This document shows, in pieces, positions 1 through 64,000 of a stretch of 64,000 bases of DNA (within the stretch, counting starts at the first letter, position 1; every line of letters begins with the position of its first letter). Origin of the DNA: Salisapilia sapeloensis CBS 127946 (lineage: Eukaryota > Protista > Oomycota); NCBI GenBank assembly GCA_023334545.1, contig JAADVB010000086.1:1-64000 (forward strand). The letters run 5' to 3'. The position numbers were made by a program, and so were the translations under genes. The notes below the pieces were generated by a model. The model did no database searches and was not told where the DNA came from. It saw only the letters and a program-made list of their open reading frames with translations.

Positions 1-1
1 C

Positions 2-550
2 CACGTAGAAGGCGTCGCTGCTCTTGGCCATAGCGATACCAATGGCGGAGGTGCTTTAAACGTCTTTGGACGAGCCTTCCAAGCCACGGGACTGGAGTGG
101 ACTACGGAGCTGTGCGAGGCGGACTCGGACGACGATGGAGTAACAAATGGCGAAGAGCTCGGTGATCCGTGCTGTACCTGGATTGCTACTGCTGGAGGTC
201 TGCCGAACGGCAAAGAGACGCCAACGCATCCGGGTGTTCCGAACGACTGGACGGAGAATGAAATGGCAGCTAGAAAGTGCCAGGGCAATGACGAAAGTGA
301 CAACGCCGCTTCCAAGTTCACGAAAGCAACAATCGATGACGAAGACGTCTTGCTCAGCCCGACTACAAGCGCTTCAGAAACAAGCGTCAGCCCTACATTG
401 ACATCATCAACGAAAGATGACTCTGTGGATGAAGCGACTAGCCTCTTCACTGAAGATAGCTCAGCGGTCGATGGAAGATGGTCCCATCTGGTGGTAGCAT
501 GGGCTGCTTGTATGATGATAGCCATTGTTCATGCACACGTGGTCATGTAA
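2..550 (+). CDS. Temptin-like secreted/surface protein, 3' part (5' end lies outside the window)
   Basis: Frame 2 from base 2 reads GHSDTNGGGALNVFGRAFQATGLEWTTELCEADSDDDGVTNGEELGDPCCTW (temptin-type motif) and continues in frame into ORF 263-550: Ser/Thr-rich stalk and hydrophobic C-terminus (GPI-signal-like). Confidence 0.75.
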   Translation, partial: HVEGVAALGHSDTNGGGALNVFGRAFQATGLEWTTELCEADSDDDGVTNGEELGDPCCTWIATAGGLPNGKETPTHPGVPNDWTENEMAARKCQGNDESDNAASKFTKATIDDEDVLLSPTTSASETSVSPTLTSSTKDDSVDEATSLFTEDSSAVDGRWSHLVVAWAACMMIAIVHAHVVM

Positions 551-741
551 TAGCCTTCATGCAAAAGAAAGAAGTACAGTAAGCTGGTATAATGTGAGCT
601 CTCGTAACACAATCCAGTATATGTTCATGGACACTCGAGGTGTCCATTAGTAGTCGTTTTACTATTTCTGTCTTGTAAATTTACTATCTTGCTATTACTA
701 TACAAAACCATCTAGTAATCCCACCCGGACACCATTCGAAT

Positions 742-2290
742 ATGTCTGCACCATCGAGCAGCGCGGACCTCTTCACGCAAGTTTACAGCCAGAAAGAGAA
801 CACATCTAGCGATGGTAATGCACCAATAGGGGGTTTCCTAGTGTGTCTCGATGTTCCCGAAGCGACAGAGTTTGGAATTGACTATGAGGTCTATCGGACG
901 GGTCACAAGTTCCAAGGTGTCAAGTTCGTGCCGCTTGGACTGCACTTTGTAGTATTTCGCGCCAAGGATCAGGAACATGGTATTCGCCAAGGTTTCTTCT
1001 TCCGAGTAGAAGAGCACGCACAGGTTGTGGTACGCGAGTGGAGCACCAAGGACGAGGAGCTAAAGCTACCGTCTTCTGGTCTGAACGTAGAGCACCTTGA
1101 ACGTTTGTATTTGGCATTGCGTTGCACCTAGCTAGTCTTTACAGGGCGCTAATTAATAAACTATACAGATGCTGTGCGAGGATTCCAGTTAGATGATGGA
1201 CTGGGGGCCTATCCAAAGCAGCATTTCAAGAGCTGGAGACGCCTATCCAAGTTCATTTCCGATCCCGTCTTGCAGGTACTTGTTGATGACTGTCAAGCTA
1301 CTGTATAGATTTATTGAGATGGTCTGTAGCGCTGTGGATTATCATTAGGTTGTTTGATCCTACCAGGCGATAGTGAATCCTTGTCGTCACTTGGAGACGA
1401 TAACCAAGGGATGGTGCCATATTTTTCAGACGCCTCTCGCACTGCAGTCTTCACGTCACTTTATAAACGCAAGAACGATATATCAGTAGAAGCTCGAACG
1501 CAATACCATTTCGACCGTAGGTAGGTCTTTTAACCTCTTTCTGATTATGCAGTCGATTCATCTTGAAAATCTAGTGAGATGCTAGAGGACTTGCTACGGG
1601 ACACTTTTAATGAGGACTGGAGAGAGATGATGGGCGAGTTCCAACTTGCTTTTATTTTGTTCCTGCAGCTCTCGTCACTCGCTGCATTGGAGCAATGGAA
1701 GCAGGTGAGTCGATAGTGTAGACACGTAGCTTCTTGTATGTCTCATGCCTGCGACTGTAGTTTATTGTGCTCTTCTGTTCATGCGAAAGAGCTTTATACA
1801 GATACAACGATCTGTTCGTGGCGTTCATGAAGACGTTGGAGACGCACTTGGAGCAGATCCCGACCGACTTTTTCCAAGATGAACTGACAAGTGCCAACTT
1901 CCTCCGACCGTGTCTTTCTTCACTCTTGGAGTTACTAGATGATCCAGACATTCCACAAGAGGTACCTTGCTCTTGATACAGTGATAACTTCTTATAGATA
2001 TTAACGACTGTATGCGCATGAAGCTAAGCGAACGCAGTGGTCACCTACGGAGTCTTCTCCACTCTCGTTTCCAGTTTACTCTCGAAGAGGAAGAAGATGA
2101 GTTTGCTCCCGTCGTCGTACCCCTCGAAGAGGTTTCTCCTTACCTATTTTCCTCTCTTTCTTTTCCAATACCAACGTATCGATCCTGCATAGTTGGAAGC
2201 TACGACCTCTAGCTCTACCCCAGGAGTAGATGAAGAGCAGTTGAACGCTGCCATCGCCGCTGACTTTCTCCGTTCGAACCGACAGTCATG
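742..2290 (+). CDS. AAR2: AAR2 U5 snRNP assembly factor (multi-exon)
   Basis: LDVPEATEFGIDY...FQGVKFVPLGLHFV...RQGFF; spliced continuation GLGAYPKQHFKSWRRLSKFIS, MMGEFQLAFILFLQLSSLAALEQWKQ, FFQDELTSANFL; GT-AG introns traced to a TGA at 2288-2290. Confidence 0.9.
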
Positions 2291-2426
2291 AACACATACG
2301 AGCAATGGACCAAGACAACACGAAAACCTTTTCTTCCCTCTTACTTACGATATCACTACGCACATCGTAGCGGCCACTGTCTACACCTTGTGCACAAGCG
2401 TATCCAAATATCTTTTATCCAAAAGC

Positions 2427-4523
2427 TCAGTTCGTCAGGTAAGAAGGCGTGGATGAGTGCCGAAGAGACGGCGCGATGATACTCTTGAGCGTATACGCTA
2501 CCTGCATGGACGTCGGCCGCTGGTCCGGGTCCAAGTTCGTACACTGCTCTGCGAGCTCCCGAATCGACCGCGGACAGTCGTCTCGGAACGGAGCTCGGAT
2601 CTGACCTTTGCGGACGAGGTGGGCGAGCTGCATGCCTGGAATCGGCGTGCCATCCTCCTGCATCCGCACGCTCGCGAACGGCGCTTCCTCCGTGTCGATC
2701 TCGGATAAGACGATGCCGAGGGAGTAGACGTCTGCTCGTTCCGAGTACTTTTTTCCGAGCACGATCTCTGGCGCCGTCCATAGCAACGTTCCGACGCCGG
2801 ACGTCATGGTCTCATTGAGCTTCGTCTTTCGACTGACGCCAAAATCTGTCAGCTTGGCTCTCATGTTTTTATTCAAGAGGACGTTCTTGCTCTTAATGTC
2901 TCGATGGACGACGACTGGACGCATGCAGTGGAGGTAGACGAGGCCTTCTGCAATGTCCATGGCGATGCTCAACTTCTCCTTTGGCCAGGTGAATTGGTTC
3001 TTGTGTTTATTCAGAACGACATCCAAGTCGCCTGCTTCCATGTACTCGACGACGACACAGAGGTCTTTCATAAAGTTCCAGCTGAGACCGATGAACGACA
3101 CGATGTTCGGGTGGTGGAGAGCTGCTACGAGTCGAATTTCGCCTGTGAACTGTTCTAGCGCGACCGTCTGCATGGCTTTTTCAGGCAAAAGTTTCTTTAT
3201 CGCGACGTACTTTGTCTCGAACTGTCCTAACCAGACTTCTCCATACGCACCTTTGGACAAGAGACGCAGGAAGGTGATATCTTGATACGAAATCAGTTTC
3301 TTCCGGACACTCGAGTCCGAGACGAACGTCTTGAGCGTCTCGGATTCGCTACAGTACTCTTCCACGGTCTTGGCGCCGCCACTCGACGTCTGCTTGGGTC
3401 GAGACTTGCGAGTCGTGACCATCGAGGAAGAGCCTTTCGGACGAACGGGCTCTTGACGCGTCGTTCGAACGACTGGATTGGAACGAGGTGCGTCCTGCTT
3501 TTCCCTCGCGACGCTCTCATCTAGATGGTACGAAGAGACTTGTCGGTCGGACGATAGAGACTCCCGACGTTGTCGCTGTCGAGCTTGGGACTCCATGATT
3601 GTGGGACCGAAAGGACCTCCAAGAGCCGGTGACTTGTCGTTCCGCTTCTTCCGACGGAGCCACCAGAAGACAATGCAACCAGCGACGACGACTGCTGCTC
3701 CGACGACGATGATGATGATCACCCACGTCTTGAGACCGCCGCTCTGCTGTGCACTCGTCTCTGCTGCTAGGAGCTTAGATACGTCCATCGGGGTAGGACG
3801 GCAGAAGGAGGCTTTGGACGAAATGCTGGACTCTAGGAGACAAGGGATGGTCGTATCTGGTTCATCTGGACAGGACGATGCGTCTGATTCTTCGAATTGG
3901 ATCGACATGACAGTCATGCTGCTCGATCCGACTGTGATCGTGTTCCGATAGACCTGTGGGTAGACCATGCCAGAGGCATTTGCGTCAGACCAGATGGGCC
4001 CACGCGAAGTCTCGAATTCACTCGTAGACTGGCCGTTGGGAGCAGTCATGATGTCTCCGACGGCACAAGTGAAGGTGGACGGAAGTCTGGAGGAACAATC
4101 CTTGTTGGTCGAGATATGAAACCCATCGCACTCTTCCACCTCGCAGCTTTTATTGAAAGAGGCGCTGGAGAGAGCGATCGTGTCCATGGAAGCACCCTTG
4201 GTGTCGATTCGATCGACATTCTTCTCACAAGCTGTGTACACGGGAGCGATGTGATTATAGTCCGAGTCACCTACGAGGACGTAGCCATAGGCCCATAGCA
4301 GTCCGACACGAGCTTCATCGGAAAGCGAAGTCCAATTTTTATTCTGTTTTGATAAGTACTTGTTAATGTCCACCGGCACGCCCGTGTTCACATTGGACAT
4401 GTCGCTCACATCCCCATCCAATAGGACCTCGGTGATCCGAGAGACGACGTTGGCGTCACCTGCTACGAGAGCGAGTATGCAAGCAGTCCAGAGTATCACA
4501 CTGGGGGTACATCGGTGCTCCAT
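2427..4523 (-). CDS. Single-pass receptor-like TKL protein kinase with Cys-rich ectodomain (intronless)
   Basis: ORF 2427-4553, first ATG at 4523; signal peptide (VILWTACILALVAGDA), TM WVIIIIVVGAAVVVAGCIVFWW, kinase motifs KGAYGEV, VAIK, HRDIKSKN, DFG, WTAPE. Confidence 0.92.
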   Translation of the reverse strand: MEHRCTPSVILWTACILALVAGDANVVSRITEVLLDGDVSDMSNVNTGVPVDINKYLSKQNKNWTSLSDEARVGLLWAYGYVLVGDSDYNHIAPVYTACEKNVDRIDTKGASMDTIALSSASFNKSCEVEECDGFHISTNKDCSSRLPSTFTCAVGDIMTAPNGQSTSEFETSRGPIWSDANASGMVYPQVYRNTITVGSSSMTVMSIQFEESDASSCPDEPDTTIPCLLESSISSKASFCRPTPMDVSKLLAAETSAQQSGGLKTWVIIIIVVGAAVVVAGCIVFWWLRRKKRNDKSPALGGPFGPTIMESQARQRQRRESLSSDRQVSSYHLDESVAREKQDAPRSNPVVRTTRQEPVRPKGSSSMVTTRKSRPKQTSSGGAKTVEEYCSESETLKTFVSDSSVRKKLISYQDITFLRLLSKGAYGEVWLGQFETKYVAIKKLLPEKAMQTVALEQFTGEIRLVAALHHPNIVSFIGLSWNFMKDLCVVVEYMEAGDLDVVLNKHKNQFTWPKEKLSIAMDIAEGLVYLHCMRPVVVHRDIKSKNVLLNKNMRAKLTDFGVSRKTKLNETMTSGVGTLLWTAPEIVLGKKYSERADVYSLGIVLSEIDTEEAPFASVRMQEDGTPIPGMQLAHLVRKGQIRAPFRDDCPRSIRELAEQCTNLDPDQRPTSMQVAYTLKSIIAPSLRHSSTPSYLTN

Positions 4524-6531
4524 CGAGGAAGGGTGGAAATGGAGTGCTAGCACCTGCTACTGGCCAAGTCGGTCTTAAGCTGACTCGCATAGTCGAGACA
4601 AGTATCTGGTATAACAAAAGAGGACCCATCCACGGGATTTGACAAGATGGGAGGCCAGACACGAAGTGGATGCAAATCAGGACCCAAATTACCACAAGGG
4701 GCGGTGTTCGACGAAGTCGATGACGGTGGATGACTAGGCCAGGTCGAGCTGATACCTGTAGATTGTTGAAGACGAAAGGCGTTTGTACCCGTACCTACTT
4801 GATGCAAGGTGAGGTTGCTAAAGCAGAATATTTGCGTTCGTGTCAGTGTTCGTTCGAACGAATGTGTATCTGCCTTGGAGAAAGGATACTTGCGTGTGTG
4901 AGCAGAAGAGAAGCTCTGTAGATTTAAAGACGGTAGATAAAGGCTCATAACGACGCGCATCTCCTAATTCTATGGCATGCGCTTGTTCGTCGTTTGACGT
5001 GAGCTGAAAGGAATTGATTGACTAAAAAATAGAAGTCTTCAATTATCTTCCTTTGCACAATCTGCAGGCGTCATAGCAACAAACGTATAGAGCCTCCAGA
5101 CATTTGGTCATCTTAAGCCGCAGCCCCTTCTGCGACTGCTCTTCAATCGCACCAGTGTAGACTCATGCTTTCAGGCAGCTAGACTCTCCGTTCTAGCACA
5201 TAGACATATATTAGTCAGTTTGGATTAATAGGAAATGTCGAGTGATTACGCCATGTGATGGGCTCAAATTATTACGACGTCGTGATGACTGCCAAGATCG
5301 AGTGGAAATGTACGACCGGATCCAAAGAAGCAAATTCTTCTATGTTAGCAAATCTTGTCATCGAACTGCTTCGCACGTTGCTCTTTTACCCAAGATCTAA
5401 AGACTGCTCACTTGTGTCCACGCAGAAGAGATACATAGGTTGACACTATTCGCGTTATGACCGCTGCCATTTCACCGATATAGAGTATCATCTTGGAAAA
5501 CAATCTCTCCACCAAACTCCATGACACTAACTAGTACACCAGCAGTAGGTTGCACTCCTTCCAGACATTCTATCCGCTTTGGACGAGCTACTCCTTGACT
5601 CACACTTGATCCACAAAGGCTCCAATACCAGTAACCTGGCATTGATAACGCTTCGACCGCTCTCTTTCTTTGTTCTTCACCCATTTTGACTAAATCTTGC
5701 AAAAGCACCTCCGCCTTTGGCATGTACGGAAAAAGATGTGCACTTGACTGGAATAAGATCAAAGTGGACACGTCATGTAGGGTTCGGACTGATGTGGTTC
5801 AAATCGGCCAGACAGGATAGACGCGATCAGACTGGCAACAGATACGGTAGTCAAGTTTCTAGGAAGAGAATGTGCTACTAGAGCTAGGATTCTCGTATAA
5901 AAAAGTAATTGATAAGATAGCATTTGGAGGAGCTGACTCGCCAAGTATCATATTGAAAAGACAAGACTGGAAATCTGGTACTTATGACTCGTTCCTAGGC
6001 TTAAAAGTCGGCGAGCTCAGAAGTTTAGAATAAGCGACTCGGTCGGTTGAAAACGCGTCCTAGGGTTGGATGCTACTTGTGACTACAACACCAACAAGTA
6101 CCACACATGACGTGAAGCAACGTGTGATCTAGAGAGGGTACAAAGATGGTGTCGGTTCGCTAGCAGGATAGGAGGATTCAACGTCAACAAGCGTGCATTT
6201 GAGAGTCAGAGAAGCTGCCAAGCGAATCCAGTATGAGGTGAAAGGACAACTGTTCCTTAGGAGTAAGCAATAAGGATCAAAGCGAAAAGATACAAAGTAG
6301 TGGTAAAATGAACTTTTGCTTGTATAAGTAGTCCATCCCATCCCACGTATAAAGAAGTATCCTACTTGAGCCCCTTTGTCGGCTACTTTTTATTGAAGTT
6401 ACGTCGATTGTACCTAGCTCCAGTCGATCAAGAATCCTAGACCGAGGTTTAGAGCTAGAGTCGAGGCTACTTAACTATGAAAGCCGCTAAGAGATGCTCA
6501 AAGTAGACTATGCAAGCGTTCTTGGATTTGA

Positions 6532-7736
6532 TTAGATCTCGTGCTCTTGCTGTCGCTCCATCTCTTCCTTGGCCGACATGGGCGTCGGTCGCATGGCTCT
6601 GGCCTTGGCCAATCGTTCCGCCAGCACATCATTCTCGCTTTGTCCTGCAGCACCCCCGCCGACTCCATGGCGAACCGAGACATGGGCACACCTGCCTGCA
6701 AACTCCATCAGTGCCTTGGACAATTGGTCCGGTGTGTCTTCCTGGATGGCATGGCCACACCCGTAGAGCAGTCGCAGCTCAAACTTGCCCATCATCTGAC
6801 CTCTCGTGAGTGGCGTGTCGAGTCGGTCGGACCCCGCGAGCACCAGGATCTTGGCTCCTGGCAGCGCTAAGAATGCTTCCGATAGACCTTGGAACCAGTC
6901 TCGCCAGTACTTGGCGCTGCGACTGAGGTTGGTGCGCCAGACGAGAGACCCGTCATCGGCTTTTTGGAGCTGGGAAGGAGTGGATACGGCGGCAGCGACG
7001 CCGTTGCGACAGGTGCCAGAGTGGACACTCCAGTCGACGGCAGCTTGGTAGGATGGGAAGCTCCTAGGTCGCTTCGACAGCACTGTATCCATGTGTTGGA
7101 GAGAGGCCATGGCCGTGCCTTCCACGACGTCGACGACCATGGTGCCTACGATAGACGGGATGCGTTTGGATTCGCACACCCTGACAGCGACAGCTCCACC
7201 CATGCTATGTCCAGCGACGATAGTCTGAGGCTGTGAGTCGTCATCAGCGGGAATCAGTTCGTTCGCTACGAGCACGACGTCGTCTACCATCCTGTTCATG
7301 GATAGATCTGCGTCATCTGAAGTGGTGGTACCGCCTGATTCAAAGCGTTATAGAGATAGAGACGTAGGAGAGTAAGGATAGACGTACCATGGCCTCGAAA
7401 GTCGATGGCATGGACGACGAAATGCTTTCTTAATTCCGCCTATAATACTTCCTATTGGCTCCGCATTCTTGTGTATAGGATCGAACAAGAAGATTACCGC
7501 CACGAGACTCCATGTCATGGACGTGTATCCAGCGCCATGCAGCAATACAAGGTGTGGTCCATGATCTCCAGCTCGATACGTCCGAAAGATCTAGGATATC
7601 CCATATCGTCATCTTCGGAGCTCATTGCACGTATAAAGGTACAAAGTCGAGGTACATCTCCATTGTCGAGCGTCACATCTACAATTTCGTCGAAGTAGTG
7701 TCTCCAGACCGTGTCGACATCGGCGTACTCGGCCAT
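6532..7736 (-). CDS. PPME1: Protein phosphatase methylesterase 1 (alpha/beta hydrolase)
   Basis: Spliced MAEYADVDTVWRHYF...LLHGAGYTSMTW...AIDFRGHG joined to ORF 6532-7299 with GHSMGGAVA, VVDVVEGTAM, KILVLAGSDRLDTPLTRGQMMGKF, GHAIQED. Confidence 0.92.
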
Positions 7737-7918
7737 CTTGGACTCGATGCTTCCTGCGTTATACGATGCCACTGATAAAATACAAACTGCCATCCTAAAT
7801 TCCGTCGCCAGCAAAGCGAAAGGAGCAGCATGGCGACCTTGACGGACGCTCTGTTGCGCCAGTGGAGCTCCACGGGGAGCACTAGCGTGTACATTTCGTT
7901 TATACAAGTAGAGGAGAG

Positions 7919-10900
7919 ATGGGAGAGAGAACTTATGCTGTTTTTGAATCGGATAGGCGGACGGCTTTGACGAAAGCGGTGGGGAAATCCAAAGGCGCGT
8001 TGAATGCGACGCAGGTCTCGGATACCAAGGGTGCGTACTGCCATAGTTGGTTTAAAGTGGAAGGGGTGGTAGCTGAGGTGTGTATATAGAACTGTATGGA
8101 CTGCTGTATGAACTCGTGTGGGCAGTCGCAAAGGACAAGCTGGCCAAGCGGGATATGCTGGCGCTCTTTAAGGACTTGGACATGGTAGCACAGACTCTAG
8201 GATAGTATATAAAGTGGATAGAGTGCTCATATCGTGTCTTGGGTATGCTAGAAAGGGAATGCAGCAGCGAGTGAAGTGTTCGCGGACCTCTTGTGGACCA
8301 TCGGTGCGTCTCTTTCTCCTCCTCGTGGCCACTGCGTTGTAACTATTCTACGTAGGGAACGAGATCGAGTTGCGTCATGGCAAGTCGTATCAGTCGACAG
8401 TAGAGTGGCAGCACCTCAGTCGTCTCGTCAAGAGTCTCGCGGATGAACACATCGTGCCTTTAATGCAGCTCAAGATGACGCTGGAATTCGATCTTTTGCA
8501 TGAAGCTGGTCTAACGGAAGACTCACAGAAGATCCGTAAGAAGCTCATTCGTATCAACACCAAGACGTTTTATACGCAAGTCAAATACAATCTCCTTCGG
8601 GAAGAGAGTGAAGGGTTTGCCAAGGTCCTCGGGCTCTTGCATCGAGGCATTTCGAACGACGTGCTCGAGTCGAGTAAAGCAGACTTGCTGTCTCTCATCG
8701 GGTACTTTAATCTAGATGCGAATCGCGTCTTGGACCTTGTGCTCGACGCGTATGAGTCCGATCCGCGCAATGACTGTTTCCTCGACCTCCTCTCGACGTT
8801 CAAGCAAGCGAGTATCCCTCACGTCCTCGGTTTCAAGTTCCAATTCTACGCGAGACACGAAGAGGAGGACGCCAAGGAGACACCTGCGAGTCTCTGTCGT
8901 CTCGCAGCGGCCATGGTCCAGCACCAGGTGATCACGTTAGATTCGTTACTGCCGCATCTCTCTCCGTCGAAGGCGAGTGTGATTTCAAAGGCCAAGGAAG
9001 AGCAGGAGAAGCTCGAGAAGAAGGCCAAGTCCTTTGGCAAGGTCAACCTCGGAGCGAAGCCTTCGGACGAGAAGGAAGAAGTCGAGGAAGACAAGGAGCC
9101 TTGGAACCAGATCTATGGTCTCATGCGAGGCTTGTTGGAGATTGGCGCGACGGACGTTGCTTTTCGTATGATGGACGAGTTCCGGAAGGAAGGCGTGGAT
9201 CCACTCGGTCATCCGCAGCTATCCCATCAGCTCTGTCATCTTGTCCACTCGCAAGTGTATGAACTATGCCAAGACCTAGTCTATCGAGACACGCCGCTCT
9301 TGCCGACGAAGCAGAAGGGGACGTTCATCTCGCTCGAACCTAGTTTCACGCCATCTCCGTTCGTCACGCCGTTAAAGACGTATGAAGAGGTGGTGGAACA
9401 AGTCTACCCGACGCTCGAGATGCTTTCGTCTGAATTACATCGAGACCAGCTGCTCTTGACGCAATTGCTTCGTCTGACGAAAGCGATACTGGCGTCTGGT
9501 AACGACCAAGTGGCTGACAAGACCAAGCGCGTCGTGTCTCGCTGCTTCCTCCCGTCTCTTTCTCGCCAGGCCTGCAACCCGAGCACCGCCTTCTTCCTCT
9601 GGGACGTCGTCAAGCCTCTCACGTTCGAAGACAGATACCGTCTGTATCAGCAGTGGGAAGCTTCGTACGCGCTCTCTCCGTCTATGCAGCTTGTCGAGGC
9701 GCAGACCGTCCAGAGCACACGCAAAGTCATGCGTCGACTGACGGCCGACCGCGCGAAGCAGTCTGCTCGGAGTCTCACGCACGCAGGCCACTCGAATCCG
9801 CTCGTGGTCTTCCGAACGATGCTCCGGCAGATCCAGTCGTACGATAACTTGATCCAGCCCGTCGTCGAGAGTTTCAAGTTCATGACGTCCTTGGCGATGG
9901 ACGTGCTGTCCTTTTGCCTCGTGAGCGAGCTGAGCAAGTCGCAGCAGTCCATGAAAGCCGACGGGACCAACGTCTCGTTGTGGCTCACGTCTCTCGCGAA
10001 CTTTGCCGGTAGCTTCTACCGCAAGTACCCGACTGTCGAGCTCTCGGGTCTGCTCCAGTACCTCTTGCAGCGTCTTCGGAACTGGCAATCCGTCGACCTC
10101 GTCGTCTTGAGCGAACTCCTGAGTAAGATGGGGTCCTGCGTCAGCTTCGAAGACATCTCGTGGAACCAACTAGAGGCGCAGGCCGGTGGACCGCATCTCT
10201 GGCACGAGCCGTCGGACCCCAAGGTCCTGAATCGACGCGCAGTGCCGCGACTGCGAGACGCGCTGGTGAAGCGGCAGATGGCTCTCCCGCTCTGCCTGCT
10301 CATGTGCCAGATGCGGTCGAAGATCGAGTTTGACGACGACCCGTCGACCAAGCACCTCAAGCTCGTCGGACGCTTGTACGACACGTGTCAGATGACGTTG
10401 AGTCAGTTGCTCGACTTCCTCTACGGCGTCGTGGATCCAGACGTCTACATGCGGATGCTCCCGTCCGTCTCGAGTCTCATGCACGAGTACCACATCTCTC
10501 CGGAGTTGGTCATGACGCTCTGTCGTCCGGCCATCCGCTTCGACGACCCGCTGTTGAAGACGACGCCACGTAGTGTCCATGCGATCGGAGGCGGGAGTCG
10601 AGCTGATGATGCAGATCGGAAGGCATGGAGCATGACGTCTAAAGAGCTCGAAGAAGACGTGTCATCTGCTCTGCAAGGCCAGGTGGAAGGTCTGACGACG
10701 CGTCTGTATTTGACGTTCTGGAGCTTGATTCTGTATGACCTGCATGTGCCTTTTCAGCAATACGACGTTGAGATCCAGCGTCTTCGAGCGTCTAGTCATG
10801 GCTCTGCAAGTGACGTGAAGAAGAGCAAGGAGAAGGCTTCGCAGCGTATGGAGAAGCTGACGAATGAGCAGAAGGACCAAGTGGCGCATCGGAAGCGCGT

Positions 10901-12191
10901 GATCGAGCGTCTGGAAGCGGAGAAAGCGCTCTTGTTCCGTCCGGAAGACTATGTGAAGAGCGAGACGAGTGTGCATGACTTGCTCCAGAGGTGTGTCATC
11001 CCGCGAGCGCTCTTGTCTCCTGAAGACGCACTGTTCTGCGCCAAGTTCGTTGATAAGCTGCATGCCGTGAGCACACCTGCGTTCAGTACGTTGCAGTACT
11101 ATCACAAGTTGATGGAGAAGCTCCCGACGTGCGTCTTGTGCGTGACGGAGCGAGAGGCGGGGAACTTTGGCGTCTTCCTCAAGGAGACCATGGGCGTCTT
11201 GCTTGGCTGGTATGAGAGTCTAGGTGTGTATCAGACGGAAGCGTTGGAAGGCAAGGTTGGGTTCTCGCTAGACCTTGTGAACCCAGACTCCAAGATGACG
11301 CACGGGCAGTACAAGCGCATGTACGCCAAGTGGCACCAGACGATGACGACGGTGTACATGACGACGCTGGGTGGGAAGGCGTACATGCCAGTGCGCAACT
11401 CTTTGGTCGTCCTGACGAAACTCATTGACGTCTTTCCGTCGTGTCGCGTGACGGCGGCGTATCTCTTGGAGATCGTCGAGGAGCTGACGAAAGAAGAGCG
11501 GGAGGATCTCAAGATCATGGCCAAGAGGTACTTTGCGCTCTTGACGAAGCGCAAGGCGTCTCTGTCGGAAGATCGATTGTTGTCGCAGAACCTGACGCCG
11601 AAAGAAGACGCCAAGGAGGAGAAGGAGATGGAGGCGGGGGAAGTGGACAAGGAGGAGGAGAGCGAGCGGCGAAGGAGGAGGAGTAGTGAGCGGCAGGACG
11701 ATCGACGTCGGCGAGAGAATCGGACGAGTCGGACGGACGACGAAGGAAAGAGTACGTGGCAGGAGCAGGACGAGCGGAAGAGACAGAGGTTTGATCAGAC
11801 GGAAGCGGCGTTGCGTCGGCAGCTGACGGAGCAGAAGGAGCAGGAGAAGAAGCCGGAGGGTCAGGAGAAGAAAAAGGTCGTCTCGTTGAATCGGAAGCGA
11901 GGGCGGGAGCAGACGCAGGAGGAGGAGTCTGCGCCTGGGATCCTGTCCGGAGCCGACCATCCCGACGGCAAGCGACGTCGAGAGAATCGACCGGATAGTG
12001 GCGAGAAGCGTCCAGACGACAAGAAGCGCGGTCGGAACCGAGGTCGCAACGACACCAACCAAGGGAGTAACCAGAACAGTCGCGACCAAGGAGGTCGTGT
12101 GCGTCCGAATCGGAATAATGGACAGGAGCACTATGGAAGTGACCGAGGCGGACGTCGAGACAACACGAGTCGTCGGAATCAGCGCAGATAA
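7919..12191 (+). CDS. THOC2: THO complex subunit 2
   Basis: RINTKTFYTQVKYNLLREESEGFAK, LIGYFNLDANRVLDLVL, QIQSYDNLI, KADGTNVSLWLTSLANF, CVIPRALLSPEDALFCAKF, charged C-tail; three small 5' exons from ATG 7919 precede ORF 8370-12191. Confidence 0.95.
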
Positions 12192-12248
12192 GAAAGATAA
12201 AGCCTTGGAGCATGCATTTCTTTTTCTTTTTCTTTTTCTTTTGCAGTT

Positions 12249-13372
12249 CTAGACGTACGAGACGGAGCGAGTACTTGTGTTTCGACTCGTATGCAGTTGG
12301 ACATCACAGTCCGATGCTTTCTTTATGGAAGAGGACGAGACGGCGAAGCGTTTGTCTCCGTAGATGAAGACGGAGGCGACGACGAGGACGACGCCGGCGT
12401 AAAAGGATAGAGGCGCCTGCTTGTCAAACATATAGTTGGAGATGACGCAGCTAAAGACGAGCGAGAAGGACGTGCCAAAATTCTTCACGACATTGTCCGA
12501 GTAGCGGACGACGGCGGCGATCGTGAGACCTCCGACGGCTTGGAGGAAGATGACGGCCCACACAAGCGAGTGGAAGCCGTGGAAGAGACCGTCCGTCCAG
12601 ATCGTCTCGACGTTCCGGACCATGTCCATGCTCGTGAACAGGACCGAGACGGCGGAGAGCTGGAGGTTGCGCGCCCACAGCGGATCGAGCGTCGGTCGCG
12701 TCACATACGATTTGTGCGCTTTCATCACGCGCTCAAAGTACGCGGCGGCAAGGCCGGAGTTGACGGCTAGACCAGTAACGATCGCGATGCCGATCGCTCT
12801 CGCACTGACGCTCCGATGGTCCTCCACCTGGTCTTCGGATGCAGACGGCAGACGAGAGTAGGAGCAGACGGCGACGCCGACCATGAGTGTGCACATGGCT
12901 GTCCATTGGACATAGCTGAATTGCCGGTGTAAGAGTACGAACATGAATACAGCAGTGGTGATGATCTTTAGCTGGTATACAATCTGGTACGTCGCGACGT
13001 CGACGTAGTCGTAGGCGAAGAGCGCCATAACGTTCTGAAAGGCATACAGCAGCGCCAGGACCGTGATCTTCCTCAGCCCTTCGAAGTCGGCAAAGATCTC
13101 ATACTTGAGCGTCCGAATGGCTTGAGGTACTCTCCATCGCTTTTGCTATAGCATACGAGTGTTATGGAGATTCAAATGTGCAGGAGAAGCTGTCTGGACA
13201 CCTTGAGTAGGACGAGGAACGAGATGAAGAATTTGAGCGCTTCCACGAGACACACCGCAGTGGACGGACTGTACTTGGCACTAGATGCGACGCGCGAGTA
13301 TTTCGATACGATACTCAAGGCCGTGTTCTGCACCACGAGCATCAGGAAGCTCGCGTGCTTGACGCTTGGCAT
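12249..13372 (-). CDS. Nucleotide-sugar (UDP-galactose/CMP-sialic acid, SLC35A-type) transporter
   Basis: LMLVVQNTALSIVSKYSR...AVCLVEALKF; YDYVDVATYQIVYQLKIITTAVF, YFERVMK, WARNLQL, VVRYSDNVVKNF; one intron near 13150-13200. Confidence 0.9.
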
Positions 13373-13914
13373 GATTCGCTTTTATCTTGCTAAGATGGAA
13401 AGCATCTGGATTGGAGGAAAAACGGCGTTCGGACGATATCATTGGCGCAAAAACCTAGCATCTTAGACTAGGAGTATGCGACTTTCTCTGTCTAGATTAT
13501 TTGTACTCTTAAGCTATCGGGTAATGATACAAGGTAATCTCTCTAGTAGGTGTGCATGTATGTTATCATCGTGTCGCTGTCGAGAGATGGAGGGGAAACG
13601 TATATTTATCTGAATGACTAAACCCAACCTCTACCTATTTTTGCTCCGTCTTTTTACTCGCGTAGTAAGAACGAGAGCTCGAGACAGATAGAGTACCTCG
13701 TCGTCCCCTCTATCTCTCTCTCTAGCATCGCTAGCGTCCTGTATTTACGCACAAGACTCTTGTCAAATCTACTTGACTAGCTCCTTGTCTTGCTTATTTT
13801 TCCTAAAGCTATTCTGTCGTTCGAGTGAGGCTGGTGCATTCCTCCCTACCGTCGTCCTGTTATTCAGCTTGTTATCGTATGCTCACAGCGTCCATCGGAT
13901 AGTTACGCAAGATC

Positions 13915-15450
13915 ATGGCTCGGAAAACGTTCGTCTCGTCCAAGAAGAACGCGCCGAGCCGAGCCGCCGTCTCGAGCAAAGAAGCGGCGCTGCACCAGCG
14001 GTCCAACACGATGGGCGCAGCAGCCGACGACGACGCGTCCTCCGTCTCTCAGGACGAAGAGGAGGCGCCGGGGTCGCCCATGTCCTCCAGCGATACCTCA
14101 TCCGACGAAGAGGTCGAGCCAGAAACCGTGCCGTCCGTCGGCAAAGGCAAGCAGCTTCGGATGCCGCAGCTCCGGGGCAAAGAGTCTCGCGTCACGATGG
14201 ACCCTGCAGGCGACAGCAGTGACTCGGACAGTCTCCTGAACGTTGCTAGTGACGAGGAAGAGGAGGAAGAGGAGCCCGTCAAGGAAGAAGTGTCTTTATA
14301 CCCGATCAAAGCGTCTCGAGTCCGGAAGCGACATCGACCCGAGAGTAAGCAGGACGACCACGTCGCGACGTTCGTTCGAGACCGACTGCTGACGGTGCGA
14401 GACGGGAGTGGGAAGCCTCGCGTGCTAGACCCAGCGGCGCGAGAGGAGTTTGACAAGCAGCTGCAGAGAGGCGAGGTGGCGCGTGTACGGTGGAAGGAGG
14501 TCGAGAGCGAGCGGACGGAGCCGAGTACGTCGGAGAAGCCAGCTCCGCCTGCGCCACCGCTACAGGAGGAGCCGAAGGATTCGAATGGACGAGCCAAGCC
14601 TCGCAAGCAGTCGGAGAGAGAGGAGAAGCAAGAGGTGAATGGACAGATTGCAGACGTTTGTGTCAAGTGTAAGCGGAAGGTGTCCGAGGTAGAGGAAGAG
14701 GCAGTGAAAAAGGTGAAAGTGGAGACGGTAGATGCAGAGACGAATACACAAGAGGTGCGTCTAGGTACGTTTACATTGCAAGCGCCTCGAGACGCCAAGG
14801 TAGAGACACTAGTAGCAGAGAGCGAGCAGCTCATGTCCAAGGCGAGACACTTGAAGCACGAGGGCAACCGCAAAGGCACGAGCGACAGATCGGCGCGGCT
14901 GGATCAGGCCAAGTGCTACCTACACAGCAGCGCGACGTTCCTCCAGTACGCGCTCAAGCTGCACGACCTCAAGCTTACGTATCGCGCCAAGGGCGATACG
15001 CGGCAGTCGGCCAAGTACTCGGAAATGTGCATCGGGACTCTGCCGCAGACGGCTGTCTTGGTCGAGAGCACGATCCACGGGCTCAAGGGCGTCGGGGGCG
15101 GTCGCCTGCTCGCGCTCGCGTACAAACTAGCAGCGATCATCCGTCTGACGCTCTTCCGACTGCAGCACGTGAAGCTCTACAGGCACCATGCCGACCTGTT
15201 CACACCAGGTCGGTCTCCTGATACGAGGCAGCACGGGACGACGCCTCCGATCACGAGTAACGGCGACAGCAACGACGCTGCGAAGCGTTCTCAGCTGCTG
15301 AAAGGCGTGGAGCATCCGTTGCGAGGGTTTGACATGTGGCAGCGGTATGAAGCATGCGAGACGGAGGTTCTTCCGAGGATAACGAATCCTGCGGTGTTTG
15401 ACTATGGCGTCTTGTTCGACGACTTGGCGATGGAATTTGATGCGGCATAG
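13915..15450 (+). CDS. Nuclear low-complexity protein with C-terminal helical domain resembling the AF4/FMR2 (AFF) C-terminal homology domain
   Basis: 511-aa ORF; acidic/Ser-rich N-half; LMSKARHLKHEGNRK...AKCYLHSSATFLQYA...LLALAYKLAAIIRLTLFRL resembles the AFF CHD pattern recalled from memory. Confidence 0.55.
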   Translation: MARKTFVSSKKNAPSRAAVSSKEAALHQRSNTMGAAADDDASSVSQDEEEAPGSPMSSSDTSSDEEVEPETVPSVGKGKQLRMPQLRGKESRVTMDPAGDSSDSDSLLNVASDEEEEEEEPVKEEVSLYPIKASRVRKRHRPESKQDDHVATFVRDRLLTVRDGSGKPRVLDPAAREEFDKQLQRGEVARVRWKEVESERTEPSTSEKPAPPAPPLQEEPKDSNGRAKPRKQSEREEKQEVNGQIADVCVKCKRKVSEVEEEAVKKVKVETVDAETNTQEVRLGTFTLQAPRDAKVETLVAESEQLMSKARHLKHEGNRKGTSDRSARLDQAKCYLHSSATFLQYALKLHDLKLTYRAKGDTRQSAKYSEMCIGTLPQTAVLVESTIHGLKGVGGGRLLALAYKLAAIIRLTLFRLQHVKLYRHHADLFTPGRSPDTRQHGTTPPITSNGDSNDAAKRSQLLKGVEHPLRGFDMWQRYEACETEVLPRITNPAVFDYGVLFDDLAMEFDAA

Positions 15451-15521
15451 TAGTGGACAGTATTTCTTTCTTTTAGTTTCCAACGACCACGGACGAGATA
15501 AGCAAACAGACATGCAATTGG

Positions 15522-16316
15522 TCAATTTTCTTTCGTCCACTCTTTCTTGGACACCACGACCTCATCCTGTTGGAGCTCGTAGATGAAAAGGACGACTTTC
15601 GAGCCTTGGACAGCCATCAGGATGAAGCTCGGGGTCGTTGTGGCGGAGGTGCTGCTGTACGCACCAGTGATGGATCCTGGGTTGATGAACCATTTGTCTC
15701 CTTCCGTCCAGACGTCACATCTGTAGGTATAGGATAGTACTAGTGAATTGGATACGAGTAGAGGATAAAAGTACTTGTGCGTATGTCCCGTGATGAGGAT
15801 GTCGACGTTCATCTTGCGCTGGAGAGCCGAGAGGCTCAGGTGGTCTCCCCACGGCATGACCTGGTGGCCATGGCAGAGACCGATGCGGAACTGGCCGATC
15901 GTCACGACCTTGCGCTCTGGAAATGACGTCTCCTACGTGGCGTGAGGGACTAGAACGACGTTTTGACCGAAAGATGTACCTGGTCCGCGTCACCGAGGAC
16001 AACGTGGACGTTGGGTGCGAGCGACCGAAAGTCGTCGTACTGCTCTTTGGTGACCATGTTCCCTGTGCAGAGTACGTGTTGCATTTTATTCGGCACCTAG
16101 ATGCCATATATAAGAAGGATGGAGGTATCTGATTCGCCATGATCGCAACGTACGAGCATTTTACGGAACTTTGGCGGGATCTCTGCAGCTCGTTGTGGAA
16201 TGTGGCTGTCGCCCACGATCAGAACTAGCTATGGAGCACATAAGATCGATGCATATAACATGTACAGACAAGATAGAGGCAAAAGAGGTCGGATATACCT
16301 CTCCAAACCCAGACAT
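15522..16316 (-). CDS. VPS29: Retromer subunit VPS29 (multi-exon)
   Basis: Spliced MSGFGE-LVLIVGDSHIPQRA...VPNKMQHVLCTGN...HGHQVMPWGD...DILITGHTH...INPGSITGAY...PSFILM. Confidence 0.95.
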
Positions 16317-16446
16317 GCTGCTTCTTGTCAAAATATGTCGTTTAGAACATACTTTTATCCAATCAAAAAGCGTTAAAAACATTATGATCCAATCAGAATG
16401 CACCTGTCACTCCAGTAGCAGACACTTTCGAAAACACCCGCCAACT

Positions 16447-17931
16447 ATGGACATTGTGACCACTTCCAACTTCCATGCAACGCTATTGCCAGGTACTTTA
16501 TGCTCTGTACATGCTGCAATTGCATAGGCAAGAGACATCTGATCCTAATGACGGTAATAATGCAGGTGAGTTGATTGTCGTCTTCATCCCAGCCGAGCAT
16601 CTACGAGCATGCTGCTGGCCATTGCTCAAGTAATCCTGCCTGCGCTTCAGTTAACACCTTTTTGTCCATCAACTAACACGGCATTGACCCATGGCGTAGC
16701 TTGCTGCTCTACGGAGGCTGCGGCTTTGAAGACAGCGTGTGTGGCCAAGGCCATGAGGTGCACATCTGCCGATCTGTCCAGGCCGAGCTCTTCTCCATCG
16801 CAGTGGATGACGACGGTGCGACACTGTACATGGACCCGAGTGGCATGGACATGTTCAAGCAAGCCGTGCGTGTTTTATTGTTGTAGTTATATTAGTTGGG
16901 ATCGAGCTAAAGGGTAGAATGTAGGGTCTAGCAGACCTCGTGACGACTGCTCCACATACTTGGCGAGCCATACAGGTACCTTGCATTCTTATAGGACAGT
17001 AGAGAAAGAAGTTCTTAGCATATCTATAGATCCACCTTGGTCCGATGGTAGAGCAGTTCCCAGGTGTCATCAGGTACGTAGCAAGCTTGTGCTATCCTCT
17101 CGCAGCATCTGACGATTATCTACTAGCTTTTTGTCCAAGTTACTAGCAGAGGACGACATCAGTATCCTTAATATGAGCACATACGACACAGACATCATAT
17201 ACGTCCAAGTACATTCCTCTTATAACCAACTCTAGTACGATGCTAAGCACTCCTCTAGGAGCCAGACCTCGATGCAGCCGTCTCCTGCCTCCAGTCCAAA
17301 CTCTCACGAGGTGTCCACGGCCTCAAAGAGGTACATCCTCTCTCCTTCCTCCCTCGTACGCATCTCACGTCTTTCCTAGGCAAAAGATGCCGAAAGAGAA
17401 CGCTCTAGCATGGAAGACGCAGAGGAAGCGAGCGCAGACGAAGGTCAGGATGCTTCCTGTCCGTCGTCTATCGCGTCCTCCGACCAGTTCCTTAAAGTCT
17501 ATCCGGAGGAACTCGTCCTCCTCCGACTGCGTAAAGACAGTATCAAGGAGAGTGCCTTCGGTCTGACGCAGCTCATGCTCTTATCTAGTGACCAAGCTAA
17601 GAGAGACAGCGTCTCCTTCTGGTGCTACTGCGAGACGTCGGAGGAAATCAGTCTCATCATGAACGCGTCGTACGTCCAGAGCTTCACAGACGCAAGTGTC
17701 GTCGTGGCTCCTGATCGCTGGCGCGCCATCAAACTCTGCGGCCGGACGTACGGATTCGAAGAGACTGGCGTCGTGGCGGCCATGTCTGGCTTCACGACAG
17801 ACGTCCAGGTGCTCAACGTCTCTTCCTTCGGGTCAAACATGGCGCTTGTACTCGACGAGACGCTCGACGAGAGTCTCCCTCGTCTCTGTTCCTCTCTCGA
17901 CATCTCTCGCGTCGACAGGATAGAATCGTAA
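16447..17931 (+). CDS. CASTOR/GATS-like tandem ACT-domain protein (multi-exon)
   Basis: N-half FSIAVDDDGATLYMD, TWRAIQ, ISILNMSTYDTDIIYV; C-half FWCYCETSEEISLIM, RWRAIKLCGRTYGFEETGVVAAMS, VLNVSSFGSNMALV, matching the duplicated ACT pattern of CASTOR proteins. Exon boundaries only partly traced. Confidence 0.75.
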
Positions 17932-17983
17932 CGTTGAAAGCAAAGACCAAAGCATCCGTTCGTTCGTTTCTTAGCACTGCAAT

Positions 17984-19864
17984 CTACTCGATACCATCCT
18001 GCTTCCGCTGTTCCGCCACGAGCATCGTCCGTCGCTCTCGAAGCATCCCGAGCTCCGCGCGAATATCATTCCGCTTCGTATTCAACTTGCGAAGCTCTTC
18101 GCCCTCCGGTTTCTGCGCTAGCTTTTTCGTCAGCTCCGACTGCTCGTCCTTGAGCTGCTTGATCTTGTCGTCCACTTCGACCATGGCCGTCTCGAGCTTC
18201 TTCTTGCTCTGGAACTTCATGTCCGCCTTCCGCTCCACCACTTGGTTAAATAGCGCCTTGCTCTCTTCTTCCACGGCCACGCGATGCTCTCGCACGGCCT
18301 CCAGCTTGGCATGCAGCTGCCGCACCTTGTCCATCTCGGCCTTGAGCTCCTTCTCCACTGGATCCAGACTCGTCTCATCTGCCTTGCTCTTCTGCTGCTC
18401 CAGCTTCTGCTTGGCTTCTTCCACGGACGCAGCGAGCGCCTTGTTGTCGCGCTTGTACCGCATCCGCGCCGTCGCGAGCGCCTTGGCTTTCTCCTCCAGA
18501 CCAGTGTTCTCGGCCTGCGTCTCGGCGTTCAGAGCTCGCTGCTCTTCGTTCGCCTGGAGGTCCTTGTCCGTCGCTTCCTGACGGAGCTTTTCCACGACCT
18601 GTCGCTGCGCACTGACGTTTTCATCTAGACTCGCATTCTCCTTCTGGATCTTCTGGTACTGCGCAACGAGCGTCGCGAGTTTCTTCTCCTGCGTCTCGAG
18701 CTCTCTCGTCTTGTGCTCGTACTTGGTCCGGAGCTCTCGTTCGACCTGCCACGACTTGTCCGTCGCTTCCTGGATCTGTTCCTCCAAGTCCGCCGTCTTT
18801 TTCTCCAGCGCTTCTTTCGGTGCAGATGACACGTCCGATTCGTTTACGAGCCACTTGACGTCTGTTAGAGCGAGGCTTTGGTAGTCTTTCGTGTTGTCTT
18901 TGCCTCCGCCAACAGCGAATTTCACGTTTTTCACGCGAAAGCCAGACTGTTGCTTGTGTGCTGTCCGATAGAACGGATCGTCATCTTCTTCTAAGAGGTC
19001 TGGATCCGTTGCCCACGTAGAGGATCGACGTGAACCAGAGGGAGAAGTAGATTCATCTCCTTGTCCTTGCTTAAGACGCACCCAGCGTCGGCGTCGGACG
19101 GCGTCGTTCGGATGACGAGATGCGTGGCTCAAGTCTTCACGTAGCTGGATGACCATCTCCTGAAAGTCTGGAGCGTACGTCCACCCATCGTCGTCTGTCG
19201 CGGTATAATTCGGATCGATTTCCCAGTCGGAAGCCCACGATTGGCCTTCGTCTAGCGTCATCTCTGGCATGTCGTCATACCCGACACCCGCCTCGGCGTC
19301 TCGGTCACTAAACTTCTTCGGATCTGTCTCTGGATCTAACTCGTCTTCGATCCGTTCGTTCTCAAAGACTTCGACCACGAGCTCGGATTGTGTCGTGGAC
19401 GGAGAGGAGCGAGAGACTGGTGTACGCATGGATCCCATGCCTCCGCTATGTTGGAAATTGCCAAAGCGAGACGTACCGAGCATCGTCGTAGCCATTTTGA
19501 ACATGCCTCCGCCAAACATACCAGAGCTAGAGGCATTCGGCTTTTGATAGCCCTCTGGGAGCTTTGGCTCTGCCTCCGTCGGACGCTCCCATTGACGATG
19601 ACCAGTGGGGACGTGGAGGAAGTAGTCTTTACCGGTGCTACGGCTCTTGGCGACACGCCAACCGGCAGGTAGATCCTCCGGGGACGAGTCCACGCTCGTG
19701 ACGGAGCTTGTGAGACTCGGTGTCGACACGTTGGAGCTCCCGACGAGACTCAATCCAGAGTCTGCGGTTGCACCAGAGGCAGCTGCAGCTGCTGCGGCTG
19801 CAGAGGCGGAGGAGGAGGTGCCCTGGCCGCTCGCACCGGCCTGGAATCGCAGGCGGGAGATCAT
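17984..19864 (-). CDS. WW-domain + peroxin/dysferlin-like domain + long coiled-coil protein
   Basis: LPAGWRVAKSRSTGKDYFLHVPTGHRQWERP (WW); WASDWEIDP...DDGWTYAPDF...AVRRRRWVR (dysferlin/Pex24-like); C-terminal heptad-rich region. Confidence 0.8.
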   Translation of the reverse strand: MISRLRFQAGASGQGTSSSASAAAAAAAASGATADSGLSLVGSSNVSTPSLTSSVTSVDSSPEDLPAGWRVAKSRSTGKDYFLHVPTGHRQWERPTEAEPKLPEGYQKPNASSSGMFGGGMFKMATTMLGTSRFGNFQHSGGMGSMRTPVSRSSPSTTQSELVVEVFENERIEDELDPETDPKKFSDRDAEAGVGYDDMPEMTLDEGQSWASDWEIDPNYTATDDDGWTYAPDFQEMVIQLREDLSHASRHPNDAVRRRRWVRLKQGQGDESTSPSGSRRSSTWATDPDLLEEDDDPFYRTAHKQQSGFRVKNVKFAVGGGKDNTKDYQSLALTDVKWLVNESDVSSAPKEALEKKTADLEEQIQEATDKSWQVERELRTKYEHKTRELETQEKKLATLVAQYQKIQKENASLDENVSAQRQVVEKLRQEATDKDLQANEEQRALNAETQAENTGLEEKAKALATARMRYKRDNKALAASVEEAKQKLEQQKSKADETSLDPVEKELKAEMDKVRQLHAKLEAVREHRVAVEEESKALFNQVVERKADMKFQSKKKLETAMVEVDDKIKQLKDEQSELTKKLAQKPEGEELRKLNTKRNDIRAELGMLRERRTMLVAEQRKQDGIE

Positions 19865-19967
19865 CGTCCGTCGTACACGCCTCTGACGTTTTTCTTGTAT
19901 TCGGTCGACAAAACACTTGGAGATTGTATAGGCGTTTGGAAAGAAAAGAAAAAGAAAATGTATTTGC

Positions 19968-20914
19968 TTAGAGATCGACTTGATAGAGGGAGCTCGTCGA
20001 CGCTTCCGTTACGAGTAGCATGCTTTCATCCGCACTGTAGAAGACTCTTAGATGTGTATTTAAAAGATACAAGTTCTACTTGTACCTGAGGCAGATGCCG
20101 GTGATTTCAGTGCCTTGGATGGAAATCTCGCGATGGAGCACTCCATCGGCGGACAGCACGGAGATCTTGCCCTCGGTTACTGCATCGTCTAGAAGAGTGC
20201 TTACGATGTTAGCATCCTGTTAAAGAGTTGAAAGTAGAGTGATGATAGACCGGCAAAGTTGTAGTGACCAATGTATAGTTCGCCTTGGGATGTGCAAGCG
20301 ATGCAAGATGGACCCATGCCACCGTTAAAGGTGTAGAAGACGCTCGTGTGGTGTATGCCCACTGGCCGTTGACTGAGCTTGAGAATGCGGTTGCAAAGCA
20401 GCTCAGCTACATACCCAACGTGCGGATTGTTCCGAGACATTGTTATACCGCATGGATGTGCCAGTCCTTTAGATACGATCGGACGTAGTACTTGACCACC
20501 AGCAACACTTGGCGTGATGCAGTATATGCTACCAGCTGGCTGTGCTAGTGTCGACTCACCGAACGGTCCGCTGTCCGTAAAGAAGAGCGTGCCATCCTGT
20601 CCAAAGGTGATGCTATTCGGACCATGAAAAGGCTTATCTTCATAGGCCTTCACCATGACCCCAGGCTGATTATTATCATCCACACGCAACACTGCAGCAT
20701 GAGCAGTATCTACAATATGGATACAACCTTGATCGTCCACCGTCGCGCCTGCCGCTTCGCCTCCTGTCGTTACAATGCACGCATGTTCATCCTTCGCTTT
20801 CCATTCATAGACTTCACCTGTCCCTGTGGAAAGGTAGAATATCGACTCAGGCTTTGCAGACGATATAAAAGGACTACAGATCTGGTGTCCTCGACATTCA
20901 ATGCGGTGCGTCAT
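19968..20914 (-). CDS. SMP-30/gluconolactonase-like six-bladed beta-propeller
   Basis: FHGPNSITFGQDGTLFFTDSGP, LAHPCGITMS, YVAELLCNRILK, GMGPSCIA; small 3' exons ending SLYQVDL* at 19968. Confidence 0.8.
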
Positions 20915-20989
20915 GTCAATTCGCGGCTTTTCAAGATCGCGACGGTTCAAGATCGAATGGCTTCCAATTGACAAGAAGCGTTTATAACG

Positions 20990-21952
20990 ATGGACAAGAC
21001 GAATAAGGAGCTAGAGGAGCTCGTGGCGAAGGCTGGTGTGGAGAAGAACGTCCGGAAGGATCCGGAGAAGGTCGTGTGTGATGATGAGTGGACGGAAGAG
21101 CGAGAAAAGCTTGCGCAGGAACTCTTAGCCAAGGATAAGAGCTCCATTCCGACATTTTGGCAGAGTACGATGGCATTATGGTAGCGTTTAGGCCGATTCT
21201 ATTGACATGGGAGTGTAGACAAGTATGAGAAGGAAGCAGCAAAGAGCTGGGATCAGTTCTATAAGCGTAATTCGACCAACTTTTACAAGGATCGACATTA
21301 CCTCCATATCGCTTTTCCTGATCTGGATAAGCAAGAGGACGATGATGGACGTACGAAGACGTTGCTAGAAGTTGGTTGTGGAGTTGGGAATGCAGCTCTA
21401 CCTCTTCTAGAGATCAACCCGTCGCTAAACATTATCGCCATCGATTTCGCTGACACAGCCATTCGACTACTTCACGAGCAGCCTCTCTTCGATGCCAGTC
21501 GCGTCACTGGCGCCGTGTGTGACATCACGAAAGATGATCTGCCTCCCGCCGTCGATGCAAATGGAGGCGTCGACTTTGCCCTCTTCCTCTTCTGTCTCTC
21601 CGGCATCCATCCGGATAAAATGGGCGACGCAGTGAAGAAGATAGCTGACGGTCTGCAGCCTGGAGGCAAAATGTTCTTCCGAGACTACGGTAGATACGAC
21701 CAAGCACAGCTGCGTTTCAAGTCAGGACATAAGCTCCAGGAGAACTTTTACGTCCGACAGGATAACACTCGAGCGTACTACTTTACGACGGACGAAGTGG
21801 AAAAGCTGTTTAATGATGCAGGACTAGAGACAGTTGAATTGGAGTATATTCGTCGTCAGTACGTGAATCGGAATCAGGATATCGTTCGCTTCCGAGTGTG
21901 GGTGCATGCTGTCTTCCGGAAGCCGATGGCGGGAGGCCAAGACGCGTCCTAG
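20990..21952 (+). CDS. tRNA m3C methyltransferase (METTL2/METTL6/Trm140 family)
   Basis: SWDQFYKRNSTNFYKDRHYL, LLEVGCGVGNA, FRDYGRYDQAQLRFK, FYVRQDNTRAYYF; intron near 21181-21217. Confidence 0.92.
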
Positions 21953-22081
21953 TTGGGCGTATTCGTACTAGAGTATTTTTTGCAACACGACACTTGGGCA
22001 CTTTCTTTATTCCCTTCGTGATGCTATTTATATCAGCCAAGGCGATAGGAAGTGAAGGATAGCGTAGGTTCATACTAAAAA

Positions 22082-25000
22082 ATGGCGAAGGAAGCCATCT
22101 TTGACGACTTGGACCTGGTACTTCAAGTCAATCAGCATATCGAAGCGGTTGTGGTCGAAGAAAAGCTTCAGCATGAGTCCTCCTTTCGGTTCTTGAATCA
22201 GTTGGATGCTATGAACGCTCATGAAGCGAGAGTCGAAGCGCTTTTTGAGCACCAGCGTTGCGACTTTGAGCCACAAGATGGGCCACATATACCTTTCCAT
22301 CTCCAAGGTGATGAGAGTTTTAATGATGCTGTATTGCTTGCTACTAGAAGAGCACTACGCAAGTCGAATGAAATAATGGAGAAAGTCGAGTTCCTGTGGA
22401 ATGTATCATTAAGCAAGAAAGAGGCACAGCATCGTCAAGCGACAGACAAAAAAGTAGAGAAAGCGACGAGCATGATGGAAAAAGAGTATGTTGAGCTCAT
22501 GCTGCTTGTGTTCAAAGCTCTACGGGATGACTTCGACCTCGAGATGGCTACATCACAGGTTCAATGCGACTGGGAAGTCGATACACAAAAGCAAGGATTA
22601 CTATCGTTTGAGCTTTTCTTTGCGTCGATCTTTGAGCTCGTGGACCTCTGGACATGCGATGTGCTTAAAGACACGTATGTTCGGTTTCTAGATCTCCTGA
22701 CAAAGCGTATCACTCTTCGTGTCGTCGTCTTCCTGAATGACCAGAGACTAGAGCTAGCTTTGTCGGATAACTTTGAAGAAGCGACAGTCGTCAAGGCGAT
22801 TCCTCTAGGCACGATCAAGCAATTCGCTACTGTCGCGAAAGTAGTCGCACCACGAGGTGTTCACACCATAGGAGAACTTGCGATGGCTGACCCGAAGATG
22901 GTGGAAGAAGCGAGGAAAGAGTATATTGGCATACAGCCACTGTCGCCGAAGAAGATCGGTGAAGAGTTGCAGCATTTGCTTGACATGTTTAAGATGCTGA
23001 CGAATGAGTACTTGCATATGGACTACGTCATGAAGAATACTTTACTGATCCCCAGACCGCTTGGTGGTACGAAAGCAGAAGGGGAAGGATATGGCGCTGG
23101 GAATGGAGGCATGCATTCAAGAGACGGATTCGAAGAACTGAATAGTGGAGACATAGACCGCATTGCATCCTCTTGCATCGGTATGACTGGGTCTGGGACA
23201 AACGGACATGAAGCTGAAAGTGGTGGCGGTATGGCATCCACAGCGGGTGAATCGGGTGCAGGTCAACGTGCAGGTGAGAGTGTTGCTGGTTTGGCATCGA
23301 CAGCAAGCTTGCAAGGCATGAAGAATCCTGGAAGACCGAATGGTAACCTAGATTCTGATCCTCGAAGTGGCCATAAACGGGATGCGTCCACTCATCATGC
23401 GGTCAACAGAGATGGAAACTTTACAGACGCATCAAATACAAATCCTATGAGCAGTAGTATGAGTTACGAGACAAGTGGGGAGGGAGCAGTTGATGAATTT
23501 GGGCAATCTATAAAGCATAACACAGAAGACCGGCCTAGTGGTAGATACTTGCGAAGACTGAGCACCATCCACGACTTAAGCATAGCAGATCCGAGCACGA
23601 TCAACGGATTCCGCGTTGCTTTTTTGTTGGAGAAGGAGATCAGTCTTGAGCGAGTGACGGATATAGATGCTATTCGTGCTGAGCTTGTGAAATTTGGCAT
23701 CGACCCGACAGGAATGAGTGATATAGCTGCAAGAGAAAGATATAATAGTCTGTACGAAACTCTTGTCGTTCGGGACGGCGAAAGTGTCAAGCTGTTGGCA
23801 AAGAGTTTGCTCGAGCAGATCAAGATCGAGCTCGCAGCGCATGGCATCTATGTGGAAGATGCTGAACTCGAACCTGCCTATGGTCGTCTATTTGACACAT
23901 TGATGAACAAAAGTGGAGAACAGATCGTGGATGACGCTCGGCAGTGGGTGGACCAAACGCTTGATACGAAGCAATGTTCGGCATACATCAAGGACGATCG
24001 TTATGAGCTAAAGGCTGTGGAAGATGTCAAACCGTTTGGATCAGATGAAGGCGATGAGGAGTTTATGACATTGCTTAATGAGGACATCGAAGATGAAGAA
24101 GAAAATAAAGAAGGTAAAGAAGGTAAAGAAGGTAAAGAAGATAAAGTAGAAATAGAAAAGTCGGTCCTACCTTCTTATTCGCAATCAACAATCCGAAGGA
24201 GGCCTAGTCAAACGATGCTCAAATGCAACGATGAAGCGGATAAATCCAACTTTGAAACTAGTGACATGAGTAGCGAAAACGCGGCAGATATAGTTTCTGG
24301 TCTAGAGCATTTAGCAGCTGAAGACTCAGGAGATAACGCTACGGTTTATGAACAACGTGTCGATCTTCTAGATATTGCTGCAGGTCCGGCGAAAGAGCAC
24401 ATACTAGAGGCTGTCTTTGCGGTGGATGAATCAGCCAGTTTCGGTATTTCTTGTGGCGACGAACACTCGGCGGAAGATGACGATCCAAGGATTCCAGACG
24501 ATCTCCACAAAGTGGTTGAACAGGATACAGGTAATCTACAGGAAGATTCTGATGAGCCTGTTGATAACTCCAAAGCACACGATGGACATCCAGATACGGA
24601 TGAATCGCCTAAAGACGATGTCGACACTGCAGAGATACGACCACCAGAACCATTATCGAAGGAACGCATTGTAGCACAAAAGCGCTGGAGGAGAGTGATT
24701 GGTGTCACTCGTCTGTCACGATCTATTGTTTCACATGACGAAAAGCATAGTAGAACAGACTCGATAGATAATGCACAAGACAGAGAAGCAATTGGACTTC
24801 GGTTCGGTCTGGAACAGGTGGGAGAAGTAAATGAAGGGGTTATCAAAGAGAGATCATTAACGTACGTTGGCTAGCTTATCCTGCTTTTTCCTAAAGCGAC
24901 CGATGTTTACTGACTGAATGCTCTAGACCTATGCAGCGCGAGCCTAAGGTTCCGGTGATAGTGATGGGAGGCGTCGCAGGAGCTCCTAACGTTTCATCTA

Positions 25001-25689
25001 CTGGACGATACTTAAATTTACTAGGCATGGGCGAAGTAGTTGTGTTACCAGAAGAAGAAGAATTATTTGCATACCTCACGTCGGACAAGGGGTCTTCGGT
25101 CGACCTTGTTTGTTTTGACGTAGGGATTAATATCGGCGAAGCTACGACGATTCTCTTGGACTTACAGGAAGTCAAAGGAAAATGTATCATCTTAGTTGGT
25201 GGTAACCCATTGCAAGTGTCGAAAACAGAGGCAGTGGTCGCAGAGTGTCTCGAGTTAGGTGCACTCTACTTTGCCATCGTGCCAGTCAACTTTACCAGCT
25301 TACGTGCGCAGATACTAGCTTTCTTTGAACAATCTCCACACCCATATATCCTCCGGCATCGCAAAAAGACTCTTTTTAAGGCTGTTGTCCAGGAGGTAGC
25401 GTCAAGTTCTAGTGGCATCGCCGACATACTCTCTGTCCCTCGAGGCTCCATGAGTAGTCCCCAATCGACACTCACAGGCGTCACGCGTCAAATTAAAAGG
25501 AAGACCACAATGTTTAACAACACTTTTCCTCCTGTCCCTCGTCCTGCTCCACGTCAAATGGAATTAAACGTACACCGTGCAACAGGACCGATGACTACTA
25601 TGCGACCATCTCCGTCTGCCCCTCATTCGCTCAAGTCTCATAAGAAATCTCCACGCATGCTCGCAGCGATTCGATCAATGATGTCATGA
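22082..25689 (+). CDS. Large hypothetical protein with C-terminal response-regulator receiver-like domain
   Basis: ORF 22082-24874 joined by a probable intron (~24864-24926, GTACGT...CTAG) to ORF 24931-25689, whose VDLVCFDVG...CIILVGG...ECLELGALYFAIVPVNFTSL pattern is receiver-like; KEG x3 microrepeat at 24107-24133. Confidence 0.6.
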
Positions 25690-25733
25690 ACACAGAGTCG
25701 ATCGAAACATGCTTTCTTTATTGCCTGGTCTAT

Positions 25734-27414
25734 CTATCCATGGCTCTTCATCTTCCGTGGCTTCTCTCCACGAGTGAACTGGAGCGTACCAAGCACCCAA
25801 TCGACGATATAAAGGTGCAGGAGCATGTTGACATGATCCTTATAGTACATCACAGACCCCCAAACGGACGTATCGACTTCATCGCCTGTTGGTTCATAAT
25901 ACCTGGCGTGGCCTTCCACGGCGTATTTGCCCATGATAGCAAATCGCTCTCGTGTCGTTCCACCGAGCTCTTTGTTAATGGCTCGTATCATGTTATTCGT
26001 CTTAAAAATGAAAAGCATATCTCTTGGGAGCATCTTTAGAAACTCTGACACATCTCCACGCTGGACTTGACTCAGCTCTTCCTGCATCTTCGTCCGTTCT
26101 TCCTCATTCATGGAAGTCCCGAGTGGCGCGTTGCTATCAGCTCCTCTGTACGTGAGGATGAGAGGAAGGTACTTTGTAAACGCACCGATGCCTAGGCGTT
26201 GTCCACATTCTTCTAGCAGGTTCGTATCTCGTAGCAGGAGTGCTCTCCATAGGTCGCAGTAGGCGCGTCGGAAGTCTTCATCGAGTTCTCGATAGAGACC
26301 ATGATCGAGGAGCACGAGCTGTTCTTTACACGCAGCCTTTGGGTCTGGATTCTTACGCACAAAGATGTTTCCAGGGTGTGGGTCACAGTGGACGAAGCCG
26401 GAGCAAAAGATCATGTCAGAGAAGACTTGGCACAGACGAGTGGCAACGTCAGGAGGAGACAGTCCCAATTGCTTCATCGCCTCGATGTCCGAGATCTTGG
26501 GAGCATCAATGTACTCCATCGTCAAGATGCGTTTGGAGCTTAGTTCGTCATATACTTGAGGCACATAGACATACGATAGATGCTGTAATAACGATTGGAT
26601 ACGTCGACTATTCCTCTTTTCCGTACGAAAGTCAAACTCTTGCATGAGTGCTTTTTCAAACTCTGGCATGAGCCACACGACCTTTAGATCCGGGTAAAAG
26701 TATTCACTCACACGTGCTGCTAGATGCATGACTTTTAAATCACCACCGACTTGAGATGCCAAGTGCGGGTATTGGATTTTGACAGCGACTTGTCGACCTT
26801 GGAAGTCCACGGCTCGATGGACTTGAGCTAATGACGCAGCAGCGAGTGGCTTGGTTTCAAACTCTCGGAAGAAGACATCCCATGGGCCTCCTAGATCCTC
26901 CTCTAGCGTCCTGGAAGCTACTTCGAAAGACACTTCCTGCACACACGTGATCAGCACATTCTTTCTCTATCATTTCGCTCGGTAGCTCTACCTGTGCTTT
27001 ATCCTGTAGCTGCGCCATGACATCCGTCACTTCCTTCGGCAGGCCGTGGTTCATGGTCGCGAGCTGCTGCCCGAATTTCGTGTAGATGCCGCCGTTCGCC
27101 TTGCAAAGCGTATAGAGTCGCTGGGCGATACGGAAGCTCAGTCGATGTAGCTCTTCGCGATATTCTGGTGTTCCACGCTCTAGCGGTCGCAAGTTCTTCT
27201 TTATGTCGTACATGACGCGTCCGCCGGCGATAAAGACGCGAGCGCATCGTGAGATCGAGTGGCTACTTGCGAACAGGAAGTAGAGTAAGCTGAGGACTAG
27301 TGACAGGATCAAGACGACGTGACTATACTCGTGGGTTTCGTCATAGGCGTAGACACCTGCGGCAGTCGCAGAGAGACCTAGAGCGGCCTGAAAGGAGCGT
27401 CGGAAGCGGAGCAT
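25734..27414 (-). CDS. ADCK1: ABC1/ADCK1-like atypical kinase
   Basis: NGGIYTKFGQ, PLAAASLAQVH, VAVKIQYP, EFDFRTE, FVHCDPHPGN, LLDHGLY. Confidence 0.9.
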
Positions 27415-27489
27415 GGTCTAGTACACTCGAAAGTGTCTACTACTGTCCTCGGAATGCTTGTAGCATACAAACTCCAAGTCAATTGCACG

Positions 27490-28122
27490 ATGGAATGGTT
27501 ATTCGGAGCCAAGGAGGACACGAGCGTGAAGCTGAGTAAAAGCAGCAATCAAGGTCGAAGCGCACCGGAAGTAGCAGATGATTCGGTTCATAAAGCTCGC
27601 GGGAATGAGTTCTTTCGTCAGAAAGAGTATGCCGACGCGATAGAAGAGTACACGCTCGGCATTGCGATCTGTCCGACAGCGACGCTATATAGCAATCGAT
27701 CCGTAGTTTCTAAGTCTAAGCTAGTGCTAGGGAATAGCTCGAGTAATAGAGACGTATGTAGGCTGCTCATTGCGCCATTGACAACTTCCGACAAGCTCGA
27801 AAGGATGCCGATGAGGCCATTAAGCTCGATCCGACTTGGGCCAAGACGTACTCTCGTAAAGGCAAAGCGCTGTACGGCATGCAAAGCTACAAGCAGGCAG
27901 CAGACGCGTATGCTAAGGCCTTGGAGCTGAGTCTCCAAGGTGCCAAAGGCGACGCTGCCCGACGTGACGCAGAGCTCCAGTACGCTACATCCTTCCTCCT
28001 CCTCTCATGTGTCTAACTTTTCATCACAGAGCATTGGAGCGTCAGACGCAGAACCAGTCGGATGCATACCTACGTCTATTGGAGGAGAACAAGCAGCTAC
28101 AGCGACAGGTAGAGGACTATGA
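27490..28122 (+). CDS. Small TPR protein (STI1/SGT-like TPR triplet)
   Basis: KARGNEFFRQKEYADAIEEYTLGI...LYSNRS, spliced to AIKLDPTWAKTYSRKGKALYGMQSYKQAADAY; 3' end uncertain. Confidence 0.7.
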
Positions 28123-28220
28123 GCATCTATTTGGTGACTGGAGCAAGAAGGAATTGTAACTCGTACGGACATGAGCATCGTTCATAATGTTATTTCGCCC
28201 TACTTGCATGTACTCTTTTT

Positions 28221-30630
28221 TTACGCTGGTGGAGAAAACTCTTCTTCTTGGAAAAGGATACTACCATAGGACCTTTGCGACGATGCTTGTGCGTCTCGAA
28301 GGAGGTATTCATGGATGAAACTGAGGAACCGAAGCGCGTACTCTGCAGGTGGCAACGCTGTGATCTTGTGTTTATCAAGGAAAGAGCTGAGGAATAAGTG
28401 CTGGAGCTTCCATCCAAGATTGTAGCTCTGTAGAATATCGACAAAGCCGAGGTAGTAGACACACGTCTTATCCGTCGAGACGACAGCGTTATGTGCAAGG
28501 TTGTCAAGTGTCTCGGAGTCGACTGGGTTCTTATGACGTCGGATACCTAGTAGACAGCTATAGTCCATGATGCCTAGTTCCTGTAGGAATCCACAGTCGC
28601 TCGTGAGCTGCGCGAGGAGGTTGGCTCTCGTCGCAGAGTTCACATGCAACGCAGCTCGTTGCGAGACAAAGTCCGTGTCGTAGCGTAGCGACGTCCGAGA
28701 CCTCGTTCGTAAGAGCGGTTGGTCTTCTGTGAGGATCTGAATCGGCGACTGCATCTGCCTCTCCTCCTCTTCCTCCTCATGCGAGTACGGTTGAGACGCA
28801 GGAGATTGACGTTGGTAGAGTCGACTGCTGCTCGATGGTGGAGTCGAAGCAGCGGCAAGCGCGTCATTGAAGCGAGAGAAGTTGGACTGATGGAAGACAC
28901 CTTTGAGGTCATATCGTTCATCCACTGGTCCGTCGGGAAAGACGTTTTCCATGACGACGAAAAACATTTTATTCCATCCGACTGGAAGTTGCATGGAATG
29001 ACAGCCGAGGAAGCGACAGAGCAACGTATTGGGTTCACGTAAGACATATTGATGATACAGAGGTAGGATCTTGAGCAGGAACGAATGCTCTTTCTTCGTC
29101 ATCGTCTTGACAAGGTACTTGCGATCACTAGTAAAGTAGAAGAGCATGCCAGACTTGCCTTCCGATGCTCGTTCTAGTAATGTATCGGCAAAGGACTGTT
29201 CGTAGCGAGCATTGTCGATGCCACACACTTCGCGCAAGTTGTGGAAGATCTTGGGCGCGTAGTCTGTAAAGCCGAGTTTCTCATAGTACCGATACTCGCC
29301 ATTGTACACGGTCGTCGCTAGTCGTTTCTTCTCGTGATAGAGTCCCGTCGAATCCGTGTCTTCCATGTGGAGAAGAGATAATGCTGCAGCGACATTTCGA
29401 TCGACAGAGCCATGGCGAGAGTTTCGTAGTAAGGGAGAGCGGAGACTACTGTCATCTGGAATGTCCTTGAGACTACTCCGGATGCCTGCAGTCGTGTATC
29501 GCATCAGGTCCTTGCGTAAGGCTGTGCTAAAGTGTTCCGTCTTGCTTAAAGCTTCCGAGTCTCTCTCGGCACTCGTGAGCGTGTTCTCTCGCTGTCGATT
29601 CTGATACATCTCGGTGTTGACGACCCAGACGAGGAAGAGGAAGAGTGGATAGCTGCCAAAGACGATGGTGAGTGCCACGAGACACTCGTGTGCAAGGCGT
29701 CCTTGGAAGTTGTTCCGGTAGCTAGAGTAGTACAGAGCTCCGCAGGCCGTCCAGTAGCCAGTGTAGACGAACCAGTAGCGATAGTACTGCAGCAGGTTTC
29801 GGCGTTTCGCTCGATACGTGACGTCGAGCTGTCGACGAGCGAAACGGAAGGTGGCGAAGAGGAGGACGGCGAGGGAGACGGTGCAGATGGTGCAGATGGC
29901 GCCGTATAAGAGGACCCAGTTGGCGCGATTGATCTCATGGGCTTCTGGTGTGCGTCTTACCCAGCAGACGTTGAGGACGGAGAGACCGTAGATGTCGACT
30001 CGGTAGATGATGAGAGCTGACGCGGCACTGACGCTCCATACGCTATGGGGTATACGAGTTAGGAGGATGGGTGTAGAGGAGATAGAGTGGATCGTACATA
30101 GTGTGGTAGGCCCATGCTTTGCACGAGTAGCCCATCCATGGATTGACGAGCGCCACGAGGAGGTCGAGTGTCAGCATCAAGTACCATGCACTACTGGCGA
30201 GCATGAAGAACTAGAGTATAGGATGAGAATGTGTTGTGTTCGAACAAGCTAGATGGCGTACCTGATTATAGGAAGAGAGGAAGAAGCATTGATCAGATAA
30301 TGCTGCTCTCGACATGTTCTGTTATTATAATCACCCCATGCGTTATACGTGTATTAGCAAAGGAGCCAGGTAGATGCAGGAAAAGTAGAAAGGTACCTGT
30401 ACAGCAAACGAGACGACAAGGCCTAAATTGGCCATGAAACCGCAGCCAGCATGCCAGACGATGAGGTCAGCTGCCGGGTGCTGGGCTTTGATATTCGCGA
30501 CGAAAAAGTAGGAGAAGAGGAGAGCTCCATAGGCAAGTACCCCCAAGGCCCCGACAAGTGATAGTATCTCGGCCGAGAGTGGGAGTGACAGCTGCGCCGA
30601 GTACTCGTCGTCTGACTCGACTATCTCCAT
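28221..30630 (-). CDS. GPCR-PIP kinase fusion (7TM + phosphatidylinositol phosphate kinase)
   Basis: TM exons from MEIVESDD (ATG 30630; HPAADLIVW, YNQFFMLASSAW) spliced into ORF 28221-29678 with DYAPKIFHNLR, SEGKSGMLFYFTSDRKYLVKT, YDLKG, MDYSCLLG, GFVDILQ. Confidence 0.88.
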
Positions 30631-30731
30631 CCTGCCTCGTTTATCTTTAGCTGCGGCAGTATACAAACTCGTAGAGTACGACTCAAACATCGCTAAGAAA
30701 AGAAAAGCGAAGAAAAGACATCGTGTTCGAT

Positions 30732-32536
30732 TTACATGGCTAAAGGGGCGCCGGCGTTGCGGTTGAGGAGGCTAAAGGTGAACGAATCCATGATGCCCAT
30801 GATCGTGAAGATGCCACCGACGATAGCACAGACGCTCGTGAGGAATTGGACGAAACCGGCGCGATATTGCTCGATGCGGAACATGATGGGGGAAAACGAG
30901 TACGAGAAGGAGACCACTGCGTGGAGTGTTAGTATGAATAGAAGAGGTAGAGTAGATCACTCTTACTTGGTAGCCCACTTCCGCTCACAGGGGTGCGCTC
31001 TTGGAAGAGCTCTGTCGCAGAGAATTGGTTCGTCGCGATACTGTCCGAGTTCAAGTACTTGTACTCGGTCGGTACGATCTACTCCTGTCGTCAGGAGGTA
31101 ATAGTAGATAGGAGTTCTTTTACATACGTTTAAGAAGTACTGGTAGGTGCCACGGTCGACGCCTTGGAGTGACTTGACTCGTCCATCAAGTGGGTTTTCC
31201 ATCTCCTACGTCGCGATCGTTAGCGTAGGATCAAACGGAGAACAAGATTAGCAGGTACAGGATAGAGATCGCCAAATGCGAGTTGGTTGATGGCGTGGGA
31301 TGTGTCAAAGACCTGGAAGGTCGCGTCTAACGCATCTTTCTCGGACAAGTAGCCGTTGTTAAAGTACTTGGATGGGGCAAAGAAGAACTTGCCAGATGCC
31401 TATACGATAGTTAGGTGGCTGGCGGGATGGCTGTGGATGTAAGAGTCTACCTTGGTGACGACTAGTTCGCCTTGGATACGACAGCCTTCCACCAATTCGC
31501 CACGCAGCAGCTTTTCCACTGCGACCTCTTGGCACTAGACAGAGGAGATAGTATCGATCGGATGGAAGAGGATAGAGAGAAAGGTACTTGACTGAGAGAG
31601 TGGAGACTCGGGAGACGCCATCCTTTGGTTCGATACGCACTCTTGACTTCCTCACATGTATTGCAGCACTATCCTCGTCTGTTAGTATCCTTCTCTTCCT
31701 TTCGTTCTTAGATGTCGTACTTTGTCGGCAGGAGCAGCGCCGTAGCAGTCTCCACATTCAGGTCTAATAGAAAAGGGTTGAGATGGAAGGAACTGGGAGG
31801 TAGAGTAGTAAGACAGACTTTTGCATGCCATTTGTGCCGTCCAAGTCCGTGTGGTTCGTGAGAGCTCCTCCGATCTATCCGGTGCTTAGACGTGGTGTTA
31901 GAAGAGGATGGAGGTATGGAGTACCATGTCTTTAGTGGCTTGAGAGACCTCGGCACCCTTTTCATCCAGCCAAATTTTCTCAATCTTGTGCTCAATATCG
32001 TGCTATCATCAGATGAGCTACAGGAGCAGAGGTACAGGAGGTAGATCACTTACATGAGCTTCTCCAGACGCGTCTTCAGACTCGACTGCTACCACAGCAC
32101 ATGGCATTCTATGGTAGCACAGAGTTATGTGGATACGATTGAAGTGTAGAATGTAGGGAGGAGACCTTGGGAAGGTAACGTCAAAGTTGATTCGAACCAT
32201 CGTATTCCTGCCTCCATCGACCATCATCTTATCCACTGTATCCTGCCGGCATTCATCAATACCACTACTCCTCTATACTCTATACAAACACAGGTACCGT
32301 AGATAGGTAGTAGGATAGCTCTGAGATGAGTAGGATCGTGATAAAGGCAAAAGCCAAGACCGAGACTGTGCATACGCGTCAGCATCCGACGGATATATCC
32401 ACATGAGAACGATTTGCATGCATTTTTCTTGTTAAAAATTGTACGTACAGAATCCTCCTTGCATCGTACGCACTTTAAACTCATCAATCGTCTTGGGATA
32501 CGCATCCATGCCCTTCAGAGCACCGAGGAGCGCCAT
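30732..32536 (-). CDS. ERGIC3: ER-Golgi intermediate compartment protein 3 / Erv46 (intron-rich)
   Basis: MALLGALKGMDAYPKTIDEFKVRT, INFDVTFPR-MPC, NPLDG, TYQYFL, FSYSFSPIM, FLTSVCAIVGGIFTI. Confidence 0.9.
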
Positions 32537-32604
32537 CACGACTTAATGTCCGAGTTTCGTGTCGAAAATGGCAGTTTGTGGAAACAACGAATTCGACATC
32601 GAAA

Positions 32605-33759
32605 ATGACTTGGGCCATCCGCCGTGGTACTCGTCTACTTCGCCCGTCGTATGGATGTATTCGGCATTCATCGAGCATACCAGTGGTACAGACATTGACG
32701 CCATTGGCTTCACCATTGCTCATGCGGATGCATCCGGATCGAGTGCAACACCATTCGATCGAAATGGCCGAGACCAATGAACTCGCGATTAAAGAGCTCA
32801 ATGCATTCCTTGCGATGGCTCGTGACGGATGTGCCCATCGTGCCATCCCGTTGCAAAATCGTGTTCGAGAAGAGCTAGAGGCTCGACGCAAGCCTTATCC
32901 GAAGAACAGTGGCGCAACGCCACTTAGCTTTGATCTTGATTTTCATGTCGAACCGACATCGGACGCTCTTCACTACACGATCCAAGTCCCAGAGACTTTG
33001 GTGCGTAGAGCATTGTTTAATGATGAAATGACCGACAATACCAATCTTGATCATGGCATCTTAAACGTATCAAGTCCACTCGCACGTGCGTGGCAGCATT
33101 TTACTCAACGCACTTTAAAAGAGCTTTTTGCAGTCGCGAATGTCGAGGTAGAAGGCACTCGATTGGAAGAGTGGATGCTTTCATTCTCTGATCCTGGAGA
33201 CACCAAATCCAGTCGCACGTCCAAAGGCCATAACAAACGACGGATGCAGCAGCATAAAGACTTTGACGATACGTACCACAAGATGTTAATGCGAGAAAAG
33301 AACGTCGTGTATAAATTTACGACAGGTCTCGAGGATGGACCGACGACGCAGCATCAAGTTTTGACGGATTTATTGTCCCAGAGATTGGTGCTTCCGAAGC
33401 TAGAGACGATAGAGGAGAGGAGGGCAGTGTACCGTTGGATCGCCGATCTCTTGCTACTGCATTTCATGGACCTCAAACTCCACAGTTTGGTCTGGAACAA
33501 GGTCACATTGCTTGTGACGACGCAATCTCTCGAGAAACTCGAGGTCGAGTGGGATCGACGTCATCCAGAGCAAGGCATGGGTATCCTCATATCAACCGAG
33601 ATGGACCCAACGACAGTCATCTCGGAGCTATCTCTCCACGTCGAGCGTCTGGATGAAGCTCTTCGTGGCTCCTCGAAACGATCTACCTCTTCTCCAAAGC
33701 AGCACGGGCGTAAAAAGTCTCATTTCTACCAACAAGAGCTAGATAAACTCTTCCAATAA
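32605..33759 (+). CDS. TCAIM/DUF4460-like putative mitochondrial protein
   Basis: Basic N-terminal presequence-like segment; LLMRMHPDRVQHH...NELAIKELNAFL resembles the DUF4460 HPD motif; first ATG at 32605. Confidence 0.55.
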   Translation: MTWAIRRGTRLLRPSYGCIRHSSSIPVVQTLTPLASPLLMRMHPDRVQHHSIEMAETNELAIKELNAFLAMARDGCAHRAIPLQNRVREELEARRKPYPKNSGATPLSFDLDFHVEPTSDALHYTIQVPETLVRRALFNDEMTDNTNLDHGILNVSSPLARAWQHFTQRTLKELFAVANVEVEGTRLEEWMLSFSDPGDTKSSRTSKGHNKRRMQQHKDFDDTYHKMLMREKNVVYKFTTGLEDGPTTQHQVLTDLLSQRLVLPKLETIEERRAVYRWIADLLLLHFMDLKLHSLVWNKVTLLVTTQSLEKLEVEWDRRHPEQGMGILISTEMDPTTVISELSLHVERLDEALRGSSKRSTSSPKQHGRKKSHFYQQELDKLFQ

Positions 33760-33808
33760 CACACTTGTATCTCACGCGTTTATATTCTTCACGACGTTTC
33801 TACTCACT

Positions 33809-35089
33809 CTACGCTTGCTTCTGGTTTAACAAAGCTCCTTCCTGGATGATGTGGGCGCCATCGCCAATGAATGTCAGAAAACTGGCAGGAGGTGGGAGCT
33901 CCTGACCGAGTTCTGGCGGGTACGGAGCATCCAATTTCTTTTGTAGCTCGTCTGCTACTGCTCGACGTAAGAGCACGACGATGCAGCCGCCAAAGCCACC
34001 TCCACTCATGCGAGCGCCATATACGCCTTCGACGCTCCTGGCGCGTCGGACGAGCTCATCCAGCTCTGGCGTACTGACTTCGTAGTCGTCACGGAGAGAG
34101 TAGTGACTGTCGTACATGAGCTGTCCCACCTTGGCGTACTCCTTGTTCGCTAGGAGTTTGACCGTCTGGGTCACTCGATCATCCTCTGCAATGGCATGAC
34201 GAGCACGTCGGTAGGTTACATCCGACAAGTCCGACTTGATGCTTTCGAGCTGCTCGAGCGATGCATCTCGTAGCGCCTTGATGCCTGGATACTTCTTCTG
34301 GAGCGCACTCACAGCCTCTTTGCACTGCTCTACTCTGGACGCATATCCGCCCCCACTGTGCGTGTGAGTCACGTTGGAATTGCATACGACAATAGTGGTG
34401 TCTTCGTCTTCGACCGTGACGCGCTGCTTTTCATACGACCGACAGTCGATGAGCAAAGCGCATTGGCCTTCGCCACAGGAAGAGATGAACTGATCCATGA
34501 TGCCACATGGCGTATTGCAATACTCGTGCTCAGAGCGTTGGCAGAAGAGTGCCTTTTGCGTCGGCGTTACGTCGGAAATGTTAAATGCAGCTTCGAGGAA
34601 GGTTGCGTAGCTGACTTCGAGCGCCGCGGAGCTGCTGAGTCCACTCCCAGCCGGGACGCGGCTCACGATGGCAGCTCGGACGTTCATGTTTGAAAGTTTC
34701 GTGTGCTGGAGGTACATGGCAGCAACGCCACGGATATAGTTTTGCCACGTATGCTGCGGCGTGGGCGCTATGCGTTCGATGTCGGCATAGAACTCGGCAT
34801 GAGGATAGTCGCCGGACACGACGTGAGACGGTTCCCCGGCAGGACTACGTACACCGACGACAACAGTGGGCTTATCCAATGCAAGAGGTAGGACGAATCC
34901 ATCGTTGTAGTCGGTGTGGTCTCCGATCAGGTTGACACGACCAGGCGCCGTTGCGATGACCAAGTCCGACCGTGGGACGTTGGCTTCCGACGGGAAGGAC
35001 TTGTAGAAGAGACGAACGGCTTCTTCCGTGACCTCTTTGACTTTTTCCTGCGCCTCCATGGATGCACTTGTACTGCGGTCTTTCGCCAT
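33809..35089 (-). CDS. GALK1: Galactokinase (intronless)
   Basis: APGRVNLIGDHTDYNDGF, PAGSGLSSSAALE, CGIMDQ, GARMSGGGFGG; ATG at 35089. Confidence 0.95.
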   Translation of the reverse strand: MAKDRSTSASMEAQEKVKEVTEEAVRLFYKSFPSEANVPRSDLVIATAPGRVNLIGDHTDYNDGFVLPLALDKPTVVVGVRSPAGEPSHVVSGDYPHAEFYADIERIAPTPQHTWQNYIRGVAAMYLQHTKLSNMNVRAAIVSRVPAGSGLSSSAALEVSYATFLEAAFNISDVTPTQKALFCQRSEHEYCNTPCGIMDQFISSCGEGQCALLIDCRSYEKQRVTVEDEDTTIVVCNSNVTHTHSGGGYASRVEQCKEAVSALQKKYPGIKALRDASLEQLESIKSDLSDVTYRRARHAIAEDDRVTQTVKLLANKEYAKVGQLMYDSHYSLRDDYEVSTPELDELVRRARSVEGVYGARMSGGGFGGCIVVLLRRAVADELQKKLDAPYPPELGQELPPPASFLTFIGDGAHIIQEGALLNQKQA

Positions 35090-35546
35090 CGTCGAAATTA
35101 TGAGAATGGAAGATCGAGTGCTCCAGTCGCTGACGCATCTGTGTTGAAGTTCAGAGTCGGGGGTTTCTGATAATTCGTGTTTGAAGGTGGCGGAAAAGGA
35201 GCACTGGTGCATGTGAATTTGATTTAAGAAAATGACCTTTGTCTGCTGCGTATGTGCAGAGCAATATGTATGGAATGTGCAGGTTGCTGGTAGGATAGAG
35301 GAAGAGGTTGGCGAGGGGGAAGGAGGTGGACTTGAGGTCCGATCCAAGCTAGGGTTGGGTGGTTGAACTTCCTTGGCTTCTGAACTTCAAACACTTCTGC
35401 CACGATAAGCGATGATGACGATGTAAAGAAGCGACGCAACCGTCTATCTGTTGGCAGATAGTGCACATGCGCGTACTGAAGAGTGGCGACGCGCGATGGC
35501 AGACTTATACGCTTGCAGGTCTTTTGTCTAGGTTTCTACATGTTGT

Positions 35547-35582
35547 GATTGGTGGAAATTTATAAAGACGACATATGATTGG
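35547..35582 (-). promoter_or_regulatory. Two CCAAT boxes ~460 bp upstream of galactokinase
   Basis: GATTGG at 35547-35552 and 35577-35582 (CCAATC on the minus strand). A short motif that could be chance. Confidence 0.25.
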
Positions 35583-35899
35583 TTTAAATAATGTGTCTAA
35601 ACACGAATTTGGACACGAAAAATTGTTTGGCATGGAGATGAAAGACGCTGTCGAGTTCAGTAAATTTACGAGTTATTAGAAAGGAACCGAAGGTATATTT
35701 AGCTGCAAAAGTGCTGCTGGACATAACTTACCGATTGCATAAAACTTTTGCTACTTTAAATCTATATTGTCCAGTGTTAAAAGCTCGATATTGCTTACGA
35801 TGACTGACCTCTATCCAGCACGTGAAAAAGCTGTACGGACTGCGTACATGTCTAAGGAAGTAGATGCTTGCTTTTTTGAAGGAGCGCCTATTATGAAGT

Positions 35900-37310
35900 G
35901 TACTGATATGGTTGAAAGTGTATGCAGCATCGGTACAACCAAAATGTCAAGTTTCAACATCAATTGCTTCGTCACCTTGAGCGTGATCAGGATGACGAAT
36001 ATATGAGCTGCGATAATGTTGTTGGACGCTTTGTGGTCGGTTTTTCCTTCGTCCAATGCAAAATGGCTCGTTACAGTTTCAAATGGATCATGCTTCCTTC
36101 CGTATCACTCATCTAAAGGCCGTGCTCGCGTTAGATCAGTGTTCAGAGAAATTGGGGATTCGCATGTTGTCAGTCTATTTATGAAAATCGAATCCGCAAC
36201 AATTGCGATCGTTGTGAATTGCCGGTTTCGCTTTACCACTGGCCATTAAAAAACCAACGTAACACTTCAATGTAACTTCCACGCCAAACGAGGAGTACAA
36301 AAACAATTGATCGGTGGTGCCAATGGACACGCCGCTTCATACTCTTGGCCTATGTCGACTCTCGAGCTCCATCCTCTGTTGCAATTGATGCTTCCATTGT
36401 CATGCTCACAGCAGCATGATCTGTATGGAAGTTGCAAGATATAGATGAGGTTTTCGGAGCGAAGTAGGCCTAAAACGATATAGCCTTCGATATTTTTCAC
36501 CTCTTTCATCGATTTTAATCAAGCTGATTTAAGAGGCACAGTACAGATCACAGCTCGCACATGCTCATACTCATATTGCATATTTCGCCTCGCGTAATAC
36601 CTAATTGTCCTCACAACGAACACGGCCTTGATTCTTTTTGGTACATTTCTGTCTTGGTCTTCGACGCAATTAGGAGGAACCGATCTTCGAGAAAACTTCA
36701 AGACACGCCTGATGCTCGAAATGTGCAAATTTGAAAAAGCGCGCGAGAGACTCGGTGAGCTCTTCGCTGTTATTTTAAAACATACAAAGTACAGTGGTAG
36801 ACGGAGCAGTTTATCGATATTTGTAAATCACACTGTAGTATGTCCCACTAAAATGTCGAAGAGCTCAATGTTGCAAGTAAATCGAATGCAGCTTCAACCT
36901 AAAGGGCTTCTGAGGATACGCTCGACACCATTCCCCGCCAAGAAATGACAGATGAACGGACGATATACGCGGTTAGGAATGGAAAGGTAGACAGCGGCCT
37001 GAAAGTAGCACGAAATGCCGAAGAAATAGGCATAATACCCATTACAATTCGTCCATGCTTGTTTTCATAATATCGATTACCCGTTGAACGGACACTGCAT
37101 ACAATAGAAGCTGCTCTGATCGAGATAACAATTAGAGCATGGATAATTATGGCTGCACAGAATGATAACTTCTATATCCATTCTTTTATCCTGTTATTAT
37201 CGCTAAAGATTTCGAGGATACTCGAATCAGGCGATTTTAGCTTCCCATCCTTGAATAGTCTGAGCTCAACCGTGCAGGTGGTCGGTAACGAAGCAGCTAA
37301 GCTACTACTC
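35900..37310 (-). pseudogene. Degenerate hydrophobic coding region (copy A) downstream of LRR array A
   Basis: Minus-strand fragments with stops and frameshifts: LSFCAAIIIHALIVISI, VEAAFDLLATL, FEHQACLEVFSKIGSS, YSSFGVEVTLKCY, FVILITLKV; homologous segments at ~40050-41230, ~50180-51500 and 63455-64000. Confidence 0.55.
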
Positions 37311-37598
37311 TAGACTGAAGTTAGCAAAAGAATTGCTTGATACACTTGGATCGAAATGTCATACATCCAATAGGATCGTTTTTACTCTTAAAACGATGTG
37401 CCAAACGCTGCAGCCTTTACTCCTATATGCTAGATTTATATTATTGTATATAGCTGACAGAGTAAAAGCACAAGGCGTTTTGTTTGTGTGGTGTTCTGCG
37501 ACGTATCTGACTTGAATTGGAAGCACTATGCAATGTCGCTCTCGGAGTTAGTTTCTTTAAATTCTCCCGTTTGGATATTACTTTCTTCCCGTTTCTTA

Positions 37599-39548
37599 CT
37601 AATAAGGCTCATCCATCACTGGGTTGTGGCTCAAATTTCTATAAACCAGTGGAAACGTTTATCAACTATGCGTCAGATAAAGCACTGGAGTTGCTTACAA
37701 AGAGATAAAGTGAAGTTCCATGCTCATGTACACTTGTAGAGCACTTAAAGCTAGAAAAGCTTCTTTCCAAGGTCTTGGATGGAATCCGTCACCCAATTTG
37801 CTATACTGAAGGTAACTAAAACATTTAATGACCCATGGGTGGTGCCATAAGTGAGTGTAAAGTATCAATCACATCATTGAGCGTAGCTTCATACATTTTG
37901 TTGATCTTTGGAATATACGCGTTGATCATGGCCAGGTTTTTCTTGCCCATCGATCTGCATGCATAAATATATAGTTACATTAGATTGAAGCATCACGCTG
38001 TAGACCGATAAATACGCACACTTCCTCCAGGTTCAGCCAATCGCCATCCCATGCTTCCAAAGTAGCTTCATTCGCAACTCTATACTAAGTTTAGCATACA
38101 AATATCAACTTTTGAATGGTTTAACACGACAACGTACAGTTTCTCCACGGTACTGAGAGCACCGGTGTGCGATTTATCAAGAAATGTCATTTTGTTTTGA
38201 CTCAAATCGCTGTCCAATTTGTTCAGTCGCATGCTCTCAAAAGAAAGCACCAAGATGCTTACACTTGTTCGAGATACTGACACTTGCTTTCACGTAGACT
38301 TTCCTGCTCCAGTAAATTATTCGACAGATTCCTGCCATCAATACTTGTGACTTCAATATAGCTAAGTGAATGAAGAATGGTGCCTTACAAATCTTTCACC
38401 TTCATTCCAGCGCAGTCAAAATCATACAAGTTATTGTTGACAAGCTACCTAGTATATACACGGGACATTATTTCTATCTGCAAGTCCACATAATGTATAG
38501 AGCTTACGCTTTGTATAGTTTGGGTATCTTCGCGTTGAATTCGAAAATATTATTGTTTTTCAACTCGCTATAAACAAGAGCAATGAACTCTATGTCGGAA
38601 ATGGACCATTAGTAGAGATTTACAATATTTCGAGGTGATTCCATTTACCAGTGAAATTCTCCAACTTCCCTTGCTTACTTATTCTGGATTAGACGCGTTA
38701 GAAAGTTGATAGACAAGCATCAAGCTTCAAGATTAGCATGAACACTTACAGTATGCTGACGTTGGGAAAGTTGTCTGGGTTTAGATTCTTGAAAAACGTT
38801 CTTTCTGTGTACCTATTCAAATCGACTTTTTACTAAGCAAATAACTTGTTGGCACTTTGTGCCATATCGAACGTACAGGGTTTTCAGCATTGGAAAGTAG
38901 CCGCGCATTGTCTTCATATGTTTGTAAGACAGGTACCTGCATTCCGAACTAAGGCGTTAGATATAAGGAGAAAGCAACTAACGACATAAAGCTTACACAT
39001 TCCCGAGCTTGGGCATCTCCGCCTTAAATTCAGAGATACTGTTATTGTTTAGCTCCCTGTACCAATACGGAAGGTAAAGTTTGTGACGCTAATGAGTAGT
39101 GAGCGATGACTCATAAGTGATAGAGGTGCTCCCACTTGCCAGTGATATTTTCCAATATTCCCTTGTTGTTCTGTATAATTTGTATATGATAGAGGATGAG
39201 GATTTAGTTATTGAAGCGGTAGTACCGACAGGAACACTTACAAAACGGTAAGGTTGGGAAAGTTTTTTGCATTTAGACTGATGAGCAATGTACCGCTCAT
39301 GTACTTTTCCAAATCAGAATTTAATAAGCACTTTACTTTAAATGTCAATGGCCATATTAAACTTACAGACTTTCCAGCTTTGGAAACTTTCCGAATATTT
39401 CTTTAATACAATTATCTTGTGCTTCGTTACAGAAACCGAATAAGTTAAGGTTTGTATGTCGAGAAGATACTTCCAGTCTATGTACATTCTCTTGGCGTGT
39501 CGATACAGGGCACCATCGAGCCTTACGATGCCCTGTCCCTTCAGATTG
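37599..39548 (-). pseudogene. LRR exon array A: 14 single-LRR exons (60/63/69/72 nt) + 117-nt exon + terminal NLSHNP exon
   Basis: Exons (minus strand): 39548-39486, 39426-39367, 39304-39242, ~39177-39115, 39056-38997, 38936-38877, 38812-38750, 38683-38624, 38567-38508, 38448-38389, 38331-38263, 38209-38138, 38079-38020, 37954-37895, 37815-37699, 37638-37599. All introns phase 2, 53-66 nt (one 79). Peptides e.g. ELNNNSISEFKAEMPKLGNV, DLSQNKMTFLDKSHTGALSTVEKL. One in-frame TAG and four damaged splice sites. Confidence 0.85.
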
Positions 39549-40049
39549 CTACAAGGTGAAGATCATTAGTGAGACGTTTTACCGAAAGTTTAGCAAAGTC
39601 GCCTACATGTCCACCTGACCGGAAAATTGCCTCGGGTATTCGGCATATATCTCTATCAATGATCAAAGCACTAGAAGGCTACAGATGATTTCTCGAGTTG
39701 TGAACTTCATCGCGATGAAGAGCGACAGTGGGTGCTGGCAAGAGAATCGGAAAATGGAGGCTGGAAGCATCAATCGATGTCGAGCGAGGCATCCAAGGGA
39801 TATCTCCAATACCGAGGGTACGACGCAATAGCATCCTCGCAATATCCGATTAGAATCAAATCCACGGTATTTCTTCTCGCAGCATAGGCGGTCTAGGACT
39901 TACAGAGCTTATGACCAGTAGAATCATGACCGTATACGACGCGGATAATGCTTCCACGACCACATTTCCAACAAGTACGACCGGTCATAAAGGTTCATTA
40001 TCATCGGACCCCTTAAAGGTTTCTAGTAGAACGAACGCACAAGCGCATG

Positions 40050-41230
40050 ATTTCATGCCTATCCTTTGATTCCATACCTCGAATGACATCTACGGACGGT
40101 ATCATCAATCAGAGACCATAGACAAGATGAGCATGACGTAACGCTCTTCAGCTTGTATTTGCTCACGATAGAACTGGTTCATAAACGAGCGGTAGCCCGT
40201 GACCAGTGATGGCCCGATTTCTTTATAGAATCCGAAATCAATTTTGGGTCTAGAAGCTAGTTGACAAATTGAATCGAGTGCGGTAATAGCTGAGTGTAAC
40301 TTGATGCCGAAATCTTGAAAGGGTCTTCTTACACGATACCGTCATCAGCCATATTTTGCGAAATGTGGAAACTTGAGCTACGCCGGACTATAGCATCTCG
40401 TATAGAAAGTCAGGCCTTTCAGAACCTCTGGTTATATCAGTAGTCCATAGTCCATGTCTGAAGAAATGCTTAAAGATCGGGCTCTAGAGTACGGTCCTTA
40501 TGGCTAGATGCCGCCTTATCGTTGTTCCGTTCCAACCGTCAAAATCTCCCTCACATAAATTTGGAGAAATAGTTTGAGCTGTCAACCGTAAGTCTCGATA
40601 TAGCTCGCTTACTTCCAGCGCCTCCAAGTTACCAAAGAAGTACATCACAGCTACCCAGACAGCGTGCATGCTTCCATGATCCAGCGCATCCTGAGTCTTA
40701 ATCGTATATGTAGCCTTGGTCGCGTCCGATGATCTATAGTTTCCTTCTAGTTTCGTCTAACGCAAAATTTCGTCGCATCTTTCAAAACGGACAATAGATG
40801 AATCTATTTTTAGCAAAAGTACTATTGGATAGTGATCGTGATGATCCTGGACACCCTTCTTCCAAGTTTCCGCCTAGAAACGGCTACGATAGTTCGACCA
40901 TGCTTTAAAGCATCCATTGGTATGTACCAAGAGCTGTGTCCAAACTCAGACCTTCGGAAGCAACGCGAACCAAGTCGTATATTGTTCTGTGACAAACTCG
41001 TATGTTCTATCATTTGCAAGTTCTGCGGAGACAAAATCGACACTGACAGATGAAATGTTCCATGGTAAGTGAGTATGCAGCCAGTGCATGTAGTACAATC
41101 TGCGGCTGCATTTAACTACGCAACGTCATGTCCGTTTGTCGACACGTAGGATAAAGCTAGAATCTATGACTCCAACAAGAGTTTATAAATGGATGATCTG
41201 AGTTTCAATAGTTACAGCGATCACTCGTAG
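40050..41230 (-). pseudogene. Degenerate hydrophobic coding region (copy B) downstream of LRR array B
   Basis: AAAIVLHALAAYS vs copy A AAIIIHALIVIS; ISSVSVDFVSAELAND vs VSSVSSVALQVEVACD; HHDHYPIVLLLKIDSS vs HFEHPAWLEVFSKIVSS; shared DNA words (agctgtgat..gtact, gctatatcg, cgtcat.ct.atc) at roughly the same ~4-kb offset as the LRR exons. Confidence 0.5.
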
Positions 41231-41625
41231 ACTAATTCAGCAGCTACTGTAGGTAAATGGTGACTTTAAACAGTCTGACGCACATGTTGATGAGTTCATA
41301 TTTTTAAAGTGCGGAAAGCTCTTAAAATAGGTATGCAGGGCGCTGTGAGGATTGATGATGTCTATCGTTTCGACTGAAAAGTATGTTATATGTAGCTAAA
41401 TGCAAAAGATTTCATTTTTGTGGTACTATGAAATGTCGTTCACGCAGTTGGTGTGTTAAAACTCTTGGTGCTCGATAGTCCGTCGTCTTTCTCCTCAAAT
41501 TGGGCGACATTCACGGGTTTCCAGATTAGACAAGCACCGAATCATCTTTGAAATCCCTACGTACTACGTAAATTAAATGAGCTTACCGTTGAAAGTGCGT
41601 ATATGAATACTCACGAAGAATCAAG

Positions 41626-43259
41626 CTATGAGGCTTCATCTTTATCTTCACCATTTATCGGGTTGCCCATCAAATTTCTACTTTTCCAATACAAAGTTTT
41701 TCCGTTTTGCATGATAAAGAAACTTTTGCCCACTTATGCTTGTATGTTGATCGTATTCATGTAGGTTTCCACCCTTGAAGATATCTTTTTAGAACCCAAA
41801 TTCTCTCTATATGGCTTTGGAAGAAAATCTTCGATCTCAGTTTGTTGTGCTGGAGGTACCTATCTCATACAAACTATCCATTAACATCTCAATGTATACT
41901 TTAAACTCTTTTATCCGTGAAGTAGATCATAAGTTCATAAACTTTCTTCATATGCGGTATATTTCCAGTGACATTGGAGAGACTGTTATTTTTCATGAAC
42001 CTATTCACATTTCAAACTCCATTAGAGTTAATAATTACGCTGGTAATCAATATAAACTTACACTCTCTCCAAATTAGAGCAATCACCACTCCATTTCTTC
42101 AACTTTGAATTCTCCGCGAATATGCCATTTATGTATAATCAATTTATCGGACTACAAATATAAAAACTAAATGGCGTACAGTATCTCAACCTAACTGAGC
42201 GTATCGGCATGCTGATCACCAAGGTTTTTGATGTTGTTTTAAATTAAATCGCTGTGCAAAATATATAGTCGCTTGCTTTTAGAGAGACATAAGGACACGT
42301 ACATCTTTTTGAGGTGTTTGCACTGATCTCCACGCAGACTCTTTTCTGTCAGCATGCTGTCCGACAGATACCTATAATCCGCTCTTATATCTTCAACGTA
42401 TAATAGTGTCTGTACAGATTTGCTTTACAAGTTTTTGAGCTTTGTCTTGGAGCAGTCAAAGTTACTGAGATTGTTTCCGCTAAGATATCTATTTTAAAGA
42501 TAAAGCATCAATTAAAAAGGTGTAAACGACAGATTGCATAGAGCTTGCGCATCGGTGATGTTCTCCTTCGTAGCGTTAATGATAGAGGTTTTGTTGTCCT
42601 CTAAATCCCTATGTGAGTGTGAAGCATCAAACCAACGTCTTGGATTAGCTATAGTCGAAGGCTTACAAGTATTCAAAGTTTTCCCCTTTCCCAGTGGTTT
42701 TCTTCAACCTGCCCATCTTGCTTACTCTAGTTCATAAGTAGTAAACGGTTAGCGTCAAACTATTGAAGCAACCGTGTTGATATGAACATTTACAGTTTAC
42801 TCATTGCTGGGAATCTGTCTCCATTCAGACTTTTGAGCAATGTTTTGCTCATGGCTCTGTTCAAATCAACCTTTAGCACGGACATCACTTTATCGCTTGT
42901 AGCCATATTACACGTACAGGTTTATCAGGTTTTTAAATATGCAAAATATCTCTTCGATAGGATTTTCACTCAGCCAACTGCATGCACATCGTGAGTCAAT
43001 CCTCATGTAATTATTTAGTACTCCAAGTTGCTGTACAGAGTTTTGTTGTATTAAAATTGGGTAGTGTTTAGCTTCGTGATCTTGTTGCAAGCCAGGTTGC
43101 TACAGTGCAAGAACTGTTAGTAGTTTTTACGAAGATATTATCGATACGCTTCCACTTCCTCCATCTCAGGTGGAAAGATCAAGGTCGATAGATTTTTATC
43201 GTCGATGCTTCTATCCTGATATTTTCCCAGCTTAGAAGCGACACCCTTGGCAAATATGC
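41626..43259 (-). pseudogene. LRR exon array B: tandem paralog of array A with 10 single-LRR exons + long exon + terminal NLMGNP exon
   Basis: Exons: 43259-43154, 43099-43037, 42977-42918, 42856-42794, 42726-42667, 42608-42549, 42488-42429, 42371-42303, 42251-42180, 42121-42062, 42000-41941, 41859-41738, 41677-41626. Same exon lengths and order as A, phase-2 introns 51-67 nt (one 81). Peptides e.g. WLSENPIEEIFCIFKNLINL, YLSGNNLSNFDCSKTKLKNL. Three in-frame stops, several damaged splice sites. Confidence 0.85.
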
Positions 43260-44162
43260 CTGTGAACGCTTAGAGCAGAAGGAAAGTGAGTATAATGACC
43301 CGATGGATGAATGTCATCGTGGCAATAAATCCAGTGGTTGCTAGCAGATAACTTTTGAAGTGAGGGGCAAAATTGAATGAAACTATTGGGCGACGTAGGG
43401 TAAGACATCAAAGGAAATTCTCAATTTCGAAAGGTATGATGAGAGGATATTCTGGCAATGGGTGACTACAATTAAGTCGAACAAGTTTCTTTTCGCGTCA
43501 TACGCGGTCATGAACCTATTTAAAAATGACTTATAAAGCTTTTTAATTGAATATGACGAAGCCAGGCTGCCCAAATGCACAAAATGAAAAATTAAATTGA
43601 TAACCAATATTGAATAAACATAGGTGACTAGGAGCTGAGACTTTAGGAAGTCATTCTAAGCGTAGGAAAAAACTCTTCAACAGTATTTTGAGTCCTGGAA
43701 CTGGTTGGAACTTTTAATAAGAGTCAAAATAAATACTTCTGCGTTCTTTAATATGCAGGCAAACGCTGCAAGTCTAGAAAGGCTTGAAAGTCAACTGCAA
43801 ATCTGTTAAAAGCTACGAAATAAGCACACTTAGCTGCTTACTTGTGCACTTTAAACGGACTGACAATTGGCGATTAATCCTGCATAGAGTTTGGGAGATA
43901 GACTGCTCGATAACGATCGTCTATTTTCTAGCTTTGATCTCCTGAGATGAGCATAAATGATCTTGTGAAGATACACAACAATCATGCCTACCAAATGACT
44001 AAATTGGGTGTTCATATAATAAGAATAAACTAAAACTTAGACGATATTATAGCTGTAAAATATCGGCTATAGCAAAAAGATGGAGCAAGTATCGAAAGGA
44101 ATTGCTGGGCGCTAATTGCTAAAGGAGGAATTTACGGAAGCAGAGCGATAAGCTCAAGATAT

Positions 44163-44531
44163 CTTGGACGTACAGTCGTCTTCCAATCGCTGCTGGAGCA
44201 GTTTTGCAAAAGTCTAGCATAAAATATAGGTAACGGTACCATATGCGTAAGATGGCCCGCTCAATCTGTTGGCTACTACCACAGGCCTGCTCTGTCTCAG
44301 CACATAAAAGTAGTTCGGTCAATTTAAAAAAGATGACATAAACGTTAAAAACTGAAAAGAAGAGGATAACGACGATGTATCATTGGATTTTAACCGATCA
44401 TGTCAAAGCATGGTCTTGTTCCTAATACGCCTGTTGAAAGAACACGGACAATGCCGCATATATCTGCCCATTAGCACGTTATGAACTACTAGATCATTGC
44501 CAGTATATCATACAGTATGCTTGCTTTAAAT
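44163..44531 (+). repeat. ~370-bp direct repeat, copy 1
   Basis: cttggacgtacagtcg...catacagtatgcttgctttaaatt; matches 50525-50893 with about 5 substitutions seen by eye. Confidence 0.95.
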
Positions 44532-44746
44532 TTGTAGCTTTAAACCGTGTTTTTGACTTATGGCCAACATCCATGAGTTTCAATGCGAGCCATCGACACT
44601 CTCTGTCCATTGAGCGTACAAACGCAAAAAGAAACTGTACACACCTGAACAATATGATATAAAATGCTGTACATGATCATTAGATGTAAAAACAGGCATA
44701 TGTTCAGCCCATTTTTGTTTTTCGCGTCATTCATACCACGCACAGC

Positions 44747-47700
44747 CTACGTTGCTTTTTGTAGTTGTGCACATTCTTCTGCACGACAGCGAGTCGTAAA
44801 AATCCATTCAGTGTTTTTCAAGTCGCTTTGTCCAAAAAACCAATCGACGATACCCATGTATCCCAGATAAGATGCAAGCATCACCGCCGAGCATTCTATC
44901 TCTTCCCACTCCTCCGAAAGGTGATCTTCACGCACTCGAAGGGCCATAGTATCGTTTATGTTGAAGTCTTCCAATAAAATCATCTCCGCCCAGCTGACGA
45001 ACTTGTCCTTGTCACCAGCAGACATGGTGACAGCATAGTGGAGTGGATGCATTCTAAGGAGCTTCTTGGGTACCTTGGACAAATCCACAAAAGTAGGCTT
45101 TGCATGCATAGTTGGTAACACGAGGTTGTCAGTCACAAGCTGCTCTTCTCCAGTATTTGTCACCTTGTTATCTTTCTGCTGCTTCTGAATCATCCTGACA
45201 ATATCCGCCATAGAATATCGATTTACTTTGCATGTTCTCTTTGTGCGTTTTTGACTGGCATTGTCTCCTTTAGAAGATGAGCCTACTTGATTAGTCTTGC
45301 CATGTCTAGGTGCCACATCATGCTCACAGGCTTTATTGTCCTCAGATATCACATCTCTTTGATTTTGATCATTTTCTTCCGATGACACACCTTGACAGGC
45401 CTTGTTGTCCGCAAGTGATGCATCTTCTTGCTCGATCTGATCGTCTCGGCTCAGGCGTTCATACTCATGGTTCGCTGGAAGCGTACATCCGGGTTCTTCC
45501 CCCAAGCTATCAAACGATGGGATGCTTGAATGTACACTGGTGGGAGCGTCTTCGTTAGCATCTTCTGCAGTACAATAAGTCTCACTTTCAGCGTCGAGGC
45601 AGGAAAAAAGTTCTTCCAATTTAGACGCAAATCGGTCAGGAGGAAGAGTAACCTCGATGCCATCCAATGTAGAACAAACATTCTCCAATTCAGTGTCCAG
45701 TTCGGTAATGGCTGCTTCTAGCTTGGCTGTAAAATCGTCAAGAGCATGAAAAGTCTCATTAGTGCCTTCTGCTATACCGAGATTCACGCTTTCTTTGTTC
45801 AATGTGGAAGCGGCCTCTTGTAGCCTAGATGCGAATTCATAGGGAAGAATGGCAGCCCCACTGAGTGCATTTTGTATCTCTTCGTTGTTCATGAGCTCTT
45901 CGATCCCGTTTAAAGTGCCTTCAATCGTGCTGGATGCCGCATCCGTAGCGGACATAACAAGGTCTAGTATCTCCGGGACGAAGCTAAGACCTACGAACGC
46001 GAGCGGTGCACAAACCATACCTATGCCCGCGCGGATCTTTTTCCTTTTTATCTCCTTTTTCTCCTTTTCGTTGATGGCTGTCAATAGTTCTCTCTCTCTG
46101 ATTAGGCGCTCTTTTTCCTTTTTGTCAAGCGCGGTCAACAATGCCTTTTCTTTCTCAGCATCCCGTGCATTTTTTTCTCGCAGAGCCTTCAATAGCTGTT
46201 TTTCTCTTTCAATTTGTCTCTCTTCCTTTTCATCTATAGCTTTTATCAGTGCCTTCTCTCTCTCAAGTTGCCGTTGCTCCTTTTCCTGTAAAATGGCTGA
46301 TAGTTTGTTCTCTCTCTCAAGCTGCCGTTGTTCTCTTTCCTGTGAAATCTTCGCCATTGCTTTCTCCCTCTCCATTTGTCGCTGTTCCTTCTCTGCTAAA
46401 ACTTTAGCCAGCGCTCTCTCTTTCTCCGCTTCTCGTTTTCTATTTTCTTCTAGCGCCGTCGTCAATGCCTTAAAGTTGTTTTTAAGTACCTCATAGTTAC
46501 GCTCAGTAGCTGTCTGCCGGCTGTCAAGCTTTCGGACACTTTGTTTAATATGTTGAACCCAGTCTGCATTCTCCACATTTATCTTCATCATTTCAGCAAA
46601 GAAGTAATCCTTCTGTTCTTGCGAAATAAGCTTTCGCTTTTTCATTTCTGCGTTGATTTGGATAAACACATTTCGTTCATCATTTTCGTAGACATAGCAG
46701 CGACTGATTGACATCATTAAGCCCTTCTGAACTAATGGTTTTAGTGTTTCTGGTTGAAGATGGCAAACAGCTAGTTTCATCACAAGACCGATATCTTTCA
46801 TAGATGTCGAACATAAGAGCGTCGAGCGGATTAATTGGGCTTGTTCTGAAAGCGTCATGTCTTGACCTTCGATTAGTTTCTGAGTGCACTCTTTAAAGTA
46901 GACTTTCATAGTCTCCACTATCATGTCTCGTGTTTCATTTATTGAACTCTCGTCTTCTTCTGCTTCTGAGATGAGCGATTTGGCGTTAATACTTTTGTAA
47001 GGATCGAGGCCAAAGCTTATCATAGCCTTGAGTGCAGTCAGATTTCGATAGACTGCAGCATGCTGCATCAGCGTCAGTTCATCTGAAAATCTCGTCGTTT
47101 CCATCCACTCCTTGTTTCCGTTGATCCAATTCGTGATAACGTCTATCTGCTCAGTATCTCCCGTTAAAAATGCAAAGTAGAGCATCTCAAGTCTGTGGTC
47201 ATGCAAGACGGAAGTGAGTGTGCGTTTCCACTTCGAGTCTTTGAGAGACTCCATAGCAGATTTAGCGTCTTCCGATCTTGCTATCATCTCGCTCACAGAT
47301 TGTTGAGTGATCGACTGACGTAAGATTCCTTGTACAATGTCACGATTCTTACTGTATAACCCTCTCGTTAAACTTGTATATGGATCCAAAAGAGCCACCA
47401 TAATATCGGCATTTTTATTGCTTTTGGCAAAGCACATCGCAGTTCTGCCAAGACGGTCTCTTGCATTCGGGTTTGCTCCGCATTTAAGCAACACCTTTGC
47501 AACATTGACATGTCCTTCTCGAATGGCAATATGAAGTGGAGTATTACCAAATTCACATGTAGCGTTGAGGTTCGCACCACTTTTTAATAACGCAATTGCC
47601 ACCGCCACTTGACCATTTTCGGCAGCGATATGAAGTGAAGTATTGCCAAACTCACACGTAGCGTTGACATGAGCGCCATTTTCTAGTAACATGTTTGCCA

Positions 47701-48070
47701 TTGTCATATGATCCGTTTTGGTAGCAATATAAAGTGGAGTGTAACCAAACCAATCCAGTTTGTTGACGTCAGCACCATTTCGTAGTAGCACCTTTGCCAC
47801 CTTCACTTTGCCATTTTCAACAGCGATGTGAAGTGGAGAGAGAAAACAGTTATTTTGCTTGTTAACGTCTGCTTTATACTGTAACAATAGCTCGATCACT
47901 TCGACATGACCACCTGACACCGCCATCATCAACGGTGAGAAGAATTCGTCGACATCTCCATTTTCCCAGTTCACGTCACCACCCTTCTGAATCATTTTGC
48001 GAACTCCTTCTAGATCTCCTAATTTTGCGTACTTCCATAGCTTCTCATCTGTACTATTCATTCCAGGCAT
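44747..48070 (-). CDS. Intronless ankyrin-repeat / coiled-coil protein (1107 aa)
   Basis: About 7 N-terminal ankyrin repeats (SPLHIAVENGKVKVAKVLLRNGADVN etc.), further ank-like units centrally and at the C-terminus, 7x18-aa charged repeats, hydrophobic segment IRAGIGMVCAPLAFVGLSFV. Confidence 0.9.
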   Translation of the reverse strand: MPGMNSTDEKLWKYAKLGDLEGVRKMIQKGGDVNWENGDVDEFFSPLMMAVSGGHVEVIELLLQYKADVNKQNNCFLSPLHIAVENGKVKVAKVLLRNGADVNKLDWFGYTPLYIATKTDHMTMANMLLENGAHVNATCEFGNTSLHIAAENGQVAVAIALLKSGANLNATCEFGNTPLHIAIREGHVNVAKVLLKCGANPNARDRLGRTAMCFAKSNKNADIMVALLDPYTSLTRGLYSKNRDIVQGILRQSITQQSVSEMIARSEDAKSAMESLKDSKWKRTLTSVLHDHRLEMLYFAFLTGDTEQIDVITNWINGNKEWMETTRFSDELTLMQHAAVYRNLTALKAMISFGLDPYKSINAKSLISEAEEDESSINETRDMIVETMKVYFKECTQKLIEGQDMTLSEQAQLIRSTLLCSTSMKDIGLVMKLAVCHLQPETLKPLVQKGLMMSISRCYVYENDERNVFIQINAEMKKRKLISQEQKDYFFAEMMKINVENADWVQHIKQSVRKLDSRQTATERNYEVLKNNFKALTTALEENRKREAEKERALAKVLAEKEQRQMEREKAMAKISQEREQRQLERENKLSAILQEKEQRQLEREKALIKAIDEKEERQIEREKQLLKALREKNARDAEKEKALLTALDKKEKERLIRERELLTAINEKEKKEIKRKKIRAGIGMVCAPLAFVGLSFVPEILDLVMSATDAASSTIEGTLNGIEELMNNEEIQNALSGAAILPYEFASRLQEAASTLNKESVNLGIAEGTNETFHALDDFTAKLEAAITELDTELENVCSTLDGIEVTLPPDRFASKLEELFSCLDAESETYCTAEDANEDAPTSVHSSIPSFDSLGEEPGCTLPANHEYERLSRDDQIEQEDASLADNKACQGVSSEENDQNQRDVISEDNKACEHDVAPRHGKTNQVGSSSKGDNASQKRTKRTCKVNRYSMADIVRMIQKQQKDNKVTNTGEEQLVTDNLVLPTMHAKPTFVDLSKVPKKLLRMHPLHYAVTMSAGDKDKFVSWAEMILLEDFNINDTMALRVREDHLSEEWEEIECSAVMLASYLGYMGIVDWFFGQSDLKNTEWIFTTRCRAEECAQLQKAT
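46049..46426 (-). repeat. Seven tandem 54-bp (18-aa) coding repeats, consensus EREKAL.KAL.EKE.RQ.
   Basis: EKERALAKVLAEKEQRQM / EREKAMAKISQEREQRQL / ERENKLSAILQEKEQRQL / EREKALIKAIDEKEERQI / EREKQLLKALREKNARDA / EKEKALLTALDKKEKERL / IRERELLTAINEKEKKEI. Confidence 0.9.
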
Positions 48071-50179
48071 CGACAGCCTTTGTAATAGGACTTGGTACTG
48101 CGTCGAATGAATCTTAGGCTAGAAAAGCCCAAATCAAAAATGAGACTGCCCATAAATAAGAACCGGCAGAGGGAGAGAAAACCGATTTAGTAGATATTTC
48201 CATAAAGTAGAACAATCCAACGAAAGGAGCCTATTTGGATTAGTTGAGTCTTTAAAACACAGCATGAAGTACTTTAAAGGGCCAACTGTGTTCAGATGAT
48301 ATTTTTTCGCCGCTATCGTGTTTAGTATCGTATTTAGCTCAATAGATAGCGAGGTTATATCCATTTATAAGTATCGATTGATGATTACTATACCCGAAGT
48401 GTATCCTTCCACGATATAACTTCGCTAAATTCTTCTGCATTTAGCCCACCCTTTCGATTGACATGCCAAAGTCCCCGCAAGGCTAACCATTGCACGTTGC
48501 CTGTACTCCTATACGATCAAGCTTGCTATTCTACAAAGTACTTTCTAAGAATTTTTTTATACTTTTTTACAAGCCTTTTAGATGAAATTTATTTTCTCCC
48601 AAACTTATGCTTTTAATATGTTTAGCGAACGTTCATGAAATTGTAAGGTGGCTTTAAACGAGGATATTAAGAAATGAAGCCTATCTTCAATTCCATGTTT
48701 TCAGTTTGGGTATTAAAAGTAATCTCTACTTCACCAGGCTAAAAGTATATTTTTCCATCATTCGTTCAGTTACAAAACGACGACGTGATCCCAAATTGCG
48801 AGCTAGCTCAAGGACTGATGAGATTGGAGCACACAAGAAGATGGAAGCTGCGTCTACTTAGACATGTTCAGACCAATATGATGAATTGTTTAAAATGACT
48901 CCAGCTTGTCGATATACGCAAGAGCAGAATAGCATGGCTTCCTGAATGTATCATACCAACAGCATACATTTCATTCGTCTCCTGAGGTTTTAGTCAAACA
49001 GGAGTAGCTCATACGCACGACTTGAGCTAGTAACTTGACAGTATTTAATGTAAATTAAGAATGTGATCGAATGTGTACGCTAGAGACTTACGGATAACGT
49101 GCTTAGATCATAAACGAGTATCTTGGGTCGAATCGTACATGAGGAGCTCTTGCTACATCTAAAGTCGTGAAAGTCATCACAAATAGTTCCAGCAAATGCA
49201 TTGAGTATTTTCTGAGAAGAAGCTACGTCTATAGCGTACCCACGAAAGTCAATATGACTTCCGAGTTTAAGTCAATTGACATCCTTCTGCACTTTATACC
49301 CACTTCGTGCTGCTGAGTATCTGTCAAAAGCGATAAAGTGCATTTGAAAGGTACAAGGAATCCAAGTTTCTACTTCATTCAAACATTAAAAGGAACTTCA
49401 AATAATACTTTGTTTACGATGTGAATAGTTCCATGAGGAGCTACCATTACGTACATGACTGCCACCTACTTATCTATCATCATCTACATAAGAGTGGATA
49501 ACATCTTTCTTAAAAGCAAGATTCAAAGTGAAGTTCGTTTAATTTATCTTTGATGAATTGCTCATGCTAATCTGCCAAGACCTACCCAGGCTACCAAGGA
49601 CACGCTCTTAATCCTACTTTGTCTTACAAAAAGGTGAATCGTATGATCATCCAGCAGCTTTATCGGTGTGTACTTTCTTAAGGCAAACGAGCTAGTTCAA
49701 TTGACCCCCGATGAAGGCTGCAATAGCAACGTCAGTCTAGACATAGTGGGTAGAGATGTAGTTGCACTATTTTGCTTTCAACAATAAAAGCGTCTGGGTG
49801 TTTACGAAGAATCTAAAAGTCGACTGAGATCGTTCAGTTCTATATTGATGTCAGTACTCACTTGCCTGGCTGCTTCTTCAAAGAAGTTAGATCCAGTTCT
49901 ATTTGCAATTTTAAAAGTCTATCAAAATGGTAATAAACTTACGCAGCATCTAAAATCACCTTTCGCGCTAACAGATTTATCTACACAATAAATTGAATAT
50001 AGGCGGTATACATGTAAGTAGGAGTGGTAAAGATCTTATGACTCACAAATAACTAGCTTCAGAACATTGACTAAAATTCCAGCGAAATTTCGCGTTATAG
50101 TAATTTTTGCCATTTAATGAATGACTGATGCATATTCCGCTTTACATCTTAAGAATTAATATTACTCCGCAATAATGTG

Positions 50180-51500
50180 CACTAGCCAGAGCTATATCAG
50201 TGGAAGATAACACTTCAAATTCGCTCTCGATTGAGTCGGTATCATCTCGTTATTAAATACTGCTAAATACATATTCACCAAGGTCCGAATACAAAGCATC
50301 TAACAAGGGCTGATATAAATATGAATGAGCCTCTCATAATATACGACGAGGATAGTCGCCGAATGCACAAGTCGAAGCACAAAAGAAATGAACTAAAACG
50401 TATACGATACTGCATTCATAACATAGGCTATAGCTTGCAAAAAGGATCATATATCTAGTCCGAAATACGGAAACTAACTGATGATACTTTATATATGCTC
50501 TAGCAGGATAGTAAATAATGATAACTTGGACGTACAGTCGTCTTCCAATCGCTGCTGGAGCAGTTTTGCAAAAGTCTAGCATAAAATATAGGTAACGGTA
50601 CCATATGCGTAAGATGGCCCGCTCAATCTGTTGGCTACTACCACAGGCCTGCTCTGTCTGAGCACATAAAAGTAGTTCGGTCAATTTAAAAAAGATGACA
50701 TAAACGTTAAAAACTGAAAAGAAGAGGATAACGACGATGTATCATTGGATTTTAACCGATCATGTCAAAGCATGATCTTGTTCCTAATACGCCTGTTGAA
50801 AGAACACGGACAATGCCGCATATATCTGCCCATTAGCACGTTACGAACTACTAGATCATTGCCAGTATATCATACAGTATGTTTGCTTTGAATTGAATTA
50901 AATTTATGCGTTTAGTCAGCTATCTACGTATAATGTAGCGCTTGGCAGCAACATTGCATCAGGACCAATTTTGAATAAACAGACACGTTTTAATAGCTCA
51001 TGACATCATATATACTGAGATTGGTTATCAAGATCGATTAGGCTCATTGGACTAACTTGGCATGTCCATCTTTACTGACTTAAATGGTGTAACGGAGTAA
51101 AAGCGCTAGCAATTTGTCTTAGAAATGTTGAATAGCCCCACGGACGTAGACTACGTAGCTGCAACTTGTGAGATTTTAAATCTGAAACCAACGGCCTATC
51201 ACATCGCAGCTTATCTGTGTCATACTACTTTAGCAAAGTGAATGAGAATAAACACTGAGAGTGGACTTTGTTTCAAATAAGTTTCCCTCCAGTCGGGGAA
51301 GGCCTTGCGTAGAGTTGCGATCAAGTCACGGATTGCCGTGGGACCCACAGCAATAACATTGACTAATGTCTTGTGACATTCATCGTTGCACAACATTAAG
51401 CTATATACGCGGAGCAGTCGTGCGAGCTTAAACACAAAAGCTTTTCAACAGCAAAAGAATCGCAGAACCGATGGTAACATCAATCTGTTGTTGCTAATCC
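50180..51500 (-). pseudogene. Degenerate hydrophobic coding region (copy D), apparently interrupted by or adjoining repeat copy 2
   Basis: AIRDLIATLRKAFPDWRETY (~51320) vs ACDLLATLSCSPFHWDEY (copy C); ISNNRL vs SDNNRI (copy A); NLKCYL (~50210) vs TLKCYV/ILKCYL. Confidence 0.45.
50525..50893 (+). repeat. ~370-bp direct repeat, copy 2
   Basis: Near-identical to 44163-44531, same orientation, ~6.36 kb apart. Confidence 0.95.
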
Positions 51501-53013
51501 TTTGGAAGGGAAGTTGATCAGGGAGGAGCATGATGTGCAAAATATCAAGGTTATCATACAGCGTTTAACGCTCTATTTGAACTTGCTACATACAAATCGA
51601 TGTGAAACTTCTTTAAGACATCATACTAGTTTCTTAGTAGCAACTAGAACAGACAATCCTGTGTTCTACCATTGAGGCGGATTATTGGATCAATACATAC
51701 TCTTTTTCGCTATTAAATAGGTTTTTAAATCAAGAGTACAAGTCCAACCATCACCACTATTCTAATAAAGTTTCTCTCCAGCACCAAGCATCCGGAATGC
51801 ACAACGCAATATTTGTTCACCAAATTGTTTACCGGTTAACATTCATTCTACTCACTATTCATTCCAGCTGACCTTATTTTGATGCAGAATATTATATCCA
51901 GCGTTCAACTACTCTTAAATTTCCTTTATTCTAACAATCATTGCGGTATATCCTCGTTTCTAGCTATTTTGTAGTCCATAACTAGCATTGGCCTATTGGA
52001 GCAGCAAACTTCAGCAAGTGCCGTTTCGTGATCACTTCTCGGGCATGATTCCTTTTATTGATCTCTACCTCGAATATCATTTATTTTTCGCAGATCAAGC
52101 ATGTCATGAGCCTCCACATAAGCAGTAAAAACTGTTAGGAAGATATTGTATACATGTACGAAAGATTACTTTCCTTTTGAAATTCGAGTGGCTCTTACTT
52201 TTGAGCAATTCAGGATATCTAAACAATTGAAAATGCAGATCCTATGCCATTTTCGATTCTTATACTTGTAGTACTTTACCATGCCGCTTGGATGCATCGG
52301 CAAGCATTTTTGTGTTTGGCAACGCATATAAAAGTGTAAGATAGCAATGTAAATTAGAGGTGATGGCCATGCGGAATCCCAATAAGACAAACATGGATGA
52401 AATACATGTACGATGGGTCTAAGAATGTCATCAGAATGTTCACGAAACGGATTTAGATGTACAATATGCTAATTTCCCTGTGTCGTGACAACGATAGACG
52501 AAGGCACGCGTAGAAAGATATACATAGTTCATGGAATCGCTAAATTAGACCCATTGTACATTGATATTATCTAAATAGCCGCAGAATTCTGCTACGGAGT
52601 TGACTGTACCAGCATTGCTTTATCATTAGCACATTGGATCATATCAAAATGAACTCCAAAGTTACCACACCTCTCTGTTACGTACTAGTTCAAACTTTAA
52701 ATAAATTTTCTACATGGCATTAAGATCGCAATCACGTAAAAAGAGAAAAAAGAAGCAGTTTCGTAGCTGCGGGACGATTTGGATCTATGGAACAAATCTA
52801 AATAAGAAGAATCTCGGCGATAACTAGTCTTGTTGTGCTCTTGTGCGGTCGCGGCGACGCTTTATAAGCACTAGCTGCGACATTCCTGATCTTGTGCGCA
52901 TGTCGATTTCTCTTCTACGAAATATGACGCCACTGTCTTATTATTCCGGCTAGCAAAGGGTTGATCTGTGATGTTTCCATTCCGCTTACTTCTCCCGCGA
53001 GACAACACTGATC

Positions 53014-54051
53014 ATGAAATTCAGTCTGCTGTTCCTAGCCAGCTTTCTCATCGCTAGTGTGGCATCCTCCAAAGTGTCATGCGATATGGATCCACTACCA
53101 AGCAAGACACCATCGGTAGCATATCAAACCTCTCGCCCGTTTGAGGTCAACATGGAGATTTTGGATACAGTCCCCGAAGCATCAGGGCTAGGAACGTTAT
53201 CTAGCGACAGCTCGAGTAGCTCTATGGCAGAGACACCGTTCGAAAGTCCAATTGCCATGCCAATGGAAACCAATACGACCACTAACGAAACTGCTCGTGC
53301 CATAATGCCTGAAGATACCTCAATGGAGGCATCCGAAGACGACTATGACATACAGCCTTTGATCATGGGAGGGAACAAGGTACCAACCGGAAGTGCAACC
53401 TTCGTTGCTGGTCTTCGACATACCGCCGACGGAGAAAGTTTCTGCGGCGGATCTCTCATCACATCCACGGTAGTGCTAACTGCAGCTCACTGCACTCTAT
53501 CTGGTGTCGAATACGTCTCGATTGGATCACGTGACCGTGCCGGTTCAGATTCCGCTGCTGACATTGTCCAGGTGACATCAGTAGTCAGTCATCCGGACTA
53601 CAATGCGGAAACCCAGTCAAGTGACATGGCGCTACTCTTCCTCGAACGCCCTTCGACCAAATACCTCCCAACAGCGTTAAGCTCCACACCTCCGTCGACA
53701 GGCCAAACAGCCACTGTTCATGGATGGGGAACAACGTCAGTGAACGGCCCTGTCTCGAAAGCATTGCAAAAGGTCGGTGTCCCCGTGATCAGCCACGGAG
53801 TATGCAAGCAGATGCTGGGAGACATTGACAAGTCCATGCTATGTGCTGGTGCTCAAGGCGGTATGGATTCCTGTCAAGGAGACTCTGGTGGACCTCTGAC
53901 GATCATTAAAGACGGGTACTACGCTCAGATCGGATGTGTCTCATGGGGTGTCGGGTGTGGCGAAGAAGGTATGCCAGGTATCTATGCTGACGTCCGCTCT
54001 CTTCGTAGCTTCATCGATGAACAGACAGGATACACTGCTGTGTGGCGTTAG
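53014..54051 (+). CDS. Secreted trypsin-like serine protease with intact catalytic triad
   Basis: Signal peptide, Ser/Thr/Glu-rich pro-region, IMGG mature start, TAAHC, DMALL, DSCQGDSGGP. Confidence 0.95.
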   Translation: MKFSLLFLASFLIASVASSKVSCDMDPLPSKTPSVAYQTSRPFEVNMEILDTVPEASGLGTLSSDSSSSSMAETPFESPIAMPMETNTTTNETARAIMPEDTSMEASEDDYDIQPLIMGGNKVPTGSATFVAGLRHTADGESFCGGSLITSTVVLTAAHCTLSGVEYVSIGSRDRAGSDSAADIVQVTSVVSHPDYNAETQSSDMALLFLERPSTKYLPTALSSTPPSTGQTATVHGWGTTSVNGPVSKALQKVGVPVISHGVCKQMLGDIDKSMLCAGAQGGMDSCQGDSGGPLTIIKDGYYAQIGCVSWGVGCGEEGMPGIYADVRSLRSFIDEQTGYTAVWR

Positions 54052-54129
54052 CGAAGACATGTACTTTGTTTTTTGTTTCCATTGTTTTTTACGAATGAAG
54101 AATGAAATGCATACTCGTCCATCTCTTCT

Positions 54130-57100
54130 CTACTCGAATTTGCATGATACGACGACAGTGCCGACGCGAGATGCATCGTCCGTCGCACCGACTGCTGAGG
54201 CTGATAAGACTTGGACTTTTGCAGACACGTATCCGACAACTTTGCCACTACCATCCTCCTTCTCCTTGAGCGGGATCTGTTCTGTACGTTCAGAAGCCTC
54301 TTCGTTTTCCTTTGGCAGACGCAGAGGTGGGGAAGCAAAGCCGAGCTTGACATCCTTCCACGTCCCGTCGTCCTTGAGCGTCAGATCAATGTACGGATCC
54401 TTCTCGGCGTCCTTATAGTCCTTCGCTTTGAGAGCAAAGGTGAACGCGTCGTTCCAAACGACCGAATTCTCTCGTCCCTTCTTCGTTCCACTCATGCGTA
54501 GTTTGGACGTCTTGGTCTCACTCGAGTGTCGACCGACCTTGACAGTCATGTACGGACGTGTCTTATTCAACTTTCCTTCCTGTCCTTGATTCTCAACGTT
54601 CGGGAGTTCAAGATTCGAGATGTGTAAGATCGTGACGATGACTTGGTAGTCTCCCGTCCGCTTGGGCTTATCAGAAGTCAAGAGCGTGTACTCTTTCTCC
54701 GCGACAGCTCGACTGACGTTTTGCTTAAGGTCTTTCGGTTTCTCACCTGTCTTGACCCATGCATCCAAGTCCGAAGAGTACTCTGGTTCACTAAAGTCTT
54801 TCTGGAGCTGTTTCATGGGAATGGTAACCTTGCCAAACTTCCGAGCGATCGTTCCACCGTACGAATCTTTCACGATGAACGAAGCAGTTTGCTCGGATCC
54901 CTTTAGAGCATACTGTGTACGTTCTTGCCAGTCCGGGTTGAGAGTGTTGTAGAGGATCTTGGTGGCTAAGATCTCTTTGTCGTCGATGCGGACGACGCAG
55001 AAGGGGTCACAGGAGTTGCCTGCGAGAAGACCCTTGGCGCCAACGATCTGCAGGTCCAGTTTCTTCGGCTCATAGTGCTCATCGTCAAAGTCGTCGATGA
55101 CCTTGCCGTCGTCCACGAGTTTCGTCGATCGACGTCGACCACCGAAGGGAGATCGGTCGACCATCGTCGACTGGACACCCATGGCGAGACCATGCGACGT
55201 GGACGTCACTTGCTTGAGGATGACGACGCCAGGTCCAGTAACACCTTTAACAACACCCGAGACGAGTCCTCCGACACCTCCCTTCATGGCGCCTTCCACT
55301 GGTTTCGTCACGATCCCCGTGATACCCTTGCCAAAGTTCTTGGCAAAGTTCAATCCGCCATCTAAAGCAGCAAAGCCAGTCCCTGACGAGCTTTCTTCTT
55401 GCTGATACGCTTCCTCTTCTTCTTCCTCTTCACTATCCGACAGATTCGATACGAAACGATCGAGCGACCCAGTGATCTTCTCTACCGTCGAGATACCCGA
55501 CCTAGCAAATGTCTGTCCAAGCATCTTGACACCTTCTCCTCTCGTGTCAGCTTGTCCCGTCACTTCGTTCTTAGTGATCTTGAGGAACTCGACGACGCCA
55601 GAGCCAAGGTCTTCTACTAATCCGACGGGATTACCGATGATATCTGCACTACCGACAACGCGGTAGGCTTGCCAGACTGCTTGTCGGACGTAGTTCTGGA
55701 CGAGTTGGTTCTGCAGGCGTTCCATAGTGGAGAAGCAGCGGACGATGAGGATTTCACTGAATTTGAAATTCGGAGAACCGCTCATGTTGGAGCCGATGAG
55801 ACCGACGATCTGTCCGAGGAAACCCATGATGATCGATCGACCGTTGCCTGTTGTCGTTTGGACGATACCTCGCCTCGAGATCTCGTACTGCAGACTGAAG
55901 CTCATGGCATGGATCCTAAACGCGTCAAAGTAGACGAGATGGTGTTCGAGCGAGCCGTCCGAAGTGACTTGAATCGCAGGAACGGGAGGAAGAGGCTCAT
56001 GCAGCGTCTTGTCAAGTGTAGCCATGGATGCGCGGTAGACAGTCGTGTCACTTACGAGGTACGGATCCACAAGTTTTACGAGCTTTAGGAGGTAGTCGAT
56101 GTCTAACTTGACTGCCAACGCGCCGAGTTGGAGGTCCATGAGCTTGTAGACACCGACCTTGGCCGAGACGTCTGCGTCCAGAGCGAATTGGAGAACTGGT
56201 GTGGGTGTCTTATTGCGTCTGTCACTGAAGCCAGACTTGACGGGGTTGACGATGACAGGGAACTTGGCCGAGTGGAGCATGTTGTCAAGTTGGAAGTGGA
56301 GGATGGAGAAGGACCAGGTTAGTGTCGATGGTTTCTTTTCCACCTCGATGACGTCGCAAGAGGCGAACAGGACTTCCTGCGGCAGACCATCAAAGAGCGA
56401 GAGGCCAAAGCCAGCGATACGGACGTCAATGGAGGATGCGAAGAGCACTTTACGTTGCTGGAACTCGTCCAATTCACTCGAATTCTGGTCTTCCAGTCGC
56501 TGCATCTCTTGTGCAGTCTCGACAAACGTCAGTACGCGTGTACCTCCATCGACAGCTACTTGGACGGAGATCTCGACCTTGTCCATGGCAGAAGAGTTGT
56601 GTTCATCCTGTACACCAGGACGTTTGATCTTCATCTCCATCGGATCATGATAGCCGACGTCATCTAGTTCCACTTGCTGCTTAACAGTCTCTCCTCCCGG
56701 ATGCGTCAGATGTACTTCGACGTTATGTTCCTTCGCAAGCGGATTGTACCATGCAAACGAGTGCCATCCACCCGCTTCCACAGTCGACGAGTCTTCTCGT
56801 TTCGCACCACTGAGGAAAGAAGAGTCTCCTAGCTGTGCACACTCGACTGTGAACGGTGTAAAGTTCTCGATACGATATGGAGGAGCCACAGAGACGTCTG
56901 TGAGTGTCACGTACACTTGCATATCAATGACTTGGACACTCGCTTGGCAGATCAGATATCGTTGTCGTGCCGACGAGTACATTTGGATATGCATATCTCC
57001 AGCAGATCCGACAGGTATACAGAACGACCATTCTTTATCCGAACGATCTCCCCAACTATCGGAGAACGAAACAGACATGTACTTACTACATGTTGCCATA

Positions 57101-60100
57101 TCCACGTTCTTCTCCAACGGACGGAAAGCATACAACGGAGTGGTTTCTTGATCTTCTAGACTTGACATAGCGACAGTAGCTTCTTCCGACTTGCGAGCAT
57201 GGAAGTGCTTGTCAACTTTCTCCACGTCCGTCTCGTGACTACTGACTGCTTGTACCCATACTTTTTGCTTGAGCCTGTTTTGAAGTACGTAGCGAGGTCC
57301 GAATGTGAGTGCGATGCTGCGTTCAAACGTACCGTAGAGTCCTTCGACCTTGACAGCCAGGACGTTCGACCCACTGTACGCTTCTCCTACCGTATTGATC
57401 GTCGTCGTGTTCATCGGGTCGGTCCATCCTGCATCTGCAAGAGACGTTTCGAGTGCAGAAGACGAGAAAGCAGCGTCCGAGACCTTTCCAAGAGATCGCC
57501 ACGAGTCTGGCTTGGATCCACGCACGCCGACAGGCTTGACGCTGACTCGATCGTGCTCTAACGACGCTAGAATCGGCTGCTGGAAGGACTTGGCACGTTC
57601 CATTTCTTTAAAGTCACGTTTCTTATCGGATGGAGAAGTAGATGCACATCCGAGATCAAACGACGTGTCGTTGATGATCCAGTACGGACTCGAGAGACGG
57701 AGGAGTCGAGGCAGACCTAGCAACGACAGGCGGTCGGCGTTAAAGGCGATACCAGATCCTAAGTCCACACGCTCTGGTTTATTTGTGGTGAAGTGCTCTG
57801 ACTCGACGTGGACGGCCATGAGCATCGGATTGCACCAGTCCGAGTAGAATGTTTGCCGAGACTTGGATGAACCTTCGTGTTTGCTCACAAGACGCACAGA
57901 GATGTAGCCGGGACTAAAGGTGGAGACACCAGCGACTTCTCCGTCTCGACCAGACGATACGATGCCACACATGATGTCTGTATCTTCCTCAAGAGTGTCT
58001 GCATGCAGTAGTTTCTTGAGTCTTGTGAACTCTTCTCGAGGATTTGTCGATCCACTAGCCTTGTACTCGACAAAGCGGTACTCGAGGTCGTACGGGAGAG
58101 CATTACGGACGACGAATGGAGGCAAGAGCGATGTCTCGAACTCGATGTGGGAACGTAGATGCCATCGACGGAGACGGAGGTTGGGCGTCAGCATCTGCAC
58201 CAAGTGTGTCGACGTGTCTTCGTTCTCAGCATAGACGATCCTTCCGCCACGTTTTGACTTGACCTTTTCCTGTCGTTCCTTCTCGAACTGGTCGAGCCCT
58301 TGCACAGCTTCAAGAGACGTCATGTTGTCGCCATCTAAAGAGCCATGGACGATCCACTGGTCGGAATGCAGAGGTCGCGCGTAGATCTCGGTGATACCCA
58401 TGGCTGCTGTCGCTGGTAGAGACATGCGTTGATTCGATAGGAGCGACACTTTGTCCGAGGTGTAGGCCTGTCGACCTTCCCCGCCTTGGATGAGATACTT
58501 GACTTCATACGCTTCGCTCGTGTGGTTGCACAAGGTGAGGCCGGACTCGAGGACGAGACGTTGCTCTTGTGATTTATCCAAGTACGCCGCGACACTTAGT
58601 AGCAGCGTCTCTGGCTTAGATCCCTTCGTCTGCACACGCACATTGACGCGTCCAAACTCTGGGAGATCCACTTTTCCCTGCGTCTCTCCCCACGACTCGA
58701 CTGCGAGGTACTTCAGACTCGCTTTACCTGCAACGATCGCACTTTGCCCGGTGTATGCAACATCATCTGCGTCAATTTCGACCTTTTCCGAGCCTTCGTT
58801 TAGTTGGAGCGTCACTTTGCATCCTGTGCGGTTTTCAATCGCACACGTCGCGTCCCGTTTCTCTTGTGCCGAGAGAGCTCGTTGCACTGCTTCTTCATGC
58901 TTTTGCACCGACGCATGCTCTGCTTCTCCATCTAGGACGTCCATGAGAGCACGATAGAGCTTGAGTAAACTTGGCGTCACGTTGATCTGGAAGCGTTTGG
59001 CAGCTTCCATGAGCACGGCCACGCCGTTCTCGCCTTTACCAGACGACAGCGCAGCAACGAGTTCCCATGGTTCAATCACGTCTTCCATGCAGTCACCAAC
59101 GTCACTGTAGCAAGACGCGATGAGTTGCATGCCAAAGAGCATCGTCCATTCCGATTCACTCGACGTCAAGACACCAGTCCAGTCCATTGGTTTATGAGCA
59201 TCTATGTCACCAGCCCAGAGGTTGATGGAGAATTTGATGTCTTGGATAGCAAAGTCACCACGATGGAATTTATCCGGAAGCTCAGGGTCCATGAGCAAGA
59301 CGTGGACCGTACCAAAGTTGCATTTCGTAATGAACTCGAGCTTCTTCTTGGGTGCGTCACAGTTGTCTCGACTCTGCTGCATCAAGTGCTCCGACTCAGT
59401 GAGTGCGTTTGCAAAGATACTTTCGCGTTTCTTCTTCGCGACGAGACGAGCAGCACTCTGGTACTCGGATACACCTCCACAACGTGTACTGGCTTGTAGC
59501 ATCCACTGGTGTATGTCACTTTGTCGCTGACGACTGTCGAGATTCGGGATCACGAGCTTTTCGTAGACACTGCGTGCTGCTTCCCAATTCTTGAGTAGTC
59601 GCACGAGCTTCTTCTGCAGATCTAATGGACTCTGAGCACCCAGTTCATGTCGTTTCGCTCCTGTTTCTTTCGTGTAGAGCTGCCAGAACTTTTCCTGCAC
59701 GTCTTCTTGCTCCAAGTACTTTTCAAAGTCTTCGTTGCTGGAGAGATTAGCGCCGCAGAGATCATCAATGACGTCTTCAAAGCGGTATTCCCCAGCACGT
59801 AAATCGAGTTTTCCATCTAAATGACCACTACCATCAAATTCACCCACAGCACGAGATGCTTCTTGCGTCGACACGTCTGTCCTTAGGAATGCACAGAGCT
59901 CATCGAACTCAATGTTGCCGTTGCCGTCGGTATCGATTTCATTAAAGAGCATCTTGACAAAGTAGTGCATCTCGGATTCCAACAGACTCTCACCAATGTT
60001 GACACTGCGTAGCAACGGGAGCAATTCGTCTGGTTCGATATGTCCGTTGCCGTCCTTGTCGATGTCATTAAACAGCTGACGGAGACGGTCGAGAATGATC

Positions 60101-62667
60101 TTCATCTCCGCGTCACGACGTAGTTGCTCTTGTTTCTTTCGACTTTCGAGGTTCATCTGCGCATGCTCCGGCGTGGTCATTTCAATCGACGAGAGCGAGT
60201 TGATGCAAGACGCCAGGAGTGCGAGACTTAGATCAGAGAAAACCATGACTACGTCTGGCATGTCCAACGTGATCTGCTGCTTGCAAAGGTTTTCATCTTC
60301 CTTGTCCTTGTCGAGAGAAATGTTCATAGTCATGCTCGTGGGGACGAGGATGCTCTCGGCGTCCTTGGAGCCTTCAAAGTAGAAGGCTTCCATACCAAAG
60401 CGTGGCGCGTGGAGCGTCATGAGTTCATTATTGTAGTCACTCTCGAGGTGGAAGGCAAAGCTTAGAGGCAGCTCGATGCGACTGTCCACTCCAGTGACGC
60501 TCGTGTGTCGGCTGACATCGAGTCCGGTGGAGATGGCGTCTGAAAATGATGGAGAAGGCACGAGGACGGTGTAGCAGTCGTTCATCTTGAAGTCAATGTC
60601 GAGCAGCATGCCGCCTAGGAGACTGAAGGGAGACAGGTTGGACACCTGCTGCTCATGATTAGCTCCATCCTCTTTGATTTGTTGCTGCACCACAGCGTCA
60701 GGTGTTTGTTCTGACACCGAGACGGCAGGTCGAGCAGCCGCCATGCGCTTCATCAAGTTGGTTGTCAAGCGATCCACGTAGAGTAGGAAGACTTCAAGTG
60801 GGCCAGCAGCTGCCACGAGTCGAACGTGGTTCAATGACGTATCAATCTCCATCTCGCCGCTTTCATACTGGATGTAGCCAGCAGAGAAGAGTTGCGACTT
60901 GGTGCCGTTCGACATGAGACTCAAGTCTCCGTACATGAGCTTCGAGTCTGGAGAGGCAGCTGGTCCGACGGAGACAGAAGCGTCCGTGACGCTGAACTTG
61001 ACTTGCTCAACGTCCATTTCGATCTCCATCACCTTGGCTTCGGGTCCGGATGGCACGGTGTGGGAGGCAAGAGCAATGTCCGCACCGATTAGCGTTAGCT
61101 CTGCCATGTGCTTCTGGTACTCGACGAAGCACAGCTTGAAGTGACTGAGAACGAGTCCAATCTCCATCGTCCGGAACATGATGTTCTCTACCTTTGCTGC
61201 GTTCTTCTGGATAATGTACATGCAGTCGCTCTTGTCTAGTCCGTCTTGCGTACGTGACTCGTCTAGATCAAAGTACTTGTTCAGCTCGAGTGCTTTCGTG
61301 CGTCCGCGTAGGACGGAGTTCAAATGCATGGACTGTTCGATCTTGGTCAATCTTTCCTTATCCTTTTCCGACAGCTTTTCTCTCTTGGCAGAGTTGTTCA
61401 CTTGGAACTCCTTATCCTCATCATTGACCGATCGTTGCATCGACTCTTCCATTTCACTCACACGGAGAGAGTTCACAAGCGCTTGGTGGTTCATATACGG
61501 TACCAAAATATCTCCAATCACACACGTGAGCATCTCTCGTGCCACGTTCATATTACTGATCTCGGGCATAGTCAGGTCGACATCACACAAGCGTTTGTCC
61601 AACGAGATCGGGTACAGATTCTGCACTAGCCCGAGGACGCGAGCGAGAGGTGGCACTTCAGCGTTCAGGCGGATTTCTGGGAAATGCATGAGCGTGGCTT
61701 CATCTTCCAGCTCTTCCTTTTGTCGAGTCTGCGACCCACGTGGAAGCTTCCCAGCAACGATCTTTACTTGCTTTAAAGATGTGGCGTATTTGACTCGAAC
61801 GTCTTCCGACGAAAGTACTTTTTCCAATGCTTCCTCTCGATCACCATCGTGCTGAATCATTGAGAGCATGTCGAAAGACTCGAGGCAGATGCGTAGTTGC
61901 GTAAGACGCATGTCATCGTCCAACTTGATCGAGCTTTCTGACACGGTGTCGGCGTCACTCGACTGGCTTACCTCTCCATCCGGCTCCGTCGTGACCTCAC
62001 CACTCACATTCTTCGGATCAGCAGTGACGATCACATTCACATCGTGCGAATGGAAATCGACTTGCGAGAGCACGAGCTGCAGCACGCGGTCATAGTACGA
62101 GTACGCTTTCTCCGAATTGTCCTCCGAGGCGTTCGACTCTTGTTCCTTTGCTCTAGTCTCGTCTATGGTTTTAATCGAGAGCAACTGGTTAATCAGCCCG
62201 TCTGCCTCTGCGAGCTTCATGCGCACAGCATCTTCAATCGTGAACGCATCCGTCGCGTCTGGATTTAGCGTCGAGACACGCACGCGCACTCCTTTCACTT
62301 CAACCACAAGACGCCACGTCGATGCAAGCCTCACAACAACTTCATCGACTTCCACCGCTTCAACATCAATCGGTGCAAGTCCATCCTTGCAAAAGTTAAG
62401 CGTCCGAAGGAATTCACGTTGAATCTTAATTGCATACAATAAGATCGAAACACCTCGCGCTTCTTCCTTTTCCGTCGCTGAGTTATGTTTTCGAACATGA
62501 ACTGGATCCAGTGAGTATTCGACTTGCAACCCTGACTGCAAGTACGTTCCGCCAAAGCGTGCAACGAGACTCGAGAGCAACGGAAACACCGTGTAGCGTG
62601 CAAGTGTCGGGACGACGCATAGTGACAGCGGTACGAGTACGGACACGAGTGCAACTAGGAAAAACAT
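54130..62667 (-). CDS. VPS13: VPS13-like lipid-transfer protein with EF-hand pair and two C-terminal C2 domains (intronless, ~2850 aa)
   Basis: First ATG at 62667; FGPRYVLQNR, PPYRIENFT, FQLDNMLHSAKFPVI, ADIIGNPVGLVEDLGSG, GIVTKPVEGAMKGGVGGLVSGVVKG; EF-hands DIDKDGNGHIEPDEL and EIDTDGNGNIEFDEL; C2 motifs CDPFCVVRID...TLNPDWQE. Confidence 0.88.
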   Translation of the reverse strand: MFFLVALVSVLVPLSLCVVPTLARYTVFPLLSSLVARFGGTYLQSGLQVEYSLDPVHVRKHNSATEKEEARGVSILLYAIKIQREFLRTLNFCKDGLAPIDVEAVEVDEVVVRLASTWRLVVEVKGVRVRVSTLNPDATDAFTIEDAVRMKLAEADGLINQLLSIKTIDETRAKEQESNASEDNSEKAYSYYDRVLQLVLSQVDFHSHDVNVIVTADPKNVSGEVTTEPDGEVSQSSDADTVSESSIKLDDDMRLTQLRICLESFDMLSMIQHDGDREEALEKVLSSEDVRVKYATSLKQVKIVAGKLPRGSQTRQKEELEDEATLMHFPEIRLNAEVPPLARVLGLVQNLYPISLDKRLCDVDLTMPEISNMNVAREMLTCVIGDILVPYMNHQALVNSLRVSEMEESMQRSVNDEDKEFQVNNSAKREKLSEKDKERLTKIEQSMHLNSVLRGRTKALELNKYFDLDESRTQDGLDKSDCMYIIQKNAAKVENIMFRTMEIGLVLSHFKLCFVEYQKHMAELTLIGADIALASHTVPSGPEAKVMEIEMDVEQVKFSVTDASVSVGPAASPDSKLMYGDLSLMSNGTKSQLFSAGYIQYESGEMEIDTSLNHVRLVAAAGPLEVFLLYVDRLTTNLMKRMAAARPAVSVSEQTPDAVVQQQIKEDGANHEQQVSNLSPFSLLGGMLLDIDFKMNDCYTVLVPSPSFSDAISTGLDVSRHTSVTGVDSRIELPLSFAFHLESDYNNELMTLHAPRFGMEAFYFEGSKDAESILVPTSMTMNISLDKDKEDENLCKQQITLDMPDVVMVFSDLSLALLASCINSLSSIEMTTPEHAQMNLESRKKQEQLRRDAEMKIILDRLRQLFNDIDKDGNGHIEPDELLPLLRSVNIGESLLESEMHYFVKMLFNEIDTDGNGNIEFDELCAFLRTDVSTQEASRAVGEFDGSGHLDGKLDLRAGEYRFEDVIDDLCGANLSSNEDFEKYLEQEDVQEKFWQLYTKETGAKRHELGAQSPLDLQKKLVRLLKNWEAARSVYEKLVIPNLDSRQRQSDIHQWMLQASTRCGGVSEYQSAARLVAKKKRESIFANALTESEHLMQQSRDNCDAPKKKLEFITKCNFGTVHVLLMDPELPDKFHRGDFAIQDIKFSINLWAGDIDAHKPMDWTGVLTSSESEWTMLFGMQLIASCYSDVGDCMEDVIEPWELVAALSSGKGENGVAVLMEAAKRFQINVTPSLLKLYRALMDVLDGEAEHASVQKHEEAVQRALSAQEKRDATCAIENRTGCKVTLQLNEGSEKVEIDADDVAYTGQSAIVAGKASLKYLAVESWGETQGKVDLPEFGRVNVRVQTKGSKPETLLLSVAAYLDKSQEQRLVLESGLTLCNHTSEAYEVKYLIQGGEGRQAYTSDKVSLLSNQRMSLPATAAMGITEIYARPLHSDQWIVHGSLDGDNMTSLEAVQGLDQFEKERQEKVKSKRGGRIVYAENEDTSTHLVQMLTPNLRLRRWHLRSHIEFETSLLPPFVVRNALPYDLEYRFVEYKASGSTNPREEFTRLKKLLHADTLEEDTDIMCGIVSSGRDGEVAGVSTFSPGYISVRLVSKHEGSSKSRQTFYSDWCNPMLMAVHVESEHFTTNKPERVDLGSGIAFNADRLSLLGLPRLLRLSSPYWIINDTSFDLGCASTSPSDKKRDFKEMERAKSFQQPILASLEHDRVSVKPVGVRGSKPDSWRSLGKVSDAAFSSSALETSLADAGWTDPMNTTTINTVGEAYSGSNVLAVKVEGLYGTFERSIALTFGPRYVLQNRLKQKVWVQAVSSHETDVEKVDKHFHARKSEEATVAMSSLEDQETTPLYAFRPLEKNVDMATCSKYMSVSFSDSWGDRSDKEWSFCIPVGSAGDMHIQMYSSARQRYLICQASVQVIDMQVYVTLTDVSVAPPYRIENFTPFTVECAQLGDSSFLSGAKREDSSTVEAGGWHSFAWYNPLAKEHNVEVHLTHPGGETVKQQVELDDVGYHDPMEMKIKRPGVQDEHNSSAMDKVEISVQVAVDGGTRVLTFVETAQEMQRLEDQNSSELDEFQQRKVLFASSIDVRIAGFGLSLFDGLPQEVLFASCDVIEVEKKPSTLTWSFSILHFQLDNMLHSAKFPVIVNPVKSGFSDRRNKTPTPVLQFALDADVSAKVGVYKLMDLQLGALAVKLDIDYLLKLVKLVDPYLVSDTTVYRASMATLDKTLHEPLPPVPAIQVTSDGSLEHHLVYFDAFRIHAMSFSLQYEISRRGIVQTTTGNGRSIIMGFLGQIVGLIGSNMSGSPNFKFSEILIVRCFSTMERLQNQLVQNYVRQAVWQAYRVVGSADIIGNPVGLVEDLGSGVVEFLKITKNEVTGQADTRGEGVKMLGQTFARSGISTVEKITGSLDRFVSNLSDSEEEEEEEAYQQEESSSGTGFAALDGGLNFAKNFGKGITGIVTKPVEGAMKGGVGGLVSGVVKGVTGPGVVILKQVTSTSHGLAMGVQSTMVDRSPFGGRRRSTKLVDDGKVIDDFDDEHYEPKKLDLQIVGAKGLLAGNSCDPFCVVRIDDKEILATKILYNTLNPDWQERTQYALKGSEQTASFIVKDSYGGTIARKFGKVTIPMKQLQKDFSEPEYSSDLDAWVKTGEKPKDLKQNVSRAVAEKEYTLLTSDKPKRTGDYQVIVTILHISNLELPNVENQGQEGKLNKTRPYMTVKVGRHSSETKTSKLRMSGTKKGRENSVVWNDAFTFALKAKDYKDAEKDPYIDLTLKDDGTWKDVKLGFASPPLRLPKENEEASERTEQIPLKEKEDGSGKVVGYVSAKVQVLSASAVGATDDASRVGTVVVSCKFE

Positions 62668-62834
62668 GGCGTATGTCTTGCCTTGGAATCCCCAGAGGAA
62701 AAGTGTGCGGAATGGAGAGTGAATGTTCAACCTCGAGATCTTTCCTCTCGGCTTCAGATCGCGGAATGAGATGGAAAACGAGGTAACTCAGGTGAGGTTG
62801 TACGAAAGTTGCTTGGATACCGTCAGGTTGCTGG

Positions 62835-63347
62835 ATGACGCACTTGAGACGGATGAAGCAGGTCACGCTGGCGCTGTTATGGCGACGGAGTGGGAAGGAG
62901 GTGAAGCAAGTGCTGTTGGGTATGAAGAAGAGAGGACATGGGATGGGCAAATGGAATGGGTTTGGTGGGAAAGTTGAGGAGTCCGATGCGAGTGTCGCGG
63001 CGGCGGCAGCGAGAGAGATTGAGGAAGAGTGTCGAGTGGTCGTGCGAGAGCAGGATTTGGAACATCGAGGTGTGCTCAGGTTCTCGTTTGAGAACAGTGT
63101 CAAGTCGTTTGAGACGCATATCTACATTGCGGAGGTTTTTACAGGTGAGCCGATGGAGACGGAGGAGATGAGGCCGCACTGGTATAGCGTCGAGGAGATT
63201 CCGTACGATGAGATGTGGACAGATGACAAGTTGTGGCTGCCGCATATACTACAAGGCAAATCTGTTGATGGAGAATTCCACTTTGAAGAAGATGAAGCAA
63301 CCATCATAAGTCAGCATTTGGAAGTGATAGATACCCCGAAGGCGTAG
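62835..63347 (+). CDS. NUDT1: NUDIX hydrolase, 8-oxo-dGTPase (MTH1-like)
   Basis: LLGMKKRGHGMGKWNGFGGKVE...AAAREIEEE (Nudix box), ETEEMRPHWY, IPYDEMWTDD. Confidence 0.93.
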   Translation: MTHLRRMKQVTLALLWRRSGKEVKQVLLGMKKRGHGMGKWNGFGGKVEESDASVAAAAAREIEEECRVVVREQDLEHRGVLRFSFENSVKSFETHIYIAEVFTGEPMETEEMRPHWYSVEEIPYDEMWTDDKLWLPHILQGKSVDGEFHFEEDEATIISQHLEVIDTPKA

Positions 63348-63454
63348 GATGCTGTTCATTGCTAAAAACAATCAATCTGCGTTTGTCATTCTCTATCTAC
63401 TGACCAGAGCTGTACAATAATAAATACATATATGAATATACTTTAAGTGATTTG

Positions 63455-64000
63455 GCCGCGTTCGTGCTGAATGCCGACTCGGCAACTTTGGGGAGTTGCT
63501 TGTTGTAACCCTGTTCATGATATTCGAATCGGGTCATTCCTCGGTTGCTGACAATAGTCGACTTTGCTTTGCTACCTACCACTGGAAGCTCAAGGTAGCA
63601 CTTTAATATAGTTTTACCGTCAAACGAGGAGTATGAATTCAAGCGATCGTTCGTCTTTGATGCAATCAGGAAGAAACGATCTTTGAGAAGACTTCAAGCC
63701 ACGCCGGATGCTCGAAATGTGCAAATTTGTAAAAGCGCGCTAACGACTTGGTGAGCTCTTCGTTTTACTTGCGCTATTGAGCTCTTCGCTATTATTTCAG
63801 AACATACAAAGTACAGTGGTGGACGGAGCAGTTTATCGATATTTGTAAATCACACTGTACTCGTCCCAGTGAAATGGCGAACAGCTCAATGTTGCAAGTA
63901 AATCGCATGCAACTTCAACCTGAAGAGCTACTGAGGATACGCTTGACACTATTCCCCACCAAGGCATGATAGAGGAACGGATGATACACACGGATAGGAA
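63455..64000 (-). pseudogene. Degenerate hydrophobic coding region (copy C), 3' part; continues beyond the window
   Basis: 63653-64000 aligns clearly with 36657-36979 (e.g. cagtttatcgatatttgtaaatcacactgta identical); 63455-63640 aligns more weakly with 36115-36300, with a ~350-bp deletion relative to copy A. Confidence 0.75.

Follow-up and report, generated by a model that had tools for sequence, protein, structure and literature searches.

On the minus strand of the 64-kb window (the whole stretch of 64,000 nt that we analysed), a row of very small exons raises the question of whether they form a gene that encodes one leucine-rich repeat (LRR) per exon and whether that gene still works as a modular, diversifying recognition receptor, as the original prediction had it. 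We located ~15 small exons between 37599 and 39710, mostly 60 nt long and spaced 116-127 nt apart (Table 1; hereafter array A), which bears out the regular ~120-bp exon-plus-intron periodicity first described for this strand. The row, initially placed at 37599-39548, is real, but the gene reaches further, to an exon 1 remnant at 39710-39527. Donor-to-donor distances over 12 consecutive steps are 125, 127, 118, 120, 127, 126, 116, 119, 126, 125, 118 and 125 nt, and the introns measure 53-79 nt. Unit sizes are 60 nt (seven units), 63 nt (two), 69, 72, 111 and 117 nt, with a terminal exon k of 40 nt, stop codon included. The fourteen exons of 60, 63, 69 or 72 nt counted earlier thus have the right sizes, but b1, c1 and e are damaged; only 11 units (a1, d1, a2, b2, c2, d2, f, g, h, i and j) and terminal exon k are clean.

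Table 1. Exons and repeat units of array A and position of its paralogue, array B (window coordinates).
Feature	Coordinates	Strand	Remarks
Exon 1 remnant (start codon, signal-peptide-like N-terminus)	39527..39710	-	184 nt, wrong phase, 4 in-frame stops
Unit a1	39367..39477	-	111 nt, open frame, AG acceptor, GTAAGT donor; last 60 nt form an a-type repeat
Unit b1	39242..39304	-	63 nt by homology; homologous acceptor reads AA
Unit c1	39115..39170	-	56 nt, frame broken, AT donor in place of GT; 70% identical to c2
Unit d1	38997..39056	-	60 nt, phase 2, clean; good LRR core
Unit a2	38877..38936	-	60 nt, clean
Unit b2	38750..38812	-	63 nt, clean
Unit c2	38624..38683	-	60 nt, clean; donor GTAAAT
Unit d2	38508..38567	-	60 nt, clean; good LRR core
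Unit e	38389..38448	-	60 nt, canonical splice sites; first full codon is an in-frame TAG (38447-38445)
Unit f	38263..38331	-	69 nt, clean
Unit g	38138..38209	-	72 nt, clean
Unit h	38020..38079	-	60 nt, clean; c-like, conserved Trp
Unit i	37895..37954	-	60 nt, clean; d-like
Unit j	37699..37815	-	117 nt, clean; one repeat and a C-terminal cap-like stretch
Terminal exon k	37599..37638	-	last LRR core, then stop TAG at 37601-37599
Array B, colinear tandem paralogue	41442..43382	-	approximate limits; no second a-d block, more decayed

Each exon holds one repeat unit, and every intron has the same phase and falls at the same position of the repeat. The split codon is the second L of LxxLxLxxNxI, at core position 4 of the LRR, where L, V, F, A or I occurs. 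The expectation that all introns would interrupt the same Leu-type codon in phase 2 holds for the phase, with 14/14 junctions after the second codon base; Leu itself occupies 8 of the 14, the others being Val (three), Phe, Ala and Ile (one each). Among the 14 spliced units, 13 have lengths that are multiples of 3 (54, 60, 63, 69, 72, 111 or 117 nt). The exception is c1, whose 56 nt break the frame. Such frame-symmetric exons imply a modular design, as the original prediction had proposed. Units a, b, c and d form a 4-unit super-repeat (38508-39426, minus strand) that gives the encoded protein a higher-order period of ~81 aa; units h and i resemble c and d (conserved Trp, IPK motif).

Chance occurrences of AG and GT dinucleotides and open frames in AT-rich non-coding DNA might imitate such a row, and a permissive chain search (any AG...GT, 54-120 nt) did return long chains throughout the window and in shuffles, with no discrimination between them. 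Our strict chain test required a YAG acceptor, a GTRNG-type donor, an open phase-2 frame, exons of 54-120 nt and introns of 50-80 nt. With these realistic splice motifs, chains of at least 3 exons on both strands of the window (128 kb) were confined to arrays A and B, at 39056-38508 (5 exons), 38331-37699 (5 exons) and 42977-42667 (3 exons, array B), and 0/1000 shuffles gave a chain above 2 exons. Spacing is also regular (~122 nt), the LRR motif is enriched over shuffles, and unit-by-unit homology to array B shows a codon-position gradient. A chance origin, to which we assign practically no probability, is already refuted by the strict chain test together with the A/B codon-position identities. 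Tandem Repeats Finder and a direct-repeat search detected no repeats in array A because its units are too diverged at the DNA level.

The repeats themselves are LRR-like. A loose LRR core pattern matches 6 times in 259 residues, a count equalled in 3/5000 shuffles, and a strict core with Asn matches 3 times in 259 residues (equalled in 15/5000), an enrichment of p ~0.001-0.003. Aligned with one another, the 21 units from both arrays follow x-L-x-x-N-x-L-x-x-F-x-G-x-x-P-x-L-x-x, many of them in degenerate form; a, b, c and h units are irregular repeats of 20-21 aa. The claim that each exon is one LRR of the form LxxLxLxxNxI fits about half of the units, and the short repeat of ~20 aa was correctly foreseen, most units having 60 nt. 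When we searched two spliced runs of intact exons against Pfam, LRR_4 (E 0.0054), LRR_6 (0.0064), LRR_1 (0.011) and LRR_8 (0.5-0.6) were found, all below the gathering threshold, and the sole non-LRR family matched was DUF4313. A 19-column single-unit profile, built from short units that lose the split Leu, reached E ~1 against PDB sequences, with the dynein LC1 LRR protein at the top. The 138-aa C-terminal run found 12 word-sharing sequences, none at E <= 0.01, among candidates of 76-241 aa, a length range that leaves out full-length relatives.

The short LRR classes, "bacterial" and SDS22-like, have repeats of 20-22 residues. Array A resembles them in its LxxLxLxxNxI core and ~20-residue length, with LRR_4 as its best Pfam match, but it shows no significant sequence match to them and about half of its units have no Asn. 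Its product would be an irregular short-repeat LRR-like protein.

Array B allowed us to trace the history of the locus. From unit a2 onward the two arrays are colinear, with equal lengths in 9/9 shared units. Exon identity between A and B is 0.57 overall and 0.60, 0.69 and 0.43 at the first, second and third codon positions, intron identity lies near the shuffle level, and GC3 of the exons is 0.51 versus an intron GC of 0.37. From these codon-position identities, the intron identity and the exon GC3, we conclude that A and B are old and were long under purifying selection before they died separately. The intron lengths of A and B match within 0-4 nt despite near-random intron sequence identity, which suggests that indels are rare or that intron length is under selection.

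Best exon matches, where resolvable, are colinear. The highest exon-exon identity within or between the arrays is 70% (c1-c2), over a background of ~48%; with introns near the shuffle level, this makes the A/B duplications old. The extra a1-d1 block of A, absent from B, is a second version of a2-d2 at a period of 487-492 nt, with an exon identity of 63-70%. Because a1-d1 resembles its sister block more than it resembles B, the block was duplicated within A, and this duplication too is old. Comparison of exon content among paralogues, proposed as a check on the original prediction, thus yielded a difference of one a-b-c-d block (~490 nt) between A and B. No two exons, whether at non-colinear positions or in different arrays, are near-identical, and we see no sign of recent shuffling or conversion. 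The suggestion of a diversifying system finds no support at this locus, as the arrays are colinear, exon identity peaks at 70% and no ongoing diversification is seen. There is no evidence at the array A/B locus for an active diversity generator.

Array A retains its introns and carries disabling lesions, the combination that marks a duplicated (non-processed) pseudogene. In exon 1, in-frame stops occur at codons 16, 36, 44 and 54, and its 184 nt end in phase 1, compared with 170 nt and phase 2 for the homologous exon of B (43317-43148); over the first 23 codons, 40/69 bases are identical between the two. Unit b1 keeps the frame only through a cryptic GAG acceptor 9 nt downstream, which gives a 54-nt exon from 39295. 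In total, array A has 5 in-frame stops, 2 frame breaks and 2 splice-site defects. One 3574-nt Logan contig from DNA run X1 (which may itself be the source of the assembly) is identical to the window over 36914-39790, and the lesions therefore are not one assembler's artefact.

Array B has stops in exon 1 (one, at codon 16), x0, g (two) and j, and splice lesions at d (GC donor), h (AT acceptor), i (TT donor) and j (AT donor). Its homologue of unit e (42488-42429) has an open frame, and its final stop lies at the place homologous to that of A. The lesions of B are stops and splice-dinucleotide changes, and none of its exons has a frame-breaking length. Against the general picture of separate inactivation, codon 16 of exon 1 is a stop in each copy (TGA in A, 39665-39663; TAA in B). 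Given that exon 1 of A has four stops, this may be a coincidence (roughly 7%); alternatively, it may reflect a short conversion tract.

Based on this information, we read array A, with a probability of about 0.8, as a duplicated pseudogene of an exon-per-repeat, probably secreted, LRR-only oomycete family. To produce the layout, symmetric exons would have been duplicated in frame again and again, by unequal crossing-over within short introns. A tandem gene duplication would then have given A and B, followed by long purifying selection, for which the basis is that second codon positions are the most conserved, third positions are near saturation and lengths are equal in all nine shared units. 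Inactivation probably struck each copy separately, and in B it came earlier or went further.

Decay is uneven along array A. The first 138 codons (exon 1, a1, b1 and c1) contain 8 or more lesions, compared with 1 in the 260 codons and 11 canonical introns from d1 to k (Fisher p ~0.001). The d1-k part was under constraint until recently, or still is. Every repeat-region lesion lies in a unit that can be skipped without a frameshift, and because decay is uneven, there is a slight chance that array A has a function that relies on skipping, or lost one recently.

When assaying for transcripts, we used RNA data from the same organism. Four RNA runs contain the neighbouring galactokinase gene, and three of them (X2-X4) were compared over 33800-39790: depth was 225-323 with 0 mismatches on the galactokinase (33800-35087) and 0 over 37200-39790. 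In a search of RNA runs for 37450-43449 (arrays A and B), no run contained as much as one in twenty of the words of this stretch. The proposed check for transcripts across the array A junctions accordingly came back negative (depth 0 in three runs), and at the contig level the same three runs contain no transcripts with alternative exon use. These data are assembled contigs from one study with few samples, in which rare or stage-specific transcripts may drop out; we therefore speak of no detectable expression of array A, which is short of proven silence. At this level of evidence (contig data, one study), the lack of expression is that of a pseudogene.

Could array A nevertheless still work? 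It would have to start from an unrecognised 5' exon or promoter, skip c1 and e, use the cryptic acceptor of b1 and be expressed in an unsampled life stage. Skipping would keep the frame, since the units are phase 2-2 and 13/14 have lengths that are multiples of 3; the d1-k stretch has its single lesion, and exon GC3 is still coding-like. The b1 acceptor, however, is GAG, the least favoured type. The homologous exon 1 is full of stops, and when we searched 39360-41300 for another ATG exon that combines a signal-like peptide with a usable phase-2 donor, nothing convincing emerged; no intact start or signal-peptide exon was thus found in this interval. Alternative splicing has been reported for brown-algal ROCO LRR exons (PMC11378527), but RNA depth over array A is zero in three runs beside the well-covered galactokinase, and the sister copy B is clearly dead. 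Taken together, we consider a working array A unlikely and retain the pseudogene reading.

Does the locus encode a receptor? The frames of A and B stop directly after the last repeat (in A, at the terminal TAG), and neither array is followed by a transmembrane, kinase or other signalling domain, as a receptor of the RLK/RLP-like type would be. ORFs downstream of array A have no Pfam match. A downstream "hydrophobic module" was considered as part of the array A gene and rejected: the frame ends at 37599, and 36152-36979 belongs to a dispersed high-copy repeat. With a reading frame that ends after the last repeat and no signalling domain, the word "receptor" has no basis, and the predicted recognition-receptor system gives way to a locus with at least 8 lesions, no RNA contigs and no membrane or signalling domain. 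The signal-peptide-like exon 1 and the type of repeat suggest that the products of intact family members would be secreted binding proteins with a solenoid fold.

Both arrays lie in an AT-rich island of ~17 kb (35500-52800) with a GC content of 0.38-0.43, compared with ~0.51 in the flanks. Besides the two LRR pseudogenes, the island contains repeats and a single ankyrin gene of low GC3, and its flanks carry ordinary housekeeping genes. The neighbouring galactokinase has its best named matches in Globisporangium, Pythium and Phytophthora, at 55-61% identity, in keeping with a divergent oomycete as host.

Several repeats accompany the arrays. The dispersed high-copy repeat, noted above at 36152-36979, lies at 36152-37070 and has a DNA depth of 2500-3000, compared with ~42 nearby. 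A second copy, 81% identical, lies at 63488-64000; diverged copies occur in RNA contigs, and the contigs of DNA run X1 break at the repeat. The ORFs of this repeat contain no Pfam domain. Two direct repeats of 300 nt (44158-44457 and 50520-50819), 99% identical and 6362 nt apart, enclose ~2.4 kb devoid of long ORFs together with an intact ankyrin-repeat ORF (44747-48070). Their arrangement is LTR-like, though no pol-like ORF was seen. Inside the 1107-aa ankyrin ORF, in-frame internal repeats lie at 46200-46402 and 47487-47838, with four 54-nt copies and four 99-nt copies, the latter ankyrin repeats.

Two silent colinear arrays within a 17-kb AT-rich, repeat-bearing island could also be viewed as a store of LRR exons from which gene conversion or ectopic recombination would supply expressed members, and so generate diversity. 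Modular, frame-neutral exons would permit such transfers, and brown-algal LRR-only loci have been suggested to act as a reservoir (PMC11378527). Both arrays, however, span a whole gene copy, from start exon through splice sites to stop, and are not bare cassettes; no exon pair exceeds 70% identity and the order is colinear, so no recent transfer is visible. We regard this role as highly improbable. For the same locus, VLR-like cassette assembly would call for an incomplete germline gene and intron-less donor cassettes, whereas A and B are full gene copies. The broader proposal, in which the arrays live on as a reservoir of exons, or as genes spliced under certain conditions with their damaged units skipped, and give a stramenopile parasite a combinatorial repertoire of secreted LRR proteins built from 20-aa cassettes, the shortest exon-per-LRR system known, strikes us as quite improbable too. 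Decayed gene copies remain our preferred reading of both arrays.

Exon-per-repeat LRR genes are known from several lineages. Plant ERECTA/SERK-type LRR receptor kinases have about one LRR per exon and phase-2 introns. These kinases and the gonadotropin receptors have a TM-plus-kinase or 7-TM part and 24-aa repeats, whereas array A stops after its repeats. Gonadotropin (LH/FSH) receptors likewise have about one LRR per exon and are cited in PMC11378527 for their phase-2 design.

The closest counterpart is the ROCO family of Ectocarpus and other brown algae, in which each LRR occupies one 72-nt phase-2 exon and the genes are clustered, with many pseudogenes (PMC3341825, PMC11378527). Array A shares with the brown-algal ROCO "type I" genes (Ectocarpus, Saccharina) one LRR per exon, phase-2 introns and frame-symmetric exons, and both are stramenopile. 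It is also like them in its clustered loci and in pseudogenes with stops or frameshifts; clusters of genes plus pseudogenes are the rule in the brown-algal family (PMC3341825, PMC11378527). The brown-algal repeats, however, are 72 nt/24 aa and fused to a ROC-COR GTPase in a cytosolic protein, whereas those of array A are mostly 60 nt/20 aa in an LRR-only frame with a signal-peptide-like start. Near-identical shuffled exons and alternative splicing are documented for the brown-algal genes; array A has no shuffling signal and no transcript.

Tetrahymena has arrays of 90-bp LRR exons, with >98% of the preceding introns in phase 2 and an origin by serial exon duplication and unequal crossing-over (PMC6564038). 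Constant-length exons, phase 2 and a "junction" amino acid shared across exons are common to these arrays and array A. The ciliates are an unrelated lineage, however, and the Tetrahymena exons are longer (90 bp, 30 aa), number tens of thousands and are pericentromeric and subtelomeric. Precedent for single-LRR phase-2 exons, to which the original prediction had appealed, is therefore well founded in brown-algal ROCO genes (PMC3341825, PMC11378527) and Tetrahymena (PMC6564038). For oomycetes, our full-text literature search returned no description of exon-per-repeat LRR arrays.

ORF-based views miss micro-exon genes of this kind, a warning to annotators. Uniform phase-2 exon-per-repeat LRR genes are a textbook footprint of exon duplication, and the design has been proposed as a diversifier of recognition proteins in brown algae and ciliates. 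To this the array A/B locus adds only a snapshot of birth and death, a decayed tandem pair with one old 4-exon block duplication. That an oomycete has this design too, with a 60-nt/20-aa unit that is unusually short, widens its range within the stramenopiles.
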